From the NCBI RefSeq assembly GCF_003334385.1, contig NZ_QOWN01000012.1: 64,000 nucleotides of DNA, one strand, 5' to 3'. Shown one piece after another: positions 1 through 64,000 of this stretch. Numbering within the stretch: position 1 is the stretch's first letter; each line of letters begins with the position of its first letter. The translations under genes and the position numbers were made by a program. The notes beneath the pieces were generated by a model. That model was not told the DNA's origin. It did no database searches and was given only the letters and a program-made list of their open reading frames with translations. Source of the DNA: Escherichia coli (GTDB lineage Bacteria > Pseudomonadota > Gammaproteobacteria > Enterobacterales > Enterobacteriaceae).

Positions 1-10276: not shown

Positions 10277-11371
10277 ATGGCACAACAGACTCCTTTGTAC
10301 GAACAACACACGCTTTGCGGCGCTCGCATGGTGGATTTCCACGGCTGGATGATGCCGCTGCATTACGGTTCGCAAATCGACGAACATCATGCGGTACGTA
10401 CCGATGCCGGAATGTTTGATGTGTCACATATGACCATCGTCGATCTTCGCGGCAGCCGCACCCGGGAGTTTCTGCGTTATCTGCTGGCGAACGATGTGGC
10501 GAAGCTCACCAAAAGCGGCAAAGCCCTTTACTCGGGGATGTTGAATGCCTCTGGCGGTGTGATAGATGACCTCATCGTCTACTACTTTACTGAAGATTTC
10601 TTCCGCCTCGTTGTTAACTCCGCCACCCGCGAAAAAGACCTCTCCTGGATTACCCAACACGCTGAACCTTTCGGCATCGAAATTACCGTTCGTGATGACC
10701 TTTCCATGATTGCCGTGCAAGGGCCGAATGCGCAGGCAAAAGCTGCCACACTGTTTAATGACGCCCAGCGTCAGGCGGTGGAAGGGATGAAACCGTTCTT
10801 TGGCGTGCAGGCGGGCGATCTGTTTATTGCCACCACTGGTTATACCGGTGAAGCGGGCTATGAAATTGCGCTGCCCAATGAAAAAGCGGCCGATTTCTGG
10901 CGTGCGCTGGTGGAAGCGGGTGTTAAGCCATGTGGCTTGGGCGCGCGTGACACGCTGCGTCTGGAAGCGGGCATGAATCTTTATGGTCAGGAGATGGACG
11001 AAACCATCTCTCCTTTAGCCGCCAACATGGGCTGGACCATCGCCTGGGAACCGGCAGATCGTGACTTTATCGGTCGTGAAGCCCTGGAAGTGCAGCGTGA
11101 GCATGGTACAGAAAAACTGGTTGGTCTGGTGATGACCGAAAAAGGCGTGCTGCGTAATGAACTGCCGGTACGCTTTACCGATGCGCAGGGCAACCAGCAT
11201 GAAGGCATTATCACCAGCGGTACTTTCTCCCCGACGCTGGGTTACAGCATTGCGCTGGCGCGCGTGCCGGAAGGTATTGGCGAAACGGCGATTGTGCAAA
11301 TTCGCAACCGTGAAATGCCGGTTAAAGTGACAAAACCTGTTTTTGTGCGTAACGGCAAAGCCGTCGCGTGA
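10277..11371 (+). CDS. gcvT: Glycine cleavage system T protein (aminomethyltransferase), 364 aa
   Basis: [52 protein letters not shown]... Confidence 0.96.
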
Positions 11372-11394
11372 TTTACTTTTTTGGAGATTGATTG

Positions 11395-11784
11395 ATGAGC
11401 AACGTACCAGCAGAACTGAAATACAGCAAAGAACACGAATGGCTGCGTAAAGAAGCCGACGGCACTTACACCGTTGGTATTACCGAACATGCTCAGGAGC
11501 TGTTAGGCGATATGGTGTTTGTTGACCTGCCGGAAGTGGGCGCAACGGTTAGCGCGGGCGATGACTGCGCGGTTGCCGAATCGGTAAAAGCGGCGTCAGA
11601 CATTTATGCGCCAGTAAGCGGTGAAATCGTGGCGGTAAACGACGCACTGAGCGATTCCCCGGAACTGGTGAACAGCGAACCGTATGCAGGCGGCTGGATC
11701 TTTAAAATCAAAGCCAGCGATGAAAGCGAACTGGAATCACTGCTGGATGCGACCGCATACGAAGCATTGTTAGAAGACGAGTAA
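11395..11784 (+). CDS. gcvH: Glycine cleavage system H protein (lipoyl carrier), 129 aa
   Basis: [34 protein letters not shown]...; lipoyl-lysine context ESVKAASD; track start is a TTG one codon upstream. Confidence 0.95.
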
Positions 11785-11795
11785 CGGCTTTATTC

Positions 11796-11875
11796 CTCTT
11801 CTGCGGGAGAGGATCAGGGTGAGGAAAATTTATGCCTCACCCTCACTCTCTTCGTAAGGAGAGAGGTTCACAATT
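11796..11875. repeat. GC-rich palindromic intergenic element (agggtgagg / cctcaccct arms)
   Basis: Inverted repeat agggtgagg-N10-cctcaccct flanked by gcgggagagg / cctctctcc-like arms, between gcvH and gcvP. Confidence 0.5.
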
Positions 11876-11902
11876 CACTGCACGTTTCAGGAACCATCGC
11901 TC

Positions 11903-14776
11903 ATGACACAGACGTTAAGCCAGCTTGAAAACAGCGGCGCTTTTATTGAACGCCATATCGGACCGGACGCCGCGCAACAGCAAGAAATGCTGAATGCCGT
12001 TGGTGCACAATCGTTAAACGCGCTGACCGGCCAGATTGTGCCGAAAGATATTCAACTTGCGACACCACCGCAGGTTGGCGCACCGGCGACCGAATACGCC
12101 GCACTGGCAGAACTCAAGGCTATTGCCAGTCGCAATAAACGCTTCACGTCTTACATCGGCATGGGTTACACCGCCGTGCAGCTACCGCCGGTTATCCTGC
12201 GTAACATGCTGGAAAATCCGGGCTGGTATACCGCGTACACTCCGTATCAACCTGAAGTCTCCCAGGGCCGCCTTGAAGCACTGCTCAACTTCCAGCAGGT
12301 AACGCTGGATTTGACTGGACTGGATATGGCCTCTGCTTCTCTTCTGGACGAGGCCACCGCTGCCGCCGAAGCAATGGCGATGGCGAAACGCGTCAGCAAA
12401 CTGAAAAATGCCAACCGCTTCTTCGTGGCTTCCGATGTGCATCCGCAAACGCTGGATGTGGTCCGTACTCGTGCCGAAACCTTTGGTTTTGAAGTGATTG
12501 TCGATGACGCGCAAAAAGTGCTCGACCATCAGGACGTCTTCGGCGTGCTGTTACAGCAGGTAGGCACTACCGGTGAAATTCACGACTACACTGCGCTTAT
12601 TAGCGAACTGAAATCACGCAAAATTGTGGTCAGCGTTGCCGCCGATATTATGGCGCTGGTGCTGTTAACTGCGCCGGGTAAACAGGGCGCGGATATTGTT
12701 TTTGGTTCGGCGCAACGCTTCGGCGTGCCGATGGGCTACGGTGGCCCACACGCGGCATTCTTTGCGGCGAAAGATGAATACAAACGCTCAATGCCGGGCC
12801 GTATTATCGGTGTATCGAAAGATGCAGCTGGCAATACCGCGCTGCGCATGGCGATGCAGACTCGCGAGCAACATATCCGCCGTGAGAAAGCGAACTCCAA
12901 CATTTGTACTTCCCAGGTACTGCTGGCAAACATCGCCAGCCTGTATGCCGTTTATCACGGCCCGGTTGGCCTGAAACGTATCGCTAACCGCATTCACCGT
13001 CTGACCGATATCCTGGCGGCGGGCCTGCAACAAAAAGGTCTGAAACTGCGCCATGCGCACTATTTCGACACCTTGTGTGTGGAAGTGGCCGACAAAGCGG
13101 GCGTACTGACGCGTGCCGAAGCGGCTGAAATCAACCTGCGTAGCGATATTCTGAACGCGGTTGGGATCACCCTTGATGAAACAACCACGCGTGAAAACGT
13201 AATGCAGCTTTTCAACGTGCTGCTGGGCGATAACCACGGCCTGGACATCGACACGCTGGACAAAGACGTGGCTCACGACAGCCGCTCTATCCAGCCTGCG
13301 ATGCTGCGCGACGACGAAATCCTCACCCATCCGGTGTTTAATCGCTACCACAGCGAAACCGAAATGATGCGCTATATGCACTCGCTGGAGCGTAAAGATC
13401 TGGCGCTGAATCAGGCGATGATCCCGCTGGGTTCCTGCACCATGAAACTGAACGCCGCCGCCGAGATGATCCCAATCACCTGGCCGGAATTTGCCGAACT
13501 GCACCCGTTCTGCCCGCCGGAGCAGGCCGAAGGTTATCAGCAGATGATTGCGCAGCTGGCTGACTGGCTGGTGAAACTGACCGGTTACGACGCCGTTTGT
13601 ATGCAGCCGAACTCTGGCGCACAGGGCGAATACGCGGGCCTGCTGGCGATTCGTCATTATCATGAAAGCCGCAACGAAGGGCATCGCGATATCTGCCTGA
13701 TCCCGGCTTCTGCGCACGGAACTAACCCCGCTTCTGCACATATGGCAGGAATGCAGGTGGTGGTTGTGGCGTGTGATAAAAACGGCAACATCGATCTGAC
13801 TGATCTGCGCGCGAAAGCGGAACAGGCGGGCGATAACCTCTCCTGTATCATGGTGACTTATCCTTCTACCCACGGCGTGTATGAAGAAACGATCCGTGAA
13901 GTGTGTGAAGTCGTGCATCAGTTCGGCGGTCAGGTTTACCTTGATGGCGCGAACATGAACGCCCAGGTTGGCATCACCTCGCCGGGCTTTATTGGTGCGG
14001 ACGTTTCACACCTTAACCTACATAAAACTTTCTGCATTCCGCACGGCGGTGGTGGTCCGGGTATGGGACCGATCGGCGTGAAAGCGCATTTGGCACCGTT
14101 TGTACCGGGTCATAGCGTGGTGCAAATCGAAGGCATGTTAACCCGTCAGGGCGCGGTTTCTGCGGCACCGTTCGGTAGCGCCTCTATCCTGCCAATCAGC
14201 TGGATGTACATCCGCATGATGGGCGCAGAAGGGCTGAAAAAAGCAAGCCAGGTGGCAATCCTCAACGCCAACTATATTGCCAGCCGCCTGCAGGATGCCT
14301 TCCCGGTGCTGTATACCGGTCGCGACGGTCGCGTGGCGCACGAATGTATTCTCGATATTCGCCCGCTGAAAGAAGAAACCGGCATCAGCGAGCTGGATAT
14401 TGCCAAGCGCCTGATCGACTACGGTTTCCACGCGCCGACGATGTCGTTCCCGGTGGCGGGTACGCTGATGGTTGAACCGACTGAATCTGAAAGCAAAGTG
14501 GAACTGGATCGCTTTATCGACGCGATGCTGGCTATCCGCGCAGAAATTGACCAGGTGAAAGCCGGTGTCTGGCCGCTGGAAGATAACCCGCTGGTGAACG
14601 CGCCGCACATTCAGAGCGAACTGGTCGCCGAGTGGGCGCATCCGTACAGCCGTGAAGTTGCGGTATTCCCGGCAGGTGTGGCAGACAAATACTGGCCGAC
14701 AGTGAAACGTCTGGATGATGTTTACGGCGACCGTAACCTGTTCTGCTCCTGCGTACCGATTAGCGAATACCAGTAA
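11903..14776 (+). CDS. gcvP: Glycine dehydrogenase (decarboxylating), P protein, 957 aa
   Basis: [34 protein letters not shown]...; PLP-dependent; length matches K-12. Confidence 0.96.
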
Positions 14777-14798
14777 TTCACTGATTCGACTATTTTCT

Positions 14799-14821
14799 AA
14801 AGGCGCTTCGGCGCCTTTTTA
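14799..14821 (+). terminator. Rho-independent terminator of gcvTHP
   Basis: aaaggcgcttcggcgccttttt: perfect hairpin with GC stem and T-run. Confidence 0.8.
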
Positions 14822-14855
14822 GTCAGATGACAAAGTACAAAAGTGCTCAGACAGT

Positions 14856-14957
14856 CCCCTCGCCCCTTTGGGGAGAGGGTTAGGGTGAGGGGAACAGGCC
14901 GGCACTGGCGCGAATATTTACCCTCACCCCGGCCCTCTCCCTGAAAGGGCGAGGGGG
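14856..14957. repeat. Long GC-rich inverted repeat (two ~37-bp arms separated by a ~28-bp spacer)
   Basis: Arm 1 cccctcgcccctttggggagagggttagggtgagggg; arm 2 ccctcaccccggccctctccctgaaagggcgaggggg is close to its reverse complement. Same motif family as the element after gcvH. Confidence 0.6.
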
Positions 14958-15042
14958 AAAAGCGTGCCAACATTGAAGATTGAGCCAGTTTGTTAGCAAT
15001 CTCAAAGATACGTCAACGAATTAATTTTTCTCGGAAAAACAA

Positions 15043-15786
15043 ATGGCTATAGCACTTGTGACTGGTGGCAGTCGCGGCATCGGGCGGGCAACTGCATTAC
15101 TGTTGGCGCAAGAAGGGTATACGGTGGCGGTTAATTATCAGCAAAACCTCCACGCGGCGCAGGAAGTGATGAACTTAATAACGCAAGCCGGTGGCAAAGC
15201 ATTCGTGCTCCAGGCGGATATCAGCGACGAAAACCAGGTCGTTGCGATGTTTACAGCAATCGATCAGCACGATGAACCGCTAGCAGCGCTGGTCAATAAC
15301 GCCGGGATCTTGTTTACCCAGTGCACCGTTGAAAACCTTACCGCAGAGCGAATCAACCGAGTACTTTCCACCAACGTGACGGGATATTTTCTCTGCTGCC
15401 GCGAGGCGGTAAAACGCATGGCGCTTAAAAATGGTGGCAGTGGCGGCGCTATCGTCAATGTCTCTTCGGTGGCCTCACGGTTGGGTTCGCCAGGGGAATA
15501 TGTTGATTACGCGGCATCGAAAGGGGCGATTGATACGTTAACCACCGGACTATCGCTGGAAGTCGCCGCGCAGGGGATCCGCGTTAACTGCGTGCGGCCA
15601 GGGTTTATTTATACCGAAATGCACGCCAGCGGCGGCGAGCCTGGACGCGTCGATCGCGTTAAGTCGAACATCCCCATGCAGCGTGGTGGACAGGCAGAAG
15701 AGGTCGCGCAGGCCATTGTCTGGCTACTAAGTGATAAAGCCTCTTACGTCACGGGAAGTTTTATCGATTTGGCGGGCGGGAAATAA
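15043..15786 (+). CDS. ygfF: Short-chain dehydrogenase/reductase family oxidoreductase, 247 aa
   Basis: MAIALVTGGSRGIGRATALLLAQEGY... (TGxxxGIG NAD(P)-binding motif); catalytic YxxxK (YAASK). Confidence 0.9.
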   Translation: MAIALVTGGSRGIGRATALLLAQEGYTVAVNYQQNLHAAQEVMNLITQAGGKAFVLQADISDENQVVAMFTAIDQHDEPLAALVNNAGILFTQCTVENLTAERINRVLSTNVTGYFLCCREAVKRMALKNGGSGGAIVNVSSVASRLGSPGEYVDYAASKGAIDTLTTGLSLEVAAQGIRVNCVRPGFIYTEMHASGGEPGRVDRVKSNIPMQRGGQAEEVAQAIVWLLSDKASYVTGSFIDLAGGK

Positions 15787-15842
15787 AACAGGGAAGTTGT
15801 CTGACCGGATGCAACAAGTATTGCATCCGGTACTTCATCGAC

Positions 15843-17303
<1,461 letters not shown>

Positions 17304-17320
17304 TTACAGGAAATAGTACC

Positions 17321-17632
17321 ATGCAGCCAAACGACATCACTTTTTTTCAACGTTTCCAGGATGACATTCTGGCTGGGCGTAAAACCATCACCATCCGCGA
17401 CGAGTCTGAATCGCACTTCAAAACGGGTGATGTGCTTCGTGTCGGACGTTTTGAAGATGACGGTTATTTTTGCACGATTGAAGTCACCGCAACCTCAACC
17501 GTAACGCTGGATACGCTGACTGAAAAACATGCAGAGCAGGAAAATATGACCCTGACTGAACTGAAAAAAGTCATTGCTGACATCTATCCCGGTCAGACAC
17601 AATTTTATGTGATTGAATTTAAATGTCTTTAA
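17321..17632 (+). CDS. yqfB: ASCH-domain protein YqfB (N4-acetylcytidine amidohydrolase), 103 aa
   Basis: [42 protein letters not shown]... Confidence 0.9.
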
Positions 17633-17792
17633 ATTGAACTCACGCCTGTTAGTTGAAATTTCGCATTTAATTTCATGATTTTTAGGAGATTAGTCTCAAA
17701 TCAGAATTTATTTTAGCTAACAGGTGTTCACTGGAACTATTCTCAGTTACGCTGGAGAGGTATACATGTGCGTGTACGTTTCTCCGGAGTAA

Positions 17793-18455
<663 letters not shown>

Positions 18456-18463
18456 TGGGTATG

Positions 18464-18650
18464 CCTTTGTAGGCCTGATAAGACGCGCCAGCGTCGCATC
18501 AGGCATCGGAGCACAACTGCCGGATTCGGCGTGAACGCCTTATCCGATCTACGGGCCTCGTCCCTGTTGTGATAAAGGCATCAAATCCCAGACATGATAA
18601 GACGCGCCAGCGTCGCATCAGGCGATAAATGCCTGATGCGATAAAGAGAT
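18464..18650. repeat. REP/BIME cluster (at least two REP units)
   Basis: Two copies of gataagacgcgccagcgtcgcatcaggc (18476-18503 and 18596-18623) plus an inverted REP-like unit cggattcggcgtgaacgccttatccg between them; classic REP palindromes. Confidence 0.85.
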
Positions 18651-19631
18651 TTACTCTTCGAGCGAATACGGCAGCGGCTCGATATGCAATGTATTCGCAT
18701 CGTCGCGTACGCGGAAGATGCTATCCGGTTCCATATCGTTATTCATGACGACCTGTACCACGACCTGACCATCTTCCAGTTTTACCGCAGCCAGTACCGT
18801 ACCGGTACGACGCCAGTTCTCGCCCATTTTCAGCTCTAAGTCTTCACCAGCTTCCGGCAGTCGGCTGGCGCTACCTGCCAGCAACCAGAGCGCACGTTTA
18901 TTGGCACCACGGAATTTTGCTCGCGCCACCATCTCTTGTCCGGTATAACAGCCTTTCTTAAAGCTGATACCGCCCAGCGCCTGGAGATTGGTCGCCTGTG
19001 GGATAAACTGCCCGCTGTTGGCGGCATCAATCACCGGGAAACCCGCTTCAATGTTTAATGCCAGCCACTGTTGGCTATTGTTCAGTTCCGCTTCACCGCG
19101 CAGTTTATCGGTCAGCATATTAGCAGTAGCTTCATCGGTTACGATCAGGAAACGTTCTGCCGGGTGTTCAAACCATAGCAAAGTGGTCGCGCCTTCTTTG
19201 ACTACCTGTTTTTCTTTCGAAGGCAGTTCGCTAAAGAGATTTGCCAGCGCGGCGCGCGCCTGAAAACCGGCAACACCAAGCAGCACACGCTCGTCGTCTG
19301 GCGCGATGGTCACTTTAGAGAATACCGCATATTTTTTCAGTTCAGTCAGCTGCGGTTCACGCACGCTGCGCCGTTCAATCCATGCAAAGCCATCGCCGTC
19401 GCGGAACAGACGTAAATTGCTCCACATTTTACCTTTGGCGTCGCAATGGGCGGCGAGCAGGTGCTGATCTTCTGCCATCTGGCTGACATCTGCTGTCACC
19501 TGACCCTGCATATATTTTTCGCTGTCCGCGCCAGTAATGGTGGCAAGCGCCCAGTCATCAAGCGTCATCAGCGTCAGCGGTAAACGGGCAGAAGCCGTAG
19601 GCTGACGGGGAGGAAAAGGTGTAAAAGCCAT
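18651..19631 (-). CDS. ygfZ: Folate-binding tRNA-modifying protein YgfZ, 326 aa
   Basis: [49 protein letters not shown]...; GcvT-like fold; K-12 synteny. Confidence 0.92.
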
Positions 19632-19861
19632 AATAGAGTCCTGAGTTGCTTAACGGCGTATTAATGACTAATGGTAAAAGAGCTATGAGGCAATGCAAGT
19701 GCTTTCACTACGCGATCTGTGCCTTCTGCGAGGCGACTTCCAAAAAAATGAAGCCATTGAATTGTTGTGAATTAATTTCGCGATCGCGATGGTGTTTACT
19801 GATATTCCCGTAAAAGAAGGCGAAAAACACGTTACAATAGCCGGGTACTGGATTTTCGTGA

Positions 19862-20528
<667 letters not shown>

Positions 20529-20567
20529 AGATGACGGCAAAGCATATGCGCTAAGCCGTCAGTGAGA

Positions 20568-21089
20568 TCAGGCGTAATGCTCTGCCATTTCGTTGAGGAT
20601 TTGCTCGCACCAGCTCTGAATACGCTCGTCGCTAAGGTCATACTGGTTAGTTTCATCCAGCGCCAGACCCACGAACAGTTGCCCGTCAGCAATCACCGGT
20701 TTCGGGCTGGTAAATTCATATCCTTCCGTTGGCCAGTAGCCGACGAACTTCACGCCTTTGGTCGAGAGTTTGTCATGCAGCATACCGAGCGCATCGAGGA
20801 ACCACTCGCCGTATCCCAGTTGATCGCCAAGCCCATACAGCGCAACAATTTTACCTTCAAGGTTCAGGTCGTCGAGCTGATCCCAGACGGCTTCCCAGTC
20901 TTCCTGGATTTCACCAAAATCCCAGGTCGGGATACCCAGAATGAGCACATCGTACTGCTCCATTAATTTCGGGGAGTCGTCCTTGAGGTTATGTAAGGTC
21001 ACCAGTTCTGGGCCGATAATATCGCGGATTTTTTCTGCCGCCATTTCGGTGTAACAGGTGCTGGAACCGTAAAAAAGACCCATATTCAT
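20568..21089 (-). CDS. fldB: Flavodoxin 2, 173 aa
   Basis: [26 protein letters not shown]... flavodoxin FMN-binding signature. Confidence 0.93.
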
Positions 21090-21200
21090 AACGTAAGCTT
21101 CTCGATTCTGCTGTGGCTTTTGCGGCTAGTGTATCAGAATCGCTTTAGTCACGGCACAATAAGGCATAATGGATCAAATGAGTGACCATAAGGGGCGCAA

Positions 21201-22097
21201 GTGAAACAGGATCTGGCACGCATCGAGCAGTTTCTTGATGCTCTGTGGCTGGAAAAAAATCTGGCTGAAAATACGTTGAACGCTTACCGTCGCGATCTGT
21301 CAATGATGGTGGAGTGGTTGCATCACCGCGGGTTGACGCTGGCGACGGCGCAAAGTGACGATTTGCAGGCATTACTGGCAGAACGGCTGGAGGGCGGGTA
21401 TAAAGCCACCAGCTCAGCGCGTTTGCTGAGTGCAGTGCGCCGATTGTTCCAGTATCTTTATCGCGAAAAGTTTCGTGAAGACGATCCCAGTGCGCATCTC
21501 GCTTCACCGAAATTGCCCCAGCGTTTGCCAAAAGATTTAAGCGAAGCGCAGGTCGAACGTTTATTACAGGCACCATTAATCGATCAGCCACTGGAGCTAC
21601 GCGATAAAGCCATGCTTGAAGTGTTGTATGCTACCGGGCTGCGTGTCTCTGAACTGGTCGGACTGACAATGAGTGATATCAGCCTGCGTCAGGGCGTGGT
21701 ACGGGTCATTGGTAAAGGCAACAAAGAGCGTCTGGTGCCGTTAGGTGAAGAGGCGGTTTACTGGCTGGAAACCTATCTGGAACATGGGCGTCCGTGGCTG
21801 CTGAATGGTGTGTCAATTGACGTGTTGTTTCCCAGCCAGCGTGCGCAGCAGATGACGCGACAGACCTTCTGGCACCGTATTAAACATTATGCTGTGCTGG
21901 CGGGTATCGACAGCGAAAAGCTGTCACCGCATGTGTTGCGTCACGCTTTTGCCACTCATTTATTAAATCATGGTGCGGATTTACGCGTGGTGCAGATGCT
22001 ACTGGGCCACAGCGATCTCTCCACCACGCAAATTTATACGCATGTCGCTACCGAGCGTCTGCGGCAACTTCATCAACAGCATCACCCGCGGGCGTGA
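21201..22097 (+). CDS. xerD: Site-specific tyrosine recombinase XerD, 298 aa
   Basis: MKQDLARIEQFLDALWLEKNLAENTLNAYRRDL...; catalytic HVLRHAFATHLL and LGHSDLSTTQIYTH. Confidence 0.95.
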   Translation: MKQDLARIEQFLDALWLEKNLAENTLNAYRRDLSMMVEWLHHRGLTLATAQSDDLQALLAERLEGGYKATSSARLLSAVRRLFQYLYREKFREDDPSAHLASPKLPQRLPKDLSEAQVERLLQAPLIDQPLELRDKAMLEVLYATGLRVSELVGLTMSDISLRQGVVRVIGKGNKERLVPLGEEAVYWLETYLEHGRPWLLNGVSIDVLFPSQRAQQMTRQTFWHRIKHYAVLAGIDSEKLSPHVLRHAFATHLLNHGADLRVVQMLLGHSDLSTTQIYTHVATERLRQLHQQHHPRA

Positions 22098-22121
22098 TGT
22101 CTGAAAAGAACGGGAAGATTT

Positions 22122-22832
22122 ATGAAGAAAGGTTTTATGTTGTTTACTTTGTTAGCGGCGTTTTCAGGCTTTGCTCAGGCTGATGACGCGGCAATTCAAC
22201 AAACGTTAGCCAAAATGGGCATCAAAAGCAGCGATATTCAGCCCGCGCCTGTAGCTGGCATGAAGACAGTTCTGACTAACAGCGGCGTGTTGTACATCAC
22301 CGATGATGGTAAACATATCATTCAGGGGCCAATGTATGACGTTAGTGGCACGGCTCCGGTCAATGTCACCAATAAGATGCTGTTAAAGCAGTTGAATGCG
22401 CTTGAAAAAGAGATGATCGTTTATAAAGCGCCGCAGGAAAAACACGTCATCACCGTGTTTACTGATATTACCTGTGGCTACTGCCACAAACTGCATGAGC
22501 AAATGGCAGACTACAACGCGCTGGGGATCACCGTGCGTTATCTTGCTTTCCCGCGCCAGGGGCTGGACAGCGATGCAGAGAAAGAAATGAAAGCTATCTG
22601 GTGTGCGAAAGATAAAAACAAAGCGTTTGATGATGTGATGGCAGGTAAAAGCGTCGCACCAGCCAGTTGCGACGTGGATATTGCCGACCATTACGCACTT
22701 GGCGTCCAGCTTGGCGTTAGCGGTACTCCGGCAGTTGTGCTGAGCAATGGCACACTTGTTCCGGGTTACCAGCCGCCGAAAGAGATGAAAGAATTCCTCG
22801 ACGAACACCAAAAAATGACCAGCGGTAAATAA
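22122..22832 (+). CDS. dsbC: Periplasmic thiol:disulfide isomerase DsbC, 236 aa
   Basis: Signal peptide MKKGFMLFTLLAAFSGFAQA; active-site CGYC. Confidence 0.95.
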   Translation: MKKGFMLFTLLAAFSGFAQADDAAIQQTLAKMGIKSSDIQPAPVAGMKTVLTNSGVLYITDDGKHIIQGPMYDVSGTAPVNVTNKMLLKQLNALEKEMIVYKAPQEKHVITVFTDITCGYCHKLHEQMADYNALGITVRYLAFPRQGLDSDAEKEMKAIWCAKDKNKAFDDVMAGKSVAPASCDVDIADHYALGVQLGVSGTPAVVLSNGTLVPGYQPPKEMKEFLDEHQKMTSGK

Positions 22833-22837
22833 TTCGC

Positions 22838-24571
22838 GTGAAACAACAGATACAACTTCGTCGCCGTGAAGTCGATGAAACGGCAGACTTGCCCGCTGAA
22901 TTGCCTCCCTTGCTGCGCCGTTTATACGCCAGCCGGGGAGTACGCAGTGCGCAAGAACTGGAACGCAGTGTTAAAGGTATGCTGCCCTGGCAGCAACTGA
23001 GCGGCGTCGAAAAGGCCGTTGAGATCCTTTACAACGCTTTTCGCGAAGGAACGCGGATTATTGTGGTCGGTGATTTCGACGCCGACGGCGCGACCAGCAC
23101 GGCTCTAAGCGTGCTGGCGATGCGCTCGCTTGGTTGCAGCAATATCGACTACCTGGTACCAAACCGTTTCGAAGACGGTTACGGCTTAAGCCCGGAAGTG
23201 GTCGATCAGGCCCATGCCCGTGGCGCGCAGTTAATTGTCACGGTGGATAACGGTATTTCCTCCCATGCGGGGGTTGAGCACGCTCGCTCGTTGGGCATCC
23301 CGGTTATTGTTACCGATCACCATTTGCCAGGCGACACATTACCCGCAGCGGAAGCGATCATTAACCCTAACTTGCGCGACTGTAATTTCCCGTCGAAATC
23401 ACTGGCAGGCGTGGGTGTGGCGTTTTATCTGATGCTGGCGCTGCGCACCTTTTTGCGCGATCAGGGCTGGTTTGATGAGCGTAACATCGCAATTCCTAAC
23501 CTGGCAGAACTGCTGGATCTGGTCGCGCTGGGGACAGTGGCGGACGTCGTGCCGCTGGACGCTAATAATCGCATTCTGACCTGGCAGGGGATGAGTCGCA
23601 TCCGAGCCGGAAAGTGCCGTCCGGGGATTAAAGCGCTGCTTGAAGTGGCAAACCGTGATGCACAAAAACTCGCCGCCAGCGATTTAGGTTTTGCGCTGGG
23701 GCCACGTCTCAATGCTGCCGGACGACTGGACGATATGTCCGTCGGTGTGGCGCTGTTGTTGTGCGACAACATCGGCGAAGCGCGCGTGCTGGCAAATGAA
23801 CTCGATGCGCTAAACCAGACGCGAAAAGAGATCGAACAAGGAATGCAAATTGAAGCCCTGACCCTGTGCGAGAAACTGGAGCGCAGCCGTGACACGCTAC
23901 CCGGCGGGCTGGCAATGTATCACCCCGAATGGCATCAGGGCGTTGTCGGTATTCTGGCTTCGCGCATCAAAGAGCGTTTTCACCGTCCGGTTATCGCGTT
24001 TGCGCCAGCAGGTGACGGTACGCTGAAAGGTTCCGGTCGCTCCATTCAGGGGCTGCATATGCGTGATGCGCTGGAGCGATTAGACACACTCTACCCTGGC
24101 ATGATGCTGAAGTTTGGCGGTCATGCGATGGCGGCGGGTTTGTCGCTGGAAGAGGATAAATTCAAACTCTTTCAACAACGGTTTGGCGAACTGGTTACTG
24201 AGTGGCTGGACCCTTCGCTATTGCAAGGCGAAGTGGTATCAGACGGTCCGTTAAGCCCGGCCGAAATGACCATGGAAGTGGCGCAGCTGCTGCGCGATGC
24301 TGGCCCGTGGGGGCAGATGTTCCCGGAGCCGCTGTTTGACGGTCATTTCCGTCTGCTGCAACAGCGGCTGGTGGGCGAACGTCATTTGAAGGTGATGGTC
24401 GAACCGGTCGGCGGCGGTCCACTGCTGGATGGTATTGCTTTTAATGTCGATACCGCCCTCTGGCCGGATAACGGCGTGCGCGAAGTGCAACTGGCTTATA
24501 AGCTCGATATCAACGAGTTTCGCGGCAACCGCAGCCTGCAAATTATCATCGACAATATCTGGCCAATTTAG
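22838..24571 (+). CDS. recJ: Single-stranded-DNA-specific 5'-3' exonuclease RecJ, 577 aa
   Basis: DHH motifs (VVGDFDADGATS; VTDHH). Confidence 0.95.
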   Translation: MKQQIQLRRREVDETADLPAELPPLLRRLYASRGVRSAQELERSVKGMLPWQQLSGVEKAVEILYNAFREGTRIIVVGDFDADGATSTALSVLAMRSLGCSNIDYLVPNRFEDGYGLSPEVVDQAHARGAQLIVTVDNGISSHAGVEHARSLGIPVIVTDHHLPGDTLPAAEAIINPNLRDCNFPSKSLAGVGVAFYLMLALRTFLRDQGWFDERNIAIPNLAELLDLVALGTVADVVPLDANNRILTWQGMSRIRAGKCRPGIKALLEVANRDAQKLAASDLGFALGPRLNAAGRLDDMSVGVALLLCDNIGEARVLANELDALNQTRKEIEQGMQIEALTLCEKLERSRDTLPGGLAMYHPEWHQGVVGILASRIKERFHRPVIAFAPAGDGTLKGSGRSIQGLHMRDALERLDTLYPGMMLKFGGHAMAAGLSLEEDKFKLFQQRFGELVTEWLDPSLLQGEVVSDGPLSPAEMTMEVAQLLRDAGPWGQMFPEPLFDGHFRLLQQRLVGERHLKVMVEPVGGGPLLDGIAFNVDTALWPDNGVREVQLAYKLDINEFRGNRSLQIIIDNIWPI

Positions 24572-24661
24572 CGTCATCTTCTCTATAAAAAAGAGCGTGG
24601 ATTGGGTACAATCCCGCTCTTATCACCGCATTTTGACTAGCTCAATAAAAGAAATCAGACC

Positions 24662-25760
24662 ATGTTTGAAATTAATCCGGTAAATAATCGCATTCAGGAC
24701 CTCACGGAACGCTCCGACGTTCTTAGGGGGTATCTTTGACTACGACGCCAAGAAAGAGCGTCTGGAAGAAGTAAACGCCGAGCTGGAACAGCCGGATGTC
24801 TGGAACGAACCCGAACGCGCACAGGCGCTGGGTAAAGAGCGTTCCTCCCTCGAAGCCGTTGTCGACACCCTCGACCAAATGAAACAGGGGCTGGAAGATG
24901 TTTCTGGTCTGCTGGAACTGGCTGTAGAAGCTGACGACGAAGAAACCTTTAACGAAGCCGTTGCTGAACTCGACGCCCTGGAAGAAAAACTGGCGCAGCT
25001 TGAGTTCCGCCGTATGTTCTCTGGCGAATATGACAGCGCCGACTGCTACCTCGATATTCAGGCGGGGTCTGGCGGTACGGAAGCACAGGACTGGGCGAGC
25101 ATGCTTGAGCGTATGTATCTGCGCTGGGCAGAATCGCGTGGTTTCAAAACTGAAATCATCGAAGAGTCGGAAGGTGAAGTGGCGGGTATTAAATCCGTGA
25201 CGATCAAAATCTCCGGCGATTACGCTTACGGCTGGCTGCGTACAGAAACCGGCGTTCACCGCCTGGTGCGTAAAAGCCCGTTTGACTCCGGCGGTCGTCG
25301 CCACACGTCGTTCAGCTCCGCGTTTGTTTATCCGGAAGTTGATGATGATATTGATATCGAAATCAACCCGGCGGATCTGCGCATTGACGTTTATCGCGCG
25401 TCCGGCGCGGGCGGTCAGCACGTTAACCGTACCGAATCTGCGGTGCGTATTACCCACATCCCGACCGGGATCGTGACCCAGTGCCAGAACGACCGTTCCC
25501 AGCACAAGAACAAAGATCAGGCCATGAAGCAGATGAAAGCGAAGCTTTATGAACTGGAGATGCAGAAGAAAAATGCCGAGAAACAGGCGATGGAAGATAA
25601 CAAATCCGACATCGGCTGGGGCAGCCAGATTCGTTCTTATGTCCTTGATGACTCCCGCATTAAAGATCTGCGCACCGGGGTAGAAACCCGCAACACGCAG
25701 GCCGTGCTGGACGGCAGCCTGGATCAATTTATCGAAGCAAGTTTGAAAGCAGGGTTATGA
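24662..25760 (+). CDS. prfB: Peptide chain release factor 2, 365 aa, with programmed +1 ribosomal frameshift (frame 0 24662-24736; in-frame UGA 24737-24739; +1 frame from 24738)
   Basis: Frame 0 encodes [25 protein letters not shown] then CUU UGA C; internal SD-like AGGGGG lies 3 nt upstream of CUU; the +1 frame continues ...[13 protein letters not shown]... (GGQ motif in [11 protein letters not shown]). Confidence 0.92.
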
Positions 25761-25769
25761 GGAACCAAC

Positions 25770-27287
25770 ATGTCTGAACAACACGCACAGGGCGCTGACG
25801 CGGTAGTCGATCTTAACAATGAACTGAAAACGCGTCGTGAGAAGCTGGCGAACCTGCGCGAGCAGGGGATTGCCTTCCCGAACGATTTCCGTCGCGATCA
25901 TACCTCTGACCAATTGCACGCAGAATTCGACGGCAAAGAGAACGAAGAACTGGAAGCGCTGAACATCGAAGTCGCCGTTGCTGGCCGCATGATGACCCGT
26001 CGTATTATGGGTAAAGCGTCTTTCGTTACCCTGCAGGACGTTGGCGGTCGCATTCAGCTGTACGTTGCCCGTGACGATCTCCCGGAAGGCGTTTATAACG
26101 AGCAGTTCAAAAAATGGGACCTCGGCGACATCCTCGGCGCGAAAGGTAAGCTGTTCAAAACCAAAACCGGCGAACTGTCTATCCACTGCACCGAGTTGCG
26201 TCTGCTGACCAAAGCACTGCGTCCGCTGCCGGATAAATTCCACGGCTTGCAGGATCAGGAAGCGCGCTATCGTCAGCGTTATCTCGATCTCATCTCCAAC
26301 GATGAATCCCGCAACACCTTTAAAGTGCGCTCGCAGATCCTCTCTGGTATTCGCCAGTTCATGGTGAACCGCGGCTTTATGGAAGTTGAAACGCCGATGA
26401 TGCAGGTGATCCCTGGCGGTGCCGCTGCGCGTCCGTTTATCACCCACCATAACGCGCTGGATCTCGACATGTACCTGCGTATCGCGCCGGAACTGTACCT
26501 CAAGCGTCTGGTGGTTGGTGGCTTCGAGCGTGTATTCGAAATCAACCGTAACTTCCGTAACGAAGGTATTTCCGTACGTCATAACCCAGAGTTCACCATG
26601 ATGGAACTCTACATGGCTTACGCAGATTACAAAGATCTGATCGAGCTGACCGAATCGCTGTTCCGTACTCTGGCACAGGATATTCTCGGTAAGACGGAAG
26701 TGACCTACGGCGACGTGACGCTGGACTTCGGTAAACCGTTCGAAAAACTGACCATGCGTGAAGCGATCAAGAAATATCGCCCGGAAACCGACATGGCGGA
26801 TCTGGACAACTTCGACTCTGCGAAAGCAATTGCTGAATCTATCGGCATCCACGTTGAGAAGAGCTGGGGTCTGGGCCGTATCGTTACCGAGATCTTCGAA
26901 GAAGTGGCAGAAGCACATCTGATTCAGCCGACCTTCATTACTGAATATCCGGCAGAAGTTTCTCCGCTGGCGCGTCGTAACGACGTTAACCCGGAAATCA
27001 CAGACCGCTTTGAGTTCTTCATTGGTGGTCGTGAAATCGGTAACGGCTTTAGCGAGCTGAATGACGCGGAAGATCAGGCGCAACGCTTCCTGGATCAGGT
27101 TGCCGCGAAAGACGCAGGTGACGACGAAGCGATGTTCTACGATGAAGATTACGTCACCGCACTGGAACATGGCTTACCGCCGACAGCAGGTCTGGGAATT
27201 GGTATCGACCGTATGGTAATGCTGTTCACCAACAGCCATACCATCCGCGACGTTATTCTGTTCCCGGCGATGCGTCCGGTAAAATAA
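25770..27287 (+). CDS. lysS: Lysyl-tRNA synthetase (constitutive), 505 aa
   Basis: [33 protein letters not shown]...; class II aaRS motifs. Confidence 0.96.
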
Positions 27288-27305
27288 GCATTACGTTATG
27301 CTCAC

Positions 27306-27333
27306 AACCCCGGCAAATGTCGGGGTTTTTTTA
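27306..27333. terminator. Hairpin terminator between convergent lysS and idi (likely bidirectional)
   Basis: ccccggcaaatgtcgggg followed by a T8 run on + strand; overlaps the idi stop codon. Confidence 0.65.
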
Positions 27334-27879
27334 TTTAAGCTGGGTAAATGCAGATAATCGTTTTCTGGCTTCGCGATTTGTCGCCTGCATCACCATCCAC
27401 GGACTGAACGCCCACGGCGTGGCATCAATACCGTGTAATACATCTGCTAAATCACACCATTGATAATCCATCACTTCATCATCATTGATCTGTAACGCAC
27501 TAGTGGTGCGTGCGGCAAATACCGGACACACTTCATTTTCCACAATGCCACTCGGATCGGTGGCGCGGTAGCGAAAGTCAGGATAGATAGATTCAGGAGG
27601 CGTAATTTCCACGCCAAGCTCATAACGGCAACGGCGGATCACTGCGTCTTCGTTGCTTTCTCCCAGTTGTGGGTGCCCACAAACCGAGTTAGTCCACACG
27701 CCAGGCCATGCTTTTTTGCTCAGTGCGCGGCGGGTAACTAATAATTGTCCTTTGGCATTAAACAGCCAACTGGAGAACGCGAGATGTAAGCGGGTGTCTG
27801 CCGTGTGTGCGGCATACTTTTCCAGCGTACCCGTGGGAACTCCCTGTGCATTCAATAAAATGACGTGTTCCGTTTGCAT
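27331..27879 (-). CDS. idi: Isopentenyl-diphosphate delta-isomerase (type 1, Nudix), 182 aa
   Basis: [71 protein letters not shown]... Confidence 0.94.
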
Positions 27880-28128
27880 AATTTCTCACATGTAATTCTG
27901 ATCACTCATCATTATAGATAATTGAAGAGTGAAATGATTAACCAAGTGAGCGTTTATCGACAACCGCCCGTTTTGAGCGGATGCCGACAGGTAAAAACCA
28001 TTTAAAAAAGTAGCATCATATATTTGAAGCGACTTTCAATGGCCATTGCAACACAGTCAGAAATGACAGGAATAGAGAGAGTAAAAAGCAACAACAGACT
28101 GAATATAGCGCGCATTAAAAAATTCATA

Positions 28129-29577
28129 TTATTCTCCATGCTCATTTTTCTTCAGCTTGCGCATCAGAAGCCACATACGTACTGTCCTGACTTTTAAATC
28201 TTTATCAGAGACGGATTCCTTCACCAGGTCAGCATGATGCTGATAGCCATTAAAGAAGACGTTCAGCACAACGGCGCTAAGGGTTGCGAGCATAATGCCG
28301 CTATGTAGCAGCGGTTGCAGTACGGCCGGTAACTTAGAAAAGAAATCGTGAGAGAGCGTCGGAGTCATGCCAACGCCGAGACTGATCGCCACAATATAGA
28401 GGTTGTAACGGTTGGTGGTGTAGTTACAGCGCGACAGAATTCGAATCCCTGTCGCCAGTACCATGCCGAACATCACTAGACCAGCGCCGCCCAGCACAAA
28501 TTGCGGAATGGAGGCTACCAGCACCGCCATTTTTGGCACCATGCCAAACAGGATTAATATAATTCCCGAAGAAATACACACCCAGCGGCTATGAACGCGC
28601 GTCACGCTAACCAGGCCAACGTTTTGAGAAAATGACGTGTGGGGGAAGCTGTTAAACGTGCCGCCTATCATTGTCCCTACGCCATCGACACGCAGCCCGC
28701 GAATAATATCGTGCGAAGAGAGTTTACGACCGACTATTTCACCCAGTGCCAGGAACATCCCCATCGACTCGATAAACACGATGATTAACACGGCAGTCAT
28801 GGTCAGAATGGAAACGGGATCGAAAATCGGCATACCAAACGACATCGGCGTAACAATCGCAAACCATGAAGCATCATGTAGCCCGGATAAATTGACTTCA
28901 TTCATCATCCACGAAAGTAAAAAGCCAAATACAATCCCCAGTAATACGGCGACGTTGGACATAAATCCTTTCGCATAGCGAGTAATGAGCAAGATAAAAA
29001 TTAAGACGGCAAAGGAGATACCTAAATAAACGGGATTACCATATTGCGGATTCCCTTTACCTCCGGCGGCCCAGTCAATACCCACCTGAATGATGCTAAG
29101 CCCGATAGAAGTAATAACCACACCGGTAACCAGTGGCGGGAATAAAGGCATCAAGCGACCGATAAGTGGCGCTAATAATGTGGTGATAAAACCCGCGGCG
29201 ATAGTGGCACCAAATATCCCCAGCAGGCCGATATCCGGGTTCATCCCAATGGCTATCATTGGTGTTACAGCAGCAAAGGTCACCGACATAATCACCGGCA
29301 GGCGGATCCCCATAAAGCGGCCGATACCGATACATTGCAATAATGTGACGATCCCGCAGCAAAAGAGATCCGAGCTAATGAGCATCGCAATAGCTTCTTT
29401 TGAGAGGCCCAGTCGGTCACCAATCATAAGAGGAACAGCGACTGCACCTGCGTACATGACAAGGACGTGTTGCAGACCGAGTATGATCAGCTTTCCTGGT
29501 GATAATATGCGGTCAACCTCATCAGTTGGGCGGTCTTGCCCAGAAGATGAGGGAAGTTGGGAATCTATGGCGCTCAT
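28129..29577 (-). CDS. uacT: Uric acid transporter UacT (NCS2/NAT family), 482 aa
   Basis: MSAIDSQLPSSSGQDRPTDEVDRILSPGKLIILGLQHVLVMYAGAVAVPL...; track ORF carries a 43-codon upstream extension. Confidence 0.9.
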   Translation of the reverse strand: MSAIDSQLPSSSGQDRPTDEVDRILSPGKLIILGLQHVLVMYAGAVAVPLMIGDRLGLSKEAIAMLISSDLFCCGIVTLLQCIGIGRFMGIRLPVIMSVTFAAVTPMIAIGMNPDIGLLGIFGATIAAGFITTLLAPLIGRLMPLFPPLVTGVVITSIGLSIIQVGIDWAAGGKGNPQYGNPVYLGISFAVLIFILLITRYAKGFMSNVAVLLGIVFGFLLSWMMNEVNLSGLHDASWFAIVTPMSFGMPIFDPVSILTMTAVLIIVFIESMGMFLALGEIVGRKLSSHDIIRGLRVDGVGTMIGGTFNSFPHTSFSQNVGLVSVTRVHSRWVCISSGIILILFGMVPKMAVLVASIPQFVLGGAGLVMFGMVLATGIRILSRCNYTTNRYNLYIVAISLGVGMTPTLSHDFFSKLPAVLQPLLHSGIMLATLSAVVLNVFFNGYQHHADLVKESVSDKDLKVRTVRMWLLMRKLKKNEHGE

Positions 29578-30012
29578 CAGTGTTTCTCCTTTCGCCCGCC
29601 AGAGTAAAAAGCAACCGTTTACGTTAATGAAACTGTCTAAACACATGCTCGTGGAGTGCCAGTTTTTGCGAGGAAGGGGAGTTAGAGACAGGAATTGCGG
29701 AGGCAATCACATAATCGTGGTTAAACCACGAAAATGAGAAGAGAACCTGACAATGGAATTATCTGTAATTTTCTCATATTGATATTTCATTAATCATTCT
29801 GGCATGTCGCACTCTCGCATTTAATCGTTTTTATCTGGATAGCGCTCTTTTGATCGGCAATGTTGAAATAATGAAAGCGGCATAGATTGAGGGGCAATAA
29901 TTTGAACTCAGTCGCAAAATTATAATTAAAACGGTCATGCTACCTAATATATGCCCGTTTATTGCATCGCGAAATTTGAGAAGACATAACTCATTAAATG
30001 AAAGGGATGCAA

Positions 30013-31932
30013 ATGAATAAGTTTATTGCTGCTGAAGCTGCGGAATGTATAGGCTGTCATGCTTGTGAAATTGCCTGTGCGGTGGCACACAATCAAGAAA
30101 ACTGGCCGCTGAGTCACAGTGACTTTCGACCGCGTATCCACGTTGTAGGGAAAGGCCAGGCTGCGAATCCGGTGGCCTGCCATCACTGCAACAATGCCCC
30201 TTGCGTTACGGCTTGTCCGGTTAATGCTCTGACTTTCCAGTCCGATAGCGTACAACTGGACGAGCAAAAATGTATTGGTTGTAAAAGATGCGCAATCGCT
30301 TGCCCCTTTGGCGTCGTTGAGATGGTCGATACGATTGCGCAGAAATGCGACCTTTGTAACCAGCGCAGTTCCGGCACGCAAGCCTGTATTGAAGTTTGCC
30401 CAACACAGGCGTTACGACTGATGGACGATAAAGGGTTGCAGCAGATAAAGGTGGCCCGCCAGCGCAAAACGGCAGCAGGAAAAGCGTCATCAGACGCTCA
30501 GCCATCTCGCAGTGCAGCGTTGCTCCCCGTTAACTCGCGTAAAGGCGCAGATAAAATTTCAGCGAGTGAACGGAAAACCCACTTTGGCGAAATATATTGC
30601 GGGCTGGATCCACAACAAGCGACTTATGAGAGTGACCGCTGTGTTTATTGTGCCGAAAAAGCTAACTGCAACTGGCATTGCCCGCTGCATAACGCTATTC
30701 CGGATTACATCCGTCTGGTACAGGAAGGAAAGATTATTGAAGCGGCAGAACTTTGCCACCAGACCAGTTCCTTACCAGAAATTTGCGGCAGGGTATGTCC
30801 ACAGGACCGTCTTTGTGAAGGCGCATGTACTTTGAAAGATCACTCGGGCGCAGTCTCTATCGGTAATCTGGAACGCTACATCACCGATACCGCGCTGGCG
30901 ATGGGCTGGCGTCCCGATGTCAGCAAAGTTGTTCCCCGTAGCGAAAAAGTGGCGGTGATTGGCGCTGGGCCTGCAGGGTTAGGGTGTGCTGATATTCTGG
31001 CGCGCGCAGGAGTTCAGGTCGATGTCTTTGATCGCCATCCAGAAATTGGCGGTATGCTGACTTTTGGCATTCCTCCTTTCAAACTCGATAAAACGGTATT
31101 AAGCCAGCGGCGAGAGATATTCACCGCAATGGGAATCGACTTTCATCTTAACTGTGAAATTGGCCGCGATATTACCTTTAGCGATTTAACTTCTGAATAT
31201 GATGCAGTTTTCATCGGCGTGGGGACTTACGGGATGATGCGAGCAGATCTGCCGCATGAAGATGCGCCCGGTGTCATTCAGGCTCTACCGTTCCTGACTG
31301 CCCATACCCGCCAGCTCATGGGATTGCCGGAGTCTGAAGAGTATCCGCTGACGGACGTGGAAGGTAAGCGAGTCGTGGTATTGGGCGGTGGCGATACGAC
31401 AATGGATTGTTTGCGGACTTCCATCCGCCTCAATGCCGCCAGCGTGACCTGCGCGTATCGTCGTGATGAAGTCAGTATGCCGGGCTCGCGCAAAGAGGTG
31501 GTTAATGCGCGCGAGGAAGGTGTCGAGTTTCAGTTCAATGTTCAACCGCAATATATCGCTTGTGACGAAGATGGGCGTTTAACTGCGGTGGGCCTGATTC
31601 GTACCGCCATGGGTGAGCCGGGGCCGGATGGTCGCCGTCGTCCTCGTCCGGTAGCGGGTTCAGAGTTTGAATTGCCCGCCGATGTTCTGATTATGGCCTT
31701 TGGTTTCCAGGCGCATGCCATGCCGTGGTTGCAGGGCAGCGGAATTAAACTCGATAAATGGGGCCTGATTCAAACCGGTGACGTCGGGTATTTACCTACC
31801 CAGACGCATCTGAAAAAAGTCTTTGCTGGTGGTGATGCAGTTCATGGCGCGGATCTGGTTGTCACTGCAATGGCCGCAGGAAGGCAGGCGGCGCGCGATA
31901 TGTTAACTCTGTTTGATACGAAGGCATCGTGA
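30013..31932 (+). CDS. ygfT: Fused Fe-S ferredoxin / FAD-NAD(P) oxidoreductase (GltD-like), 639 aa
   Basis: N-terminal multiple CxxCxxCxxxCP 4Fe-4S motifs; C-terminal GAGPAG dinucleotide-binding motif ([14 protein letters not shown]). Confidence 0.88.
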
Positions 31933-32420
31933 TGAAATCGTTAATTATCGTTAATCCGGCTGACTGTATTGGCTGCCGTACTTGTGAAGTAGCCTGTGTG
32001 GTCGCTCACCCTTCAGAACAGGAGTTGAATGCCGATGTCTTTTTACCCCGGCTGAAGGTACAGCGACTGGACAGCATCAGTGCGCCGGTGATGTGCCATC
32101 AGTGTGAAAACGCCCCTTGTGTTGGCGCTTGCCCCGTGGGGGCGCTGACGATGGGCGAGCAGGTGGTGCAGACCAATTCTGCCCGTTGTATTGGCTGTCA
32201 GAGTTGCGTCAGTGCGTGCCCGTTTGGAATGATCACCATTCAGTCGTTGCCGGGGGATACCCGACAACAAATTGTGAAATGCGATCTCTGTGAACAGCGG
32301 GAAGAGGGGCCAGCCTGCGTTGAATCTTGCCCAACACAGGCGCTGCAGTTGCTTACTGAAAGAGAACTCAGGCGAGTCCGCCAGCAGCGTATTGTTGCCA
32401 GCGGTGAGAATCCTCTCTGA
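31932..32420 (+). CDS. ygfS: 4Fe-4S ferredoxin-type protein, 162 aa
   Basis: Four CxxCxxCxxxCP clusters (e.g. [25 protein letters not shown]); start overlaps ygfT stop. Confidence 0.88.
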
Positions 32421-32455
32421 AAGAAATCTCCGCGCTGAAAGGCGCGGAGAATCTA

Positions 32456-33823
32456 TTAGATTGCCCAACCACCCGCGTAAAATGCGACCAGTGCGGCAGT
32501 AATGATCACCGTACCAATATTCAGCTTTTGCCATTCGCGTGCAAAGACGCGGCCTACGACCAGTGTCACAAAGCCCAGCATAATACCGGTAACGATATTA
32601 CAAGTCAGAACGATGAACACGGCACACACCAGGCCAGCCATAGCGTCAATAAAATCATTGAAATCCAGCTTCGAGACGTTACTTAACATCAGCAAACCTA
32701 CGTACATCAGAGCGGGTGCAGTGGCGTAACCAGGGATCAAAAATGACAGCGGTGATAAAAACAGAATTAACAGGAATAACGCCCCCACTACGGTTGCGGT
32801 TAAACCTGTTTTACCCCCGGCGGCGGTTCCTGCCGCTGATTCGATATAAACCGCTGCGGGCGCTGCGCCCACCAGGCCGGAGAATATTGAACTTACTGAG
32901 TCACTGGTCAGGGCTTTGCCGCCGTTGATGATCTGGTTGTCTTTATCCAACAAATTCGCCTGACCGGCGACGGCACGGATGGTGCCAGTAGCGTCGAACA
33001 CTGCGGTCATCACCAATGCCAGTACACTCGGAAGTACAGTTGGCTGGAGTGCACCCATAATATCGAGGCTGAAAATCAGAGACTTACCATCTTCGCCAGT
33101 CAGGCTTGGCATCGCCACCAGACCGTGGTATTTCACCGCTGGGTCAAAGATTAAGCCGATGATCGAAATTGCAATAATCACCAACAAGATCCCGCCGGGT
33201 ACGCGACACTTCTCCAGGCCGAAGATGACCGCCAGCCCCAGCAAGCTCATCATCACCGGGAAGGAGGTAAACGCACCGAGCGCCACTGGCAAGCCTTCAA
33301 TCGGGTTTTTGATAACCATACCCACACCGTTAGCAGCAATCAGCAGCAGAAACAGCCCGATACCGATACCTGTACCGTGAGCGATACCCATCGGCAAATT
33401 ACGTAAGATCCAGGTACGCACACCGGTTACGGAAATGGCGGTGAAGATGACGCCCATCAGAAATACCGCGCCCAGTGCGACAGGAACGCTAATTTGTTGC
33501 CCGAGTACCAGACTGAATGCGGTAAACGCCGTCAAGGAAATCGCGCAACCAATCGCCATTGGCAAATTAGCCCATAATCCCATCAGCAACGAGCCGAAGC
33601 CCGCGACCAGACAGGTGGCAACAAACACAGCTGCGGGAGGAAAACCTGCTTTGCCCAGCATTCCCGGAACGACGATAACGGAATAAACCATGGCCAGAAA
33701 GGTCGTTAAGCCAGCCAGTACTTCCTGACGAACGGTACTGCCACGAGCGGTAATTTTAAAATAATTATCCAGCGCGCCCTGTGGCTTTGGTGCGTCCGGT
33801 GTTTGTAGGATGTCTCCAGACAT
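32456..33823 (-). CDS. ghxQ: Guanine/hypoxanthine permease GhxQ (NCS2 AzgA-like), 455 aa
   Basis: [56 protein letters not shown]... Confidence 0.9.
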
Positions 33824-33858
33824 AATGATGTCCTCACGAGGATGTTAAAGTTTTATTA

Positions 33859-35178
33859 TTAGTTGCGTTCGTACACCAGACGACCATCAACGTAGGTGCG
33901 GTAGATCGAACGGTCATCGCCCAACGTCATCATCACGAACAATTTGTCGACTAAAGAAACAGAGTTGTCATAGCGCAGCTGCTGTAGCGGAGTGGCGGTG
34001 GGTTCCATCACCACGAAATCAGCCTCTTTGCCAGGTAAAAAGTTGCCAATCAAATCGTCAAGGCCCAGAGATTTCGCTCCGCCGAGCGTGGCCAGGTAAA
34101 ACGCTTCATATGCCGAGAGGCGATAGCCTTGTAATTGCAATACTTTGTAGGCTTCGTTCAGCGTTTGCAGCATGTTGAAAGTGGTTCCGGCACCGATATC
34201 CGTTCCCATGCCCACTTTAACTTTCTTCTGCCATGCTTTTTTCAAGTTGAATAAGCCGCTGCCGAGGTAAAGGTTGGAGGTCGGACAGAAAGCAATGCTG
34301 GATTTGGTTTCGCTGAGACGATCCCACTCTTTTTCTTCGAGATGGACGCAGTGAGCAAAGACACAGTTTTTACCGGTCAGGCCGTACTGATGGTAAACAT
34401 CCAGATAACCATCATGGTCAGGATAAAGCGATTTCACCCAGGCAATTTCATCTTTGTTTTCACAGAGATGGGTATGTACCCACGTATCCGGATATTCTTC
34501 TTTCAGGCGTTGCGCCATCGCCATCTGTTCAGGAGATGAGGTCGGGGCGAAGCGTGGCGTAATCGCATATAGCAGACGACCATTTTTGTGCCAGCGTTCG
34601 ATCAGTTCTTTGCTTTGGTGATAGCTGCTTTCGGCAGTGTCGAGCAGATAATCCGGTGCGTTGCGGTCCATCATCACCTTACCGGCAATCATACGCATAT
34701 TGATATGACTGGCGGCTTCAAACAGCGCATCAACAGATTGCGGATGAACAGTGCCAAACACCAGCGCCGTGGTGGTTCCGTTACGTAAAAGCTGCTTGAT
34801 GAAGAACGCCGACATTTCGCGGGCGTACTCTAAATCCTCATAACGACGTTCAGTAGGGAAGGTGTGTTTATTCAACCACTCCAGCAATTGCTCACCATAG
34901 GCCCCCACCATTTCACTTTGCGGATAATGGATATGTGTATCGACAAAGCCCGGTACTATCAGTTTGCCGCGATAGTCGCGCACGCGAATGGTGTCAGGAA
35001 TTTGATGCTTTCCGTTTTCCCATTCGCCAAACCATTCCACTTTTCCCTGTTTAATGAGTAATAAACCATCCTCAATAAACCGCAGCGCAGAGGCAATCTC
35101 TTCCGGGTTATCGATCGTACGGGTGACATCAATAAAACTGCCTCGTACCGCTTTTAACGTGTGTTCTCCTGACATCAT
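33859..35178 (-). CDS. guaD: Guanine deaminase, 439 aa
   Basis: Amidohydrolase metal-binding HxH (GFVDTHIHYPQ); length and synteny match K-12. Confidence 0.92.
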   Translation of the reverse strand: MMSGEHTLKAVRGSFIDVTRTIDNPEEIASALRFIEDGLLLIKQGKVEWFGEWENGKHQIPDTIRVRDYRGKLIVPGFVDTHIHYPQSEMVGAYGEQLLEWLNKHTFPTERRYEDLEYAREMSAFFIKQLLRNGTTTALVFGTVHPQSVDALFEAASHINMRMIAGKVMMDRNAPDYLLDTAESSYHQSKELIERWHKNGRLLYAITPRFAPTSSPEQMAMAQRLKEEYPDTWVHTHLCENKDEIAWVKSLYPDHDGYLDVYHQYGLTGKNCVFAHCVHLEEKEWDRLSETKSSIAFCPTSNLYLGSGLFNLKKAWQKKVKVGMGTDIGAGTTFNMLQTLNEAYKVLQLQGYRLSAYEAFYLATLGGAKSLGLDDLIGNFLPGKEADFVVMEPTATPLQQLRYDNSVSLVDKLFVMMTLGDDRSIYRTYVDGRLVYERN

Positions 35179-35192
35179 TGACTCCTTTACTG

Positions 35193-36593
35193 TTAATCCA
35201 TCTCTTCCGCTGAGGTAATACCAGGCAGAACGTTTTCCTGTCGGTAGCCACCAGGGAGGATAATATTTAATAAAATCGCAGTTAACCCGCCAGCAGAAAT
35301 AGGGTTTTCAACTAATACATAAATAGAGGCTGGCAATATTTTAAAAATTTCGGGATCGTAGGAGACGCCAAGCCCTAAACCTAAAGAAGTGGCGACAATA
35401 AGTGTTTCACGGCGCTTTAAACCGTTGGTGATGATGATGCGAATCCCTGCGATGGCAATCATGGAAAACATCAACGTCATTGCGCCTCCCAGAACTGCCG
35501 AGGGAATGGTCGTGAAGAAGCCGCCAATCATCGGAAATAAGCCGAGGATAACCAGCATTACCGCGATGGTTCGCCCGACATAACGTGAAGCGACGCCAGT
35601 CATCTGAATAACCCCATTATTTTGCGCAAACGTGGTTAATGGTAATGAACCGACAGCGGAGGCGATAACAGAAACCAGACCATCTGCCAGCACGCCGCCT
35701 TTCAGCCGGGACTGATACTCTTCCCCCTGAATGGGGCGGCGGGAAACCATTGCCGTGGCGGTGATATCGCCGACTGCTTCCAGCACGCTAAGCAGATAAA
35801 TCGTGCCAACCACCAGGAACTGATGGAAGCTAAAACTAAAGCCGTATTTGAACGGATGCGGGATGGTGATTAACGGCAAATTGCGCATACTGCTGAAATC
35901 CACCATGCCCAGGCATAACGATGCGATATAGCCGACACATAGCCCAATGGCGATCCCTCCCATGCGTAGCAACGGACTGCGACAGCAGTTAAAGCCGATC
36001 ACCACAATTAAAACCAATAAACCAACGCCGAGATGTTCGTAATTGCCGAACGTACCGCTGCTTTTGGCTGCAAATCCTCCACCAAAATCGATAATGCCGA
36101 CTTTAATCAGGCTTAAGCCGATCATCAGTACCACAATACCGCTGACGGTAGGCGTAATAACCCGACGTAAATAGGGCAAGATAAATGAAGATCCGACAAC
36201 CAGAAATGCGCCAACGAAGGAGACGCCGAGAAGCGACGACATGATTAACTCTTCGTGAAAACCGTCGCTTTTCATGCTGCTGCCCAGCGCAATCATGACC
36301 GTAACAAATGAAAAATTGACTGACTGAATTGAGAGTAGGCCAGAACCGACGATGCCGTAGCGGTTTACTTGTAACCAGGTACCAATACCAGAGGCGATCA
36401 TCGCCATAGAAACAAGATAGGCAGTTGTTTCAGCGGAAAGCTGTAAGGCCGCACCCACGATTAACGCGGGGGTTACCATCGGAACGAAAATTGCCAACAG
36501 ATGGGTAATGGCACCAACGAGAGCCTGATGAAAGGGAGGGCGATCCTCCAGTTCAAATATAAGGTCAGAACCTGCATGGTTTATATCAGACAT
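35193..36593 (-). CDS. xanQ: Xanthine permease XanQ (NCS2/NAT), 466 aa
   Basis: MSDINHAGSDLIFELEDRPPFHQALVGAITHLLAIFVPMVTPALIVG...; track ORF has a 19-codon upstream extension. Confidence 0.9.
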   Translation of the reverse strand: MSDINHAGSDLIFELEDRPPFHQALVGAITHLLAIFVPMVTPALIVGAALQLSAETTAYLVSMAMIASGIGTWLQVNRYGIVGSGLLSIQSVNFSFVTVMIALGSSMKSDGFHEELIMSSLLGVSFVGAFLVVGSSFILPYLRRVITPTVSGIVVLMIGLSLIKVGIIDFGGGFAAKSSGTFGNYEHLGVGLLVLIVVIGFNCCRSPLLRMGGIAIGLCVGYIASLCLGMVDFSSMRNLPLITIPHPFKYGFSFSFHQFLVVGTIYLLSVLEAVGDITATAMVSRRPIQGEEYQSRLKGGVLADGLVSVIASAVGSLPLTTFAQNNGVIQMTGVASRYVGRTIAVMLVILGLFPMIGGFFTTIPSAVLGGAMTLMFSMIAIAGIRIIITNGLKRRETLIVATSLGLGLGVSYDPEIFKILPASIYVLVENPISAGGLTAILLNIILPGGYRQENVLPGITSAEEMD

Positions 36594-36726
36594 CCCTTCA
36601 CTCCTTTTAAAGTAAATTTGATCATCTGAATTAGTAAAATAAATTCCCACGAATTTGGGGCGCAGGACGCCTTGAGAACGGCTTATCTCATTTTCGCAGT
36701 CACTATTTAGTCATCGTTCAAACAGA

Positions 36727-36752
36727 GAAACAGGCCGCCGAAGCGGCCATTT
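36727..36752 (-). terminator. Candidate hairpin terminator downstream of xdhD
   Basis: ggccgccgaagcggcc stem just 3' of the xdhD stop, followed on the minus strand by a moderately U-rich tract. Confidence 0.4.
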
Positions 36753-36757
36753 ATTAT

Positions 36758-46704: not shown

Positions 46705-48330
46705 ATGAATATTTTCACAGAGGCTGCAAAACTCGAAGAGCAAAATTGTCCGTTTGCTATGGCGCAAATTGTTGATAGCCGAGGCTCGACTCCCCGCCAT
46801 TCTGCACAAATGTTAGTGCGCGCCGATGGTTCTATCGTCGGTACAATTGGTGGCGGAATGGTTGAGCGGAAGGTGATTGAAGAGTCGCTTCAGGCATTGC
46901 AGGAACGTAAGCCGCGATTATTCCATGGACGTATGGCTCGTAACGGTGCGGATGCTGTCGGGTCAGATTGTGGAGGTGCAATGTCAGTATTTATCAGCGT
47001 CCATGGTATGCGTCCACGTCTGGTGTTGATTGGCGCGGGGCATGTCAACCGGGCGATAGCCCAGAGTGCGGCGCTATTAGGATTTGATATTGCCGTTGCT
47101 GATATTTATCGCGAAAGCCTCAATCCTGAACTATTCCCACCATCAACCACGCTTCTCCATGCTGAGTCGTTTGGTGCGGCAGTGGAAGCACTGGATATTC
47201 GCCCTGATAATTTTGTCCTGATTGCCACGAATAATCAGGATCGTGAAGCCCTCGACAAACTCATTGAACAGCCCATTGCATGGTTGGGGTTGCTGGCAAG
47301 TCGTCGCAAGGTTCAGCTTTTCCTGCGTCAATTGCGTGAGAAAGGCGTGGCTGAAGAACATATTGCCCGTTTACATGCGCCCGTTGGTTACAACATAGGT
47401 GCGGAAACGCCGCAGGAGATCGCCATCAGCGTGCTGGCAGAAATATTACAGGTGAAAAATAACGCGCCGGGTGGGCTGATGATGAAACCTTCTCATCCTT
47501 CCGGACACCAGCTGGTGGTGATTCGCGGTGCGGGAGATATCGCCAGTGGTGTGGCGCTACGTCTGTATCATGCGGGTTTTAAAGTGATCATGCTGGAAGT
47601 GGAAAAACCGACAGTGATTCGTTGTACCGTGGCGTTTGCCCAGGCCGTGTTCGATGGCGAAATGACGGTCGAAGGCGTCACTGCTCGCCTGGCAACCAGC
47701 TCTGCGGAAGCGATGAAACTTACCGAACGCGGATTCATTCCTGTGATGGTAGATCCCGCCTGTTCATTGCTTGATGAACTGAAACCGCTTTGCGTGGTGG
47801 ACGCTATTCTGGCGAAACAGAATTTGGGAACGCGGGCAGATATGGCACCAGTAACAATCGCGCTTGGGCCGGGCTTTACTGCTGGGAAGGATTGTCATGC
47901 GGTAATTGAAACAAATCGCGGGCACTGGCTCGGTCAGGTGATTTACTCTGGTTGTGCGCAGGAGAATACCGGTGTTCCTGGCAATATTATGGGGCATACC
48001 ACCCGACGGGTGATCCGTGCTCCTGCTGCAGGCATTATGCGATCCAACGTGAAATTAGGCGATCTGGTGAAAGAGGGCGATGTGATTGCCTGGATTGGTG
48101 AGCATGAAATTAAAGCACCGTTGACGGGGATGGTGCGTGGCTTGTTGAACGACGGCCTGGCAGTGGTTGGTGGTTTTAAAATTGGTGATATCGATCCTCG
48201 TGGTGAAACCGCTGATTTCACCAGCGTTTCTGATAAAGCCCGGGCGATTGGCGGCGGCGTACTTGAGGCGTTAATGATGTTGATGCATCAGGGCGTGAAA
48301 GCGACAAAAGAAGTGCTGGAAGTGGCTTAA
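46705..48330 (+). CDS. yqeB: XdhC/CoxI-family Rossmann protein YqeB (selenium-dependent molybdenum hydroxylase system), 541 aa
   Basis: Length and synteny match K-12; GxGxxG-like motifs (LIGAGHV, IRGAGDIASG). Confidence 0.85.
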   Translation: MNIFTEAAKLEEQNCPFAMAQIVDSRGSTPRHSAQMLVRADGSIVGTIGGGMVERKVIEESLQALQERKPRLFHGRMARNGADAVGSDCGGAMSVFISVHGMRPRLVLIGAGHVNRAIAQSAALLGFDIAVADIYRESLNPELFPPSTTLLHAESFGAAVEALDIRPDNFVLIATNNQDREALDKLIEQPIAWLGLLASRRKVQLFLRQLREKGVAEEHIARLHAPVGYNIGAETPQEIAISVLAEILQVKNNAPGGLMMKPSHPSGHQLVVIRGAGDIASGVALRLYHAGFKVIMLEVEKPTVIRCTVAFAQAVFDGEMTVEGVTARLATSSAEAMKLTERGFIPVMVDPACSLLDELKPLCVVDAILAKQNLGTRADMAPVTIALGPGFTAGKDCHAVIETNRGHWLGQVIYSGCAQENTGVPGNIMGHTTRRVIRAPAAGIMRSNVKLGDLVKEGDVIAWIGEHEIKAPLTGMVRGLLNDGLAVVGGFKIGDIDPRGETADFTSVSDKARAIGGGVLEALMMLMHQGVKATKEVLEVA

Positions 48331-48370
48331 ATGAAAATGGCCGGATGGTATTACCCACCCGGCCTTTAAA

Positions 48371-49303
48371 TTACTGACAAATCACCGTTCCTGTTTTGCC
48401 TTCAATCCCTTCTTTCGCTTTGCTCAATACGGTAATCAGTGCTTCACGACCTGCGCGAGAGCGAGCAAACGAGGCGGCAGCTTCCACTTTAGGCAGCATA
48501 GAACCTTTCGCAAAATGACCTTCTTCGATAAAGCGTTCAGCATCACTTAATGACAGGCGATCGAGCCACTGTTCATTCTCTTTACCGAAGTTAATGGCCA
48601 CTTTTTCTACCGCAGTCAGAATGATCAGCATATCGGCATCAATCATTTCTGCTAAACGGGCGCTGGCCCAGTCTTTATCGATAACCGCGCTGGCACCACG
48701 CAGATGGTTACCTTCACGAATAACAGGGATACCACCACCGCCAACGGTGATCACCACCTGACCTGCATCTACCAGAGCTTTAACCGTTTCTTTTTCAATG
48801 ATATCAACCGGTTTTGGCGAGGCAACAACACGGCGATAGCCGCGACCAGCATCTTCTTTCAGAGTGTAACCCTGTTTTGTCAGTTGCTCTGCTTCTTGCT
48901 CGGTAAAGAACGAACCGATCGGCTTGGTCGGGTTGAGGAATGCCGGATCGTTAGCGTCGACTTCGACCTGAGTAACCAGCGTTGCTACAGGTTTATTAAT
49001 GCCCCGAGAAAGCAGTTCTTCTCTTAAAGCGTTTTGTAGATCGTAACCAATATAACCCTGGCTTAATGCAACACAGACAGACATCGGCAGCATTGGCGAG
49101 TGCGCTTCAGTTTTTGCGGCAGCTTCAAAGGCCTGGTTAATCATGCCCACCTGCGGCCCGTTACCATGAGTGACGATAACTTCATGTCCCTGGGCAATTA
49201 AATCAACAATTGCCTGAGAAGTAATTTTTACCGCTTTCATTTGCCCGGCCAGGTCATCGCCCAGCGCATTCCCGCCCAGGGCGAGAACAATTTTCTTACT
49301 CAT
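48371..49303 (-). CDS. yqeA: Carbamate kinase-like protein, 310 aa
   Basis: MSKKIVLALGGNALGDDLAGQMKAV... amino acid kinase family signature. Confidence 0.9.
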   Translation of the reverse strand: MSKKIVLALGGNALGDDLAGQMKAVKITSQAIVDLIAQGHEVIVTHGNGPQVGMINQAFEAAAKTEAHSPMLPMSVCVALSQGYIGYDLQNALREELLSRGINKPVATLVTQVEVDANDPAFLNPTKPIGSFFTEQEAEQLTKQGYTLKEDAGRGYRRVVASPKPVDIIEKETVKALVDAGQVVITVGGGGIPVIREGNHLRGASAVIDKDWASARLAEMIDADMLIILTAVEKVAINFGKENEQWLDRLSLSDAERFIEEGHFAKGSMLPKVEAAASFARSRAGREALITVLSKAKEGIEGKTGTVICQ

Positions 49304-49350
49304 TTTTCCTCACTCATCATTCTTGATTGTGTATAGATCCCTGGCAGTGG

Positions 49351-50736
49351 TTAGAGCACGGGAGGGACAAACGGTTTGCGTCGCAGGAAACGACCTCGCC
49401 CGGCTTTGCCTGTAAAGGTGCCGTCACAGAAAATCGTTTCACCACGGGATAAGGTTCTGACAATCGCGCCCTGACAGGTAAAACCCTCCCATGGCGAGTA
49501 GTCGGCGTTGTCGTGGAGATGGCGATGCTGAATTTGTTGGCTCTGACGTGGGTCGATAATCACCACGTCGCCGTCGGAACCGGGCGCTAATAATCCTTTT
49601 TGCGGCCACAGGCCAAACAACCTGGCGGGCATTGCGCTGGTTAATTCAACAAAGCGTTCCGGTGTTATACGTCCCGTCATCACGCCACTGGAAAACAGTA
49701 ACTGCATGCGGTTTTCCACACCGGGTAAGCCATTTGGGCAGCGACTGAAATCGCCTTTAGAAATTTGCAGGCGTTGAGCCATCGAGAAGGTGCAGTGATC
49801 GGTTGCCACCACGTCAATCGCACCATCGCTGATGCCACACCACAGTTTGTCCTGCTCGCGTACGTTACGCAGCGGTGGGCTAAGAATGAACTTCATGCCA
49901 TCTTCTGTATCGTAACTGCGTTCGTCCAACAGGAGATATTGTGGGCAGGTTTCAACCCAGACTGGCTGGTGATTCGCACGGGCAAGACGCAGATAATCCA
50001 GACCTAAGCCGTTAGACAGGTGCACGATATAGAGCGGGGCGTTACCGGCAATTTGTGCCAGGTTAATCATGCGGGCGATGGCTTCCGCTTCGCATTCCAG
50101 AGGGCGACTCAAGGCATGATAGCGCGGCGCGGTTAACCCTGCGGCGATAAATTCCGCCCGCTTGCTGGCGATAGCCGCATCATTTTCCGGGTGCACGGTG
50201 GTCAGCGCGCCGGATTCATGCAAGCGGCGTAATGCCTGCAAAACCTCGTCATCGTTGAGTTTGTATTGATAGGTTAAATAGAGTTTAAAACTGCTCAGTC
50301 CTTCCTCGACCATCATCGGGATTTCGTCGAGGATTGCGTGATTAATGTGCTGGATCACACCGTGAAAGCTGTAATCGATGACCGCTTTATGGGCGGCATA
50401 ACCACGATAAACCTCCAGTTGATGGCGTAACCGACAGCCGTTTGGGCCAAATCCCATATGGTCAATAATGGTTGTTGTACCGCCACACGCAGCTGCGCGG
50501 GTACCGGTAAAAAAATCATCACAACTGCGCGCGATGCCGACATCAATATTGAAATGCGTATGGACATCCACGCCGCCAGGGAAAACGTAACAGCCAGTGG
50601 CATCAATTTCTTCATACGGGAGCTGCGGCGAAATATTGTTGCCCAACTGGCGAACAATCCCGCTTTCAATCAGCAAATCCTGTTTGGCTTGTCCATCTGC
50701 GTTAACGACAGTGCCGTTTTTGATCAATACGCGCAT
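49351..50736 (-). CDS. hyuA: D-phenylhydantoinase (dihydropyrimidinase-like), 461 aa
   Basis: MRVLIKNGTVVNADGQAKQDLLIESGIVRQLG...; cyclic amidohydrolase HxH (GGVDVHTHFN). Confidence 0.9.
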   Translation of the reverse strand: MRVLIKNGTVVNADGQAKQDLLIESGIVRQLGNNISPQLPYEEIDATGCYVFPGGVDVHTHFNIDVGIARSCDDFFTGTRAAACGGTTTIIDHMGFGPNGCRLRHQLEVYRGYAAHKAVIDYSFHGVIQHINHAILDEIPMMVEEGLSSFKLYLTYQYKLNDDEVLQALRRLHESGALTTVHPENDAAIASKRAEFIAAGLTAPRYHALSRPLECEAEAIARMINLAQIAGNAPLYIVHLSNGLGLDYLRLARANHQPVWVETCPQYLLLDERSYDTEDGMKFILSPPLRNVREQDKLWCGISDGAIDVVATDHCTFSMAQRLQISKGDFSRCPNGLPGVENRMQLLFSSGVMTGRITPERFVELTSAMPARLFGLWPQKGLLAPGSDGDVVIIDPRQSQQIQHRHLHDNADYSPWEGFTCQGAIVRTLSRGETIFCDGTFTGKAGRGRFLRRKPFVPPVL

Positions 50737-50788
50737 AGCAAACTCCAAAAACCCTCCGGCGAACCGGAGGGGAATAAGTGAAGAGTAA

Positions 50789-52000
50789 TTACTCTGTTGC
50801 CAGCCAGCTTAACGGGATTGCAGCGTACATCGCGGCACAGGTCACCAGGTGAGATTTCCAGGTTTTTTCGTTAGGTGCATGCGCTTCAGGTTCTTTACCC
50901 GGGCCAAAGCCGATCACCGGAATGCCGTGACGGCCCATGATAGATACGCCGTTAGTTGAGAAGGTCCACTTATCAACAACCGGCGCTTTGCCAAACAGCC
51001 CTTCGTAGGCATTCACCAGTGCTTTAACGGTGAAGTGATCTTCTTCCACTTTCCAGGTCGGGAAGTAGCATTCGGTTGGGTAAACCAGGCCAGTCCAGGA
51101 CGGACGGTCGTAGTTGTACATAGAAACAACCGCGTTAGCTTTCTGTACTGCAGGCAGGGCGCGGATTTCGTCCAGCGCGCCTTCCCAGGTTTCGCCCCAG
51201 GTCAGACGACGGTCGATTGAAACTGCGCAGCTGTCTGCTACAGCGCAACGGCTTGGGGATGTGAAGAAGATTTCAGAAACGGTGAGGGTGCCTTTGCCGA
51301 GGAATTCGTCATAACCCAGACGTTGGGAGAGTTCTTGTAATTCGCCAAGAATCGGACCCATTTTGAAAATGGCGTTATCACCGCGTTCTGGTGCAGAACC
51401 GTGGCAGCTAACACCCTGAACATCAATACGAATTTCCATACGACCGCGCTGACCACGGTATACCTGGCAGTCGGTTGGTTCGGTACTGACCACAAATTCC
51501 GGGCGAATGCCGGATTGTTCAATAATGTACTGCCAGCACAGACCGTCGCAGTCTTCTTCCTGCACCGTACCGGTAACCAGCAGGGTATATTCATCTTCCA
51601 GACCGAGGTCTTTAATGATTTTACCGGCATAAACCATAGAGGCCATGCCACCTTCCTGGTCGGAAGTACCGCGACCACCAATCAGTTCATCAGTTTCCAT
51701 GCCTTCGTACGGATCGAAGTCCCAGTTTTTGATGTTGCCAATGCCGACGGTATCGATATGAGCGTCCATTGCCACCAGACGCGGGCCGTGGCCGATATAA
51801 CCGAGAACGTTGCCCATCGGGTCGATTTCAACTTTATCGAAGCCGACTTTTTCCATCTCTTCTTTAATACGATGTACTACGCGTTTCTCGTCGCAGCTTT
51901 CACTGGGAATAGCAACCATGTCGCGCAGGAAGCGAGTCATATCCGCCTGGTAATCTTTTGCTTTTTCAAGAATCAGTTTGAATGGAATATTCTTAGCCAT
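50789..52000 (-). CDS. ygeY: M20-family peptidase / amidohydrolase YgeY, 403 aa
   Basis: ArgE/DapE/ACY1 family features; synteny. Confidence 0.88.
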
Positions 52001-52057
52001 TATTTTTCTCCAGATTTTTTACTCCCCGTTTTGCAGGGAGCAGTTCCAATAGGGTGA

Positions 52058-53254
52058 TTAAGGTGCTACAGCGTGTTTGCCTTCCCAGACAACTTCGCGG
52101 TAGTGCTTCACGTCGGTGTCGCCTTCAGTGCTGATAACCAGCACCACGGCATCTTTGTTCAGCGCCAGTTTTTCCATCAGGCTTTGACGTTGCGGGTGAT
52201 AATGAACCGCTGCGAGAACGCCCAAACCGACAGCGCCGGATTCACCGGAGATGATGCGCGGGTCGTTGCCGTACGGATTACCCAGCACGCGCATACCTAA
52301 TGCGGCAACGCTGTCCTGGCAGGAGATGAATTGGGTGGCGCAGTTACGTAGGATTTCCCAGCCCAGCGGGTTAGGTTCGCCACAGGCCAGGCCTGCCATG
52401 ATGGTGGCCATATCACCGCCAACGTTGACGATGTCGCCTTTGACGCCGGAGCGATAAATACAGTCAGCTTTGTCAGGTTCAACAATAATGCTGTGCAGAT
52501 TTTGCGGGCTATAGACGTCGACCAGATAACCCAGCACACCACCGGCCATTGCTCCGACACCGGCTTGCAGCAGAACGTGCGTCGGGGTTACGCCCATTTC
52601 ACGCATTTGCTCGACGGCTTCATCTGCCAGGGTTGCGTAGCCTTGCATGATCCAGGTTGGGATTTTGGTGTAACCTTCCCATGCCGTGTCCTGTACCACT
52701 TCCCAGCCGTGCTGCTGCGCGTGTTGCATGGTCAGGCGAACGGTATCGTCATAGTTCATATCCGTGACGATGCACTCGGCACCGAGGTTCAGAATGGCGT
52801 CAACGCGTTCCTGAGCAGAACCTTTCGGCATGTAAATCACCGCATTCTGTCCGAGTTGCTGTGCTGCCCACGCCACACCGCGCCCGTGGTTGCCGTCGGT
52901 GGTGGTCGCGAAAGTCATTTTTTCGCCGATGGCATTTTTCAGGTGCTCAAATGACAGCGTTTCGATATCAAGATGATATTTTTCACACAATAATTGAGCG
53001 ATGGCGTACGCACCGCCAAGCATTTTGAAGGCGTTCAGACCGAATCGTTTTGATTCGTCTTTGACGAGAATTTTCTTCACACCAAAAAGGTTTGCGAGAT
53101 CGTCCAGCGCACAAAGCGGTGTTGGGCGATAACCAGCTATTTTCTGGTGGAACTGGCGCGCCAGTTTGGCCTGGCTTTGCGAAAAGAGCGGTGATGTTTC
53201 GCCGTTGAAAAATTTGTTATCGGCGATATCAATCTTCAATGAGAAAACGGACAT
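52058..53254 (-). CDS. ygeX: Diaminopropionate ammonia-lyase (PLP-dependent), 398 aa
   Basis: PLP fold-type II; length and synteny match K-12 YgeX (DpaL). Confidence 0.9.
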   Translation of the reverse strand: MSVFSLKIDIADNKFFNGETSPLFSQSQAKLARQFHQKIAGYRPTPLCALDDLANLFGVKKILVKDESKRFGLNAFKMLGGAYAIAQLLCEKYHLDIETLSFEHLKNAIGEKMTFATTTDGNHGRGVAWAAQQLGQNAVIYMPKGSAQERVDAILNLGAECIVTDMNYDDTVRLTMQHAQQHGWEVVQDTAWEGYTKIPTWIMQGYATLADEAVEQMREMGVTPTHVLLQAGVGAMAGGVLGYLVDVYSPQNLHSIIVEPDKADCIYRSGVKGDIVNVGGDMATIMAGLACGEPNPLGWEILRNCATQFISCQDSVAALGMRVLGNPYGNDPRIISGESGAVGLGVLAAVHYHPQRQSLMEKLALNKDAVVLVISTEGDTDVKHYREVVWEGKHAVAP

Positions 53255-53311
53255 ATCCTATCCTTTTGGCCTCTGGAAATAGAGGGCCGACCAGCTGATC
53301 GGCCCGAGGGG

Positions 53312-54502
53312 TTATTTCACGCGTTCTTGCGCTTCTTTCAGCAGTTGCTCGAGCAGTGCACCTGGTTTGGCGTATTTACGGGACAGGATCATCGCGGCGA
53401 TGATATAAGGCTTCCAGCTGGCTTCTTTGTAGGTAGCGATACGGTATTTTTCGAATACGCCTTCAGTCACTTCACCTTCTTTACAGGATACGCCGCTGAT
53501 ATCAGCTGGCAGGCAGTGCATGTACAGGGCTTCGCCATCACGGGTCAGTTCCATCATCTCTTCAGTACAATGCCAGTCTTTGTGTTGCGCGTTCTGTGCC
53601 AGACACTGTTTTTCCAGTGCTTTTAAGCCTTCGTGATCGTTCGCACGCAGCAATTCAGTACGCTCTTCCATCACTTTGTAAGGTGCCCATGACTTCGGAT
53701 AAACGATGTCTGCGTCTTTGAAGGCTTCTTCCATGCTGGTGACCTGACGGAAGCTACCACCGGAGGCTTTAGCATTGTTTTTCGCCACTTCAACCACATC
53801 CGGGATCAGGTCGTAGCCTTCCGGATGGGCCAGGGTGACATCCATACCGAAGCGAGTCATCAGACCGATGATGCCTTGTGGTACAGAGAGCGGTTTGCCA
53901 TAGCTTGGAGAGTAGGCCCAGGTCATGGCGATTTTTTTACCTTTCAGGTTTTCCAGTGAACCAAAGTGTTCACGTAACCACGCGAGGTCAGCCATTGACT
54001 GAGTCGGGTGGTCAATATCGCATTGCAGGTTCACTAAAGCCGGACGCTGTGGCAGTACACCCTGCTTGTAACCGTCATCAAGTGCAGCGCCAACTTCACG
54101 CATATAGGCGTTGCCTGCGCCCAGATACATATCGTCGCGAATACCAATAGCGTCGGCGCAGAAGGAGATCATATTGGCGGTTTCACGCACGGTTTCGCCG
54201 TGAGCGATTTGTGATTTGCCTTCGTCGAGATCTTGTTGTGCAAGGCCGAGCAGGTTAAGCGCGGAAGCATAAGAGAAGCGGGTACGGGTGGAGTTGTCGC
54301 GGAATACGGAAATACCTAATCCACTATTAAAGACTTTGGTTGAGATGTTTTCAGCACGCAGTGCTTTTAATGCTGCGGCAACGTCCAGTACTTGTTTCAG
54401 TTCATCTGGCGTCTGTTCCCACGTTAACAAAAAATCTTTCTCGTGAAGGTGAGAGGTCAGCGAATTGATATCCTTAATCAGCTCATTAACAGTTTTCATC
54501 AT
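53312..54502 (-). CDS. ygeW: Carbamoyltransferase YgeW (transcarbamylase family), 396 aa
   Basis: Transcarbamylase carbamoyl-phosphate-binding STRTR motif (DNSTRTRFS). Confidence 0.9.
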   Translation of the reverse strand: MMKTVNELIKDINSLTSHLHEKDFLLTWEQTPDELKQVLDVAAALKALRAENISTKVFNSGLGISVFRDNSTRTRFSYASALNLLGLAQQDLDEGKSQIAHGETVRETANMISFCADAIGIRDDMYLGAGNAYMREVGAALDDGYKQGVLPQRPALVNLQCDIDHPTQSMADLAWLREHFGSLENLKGKKIAMTWAYSPSYGKPLSVPQGIIGLMTRFGMDVTLAHPEGYDLIPDVVEVAKNNAKASGGSFRQVTSMEEAFKDADIVYPKSWAPYKVMEERTELLRANDHEGLKALEKQCLAQNAQHKDWHCTEEMMELTRDGEALYMHCLPADISGVSCKEGEVTEGVFEKYRIATYKEASWKPYIIAAMILSRKYAKPGALLEQLLKEAQERVK

Positions 54503-54977
54503 AAAGTCCCGGTAGTGGAATGACAGGCAAAGTGGTTTATTTCACTGTGACTTGCCAAAGTGATTGGTGTTTTCACAGCTATACCTGGGACTAACAATAA
54601 GTGTGCCAGAATTATCCGCGCGGCTGCAAAAGACTAATTTGACGGATAATGTGTGGGGTTGATCACAAATTGATGCCAGCTTCTGGTTGTTTGTAAAATA
54701 CGAAAACGTTTGGCTTTTTTTATCGCGTTATTTATTTGCTGCTAAGTATCAGAAATAAGATAAAGGGGCAGGCTATCTCTCTTCAGTTTGATAAACTCAC
54801 CGCCGTAATTCTCATATTGATATAGAAATGTGATATCTCTTCCATAATTTCATTAGAAAATGATAAAAATCTTATGTTTTTATCAAAGCCAATTTCGCCT
54901 GAGTTAATATCATCATGATCTGTGAACCATCAACGTCTTCAATGATCGACTTTTAAGTAAGTCTGGAAGGTAAAGCT

Positions 54978-56756
54978 ATGGAGCTTGCTACTACGCAGTC
55001 AGTATTGATGCAAATTCAACCGACAATTCAGCGTTTTGCCAGAATGCTTGCCAGCGTTTTGCAGCTTGAGGTTGAGATCGTTGATGAAAACTTGTGTCGC
55101 GTTGCCGGAACGGGCGCGTATGGGAAGTTTCTTGGTCGCCAGTTGAGCGGCAACTCACGCCTGCTCCGCCACGTCCTGGAAACGAAAACTGAAAAAGTTG
55201 TGACACAGTCTCGCTTCGATCCCCTTTGCGAAGGTTGCGATAGTAAAGAAAATTGCCGCGAAAAAGCATTTCTGGGTACGCCTGTCATTTTACAGGATCG
55301 TTGTGTTGGGGTGATAAGTTTGATTGCCGTTACCCACGAGCAACAAGAGCATATCAGTGATAATTTACGCGAATTTTCTGATTATGTTCGCCATATATCC
55401 ACCATTTTTGTTTCGAAACTTCTGGAGGATCAGGGGCCAGGAGATAACATCAGTAAAATATTTGCGACCATGATCGATAATATGGATCAGGGCGTATTAG
55501 TTGTAGATGATGAAAATCGGGTTCAGTTTGTTAATCAGACTGCCTTAAAAACACTTGGTGTTGTGCAAAATAATATTATTGGGAAACCTATCCGTTTCAG
55601 ACCATTAACATTTGAGAGTAATTTTACCCATGGACATATGCAGCATATTGTTTCATGGGACGATAAAAGTGAATTAATCATTGGTCAATTGCATAACATT
55701 CAGGGCCGACAATTATTTTTAATGGCGTTTCACCAATCGCATACCAGTTTTTCTGTAGCAAATGCACCTGATGAACCGCATATTGAACAATTGGTTGGCG
55801 AGTGCCGTGTTATGCGGCAATTAAAACGACTCATTAGCCGTATTGCACCCAGCCCATCCAGCGTTATGGTGGTTGGTGAAAGCGGCACGGGTAAAGAAGT
55901 CGTCGCCCGTGCAATCCATAAGTTGAGCGGAAGACGGAATAAACCCTTTATTGCTATCAACTGTGCCGCGATTCCGGAGCAGCTTCTGGAGAGCGAACTG
56001 TTCGGTTATGTTAAAGGTGCATTTACTGGCGCTTCTGCCAACGGTAAAACAGGGTTGATTCAGGCGGCGAATACGGGCACGCTGTTTCTCGATGAAATAG
56101 GTGATATGCCATTAATGTTGCAGGCTAAATTACTGCGCGCTATTGAGGCACGTGAAATTCTGCCGATTGGTGCCAGTAGCCCAATACAAGTCGACATTCG
56201 CATCATTTCTGCAACTAATCAGAATTTGGCCCAGTTCATTGCCGAAGGTAAATTCCGCGAAGATCTCTTCTACCGACTTAATGTTATCCCGATAACTCTG
56301 CCACCGCTGCGTGAACGTCAGGAAGATATTGAACTATTGGTGCATTACTTTTTACATCTGCATACCCGTCGTCTGGGATCGGTTTATCCTGGCATTGCTC
56401 CCGATGTCGTCGAAATATTGCGTAAGCATCGTTGGCCCGGAAACCTGCGCGAGTTAAGCAATTTGATGGAATATCTGGTTAACGTGGTTCCTTCAGGTGA
56501 AGTTATCGACAGCACGCTATTGCCGCCAAATCTGCTGAATAATGGCACAACGGAGCAAAGTGATGTAACAGAGGTCAGTGAGGCGCACCTGTCACTCGAT
56601 GATGCGGGCGGCACGGCGCTGGAGGAGATGGAAAAGCAAATGATCCGCGAGGCGCTTTCACGTCATAACAGCAAGAAGCAAGTTGCTGATGAACTGGGCA
56701 TCGGCATTGCTACGCTCTATCGCAAGATTAAGAAATATGAGTTGTTAAACACATAA
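54978..56756 (+). CDS. ygeV: Sigma-54-dependent transcriptional activator (bacterial enhancer-binding protein), 592 aa
   Basis: AAA+ Walker A GESGTGKEVVARAIH; sigma-54 contact motif GAFTGA (YVKGAFTGASANG); C-terminal Fis-type HTH. Confidence 0.92.
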   Translation: MELATTQSVLMQIQPTIQRFARMLASVLQLEVEIVDENLCRVAGTGAYGKFLGRQLSGNSRLLRHVLETKTEKVVTQSRFDPLCEGCDSKENCREKAFLGTPVILQDRCVGVISLIAVTHEQQEHISDNLREFSDYVRHISTIFVSKLLEDQGPGDNISKIFATMIDNMDQGVLVVDDENRVQFVNQTALKTLGVVQNNIIGKPIRFRPLTFESNFTHGHMQHIVSWDDKSELIIGQLHNIQGRQLFLMAFHQSHTSFSVANAPDEPHIEQLVGECRVMRQLKRLISRIAPSPSSVMVVGESGTGKEVVARAIHKLSGRRNKPFIAINCAAIPEQLLESELFGYVKGAFTGASANGKTGLIQAANTGTLFLDEIGDMPLMLQAKLLRAIEAREILPIGASSPIQVDIRIISATNQNLAQFIAEGKFREDLFYRLNVIPITLPPLRERQEDIELLVHYFLHLHTRRLGSVYPGIAPDVVEILRKHRWPGNLRELSNLMEYLVNVVPSGEVIDSTLLPPNLLNNGTTEQSDVTEVSEAHLSLDDAGGTALEEMEKQMIREALSRHNSKKQVADELGIGIATLYRKIKKYELLNT

Positions 56757-56764
56757 CCTCAGTG

Positions 56765-56796
56765 AATCCGGCCTGAATTCAGGCCGGATATCCTTT
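56765..56796. terminator. Hairpin terminator between convergent ygeV and xdhC
   Basis: Perfect palindrome ccggcctgaattcaggccgg followed by a T-rich tract on the + strand. Confidence 0.6.
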
Positions 56797-57275
56797 TACT
56801 TCGTTTTCTCGCAATCCAGAACTGTATTTACAATCATCTGATACCCCGTGCAGCGACAAAGATTTCCCGCCAGTCCGCGACGAATTTCCGTAATGGTTAA
56901 TGGCTTCTCGCGTGGTTTCGCCAGCATTGCCGTGGTAGCCATAATCAGGCCAGGCGTACAAAACCCGCACTGCACTGCGCCGGATTTCGCATAAGCCTGC
57001 TGAACATGAGAAAGTTTTCCGCCTTTCGCTTCACCTTCCAGCGTGCGGATCTCTTTTCCTTCAGCCCAGGCGGCAAGGTATAAGCAACTGTCTATTGCTG
57101 TGCCGTCGACCAACACCGTACAGGCACCACATTCACCCACGCAGCACCCTTGTTTGACACTTAGCAGTCCTTGTTCGCGGAGTAATTCCGAGAGCGGCGT
57201 GCCTGGTGCGGCGTGAAGCTGAAAAGGCATCCCGTTAATGGTGCATTCGATGGTAATTGTTTCGCTGTGATTCAT
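56796..57275 (-). CDS. xdhC: Xanthine dehydrogenase Fe-S subunit (2Fe-2S), 159 aa
   Basis: 2Fe-2S motifs [11 protein letters not shown] and CGFCTPG...CRCTGY. Confidence 0.93.

Positions 57276-64000: not shown

Follow-up and report, generated by a model that had tools for sequence, protein, structure and literature searches.

The spacer between gcvH and gcvP of Escherichia coli is occupied, judging from its sequence, by a degenerate head-to-head pair of BoxC (PIT/TMECO) repeats that has decayed by mutation. We consider it probable that the central hairpin of this pair ends the stable gcvT–gcvH RNA by acting as an exonuclease barrier, so that the gcvTH message outlives and outnumbers the gcvP message. 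The analysed DNA is a 64-kb stretch (the window), and all positions refer to it unless stated otherwise. The locus is laid out as follows.

10277–11371, plus strand: gcvT
11395–11784, plus strand: gcvH, 129 amino acids, the upstream and more abundant cistron (from its translation; 100% match to annotated gcvH in MG1655 and BL21)
11785–11902, plus strand: gcvH–gcvP intercistronic spacer, 118 nt
11903–14776, plus strand: gcvP, 957 amino acids, the downstream and less abundant cistron
14800–14821, plus strand: intrinsic terminator of the gcvTHP operon, GGCGC-TTCG-GCGCC followed by a T-run (from the sequence and from the Term-seq 'primary' gcvP 3′ end, 3046123(−), which is window position 14821)

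The spacer is a fixed part of this operon in E. coli. The 291 nt surrounding the palindrome show 100% identity with BL21(DE3) and with derivatives of K-12, and they were found in 5426/5426 complete E. coli genomes. The spacer itself was likewise present in 5426/5426, with at least 95% identity in 5424 of them. The RefSeq annotation of MG1655 assigns neither a small gene nor a repeat feature to the spacer.

An earlier sequence-only reading of the window had described an inverted repeat here, and we found it as described: AGGGTGAGG (11816–11824) and CCTCACCCT (11835–11843) pair exactly over 9 bp as an inverted repeat and enclose a 10-nt loop. The whole 64-kb window has only about nine distinct perfect hairpins of this length or more, and AGGGTGAGG occurs three times against an expectation of 0.25, the third copy belonging to the repeat after gcvP. 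The same reading had added outer arms and had let the palindrome fill most of the 118-bp spacer. The arms do exist as an imperfect extension of the palindrome (29-nt arms, 72% complementary), but in RNA local pairing of the same bases is slightly better and gives two separate 8-bp hairpins (11794–11813 and 11846–11865). The three hairpins together reach about −37.5 kcal/mol, compared with −35.1 kcal/mol for a single long hairpin. The structured part of the spacer spans 11794–11865 and covers 72 of its 118 nt, which is indeed most of it, although the end had been placed at 11875, about 10 nt too far. Consistent with the structured element that had been proposed, the whole spacer has a stable predicted fold, with a minimum free energy (MFE) of −44.3 kcal/mol against −29.6 ± 3.4 kcal/mol for 200 shuffles (z = −4.35; 0/200 shuffles as good). 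Its established anatomy is as follows.

11794–11813, plus strand: hairpin 1 (UCCUCUUC-UGCG-GGAGAGGA), from the MFE fold, −11.8 kcal/mol alone
11816–11843, plus strand: central hairpin (AGGGUGAGG, 10-nt loop, CCUCACCCU), computed at −15.1 kcal/mol
11846–11865, plus strand: hairpin 3 (CUCUCUUC-GUAA-GGAGAGAG), −10.6 kcal/mol
11847, plus strand: dominant in-vivo RNA 3′ end of the gcvT–gcvH transcript (Term-seq, Adams 2021 and Dar & Sorek 2018)
11866–11902, plus strand: gcvP leader and ribosome-binding region (…ATTCACTGCACGTTTCAGGAACCATCGCTC), conserved, unstructured and outside the repeat (from its near-invariance across Enterobacteriaceae)

A shared core with the repeat after gcvP had been taken as a sign of relatedness, and this relationship is borne out. 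An HMM built from 23 published MG1655 BoxC/TMECO copies and used in an nhmmer search of the 64-kb window matches both elements, in the same head-to-head layout.

11795–11824, plus strand: left degenerate BoxC/TMECO half (nhmmer match 11803–11824, E = 0.012, third best in the window)
11835–11866, minus strand: right degenerate BoxC/TMECO half, inverted (nhmmer match 11866–11836, E = 6.9, weak alone)
14857–14955: intact inverted BoxC/TMECO pair, the repeat after gcvP, with type A on the plus strand at 14857–14892 and type B on the minus strand at 14955–14921 (nhmmer E = 2e-12 and 8e-10; strict TMECO pattern)

The right half sits where a head-to-head layout would place it and is collinear with intact copies. 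The block order in E. coli is CCTCTTCT-GCG-GGAGAGGA-TCA-GGGTGAGGA, compared with CCCTCTCCC-N3-6-GGGAGAGGG-TTA-GGGTGAGGG in the family. Hairpin 1 comprises the C-block and first G-block of the left half and corresponds in the alignment to CCCTCTCCC-N-GGGAGAGGG in intact BoxC copies, the central hairpin is built from both inner GGGTGAGG blocks of the inverted halves, and hairpin 3 consists of the outer blocks of the right, inverted half. The element thus resembles the described BoxC/PIT/TMECO family (Bachellier 1990s; Hoyne & Maher 2000; Holder et al. 2015, PMC4666352) in its C-rich block, short loop, GGGAGAGG block, 3-nt loop and GGGTGAGG block, in the head-to-head pairing of two copies, in its intergenic site and in its collinearity with the intact copies that other genera have at this site. 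The layout agrees with that of the pair after gcvP and of the five paired sites of Holder et al. 2015, and each block of the element lines up with its counterpart in the intact inverted BoxC pairs found in the gcvH–gcvP spacers of other genomes (L009, L025, L017, L028 and others).

By contrast with BoxC copies proper, the spacer element has 1–3 mismatches per block and is single-copy at BLAST sensitivity. Unlike typical BoxC loci, it lies within an operon and is stable species-wide, and whereas no function was assigned to BoxC, published data give this element an RNA-level role. The strict TMECO consensus, CCCTCNCCC-N3-6-GGGNGAGGG-N3-GGGNGAGGG, applied as a regular expression, had no match in the spacer and matched only at 14857–14891(+) and 14921–14955(−). 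A blastn search (word size 11, E up to 10) found no further genomic copy of the spacer element. The expectation of other copies in the genome holds for the intact family, for which searches with the pair after gcvP as query gave a median of 18 places in an E. coli genome, but not for the spacer version, which has 1 place per genome. Because the strict consensus is absent and BLAST returns a single place per genome, we regard the element as a probable decayed derivative of BoxC rather than an active or strict member of the family. REP/BIME and ERIC consensus motifs were not found in the E. coli spacer. An Rfam scan of 9500–16000 gave no family at the gathering threshold in the spacer, where it returned only a sub-threshold chance match (whalefall-1, 19.8 bits vs 37), and only sub-threshold, microRNA-like chance matches in the downstream BoxC pair.

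The intact pair lies downstream of the operon terminator and before ygfF, and its halves are letter for letter TMECO #11 and #10 (Table 1, Holder et al. 2015). It is full-length in only 4296/5426 E. coli genomes, compared with 5426/5426 for the decayed spacer copy. The figure for the intact pair agrees with the reported instability of BoxC loci, which have been described as unusually unstable, TMECO sites being tied to local instability (Holder 2015, PMC4666352). BoxC descent and this tie also favour an explanation in which the spacer element works through its DNA, whether by forming a triplex or a cruciform or by serving as a site of protein binding or recombination, as has been proposed for BoxC/TMECO. 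A further point in its favour comes from one E. coli genome (L082, VTB96775v), in which the segment corresponding to window 11785–11902 (226–395) is a 170-nt spacer with a 52-nt palindromic inverted duplication and two central hairpins; it looks like a template switch at the palindrome, a type of rearrangement expected at such a site. However, the spacer does not carry the strict TMECO triplex pattern. Read by eye, its left half retains 7/9 triads and a duplex with two mismatches of a putative triplex. The locus is exceptionally stable across the 5426 genomes, and even for intact copies stable triplexes were not supported by in-vivo footprinting (Holder 2015, PMC4666352). We therefore regard action at the DNA level as very improbable.

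Two observations concern BoxC-like sequences elsewhere. At 40419–40445 of the window, CCCTCTTCCC-TGC-GGGAAGAGGG forms a perfect 10-bp hairpin that resembles the first BoxC hairpin (HMM E ~1–3). It occupies a spacer of about 50 nt between the minus-strand ORFs 40455–41849 and 39625–40404, which from their position are probably ssnA and ygfM, and it may be another intra-operon hairpin of the kind seen between gcvH and gcvP. Additionally, curated Term-seq 3′ ends fall in or at other BoxC-type loci, at least three in number (MG1655 847200(−), 3781065(+) and 3959467(−); Adams 2021), a hint that ending or protecting RNAs may be a more general property of BoxC hairpins.

Published Term-seq data place the 3′ end of the gcvT–gcvH transcript in the spacer. 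Adams et al. 2021 (eLife, Supplementary file 1; MG1655 Term-seq, three growth conditions) list the 3′ end 3049097(−) three times, with scores of 412219 and 171112 among its entries; beside the 412219 entry, the gcvP terminator end has a score of 36065, so that the 3′ end in the spacer scores about 11 times as high as the operon terminator. We converted MG1655 coordinates to window positions through the gcvH stop codon (3049160 = 11784); the gcvP start codon and the terminator served as checks. The 3′ end falls at 11847, 4 nt past the central hairpin, in two independent Term-seq data sets. An RNA with this end retains hairpins 1 and 2, and hairpin 3 lies beyond the mapped end and is missing from the stable gcvTH RNA. 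In the same resource, an ORF-internal 3′ end is recorded in gcvP at 3048758(−) (window 12186; score 29767; Rho-dependence column 'No') and another in gcvT at 3050602(−) (window 10342; score 105625).

Dar & Sorek 2018 (PLoS Genetics, PMC5927463) list gcvH/gcvP among the operon pairs that decay differentially, with the upstream gene stabilised, and report a half-life ratio of 2.21 ± 0.02 and a steady-state mRNA ratio of 5.03 ± 1.33. The latter is the gcvH to gcvP transcript comparison that the sequence-only reading had called for. Its suggestion that the element modulates gcvP relative to gcvT and gcvH is upheld by these established differences and by the 3′ end at 11847, although what ties the hairpin to the effect is a correlation. 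In their S6 Table ('E. coli 3′ protective structures'; PMC5927463), the central hairpin appears with an identical fold at −15.7 kcal/mol, and the sequence given upstream of the 3′ end terminates in ...CCTCACCCTCACT / ...AGGGTGAGGAAAATTTATGCCTCACCCTCACT. A study of Dickeya (PMC9239193) cites a SMRT-Cappable-seq paper for an E. coli end after gcvH, but no mention of gcv was found in the text and available supplements of that paper. Searches of the literature for gcvH in connection with RIL-seq and Hfq, or with stoichiometry, brought up nothing relevant.

These properties place the element close to the malE–malF REP hairpin and the other 3′ protective structures of Dar & Sorek (PMC5927463). It is a stable intercistronic stem-loop just 3′ of the stabilised cistron, it has no U-tract, the in-vivo 3′ end lies at the base of the stem-loop, and by the published values the upstream cistron is both longer-lived (2.21) and more abundant (5.03). 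It differs from the malE–malF REP hairpin in its BoxC origin and in that its exonuclease block and the initiating endonucleolytic cut are presumed by analogy. Most of the protective structures of Dar & Sorek (PMC5927463) lie within the downstream coding region, whereas the gcv hairpin is intergenic. Their model for malE–malF is an endonucleolytic cut after which 3′ exonucleases are halted by the hairpin (PMC5927463). Applied to gcvTHP, the element would be transcribed within the gcvTHP mRNA and would fold into three hairpins. The downstream gcvP part would be cleaved and degraded, and 3′-to-5′ exonucleases would stop at the central 9-bp hairpin, which would become the 3′ end of the stable gcvT–gcvH RNA. 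The gcvT–gcvH message would therefore outlive and outnumber the gcvP message. From this likeness we infer that the unequal half-lives and abundances are caused by the hairpin, as a barrier of the malE–malF type; the evidence for causality is correlative.

The main competing explanation is that the hairpin is a leaky, non-canonical terminator or pause site that sets the gcvTH:gcvP ratio instead of, or besides, RNA decay. The steady-state ratio of 5.0 exceeds the half-life ratio of 2.2, and the 3′ end lies 4 nt past the stem, both as a terminator would have it. The shortfall of the half-life ratio implies another contribution, and partial hairpin-dependent termination or pausing may add to the gcvTH:gcvP ratio. 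However, an intrinsic terminator has a G+C-rich hairpin followed by a U-tract, and the E. coli spacer does not: a promoter/terminator consensus scan of 11785–11902 found no site, and the tail, CACUCUCUUC / CACTCTCTTC, is not a U-tract. The Rho-termination table of Adams 2021 has no region in 3.046–3.049 Mb. Dar & Sorek (PMC5927463) called differential decay only after removing gene pairs with terminator motifs or known Rho termination between the two genes, and PIT/BoxC elements had neither promoter nor terminator activity in earlier assays. Weighed against the comparative points given below, which favour termination, this leaves a terminator or pause site as an unlikely explanation, although one to be taken seriously, and the exonuclease barrier as the reading that we favour.

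We compared eight E. coli haplotypes spanning the identity range, a small sample of related sequences. In 448 flanking coding nt there were 19 variable sites, all at third codon positions. The spacer varied in its loops: the central one had four or five variable sites and that of hairpin 3 had one. Only one stem position differed, 11835, where C changed to T and a G·U pair was preserved. Variable positions thus made up 1/50 in the stems, compared with 19/149 among synonymous sites of the flanking genes (p = 0.03) and 5/18 among loop positions (p = 0.004). This pattern is suggestive of selective constraint on the stems in E. coli, and it is suggestive only.

The central loop could also start a 24-codon upstream ORF that couples translation into gcvP. 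Its ATG at 11832 is preceded by a Shine–Dalgarno GAGG at 11821–11824 with 7-nt spacing, and its TGA stop (11904–11906) overlaps the gcvP ATG as ATGA. But the start codon is ACG or ACA in 6/6 sampled haplotypes of the 95–99% identity class (2622/5426 genomes) and is absent from a related Escherichia locus (L003). The Shine–Dalgarno is buried in a stem, and no gene is annotated there in MG1655. The non-conserved start codon rules out the ORF at 11832–11906 as a conserved gene; it is probably there by chance, and we give translational coupling through it almost no credence.

To place the element in a wider context, we retrieved the gcvH locus from 80 Enterobacterales species, extracted the gcvH–gcvP spacers and assigned element types by reading the sequences; a regex classifier of repeat types over-called REP and was not used for this classification. 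The spacers contain the following.

Intact inverted BoxC pair: Enterobacter cloacae and asburiae, Pseudocitrobacter, Buttiauxella, Siccibacter and others
Single BoxC, or just its first hairpin: Pluralibacter, Cedecea, Phytobacter
REP-type hairpins: Citrobacter, Lelliottia, Trabulsiella, Pseudescherichia
ERIC-type elements: C. koseri, C. youngae, Kluyvera
G+C-rich hairpin followed by a T-run, right after gcvH: Photorhabdus, Providencia, Serratia, Dickeya, Yersinia
No element, spacer of 8–23 nt: Erwinia, Rosenbergiella

All of the spacers of at least 55 nt (64/64) hold a hairpin of −15 kcal/mol or stronger, and these hairpins are of unrelated types. In the related Escherichia genome (L003), the E. 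coli element has a less decayed counterpart that forms one long, nearly perfect hairpin. Pairing across genera was 89%, compared with 58–70% in slid controls, in an alignment with register shifts; it is weak evidence because of these shifts and because palindromic repeats keep their pairing for DNA-level reasons. The final ~35 nt before the gcvP ATG (ATTCACTGCACGTTTCAGGAACCATCGCTC) are nearly invariant in Enterobacteriaceae whether BoxC, REP or ERIC lies upstream, which points to constraint on the gcvP leader, perhaps for translation initiation or for a regulator. Two spacers have expanded: to 445 nt with three tandem ERIC-like copies in a Providencia MAG (L077), and to 319 nt with an ERIC-like element following a hairpin in Serratia marcescens (L073).

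Two of the other spacer types have published effects on the operon. In Salmonella (S. typhimurium), Dar & Sorek 2018 (S5 Table, PMC5927463) report a gcvH/gcvP step-down of 2.64 with the 3′ end at a REP-type hairpin, and we found this hairpin to be nearly identical to that in Citrobacter spacers. The Salmonella/Citrobacter hairpin resembles the E. coli element in its position, in its published role and in the conserved gcvP leader that follows it, but it belongs to an unrelated family (GTAGGCCCGGTAAGCG...CGCCACCGGGCAA; L002, L007 and L013–L015). In Dickeya dadantii, a leaky intrinsic terminator after gcvH stops ~71% of transcripts (PMC9239193). Like the E. coli element, it is a hairpin directly 3′ of gcvH that lowers gcvP relative to gcvT and gcvH, but it is a canonical hairpin with a U-tract, which the E. 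coli element does not have. The Dickeya terminator, and the hairpin with a T-run directly after gcvH in Photorhabdus, Serratia, Providencia and Yersinia as well, are the comparative points in favour of termination in E. coli.

The comparison also bears on another possibility, that a mobile or recombinogenic repeat left a selectively neutral relic in a permissive spacer and that the 3′ end is an unselected by-product of any stable hairpin. BoxC, REP and ERIC repeats occur at many intergenic sites, the content of this spacer turns over between genera, the short spacers of Erwinia and Rosenbergiella do without a hairpin, and earlier BoxC work found no function. A relic would not be expected, however, to be fixed in 5426/5426 E. 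coli genomes with near-invariant stems and variable loops. Nor would it be expected to persist in a family whose loci are reported to be unstable and whose neighbouring intact pair is often incomplete. A strong hairpin in the spacers of all 64 species with at least 55 nt, and a step-down kept in Salmonella with a different hairpin, likewise argue against neutrality, which we judge to be quite unlikely.

A broader reading than the exonuclease barrier in E. coli is that a 'hairpin slot' directly after gcvH is maintained in Enterobacterales, holds gcvTH above gcvP and has repeatedly been refilled by unrelated elements, E. coli having a domesticated, decayed BoxC pair in it. We put this forward tentatively, as a plausible reading to which we would not yet commit ourselves. 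The slot would have been filled by leaky terminators in Dickeya, Serratia, Yersinia and Photorhabdus, by REP in Salmonella and Citrobacter, by ERIC in C. koseri and Kluyvera, and by BoxC pairs in Enterobacter. In E. coli, the BoxC pair would have decayed just enough to lose the instability of the repeat type and to keep the RNA hairpin.

The E. coli hairpin and its effect are already known, in that they are catalogued in published tables; the practical value of the present findings is modest because both had been published. A literature search for gcvH together with BoxC found nothing, and the BoxC origin and the turnover of hairpin types (REP, ERIC, leaky terminators) at the spacer position appear to be new, if modest, additions. 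The gcvH–gcvP spacer offers a convenient natural test set for relating swaps of hairpin type to operon stoichiometry. The element shows how one operon yields unequal products, with more message for the T and H proteins than for the P protein, and suggests that a repeat family without an assigned function, BoxC, can be co-opted as a stabiliser of mRNA 3′ ends. If the hairpin-slot reading is true, BoxC, a family otherwise without a function, would gain its first one at the RNA level.

Follow-up and report, generated by a model that had tools for sequence, protein, structure and literature searches.

What is the GC-rich inverted repeat that follows gcvP in Escherichia coli, and does it serve the genes on either side of it? 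The repeat lies between the gcvP ORF (end 14776) and the ygfF ORF (start 15043) in a stretch of DNA of 64,000 nucleotides, which we call the window and whose positions are used throughout unless MG1655 is named. The window is MG1655 reversed, with 7001/7001 bp identical to NC_000913.3 over the stretch compared, and an MG1655 position equals 3060944 minus the window position. The MG1655 RefSeq record carries no annotated repeat feature at the gcvP-ygfF locus.

Identity of the repeat downstream of gcvP

A GC-rich inverted repeat of about 100 bp had been predicted just past the gcvP terminator, and it was confirmed at positions 14856-14956. A repeat finder returned arms at 14856-14894 and 14918-14956, each 39 nt long, 82% complementary without gaps, and separated by a gap of 23 nt. 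The two predicted arms are therefore present, but their description as near-perfect was slightly generous, given this degree of complementarity and the fact that both loops differ between the arms (TTA versus CCG and CTTTG versus TTTCA). Upstream of the repeat, positions 14799-14824 hold the likely gcvP terminator, with an 8-bp GC-rich stem, a UUCG loop, and U5 (-12.7 kcal/mol, z = -4.0).

The potential to form a long hairpin or cruciform, which had also been proposed, is supported by the predicted folds of both RNA and DNA. As RNA, the region 14850-14962 folded with -76.6 kcal/mol on the + strand (z = -7.6) and with -73.7 kcal/mol on the - strand (z = -7.5), and on each strand 0/200 shuffled sequences were as stable. 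As DNA, the 99-nt core gave -34.9 and -33.2 kcal/mol (z = -6.2 and -5.7). The ViennaRNA folds model Watson-Crick and wobble pairs only. The repeat was rejected as an intrinsic terminator: no U-run follows the hairpin, the next bases being GGAAAAGCG (+) and GACTGTCTG (-), and a scan of 14700-15100 was negative. This consensus terminator scan made no call at all within 14700-15100 and missed the evident gcvP terminator (14799-14824) too. The consensus scan of the same interval found no promoter-like site.

Comparison with repeat-family consensus sequences placed both arms in the Box C family. The consensus of the Box C unit, CCCTCNCCC-N3-6-GGGNGAGGG-N3-GGGNGAGGG (36 nt, 26 bases specified), is matched exactly at 14857-14891 (+) and at 14955-14921 (-), and nowhere else in the window. 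Additionally, an nhmmer profile of 18 other MG1655 units, with the gcvP-ygfF locus left out, matched the A arm with E = 5e-12 and the B arm with E = 1e-9. The repeat is a tail-to-tail pair of Box C units, one of type A and one of type B, each with one mismatch, and consists of the following features.

14857..14892, + strand: Box C/TMECO unit of type A (one mismatch), TMECO #11, HPGQ 33, identified by consensus, nhmmer, and Holder Table 1; its blocks are C 14857-14865, loop 14866-14870, G 14871-14879, TTA 14880-14882, and G 14883-14891.
14893..14919, no strand: spacer AACAGGCCGGCACTGGCGCGAATATTT, 27 nt between the units.
14920..14955, - strand: Box C/TMECO unit of type B (one mismatch), TMECO #10, HPGQ 32, identified by consensus, nhmmer, and Holder Table 1; its second loop is CCG.

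The pair begins 32 nt past the terminator-like stem and its U5, and it is already known, down to the exact coordinate. The A unit maps to MG1655 3046087-3046052 and the B unit to 3045989-3046024. At these positions, Table 1 of Holder 2015 (PMC4666352) gives #11, CCCTCGCCCCTTTGGGGAGAGGGTTAGGGTGAGGGG, as type A with one mismatch and #10, CCCTCGCCCTTTCAGGGAGAGGGCCGGGGTGAGGGT, as type B with one mismatch. TMECO 10 and 11 form one of five inverted A+B pairs in MG1655 (Holder 2015, PMC4666352). Similarly, Table 1 of Kaplan 2016 (PMC5100583) lists HPGQ 33 (HPG1) and HPGQ 32 (HPG2) as putative G-quadruplexes between ygfF and gcvP. According to Holder 2015 (PMC4666352), TMECO is the same element as BoxC, described next to envM/fabI (Bergler 1992), and as PIT (Hoyne and Maher 2000, 2002). 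The family that the original prediction had left unnamed is Box C, one of the four candidates it had listed (REP, ERIC, Box C, and RSA); with this positive assignment, RSA need not be invoked.

Other families were tried and rejected. The REP consensus had no match with up to 6 mismatches within 14823-15001, and the same search recovered a REP element at 18519-18552, with 3 mismatches to the consensus. The cores of the ERIC1R and ERIC2 primers, with up to 4 mismatches allowed, had no match in the entire window, which speaks against ERIC/IRU. Against Rfam, for which 9500-16500 was searched, the best hits scored 24-34 bits, with thresholds of 71-105, and were to plant and animal miRNA-precursor models. 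These hits fall below the gathering threshold, so the repeat matches no known RNA family; they are generic long-hairpin matches. A search of the element for known transcription-factor motifs found none.

The repeat is widely dispersed. A 102-bp query matched 5409/5426 complete E. coli genomes, with a median of 17 and a maximum of 30 places per genome; the copy count in K-12 records was 21. These numbers support the view that the element is a member of a dispersed family rather than gene specific, and because of the matches in 5409/5426 genomes, it is neither single copy nor absent elsewhere. Ten other MG1655 Box C sites that we fetched were all intergenic. That the repeat is a chance palindrome, or merely part of the gcvP terminator, is suggested by its nearness to the terminator and by nothing else, and can practically be discarded. 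Indeed, the fold z-scores near -7.6, the exact agreement of both arms with a consensus of 26 specified bases, and the homologous copies at other loci in thousands of genomes argue against it, and genome matches, consensus fit, and profile hits refute it. A suitable annotation for the gcvP-ygfF repeat is Box C (TMECO/PIT/HPGQ) inverted pair, rather than a new regulatory RNA or a gcvP-specific structure.

The putative composite and its variation among strains

In MG1655, the pairs at gcvP-ygfF, fepB-entC, and alx-sstT have a homologous spacer of 27-29 nt, GAACAGGCCrGCAyyGGyGCGAAnAtTwA. The likeness of this spacer to those at fepB-entC, alx-sstT, and yijF-gldA of strain KE47 amounts to homology, beyond equal length. 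As judged from sequence homology, the Box C pair would form the palindromic core of a non-coding composite of ~179 bp, spanning 14823-15001, to which two outer arms contribute.

14823..14856, + strand: left outer arm TCAGATGACAAAGTACAAAAGTGCTCAGACAGTC, by homology to other copies.
14956..15001, + strand: right outer arm GGAAAAGCGTGCCAACATTGAAGATTGAGCCAGTTTGTTAGCAATC, by homology to the KE47 copy.

The right end, which was placed at 15001 by analogy with the KE47/K-12 junction (+/- ~5 nt), is located 41 nt upstream of the ygfF start codon. The left arm is homologous to the left flanks at fepB-entC, alx-sstT, fimH-gntP, and KE47 yijF-gldA, and the right arm shows weaker similarity to the fepB-entC and alx-sstT copies. 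The spacer and both outer arms are common to four loci, namely, gcvP-ygfF, fepB-entC, alx-sstT, and KE47 yijF-gldA. The gcvP-ygfF and KE47 yijF-gldA copies share 85% identity over 188 nt, an alignment that takes in ~34 nt to the left and ~46 nt to the right of the pair. A terminator-like hairpin directly precedes 3/4 of the long copies, and the two outer arms do not clearly mirror each other as inverted repeats.

The surroundings of the units follow their type. A type A unit has ..aCrGTC before it and GAACAGGCC.. or GAAAAGGCG.. after it; a type B unit has GCaCcGTTTTCT before it. The single A units at fimH-gntP and adk-hemH still carry some of the left arm and some of the spacer and thus look like truncated composites. 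At lldD-trmL, the two units are oriented the other way, head-to-head, with 59 nt between them, so this pair is not a copy of the composite.

A recurrence of the repeat core after gcvH had been predicted as well. The 9-mer AGGGTGAGG is indeed found there as an inverted pair, at 11816-11824 (+) and 11835-11843 (-). Overall, the window contains 3 matches to this 9-mer, compared to 0.25 expected, and 0/100 shuffles reached 3. The recurrence corresponds to one further feature.

11794..11866, no strand: separate copy between gcvH and gcvP (intercistronic), probably a decayed Box C pair.

The assignment of this site to the family is plausible but weaker than that of the gcvP-ygfF arms: nhmmer gave E = 0.0044 at 11801-11824 (+) and E = 2.2 at 11866-11835 (-). 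The pair is tail-to-tail with a ~10-nt spacer, and its DNA fold consists of three short hairpins (-18 kcal/mol, z = -4.5). The site is conserved in O157:H7 and ExPEC XM, with changes only in the central spacer and one hairpin loop. A decayed Box C pair inside gcvTHP is a plausible, moderately supported, and the simplest reading of it. Elsewhere in the window, a hairpin at 40419-40444 (-), CCCTCTTCCC-GCA-GGGAAGAGGG followed by TTA, gave a weak Box C-like match (E = 0.43). It is located in a 50-nt gap between the - strand ORFs 39625-40404 and 40455-41849 and could be a Box C remnant or just a terminator.

We compared the loci among strains. At the gcvP-ygfF locus, gcvP, the element, and ygfF were found over the full query length in 3026/5426 genomes, and ~2400 of the 5426 (~44%) had neither the element nor ygfF. 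In the ygfF-less genomes inspected (O157:H7 and ExPEC XM), the match ends at 14822, the end of the terminator, so the left breakpoint coincides with the left edge of the composite. There, gcvP is followed by 165 unrelated bp and then by bglA, and this 165-bp gcvP-bglA spacer contains a REP-like palindrome. The block missing from the ygfF-less genomes corresponds to 14823-15842, with ygfF at 15043-15786. A palindrome, CCGGATGCAACAAGTATTGCATCCGG, is present at 15797-15830 between the convergent ygfF and bglA.

At fepB-entC, the whole composite is a clean 186-bp indel with TAA on both sides, and this block is absent in ~2670 genomes, O157:H7 included. At yijF-gldA, the 179-bp composite occurs in 641 genomes only. 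Among the genomes listed, K-12, BL21, O157:H7, and CFT073 carry at yijF-gldA a 123-bp BIME (two REPs), and the composite and BIME alleles have identical junctions (..GAGTTTCAGA / / TCAAACTCCCGG..). Here, one repeat family takes the place of another, unrelated one. The motifs TCAGA / TCAAA bracket the gcvP and KE47 copies and are retained in the BIME allele too. Comparison of the composite copies revealed no consistent terminal inverted repeats and no consistent target duplication, and no transposase was found in the one gene between inverted units that we inspected (in Mitsuaria, see below). The 3-bp TAA repeat at the one clean indel, fepB-entC, could be due to chance, and the block could be gained or lost by homologous recombination of its flanks between strains, not by transposition.

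Individual copies also decay, in two cases by slippage deletion within the composite. In the O104:H4 allele of the gcvP-ygfF A arm, 6 bp (AGGGTT) are deleted and one G tract is gone; the same element has a G>A change in the C block and a 1-nt deletion in other strains. At alx-sstT, 75 bp between two CCCTCTCCC direct repeats have been deleted, and what remains is a plain hairpin. The alternative alx-sstT allele of MS198-1 is a different, larger insert. The fimH-gntP comparison yielded no clean empty site, O157:H7 having 13 unrelated-looking nt in place of 82 nt. In 5149/5426 genomes, a match covered at least 80% of the zntA-tusA region, and the Box C copy was still present in the one divergent genome inspected. 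This copy thus appears to be kept in nearly all E. coli strains. TMECO loci were reported to be unusually variable, with palindromic sites tending to collapse to hairpins (Holder 2015, PMC4666352), and our strain comparisons agree with this report on both points.

Conservation and possible activities of Box C

The motif was also found outside the E. coli chromosome. The matches listed by our scan of genome contigs come from four genomes and are examples, not a taxonomic census. Among the matches listed, the betaproteobacterium Mitsuaria chitosanitabida has 145 units in 912 kb, mostly as head-to-head (-,+) pairs 30-270 nt apart. A Methylomirabilota MAG has, among the matches listed, 13 units, including three (+,-) tail-to-tail pairs with 29-31-nt spacers, like the E. 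coli composite, and a Contendobacter MAG and one unclassified MAG contribute more units. We looked for a transposase between two inverted Mitsuaria units 828 nt apart, and the only plausible ORF resembles, by eye, that of a LysE/RhtB-type membrane transporter. Across these taxa, the blocks are constant, and the loops and flanks vary. Even the "N" positions are restricted as in E. coli: the C block takes T/G there, the second block A, and the third block T or, at times, A.

A stricter pattern, with the G blocks fixed as GGGAGAGGG and GGGTGAGGG, matched at least 120 IMG/VR viral contigs, and among the matches listed these contigs have 32-73% G+C and unrelated flanks. Holder 2015 (PMC4666352) reported no association of TMECO with phages or plasmids. 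The motif also occurs in plasmid records of Klebsiella, Sinorhizobium, Azospirillum, Rhizobium, Aeromonas, Enterobacter, and Citrobacter. For E. coli itself, the "plasmid" matches that we inspected turned out to be chromosome-like (flgF-flgG on p94_0962-1, a fepB-entC eccDNA, and a 4.9-Mb record labelled plasmid), and these records provide no evidence of spread by conjugative plasmids in E. coli. That the blocks are preserved from one phylum to another, down to their variable positions, points to selection, or to a factor that recognizes them; neutral junk alone does not account for this conservation.

Which structure could be selected or recognized? By CD and NMR, single-stranded Box C sequences form a very stable intrastrand triplex (Tm 70-82 degrees C), and a sequence identical to our A arm, the "type A mm" oligonucleotide, was among those giving a triplex by CD and NMR (Holder 2015, PMC4666352). 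The A arm is also the parent sequence of Holder's G-to-C control oligonucleotide. By CD, type B switches between G4 and hairpin in a cation-dependent manner. When the complementary strand was present, the duplex was preferred and was the only form seen. In vivo DMS probing did not show the triplex, and no stable triplex was observed in double-stranded DNA (Holder 2015, PMC4666352). As recounted in Holder 2015 (PMC4666352), PIT elements blocked DNA polymerase in vitro; by the same account, they did not act as promoters or terminators, left RNA polymerase unaffected, and showed no other activity in vivo. The neighbors of Box C share no gene function, and Box C shows no strand bias relative to genes (Holder 2015, PMC4666352; Kaplan 2016, PMC5100583).

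In our own predictions, the C block of both units pairs with the second block in the DNA fold and with the third block (GGGUGAGGG) via G.U in the RNA fold, giving two alternative hairpins. The latter is an RNA-type pairing. It is in line with the idea that the repeat acts as an RNA element, its hairpin serving on readthrough or antisense transcripts as a backup terminator, an insulator, or a REP-like 3' stabilizer against exonucleases. The high stability of the hairpin on both strands (the -76.6 and -73.7 kcal/mol given above), its position directly after a terminator, which is shared by the 3/4 long copies starting after a terminator-like hairpin, and the degenerate copy inside the gcvTHP operon, conserved in the three strains compared, would fit such a role. 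However, the element is downstream of an intrinsic terminator, and therefore little transcript should reach the Box C hairpin. Furthermore, a U-run is missing on either strand, the scan gave no terminator-like site, the published assays, as far as Holder's account of them goes, detected neither terminator nor promoter activity nor an effect on RNA polymerase, there is no strand bias relative to genes, and ~44% of E. coli genomes do without the element. Altogether, we consider a function as RNA unlikely.

Equally improbable, in our estimation, is a function as DNA, in which the pair would be a structural switch or a protein-binding site regulating neighboring promoters (that of ygfF), replication, or nucleoid organization. 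Within the 64-kb window, canonical G3 quadruplex motifs occur in the two arms and nowhere else, single strands adopt triplex, G4, and hairpin forms by CD and NMR, and 41 nt separate the composite from the ygfF start codon. The conservation of the blocks and of their "N" positions from E. coli to Burkholderiales, Methylomirabilota, and viral contigs is also what recognition by a factor would produce. Yet only the duplex forms with the complementary strand, DMS footprinting in vivo gave no triplex, the motif search returned no known transcription-factor motif, 14700-15100 has no promoter-like site, and the neighboring genes share no function. In addition, an E. coli strain may have as few as 1 or as many as ~30 copies, a spread that fits poorly with a core regulatory function. 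We know of no function linked to the triplex or G-quadruplex structure of Box C.

The favored reading and related systems

Taken jointly, these data favor, with a probability that we put at roughly 0.7, the reading that the Box C pair identified above forms the core of a ~179-bp selfish or neutral block, which plays no part in gcvP or ygfF function and is locally unstable. On this reading, the Box C composite would be an extragenic repeat, selfish or neutral, that strains acquire, lose, or exchange in one discrete piece. Thanks to its C/G/G block design, single strands can fold into a hairpin, cruciform, triplex, or G-quadruplex. Several points count against this reading: the failure to find a transposase, consistent terminal inverted repeats, or a consistent target duplication, the unclean fimH-gntP allele, the conservation of the blocks across phyla, and the apparent retention of the zntA-tusA copy. 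The main consequence for the cell would probably be local instability, in the form of slippage deletions between the composite's own 9-mer repeats and, as a second part, of indel breakpoints at the composite edges; the link to instability is correlative. The composite presumably has no job specific to gcvP or ygfF: for gcvP, this follows from its position after the terminator, the lack of any promoter- or terminator-like site, and its absence, together with ygfF, in 44% of the genomes.

A tentative and clearly less probable proposal is that the composite is a MITE-like element of ~180 bp that inserts by terminator hairpins, rivals BIMEs for the same intergenic junctions, and decays through internal slippage to single units and plain hairpins, its fold being recognized by a widespread RAYT-style enzyme or a host factor. 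If this were true, the three-block conservation from Enterobacteria to Burkholderiales, Methylomirabilota, and viral contigs would be explained by such an enzyme or host factor recognizing the folded single strand.

Box C was described more than 30 years ago and, to our knowledge, is among the few repeat families of E. coli for which neither a function nor a means of spreading is known. The side observations made here offer several handles on this question, namely, the 179-bp composite, the gain and loss of blocks, the exchange with BIMEs, the alleles decayed by slippage, and the blocks in distant phyla and viruses. All of these are preliminary findings, drawn from few loci and, for the viral and cross-phylum copies, from the matches listed.

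How does the composite compare with known systems? Box C, PIT, TMECO, and the HPGQ groups HPG1/HPG2 are one intergenic, multicopy family (Bergler 1992; Bachellier 1999; Hoyne 2000; Holder 2015; Kaplan 2016), to which the gcvP-ygfF pair belongs. The published descriptions of Box C compared here concern a 36-nt unit (Holder), a 41-bp motif (Kaplan), or an element of ~50-56 bp (Petrillo 2008), whereas the composite described here measures ~179 bp. The descriptions of Holder, Kaplan, and Petrillo contain neither the homologous spacer and outer arms nor the BIME exchange.

Like H-DNA and telomere-like G-quadruplexes, Box C has the sequence for unusual structures. Indeed, GGGAGAGGGTTAGGGTGAGGG has four G3 tracts with 3-nt loops and, when the C block is added, suits a purine-motif intrastrand triplex; single strands have shown both structures in vitro. 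Unlike in those systems, only the duplex has been detected for Box C in a double-stranded context and in vivo.

REP elements and BIMEs resemble Box C in being short, GC-rich extragenic palindromes that are dispersed, often follow terminators, and are polymorphic among strains, and a BIME occupies the exact junctions of the Box C composite at yijF-gldA in other strains. However, the composite differs from REP/BIME in having no sequence similarity to them, no flanking GTAG, and no known RAYT-type partner, and the three-block C/G/G design of Box C has no counterpart in REP.

Finally, MITE-like repeats such as ERIC/IRU, the Neisseria Correia elements, and the pneumococcal RUP differ from the Box C composite in that the latter has no known cognate insertion sequence, no evident outer terminal inverted repeats, a possible target duplication (TAA) at one locus only, and no ERIC core. 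Nevertheless, they are, like the composite, non-coding, intergenic, and ~130-190 bp long with a long imperfect palindrome, and the composite shows the discrete presence or absence at orthologous sites expected of a MITE, as a block of 186 bp at fepB-entC and of 179 bp at yijF-gldA.

Follow-up and report, generated by a model that had tools for sequence, protein, structure and literature searches.

A REP cluster assigned to the BIME-2 type, with strain-variable copy number, in the convergent trhA–ygfZ spacer of Escherichia coli

Here, we assign the spacer between the convergent genes trhA and ygfZ of Escherichia coli, with near certainty, to the small REP clusters of the BIME-2 type; it reads as Z2, Y and Z2 units followed by the remnant of a REP head. 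As a whole, the best explanation of the locus, which we hold to be probable, joins this BIME-2 identity to a role of its hairpins at the 3′ ends of the flanking transcripts and to the behavior of repeat DNA. The array differs between strains in the number of copies of a 119-bp unit, its two strongest hairpins lie closest to the two stop codons, and its one intact REP foot is an insertion site for IS621.

The window, i.e., the whole 64-kb stretch of DNA that was analyzed, is a K-12-type E. coli sequence and corresponds to the reverse complement of MG1655 near 3.04 Mb. An earlier note on this DNA had placed REPs between the stop codons of yqfA and ygfZ, and the spacer indeed contains the whole cluster. 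The current name of yqfA is trhA. Because the stop codons lie at 18453-18455 and 18651-18653, the true spacer is 18456-18650, and the interval given in that note, 18464-18650, falls inside it. Read from the trhA side, the spacer consists of 13 nt of unique sequence, REP1 (Z2), a 14-nt head-to-head linker, REP2 (Y), a tail-to-tail linker of 37 to 43 nt, REP3 (Z2), a 7-nt loop, the REP-head remnant, and another 9 unique nt adjoining the ygfZ stop codon (Table 1). The RefSeq copy of NC_000913.3 contains no repeat_region features, and a literature search returned no paper that names both yqfA and ygfZ alongside an intergenic region.

Table 1. Positions in the 64-kb window of the genes, repeats, linkers, and predicted hairpins of the trhA–ygfZ locus
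Feature	Position	Strand	Description	Hairpin, plus strand (kcal/mol)	Hairpin, minus strand (kcal/mol)
trhA (yqfA)	17796-18455	+	PAQR/hemolysin III family membrane protein; TAA stop codon 18453-18455; from the ORF list and the MG1655 and RefSeq annotation		
Convergent intergenic spacer	18456-18650	both	195 nt; MG1655 3042294-3042488		
REP1, Z2-type	18469-18504	−	36/36 match to the published Z2 sequence GCCTGATGCGACGCTGGCGCGTCTTATCAGGCCTAC (as quoted in PMC11208160); plus-strand GTAG foot 18469-18472	−21.9	−21.4
IS621 natural target ATCAGGCCTAC, CT core	18469-18479	−	Sole exact copy in the spacer; at the REP1 foot; MG1655 3042465-3042475		
Rfam RF02564 (naRNA4) match	18472-18549	−	75 bits; gathering score 59.5		
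Head-to-head linker ATCGGAGCACAACT	18505-18518		14 nt; S-like		
119-bp unit (S linker, Y, linker, Z2)	18505-18623		Absent, single, or double across E. coli genomes		
REP2, Y-type, inverted	18519-18552	+	GCCGGATTCGGCGTGAACGCCTTATCCGATCTAC; 3 mismatches to our Y consensus; CTAC foot 18549-18552	−14.1	−14.5
Tail-to-tail linker	18553-18589		Locus-specific; one place per genome		
REP3, second Z2-type	18590-18623	−	Same orientation as REP1; core 18596-18623 identical to REP1; foot decayed; energies of its own hairpin	−12	−13.2
Hairpin 2	18613-18641		REP3 right arm and partial REP head	−21.9	−20.3
ygfZ	18651-19631	−	Folate-binding/tRNA-modifying protein gene; stop codon 18651-18653; from the ORF list and the MG1655 and RefSeq annotation		

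Several lines of evidence support that the units of the spacer are REPs. First, a pairwise repeat finder returned direct copies of AGGCCTGATAAGACGCGCCAGCGTCGCATCAGGC at 18471-18504 and 18590-18623, with starts 119 nt apart and 94% identity over 34 nt. These are the two near-identical units in the same orientation that the earlier note had described, and the 28-nt core that it quoted is the same in both (18477-18504 and 18596-18623). The inverted REP-like unit that it had seen between them is the Y-type REP2, for which we supplied the Y consensus; this consensus has a single difference from the Y sequence given in PMC11208160. Second, the Z2 and Y patterns gave no match in 100 dinucleotide-preserving shuffles of the window, which rules out chance palindromes; in the window itself, REP1 and REP2 are the only Z2 and Y matches at ≤3 mismatches. 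Third, in addition to the consensus matches, REP1 and REP2 have the GTAG/CTAC foot, and the folds contain a two-base mismatch within the stem, where REPs are expected to have a mismatch. Fourth, the units are extragenic, lying between two stop codons, and multicopy, a 501-nt query having matched a median of 11 places per genome at megablast stringency; 584 REPs per genome have been reported (PMC3333891).

Two elements of the cluster are less complete. REP3 has lost its GTAG foot, where CAGACAT is found, and reads CAGACATGAT where REP1 has GTAGGCCTGAT; it is, therefore, a decayed REP copy. A fourth element, overlooked by the earlier note, is a partial REP head at 18631-18641 that is the perfect complement of 18613-18623. 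According to the repeat finder, CCTGTTGTGATAAAG within the tail-to-tail linker also resembles CCTGATGCGATAAAG at 18632-18646. Tandem Repeats Finder reported nothing in 18400-18700, because only ∼1.3 copies of the 119-bp unit are present, and the repeat finder together with the alignment of alleles was needed to bring out the unit.

In the published classification, BIME-2 elements combine z2 and y REPs in inverted orientation with a short S linker and occur as tandem copies in strain-variable number, their linkers varying in both length and sequence, while BIME-1 elements combine z1 and y REPs with a long L linker (PMC3333891). The cluster has the composition of BIME-2, with Z2(−), Y(+), and Z2(−) in alternation, so that the identification as REP/BIME in the earlier note holds. 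It also has a short S linker, of 14 nt versus 13 nt in the REP325 array and with a TCGG..GCAC core in both, and its tandem copies vary, the 119-bp unit occurring 0, 1, or 2 times in different genomes, with only ∼1.3 units in K-12. With BIME-1 (Y, an L linker with an IHF site, and Z1; also RIP/RIB), the locus shares a Y REP and an inverted Z-class REP. However, the partner is Z2 rather than Z1, and a linker of 14 nt stands where BIME-1 has a long, conserved L motif that contains an IHF site. With no Z1 and no L linker, BIME-1 was rejected.

As a reference, we used the REP325 array of MG1655, which lies between yjdM and yjdN at about 4.3258-4.3264 Mb and consists of 5.8 units of 100 bp, each comprising Z2, AGTCGGCACCGTT, Y, and a 17-nt linker. 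In both arrays, Z2 and Y alternate in orientation and follow the order Z2, short head-to-head linker, Y, tail-to-tail linker. The head-to-head linkers, ATCGGAGCACAACT in the spacer and the 13-nt AGTCGGCACCGTT in REP325, are similar in length and core, the copy number is strain variable as described for BIME-2 (PMC3333891), and the same Rfam model is matched. By contrast, K-12 has ∼1.3 units in the spacer (1 to 3 Z2 copies across strains) and 5.8 units in REP325, and the period is 119 bp rather than 100 bp because the tail-to-tail linker is locus-specific, found in one place per genome, and 37 to 43 nt long instead of 17 nt. Moreover, the Y REP and the foot of the second Z2 are degenerate in the spacer, the flanking genes are convergent rather than co-directional as at REP325, and an additional hairpin is formed by the REP-head remnant at the end of the array.

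The Rfam model shared by the two arrays is that of naRNA4 (RF02564), and of all matches in the 64-kb window, only that at 18472-18549 exceeds the gathering score. The match raises the idea that the Y-S-Z2 unit, which lies downstream of ygfZ in the sense direction, might be processed from the ygfZ strand to a two-hairpin, HU-binding RNA that helps to bridge REP cruciforms in the nucleoid, as described for REP325; HU-mediated condensation needs two hairpins, Y and Z2, and a stable, HU-binding, DNA-condensing RNA has been demonstrated for REP325 RNA only (PMC4550694). Because the naRNA4 model was built on REP325 units, however, it in effect describes a Y-S-Z2 BIME-2 unit and fits any such unit. 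Genuine REP325 units score 95 to 111 bits with this model, and the plus strand of the spacer also scores 47 bits. In addition, the ygfZ transcript must pass hairpin 2 and REP3 to reach the unit, and the unit is missing in ∼62% of strains. A naRNA4-like RNA from this locus, which only the Rfam match suggests, would be very unlikely. Highly improbable, too, is the extended proposal that the 119-bp unit yields a naRNA4-like, HU-binding RNA in an extended ygfZ 3′ UTR, with carrier strains differing in nucleoid contacts or in ygfZ/trhA expression; if this were true, the 37% of strains with the unit would differ in these respects from the 62% without it.

The assignment to BIME-2 is further supported by variation in copy number. 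The population sample comprised 5,426 complete E. coli genomes, in all of which the locus is present; because complete RefSeq genomes are a non-random sample of the species, all frequencies from it are descriptive only. The comparison of REP number across E. coli genomes that the earlier note had proposed revealed steps of 119 bp, with spacers of 76, 195, and 314 nt, and alignment of these alleles showed the difference between them to be precisely the 119-bp unit that the direct Z2 repeats flank. The 76-nt spacer has one Z2 and hairpin 2 and accounts for ∼62% of genomes, including FORC_041 and ST131; the 195-nt spacer is the K-12 form, is that of the window, and accounts for ∼37%; and the 314-nt spacer, found in ETEC1716, has three Z2 and two Y REPs, with the further 119-bp unit in 8 genomes. 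Consistently, the 91-nt Y-plus-linker segment was found in 2,035 of the 5,426 genomes (37.5%), at this locus only, with two copies in 8 genomes. When a spread sample of genomes was measured from flank to flank, two size classes emerged, ∼575 nt with the 76-nt spacer and ∼695 nt with the 195-nt spacer. Since ∼62% of strains have neither the Y REP nor the second Z2, most of the K-12 array is dispensable.

On the simplest view, recombination or slippage between the direct Z2 repeats of 28 to 34 nt would account for both gain and loss of the 119-bp unit. Alternatively, RAYT/TnpA-REP might act on the array, an outcome that would be indistinguishable here from recombination or slippage; in vitro, BIMEs are cut and recombined by TnpA-REP (PMC3333891). 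The age of the unit can be approached through a divergent Escherichia (locus L013) that differs from K-12 by ∼7% in trhA and ygfZ. In its spacer, three Z2 REPs are found together with two Y REPs of consensus quality and the linker seen in K-12, and the units are ∼7 to 9% apart from each other and from K-12. The Y REP is also closer to the consensus in a further locus, L008. From these sequences we infer that the Y-plus-linker unit predates the diversification of E. coli. If so, the 76-nt alleles plausibly arose later, by deletion between Z2 repeats, and the two identical units of ETEC1716 would represent a recent duplication.

The same distribution bears on a possible role of DNA gyrase. Positive supercoiling builds up where genes converge, and the BIME-2 might mainly be bound and cleaved by gyrase, either removing positive supercoils or serving as a strong site independently of transcription. 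The convergent arrangement of trhA and ygfZ and the Z2/Y composition, which is that of BIME-2, fit this idea, and gyrase cleavage sites are over-represented in a BIME-2 subset, with y-type REPs preferred (PMC6379681). However, the reported enrichment concerns a multi-unit BIME-2 subset, of which sucC-sucB and tldD-yhdP are named (PMC6379681), while the spacer has a single Y REP with three mismatches and a weak fold, and ∼62% of genomes are without a Y REP at the locus. Within the portions of the text and supplement text of PMC6379681 that were searched, ygfZ and yqfA are unmentioned. A gyrase site as the main role of the array, suggested by analogy with other BIME-2 elements, appears unlikely.

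For the preferred explanation, in which the array contributes stem-loops at mRNA 3′ ends, the predicted RNA folds are central. The spacer RNA is far more stable than shuffles on each strand (z = −5.5 and −5.0). The strongest two hairpins, REP1 and hairpin 2, are those closest to the stop codons and are present in the minimum-energy folds of either strand; the inner REPs range from −12 to −14.5 kcal/mol. On the trhA side, the foot of REP1 lies 13 nt and its stem 17 nt from the stop codon. On the ygfZ strand, hairpin 2 begins 9 nt past the stop codon; it is formed by the right arm of REP3 (18613-18623) and the partial REP head (18631-18641), with 11 perfect pairs and a 7-nt loop. Hairpin 2 excludes the outer stem of REP3 and displaces it in minimum-energy folds. 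It was found in nine of nine alleles examined; in the 76-nt allele, the sole Z2 REP and hairpin 2 use a common arm and are mutually exclusive. Each E. coli allele examined retains at least one strong hairpin beside each stop codon.

Covariation of the Z2 stem and hairpin 2 across the nine alleles was not significant, the observed score having been reached in 47 of 500 and 105 of 500 shuffles. A few compensatory pairs occur in these alleles (GACGC/GCGTC to GACAC/GTGTC for the inner stem of Z2, and A-U to U-A for hairpin 2), and several of the alleles have uncompensated mismatches. As covariation is without statistical support, we do not count the compensatory pairs as evidence of selection. A terminator scan returned no intrinsic terminator, i.e., a hairpin with a T-run, within 18456-18650 on either strand, and an intrinsic terminator was rejected because no U-tract follows the spacer hairpins.

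The hairpins resemble the REP 3′-end stabilizers and Rho-dependent stem-loops described previously (Newbury et al. 1987; Dar and Sorek 2018, PMC6061677), which are likewise GC-rich, have no U-tract, and lie just past stop codons; at −20 to −22 kcal/mol, the hairpins of the spacer are within the range of terminator hairpins. They differ in that one set of palindromes must serve both strands and in that their 3′-end role is a predicted one. The mRNA-stabilizing and gyrase-binding roles of such an arrangement, which the earlier note had named, are known for the REP family as a whole and would be putative for this spacer. Based on this likeness, we lean, if only slightly, toward the gene-proximal hairpins acting as 3′-end stem-loops for both mRNAs, with REP1 serving the trhA mRNA and hairpin 2 the ygfZ mRNA. 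We suggest that transcription would stop diffusely past the hairpins, via Rho or collision, and that 3′-to-5′ exonucleases would trim the transcripts back as far as the hairpins, leaving a stable 3′ end. The hairpins would also curb read-through into the opposing gene. Stalling of terminating ribosomes, reported for REPs within 15 nt of a stop codon (as cited in PMC12306157), may also apply to hairpin 2 and the foot of REP1. In some other genera, an intrinsic-terminator-like hairpin takes the same position. The intact foot of REP1 is a natural bridge-RNA target of IS621.

The comparison with other genera was based on a scan with TrhA, using one genome per species, which yielded 80 Enterobacterales loci; both genes were within the fetched locus in 71. 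In all 71 of these species, trhA and ygfZ are convergent, with spacers of 6 to 309 nt. In Erwinia, Atlantibacter, and Cedecea, spacers of 26 to 57 nt contain a single GC-rich hairpin, to which the terminator scan gave an intrinsic-terminator score on the ygfZ strand; the hairpin of Phytobacter was not among the terminators called. Thus, three of the four checked genera with short, REP-free spacers have an intrinsic-terminator-like ygfZ hairpin. GTAG-footed REPs of each species' own type were found in the spacer of 22 of the 71 species, with a median spacer length of 93 nt versus 52 nt in the rest; the REP-bearing spacers include those of Citrobacter, Salmonella, Klebsiella, Enterobacter, Kluyvera, Pseudocitrobacter, and Pseudescherichia. 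Unrelated REP families occupy the same spacer in different genera.

This last observation is what would be expected if the REPs were selfish or neutral repeats, deposited and amplified by RAYT/TnpA-REP or by recombination and then tolerated in a convergent spacer, with no locus-specific function beyond that of any hairpin. The polymorphism in presence and copy number, the decayed state of both the REP3 foot and the K-12 Y REP, and the activity of TnpA-REP on BIMEs in vitro (PMC3333891) point in the same direction, as does the much faster divergence of the spacer, relative to its flanks, among E. coli alleles; in one locus (L011), the spacer has 18/76 differences versus 0/456 in trhA and 17/444 in ygfZ. 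However, a purely neutral array does not readily account for the strong hairpins kept beside both stop codons in every E. coli allele examined. Moreover, related REP-free genera retain a terminator hairpin there, so that a hairpin function of some kind seems to be needed at this site. We regard the neutral reading as a whole as rather doubtful; it can hold alongside the best explanation and does not preclude a role of the hairpins as 3′-end stem-loops.

The spacer is also a site of insertion. IS621 belongs to the IS110 family and is mobilized by a bridge-RNA recombinase. Its natural target in REPs is the 11-bp sequence ATCAGGCCTAC or ATCGGGCCTAC with a CT core (PMC11208160). In strain 12867, IS621 interrupts the spacer, with the junctions (marked by a slash) ...CCTTTGTAG/ATACTG... 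and ...ATACAAG/GCCTGATAAG...; these junctions place the insertion at the REP1 foot, and both contain AG, which is the CT core of ATCAGGCCTAC on the other strand. The identical trhA-IS621 junction was found in 111 of the 5,426 genomes, and a query made up of only the two coding flanks found these flanks split in 125 genomes; one split case in a divergent background is also due to IS621. Thus, the IS621 target in REP1 is occupied in ∼2% of sequenced strains (111 to 125 of 5,426). Neither REP2 (ATCCGATCTAC) nor REP3 (ATCATGTCTGG) matches the target, and in the two loci read, neither was seen to contain IS621. Compared with known IS621 target sites in REPs, the exact target and the CT-core insertion are in no way unusual. 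A search of the IS621 insertion tables by gene name and by coordinate gave no hit for the locus.

The earlier note had proposed that the spacer is a potential hotspot for IS or REPtron activity. The IS part of this proposal is confirmed for IS621, although not necessarily as many independent events. The REPtron part does not hold: no RAYT/tnpA-REP or transposase-like gene adjoins the cluster, its neighbors in the ORF list and the MG1655 annotation being trhA and ygfZ, and a REPtron was accordingly rejected.

Altogether, the cluster is an already known kind of element and no departure from what is known. Because REPs, BIME-2 arrays, copy-number polymorphism, and targeting by IS621 are all established, the locus is of little importance beyond its correct annotation. 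It provides a worked example in three respects. First, one and the same spacer has a ygfZ terminator-like hairpin in Erwinia, Atlantibacter, and Cedecea and lineage-specific REPs in Escherichia, Citrobacter, Salmonella, and relatives. Second, the alleles of 76, 195, and 314 nt form a simple three-allele copy-number series. Third, the spacer holds a natural bridge-RNA target for IS621 that is occupied in a small fraction of sequenced strains. The natural alleles of this locus are ready-made isogenic comparisons for the function of REPs.

The genome SCPM-O-B-8794 (L013) is labelled E. coli, and its trhA and ygfZ genes differ from those of K-12 by ~7%. In the 309 nt after the trhA stop, its spacer between the convergent trhA and ygfZ genes contains three REPs of the Z2 type and two Y REPs of consensus quality, and these units have diverged from one another. 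Their mutual divergence indicates that the multi-unit form of the spacer is old. Within the spacer of the window, a 15-nt direct repeat with 87% identity between its copies connects the tail-to-tail linker with the REP-head remnant. The repeat hints that the linker itself arose when the end of the spacer nearest ygfZ was duplicated at an earlier time. In E. albertii (L014), the contig ends 58 nt past the trhA stop, within the left arm of a Z2-like REP that is followed by unrelated sequence; the assembly probably broke here at a repeat or IS.

In other genera, the trhA-ygfZ spacer is 190 nt in Pectobacterium (L076) and 189 nt in Biostraticola (L089). The former contains a long inverted repeat (GTGATAATGGGTAGA...TCTATCCCATTATCAC), which looks MITE-like, and the latter several related hairpins in tandem. 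Both are repeats of other kinds, distinct from the REPs of E. coli type. In the reduced genome of Candidatus Erwinia dacicola (L092), the spacer is only 6 nt long and, therefore, leaves no space for a 3' hairpin between the convergent genes.

In the window, the trhA reading frame contains, within its final 40 nt, a terminator-like hairpin whose tail is T-rich (TGCCACTTTCTGGCG ATCTATTTGT), and the terminator scan also called its equivalent in Erwinia and Atlantibacter. This hairpin probably follows incidentally from conservation of the sequence that encodes the C-terminus. Elsewhere in the window, the genes for 6S RNA and Sib RNA are known K-12 genes in the expected neighbourhood, and the tRNA gene is likewise an ordinary known gene.

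Coordinates of features in the window and, in their own numbering, in the fetched loci
Feature	Location	Strand	Support or sequence
Sib antitoxin RNA	window 3979-4129	-	Rfam, 133.8 bits
6S RNA (ssrS)	window 4778-4961	-	Rfam, 139.8 bits
Terminator-like hairpin	window 18414-18428	+	
15-nt repeat, linker copy	window 18563-18577		CCTGTTGTGATAAAG
15-nt repeat, remnant copy	window 18632-18646		CCTGATGCGATAAAG
tRNA-Gly (CCC)	window 61707-61780	+	ARAGORN and Rfam
IS621	L005 1207-2680		
IS621	L094 3751-5224		
Divergent spacer allele (window 18456-18650 equivalent)	L011 and L012 457-532		
E. albertii contig end	L014 2158-2218		

In loci L005 and L094, IS621, an IS110-family element encoding a bridge-RNA recombinase, interrupts the foot of REP1, the Z2-type REP nearest trhA, at its CT core, at the point equivalent to window 18472/18473. 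The identical junction is present in 111 genomes, and the trhA and ygfZ coding flanks are split in 125, both figures counting genomes rather than insertion events; the cases may be separate insertions or copies of a single one that spread by descent and recombination.

Finally, L011 and L012 carry a hyper-divergent 76-nt allele of the spacer that differs from the common short allele at 18 of 76 positions. In L011, the 456 nt of trhA adjoining the spacer are identical to K-12, and ygfZ is 3.8% different. The divergent spacer is similar to the spacer ends of L013, and this resemblance suggests either a recombination breakpoint in or beside the REP or rapid REP turnover.

Follow-up and report, generated by a model that had tools for sequence, protein, structure and literature searches.

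An intact programmed +1 frameshift site in prfB of an Escherichia coli strain closely related to K-12

Release factor 2 (RF2), the product of prfB, is an essential termination factor. A premature stop codon within prfB was reported for 8,164 out of 12,753 genomes (64%), and in the genomes that carry it, the sequence AGGGGG, a CTTT three bases downstream, the TGA, and a C directly behind it are almost invariant (PMC12421855). The mechanism of the +1 frameshift by which ribosomes pass this stop, as well as the need for each element of the cassette, is described in the same work (PMC12421855). Quantitative data are available for E. coli. Ribosome profiling showed a frameshifting level of about 28% for native K-12 prfB, which changes to 47% without RF3 and to about 21% with the Ala246 variant of RF2 (PMC5373646). 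Thr246 is a peculiarity of K-12 that lowers RF2 activity; the canonical form has Ala246, is more active, and is present, e.g., in E. coli B (PMC5373646).

Here, we analyse prfB in a 64-kb stretch of E. coli DNA, referred to as the window in the following. The initial annotation had described the gene as split over two reading frames with an intact +1 frameshift site, and direct reading of the sequence matched every coordinate it gave. The start codon is the ATG at 24662-24664. After 25 codons, an in-frame UGA follows as codon 26 (TGA, 24737-24739), with a C as the next base (24740). A gap of 3 nt separates the AGGGGG element from the CUU codon (24734-24736) behind it, and the remainder of the gene lies in the +1 frame, where it encodes RF2 residues 26 to 365 (Table 1). 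This +1 frame is open from 24684, directly behind a TAA at 24681-24683, down to the TGA at 25758-25760, and contains no start-like codon (ATG, GTG, or TTG) upstream of 24879. What characterises a frameshift cassette is found in one place: an early in-frame UGA, the run CUUU, an AGGGGG at a distance of 3 nt, a C after the UGA, and a +1 continuation lacking a start of its own. The complete pattern, AGGGGGNNNCTTTGAC, occurs a single time in the window with one mismatch permitted, at an expectation of 0.06 derived from shuffled sequences.

Table 1. Features of prfB and of other loci in the window. Coordinates refer to the first base of the window as position 1.
Feature	Position	Strand	Basis and remarks
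SIB RNA, at the K-12 sibC/ibsC position	3979-4129	-	Rfam, gathering level
6S RNA (ssrS)	4778-4961	-	Rfam, gathering level
naRNA4	18472-18549	-	Rfam, gathering level
recJ, upstream neighbour	22838..24571	+	NF008290, 1192 bits; annotation
prfB frame-0 segment	24662..24736	+	ATG and 24 codons, RF2 residues 1-25; matches residues 1-25 of 1gqe/1ml5
334-aa antisense ORF, non-coding by-product	24723..25727	-	codon register exactly that of the prfB +1 frame
Internal Shine-Dalgarno-like AGGGGG (codons Arg22-Gly23)	24725..24730	+	identical to K-12; Shine-Dalgarno-like stimulator according to PMC12421855
Spacer UAU (Tyr24), 3 nt	24731..24733	+	E-site codon while CUU is in the P site; spacing as in the conserved motif
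Slippery run CUU-U (Leu25 codon and first base of the stop)	24734..24737	+	sequence; PMC12421855
Premature RF2-specific UGA with following C, weak UGAC context	24737..24740	+	sequence; PMC12421855
prfB +1-frame segment, GAC (Asp26) to Leu365, with its own TGA at 25758-25760	24738..25760	+	339/340 identical to K-12 RF2 residues 26-365
Ser205-Pro206-Phe207 (SPF) codons	25275..25283	+	sequence, numbered by alignment to K-12 RF2
Codon 246 GCG (Ala), canonical non-K-12 allele	25398..25400	+	alignment; PMC5373646
Gly250-Gly251-Gln252 (GGQ) codons	25410..25418	+	sequence
lysS, downstream neighbour	25770..27287	+	starts 9 nt after the prfB stop; profile match, annotation
Terminator-like hairpin with T-run after lysS	27306..27337	+	consensus scan only

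Besides the primary sequence, we looked for structural signals. A search of the region 24300-26000 against Rfam with permissive E-value filters returned no match, and hence no curated RNA family for the cassette; this outcome weighs on neither side of the frameshift reading. The predicted fold of 24700-24800 is unremarkable (z = -1.73; 8 out of 200 shuffled sequences fold equally well) and gives no sign of a stimulatory structure. Both observations are consistent with a mechanism that is independent of RNA structure. A scan for sigma-70 promoters upstream of prfB yielded no convincing site.

The identity of the gene product was examined by joining 24662-24736 to 24738-25760, which gives a protein of 365 amino acids. 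Residues 1 to 365 of this protein align to residues 1 to 365 of the solved E. coli RF2 chains 1gqe_A and 1ml5_Z with E-values of about 1e-240. Each alignment contains one substitution and zero gaps, and it runs across the Leu25/Asp26 junction, as had been predicted for a joined RF2 product. The NCBIfam model TIGR00020 (prfB) assigns 525.9 bits to the joined product at a cut-off of 370. The two RF1 models reach 305.7 and 303.8 bits and stay under their cut-offs of 400 and 423. The protein carries the SPF tripeptide, which serves stop-codon recognition in RF2. It also carries GGQ, the catalytic motif of the release factor (PMC5373646). Implementing these results, we regard it as practically certain that 24662-25760 is an intact E. 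coli prfB, which encodes RF2 and contains an autoregulatory programmed +1 frameshift.

The window is colinear with MG1655 3060944..2998984 up to the tRNA gene glyU and shows 99.99% identity over about 62 kb, the differences being 7 substitutions and a single 1-nt indel. The indel concerns the intergenic region between argP and scpA, where an A-run at window position 180 lacks one base relative to MG1655 (3060765). The part that matters for frameshifting, 24561-24900, is base-for-base identical to MG1655 and covers the leader, the first 25 codons, the cassette, and the next 160 bases. We infer from this identity that frameshifting, as well as its inverse response to the RF2 level, would occur in the present strain. 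Judged by sequence, the window belongs to a strain very close to K-12 but free of the K-12-specific RF2 mutation. In spite of the 99.99% identity, the Ala246 allele places it outside the K-12 laboratory lineage.

Conservation within the species was evaluated on complete E. coli genomes. prfB is present in all of them (5426 out of 5426), and a segment of 1401 bases around the gene is 100% identical in many E. coli chromosomes. The 40 bases 24711-24750, which include the cassette, are found exactly in 4412 of the 5426 genomes and at an identity of at least 95% in all 5426. Sampled variants differ only downstream of the cassette, by TAC to TAT at Tyr27 and GCC to ACC at Ala29. A particular situation was found in E. 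coli BH100 substr. MG2014 (NZ_CP024650.2, locus 165-183). Here, GGGG replaces GGGGG in the internal Shine-Dalgarno element, and prfB forms a single frame throughout, which is annotated as an ordinary CDS without frameshift. Either RF2 autoregulation has really been lost in this case, or the homopolymer was assembled wrongly. An exact 28-nt seed over the cassette is missing from six of the 5426 genomes, and a few further single-frame cases of this kind may be among them. One genome of the 5426 has its prfB match on a record labelled plasmid, probably a chromosome record that was mislabelled or fragmented.

For the comparison across species, one genome per species was scanned for the exact 16-mer AGGGGGTATCTTTGAC, and at least 120 species genomes contain it. 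Among the matches listed, the taxa according to the record titles comprise Gammaproteobacteria, other proteobacterial groups, Bacteroidetes, Nitrospirae, and others. The +1-frame ORF is RF2 in 115 of the at least 120 genomes, and in 114 its first residue aligns to residue 26. Five of the 120 matches listed are unconfirmed as prfB, being either truncated where the stored sequence ends or chance matches; by calculation, about 139 chance matches of the 16-mer are expected in 298 Gb, both strands included. Since the set was picked by the exact cassette, it shows the breadth of the occurrence and gives no unbiased conservation rate, which rests on PMC12421855. The RF2 proteins of the other species have a median identity of 70% to that of the window among the matches listed. 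Third codon positions flanking the 16-mer carry as little as 0.16-0.39 bits in the matches listed and are nearly randomised; the flanks have therefore diverged freely at synonymous sites.

The following scheme combines two sources. The anatomy of the site, the identity of the product, the identity to K-12, and the conservation result from the present analysis; pairing with the 16S rRNA, slippage of the tRNA, and dependence on RF2 are taken from the literature. Ribosomes would start at the ATG at 24662, read 25 codons, and stall when CUU (Leu25) occupies the P site and UGA the A site. With a C behind it, UGA is a poor termination signal, decoded by RF2 only. If RF2 is plentiful, termination would occur at this UGA, and a peptide of 25 residues would be set free. 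If RF2 is scarce, the ribosome would pause, and the AGGGGG element could pair with the anti-Shine-Dalgarno end of the 16S rRNA. Upon this pairing, the E-site tRNA would be displaced (PMC12421855). The peptidyl-tRNA-Leu could then slip from CUU to UUU, such that GAC (Asp26) occupies the A site. Reading of 340 further codons in the +1 frame would lead to full-length RF2 with 365 residues. Abundant RF2 terminates at its own UGA in this scheme and would therefore limit its own synthesis. It is very unlikely that the 25-residue termination product has a function of its own. Nothing in our data supports one, and the peptide is conserved because it is the N-terminus of RF2.

A break in the reading frame could also be explained without a programmed event. 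One such explanation would be a sequencing error or an inactivating mutation that turned prfB into a pseudogene. A plain ORF list, which gives separate ORFs of 25 and 293 amino acids, is in agreement with such a view, and the single-frame prfB of BH100 substr. MG2014, different by one G, demonstrates that one-base differences do occur in this homopolymer. However, the same break is present in 4412 of the 5426 complete E. coli genomes, K-12 included, and among the matches listed, 114 other species have it at the identical codon. The full motif of Shine-Dalgarno element, CUUU, and UGAC surrounds it, for which we expect 0.06 chance occurrences per window, and RF2 is known to be an essential termination factor. 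The pseudogene explanation is thus in effect refuted by the conservation data, and we assign it a vanishingly small probability. RF2 might alternatively be a protein of 293 amino acids that is initiated independently at the ATG at 24879, with the 25-codon ORF being an unrelated upstream ORF. This ATG is indeed the first start-like codon of the +1 frame, but that frame is already open for 65 startless codons (24684-24878) in front of it. Moreover, residues 1-25 from frame 0 and residues 26-72 from the startless part of the +1 frame match the full-length solved RF2 residue by residue, and the +1 ORF of other species aligns from residue 26. Internal initiation is rejected by this alignment upstream of Met73; we give it practically no credit. 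The UGA might finally be decoded by readthrough, via a near-cognate tRNA or selenocysteine, and not be bypassed by a frameshift. UGAC is known as a leaky stop context (PMC12421855), which would allow for such an event. Past the UGA, however, frame 0 reaches a TAA at 24833 after a mere 31 codons and contains no RF2 coding sequence, whereas the RF2 sequence goes on in the +1 frame only. Rfam matched no RNA family, SECIS or other, in the region 24300-26000. Readthrough, rejected by the absence of RF2 from frame 0 after the UGA, has next to no chance of being correct. Evidence contrary to the intact frameshift site of prfB was not found in this analysis.

A further question concerns the 334-aa antisense ORF, which could be taken for a real overlapping gene in view of a length that is unusual for a non-coding frame. 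The initial annotation had called it spurious, and its codon register, the lack of a family match, and the lack of conservation in other species bear this out. In the given register, antisense stops can arise only from TTA, CTA, and TCA codons, and prfB contains one TTA, no CTA, and no TCA among 341 codons. recJ, by contrast, has 13 such codons in 578. The great length of the antisense ORF is therefore a consequence of prfB being nearly devoid of these codons, and it ends with the TTA at 24723, where the +1 frame ceases to code. It has no match in NCBIfam. The 101 full-length prfB genes of other species contain a median of 4 antisense stops, and only 24 of them keep at least 300 codons open. 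We consequently reject a coding antisense ORF, its length following from the codon usage of prfB, and hold a real gene in this place to be exceedingly improbable. A similar ORF was observed in lysS, where 471 codons are open on the minus strand (25755-27170), again in codon register and without a family match, because there is only one TTA, CTA, or TCA among the 506 lysS codons.

The ORF track contains 24879..25760 (293 aa) and the antisense ORF as had been described, together with 24662..24739 (25 aa). The accompanying expectation that automated callers would misannotate prfB stood in part. It holds for tools that are purely ORF-based: such finders seek start-stop pairs within a single frame and may overlook genes of this type or split them (PMC10274946). 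It does not hold for NCBI PGAP, which joins the CDS. In every examined RefSeq E. coli record with an intact cassette, PGAP gives a joined two-piece CDS with the note 'programmed frameshift'; prfB of MG1655 is likewise a joined CDS, and the NCBIfam model of prfB is flagged 'exception'. From a practical point of view, ORF-only scans will show prfB as split or truncated, and pipelines should join 24662-24736 and 24738-25760. The feature is real and was read rightly by the initial annotation, and it is already known, being a textbook case in a textbook organism. Our finding changes nothing in this respect: +1 frameshifting was discovered in E. coli, and the sequence is identical to the one studied there.

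Some observations concern the surroundings of prfB. The gene's own stop is a TGA-G, which RF2 can read. A GAGGA at 25759-25763, which represents the Shine-Dalgarno sequence of lysS, overlaps this stop, and the ATG of lysS follows 9 nt after it; this arrangement suggests that prfB and lysS are translationally coupled. The prfB-lysS transcription unit probably ends at the terminator-like hairpin after lysS. Between recJ and prfB, we observe another hairpin at 24592-24622 (AGAGCG-T-GGATTG ... CAATCC-CGCTCT) that is preceded by an A-run and scores as terminator-like for the minus strand alone. It may terminate recJ transcripts, lacking a U-tract, or may halt antisense transcription.

Other parts of the window were compared to K-12 as well. 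The identity ends exactly at the 3' end of glyU, a tRNA-Gly(CCC) gene at 61707-61780. The remaining part, 61781-64000, carries a site-specific integrase and a DUF4145 protein and matches only three complete E. coli genomes at about 100%. In K-12, ygeQ/ygeP and IS2H are located beyond glyU in its place, and the segment looks like a genomic island integrated at this tRNA gene. The yqeA-yqeB intergenic region is about 180 bp longer in MG1655 than in the window. At 48338-48365, a stretch of 28 nt matches two places in K-12, about 180 bp apart by coordinates, and the length difference is probably a repeat-flanked indel. The three small RNAs in the window (SIB RNA, 6S RNA, and naRNA4) are ordinary E. 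coli features.

Three known systems serve as a reference for the locus. RF1, encoded by prfA, is a homologous class-I release factor that has the GGQ motif in common with RF2, and its models match the prfB product at about 305 bits. This score lies below the RF1 cut-offs, however, and RF1 genes are without a programmed frameshift, unlike prfB. K-12 prfB (b2891) has the same start, the same 25 codons, and the same AGGGGG-UAU-CUU-UGA-C cassette, and the gene order xerD-dsbC-recJ-prfB-lysS-idi is common to both genomes. The RF2 proteins are identical in 364 out of 365 residues (residues 1-25 from identical DNA, residues 26-365 in 339 of 340 positions). The sole residue difference is found at position 246, with Thr (ACG) in K-12 and Ala (GCG) in the window; it stems from one of the 7 substitutions relative to MG1655, located at 25398. 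With respect to the general motif of bacterial prfB genes (Baranov et al. 2002; Prince et al. 2025, PMC12421855), the window has the full consensus and shows no difference.
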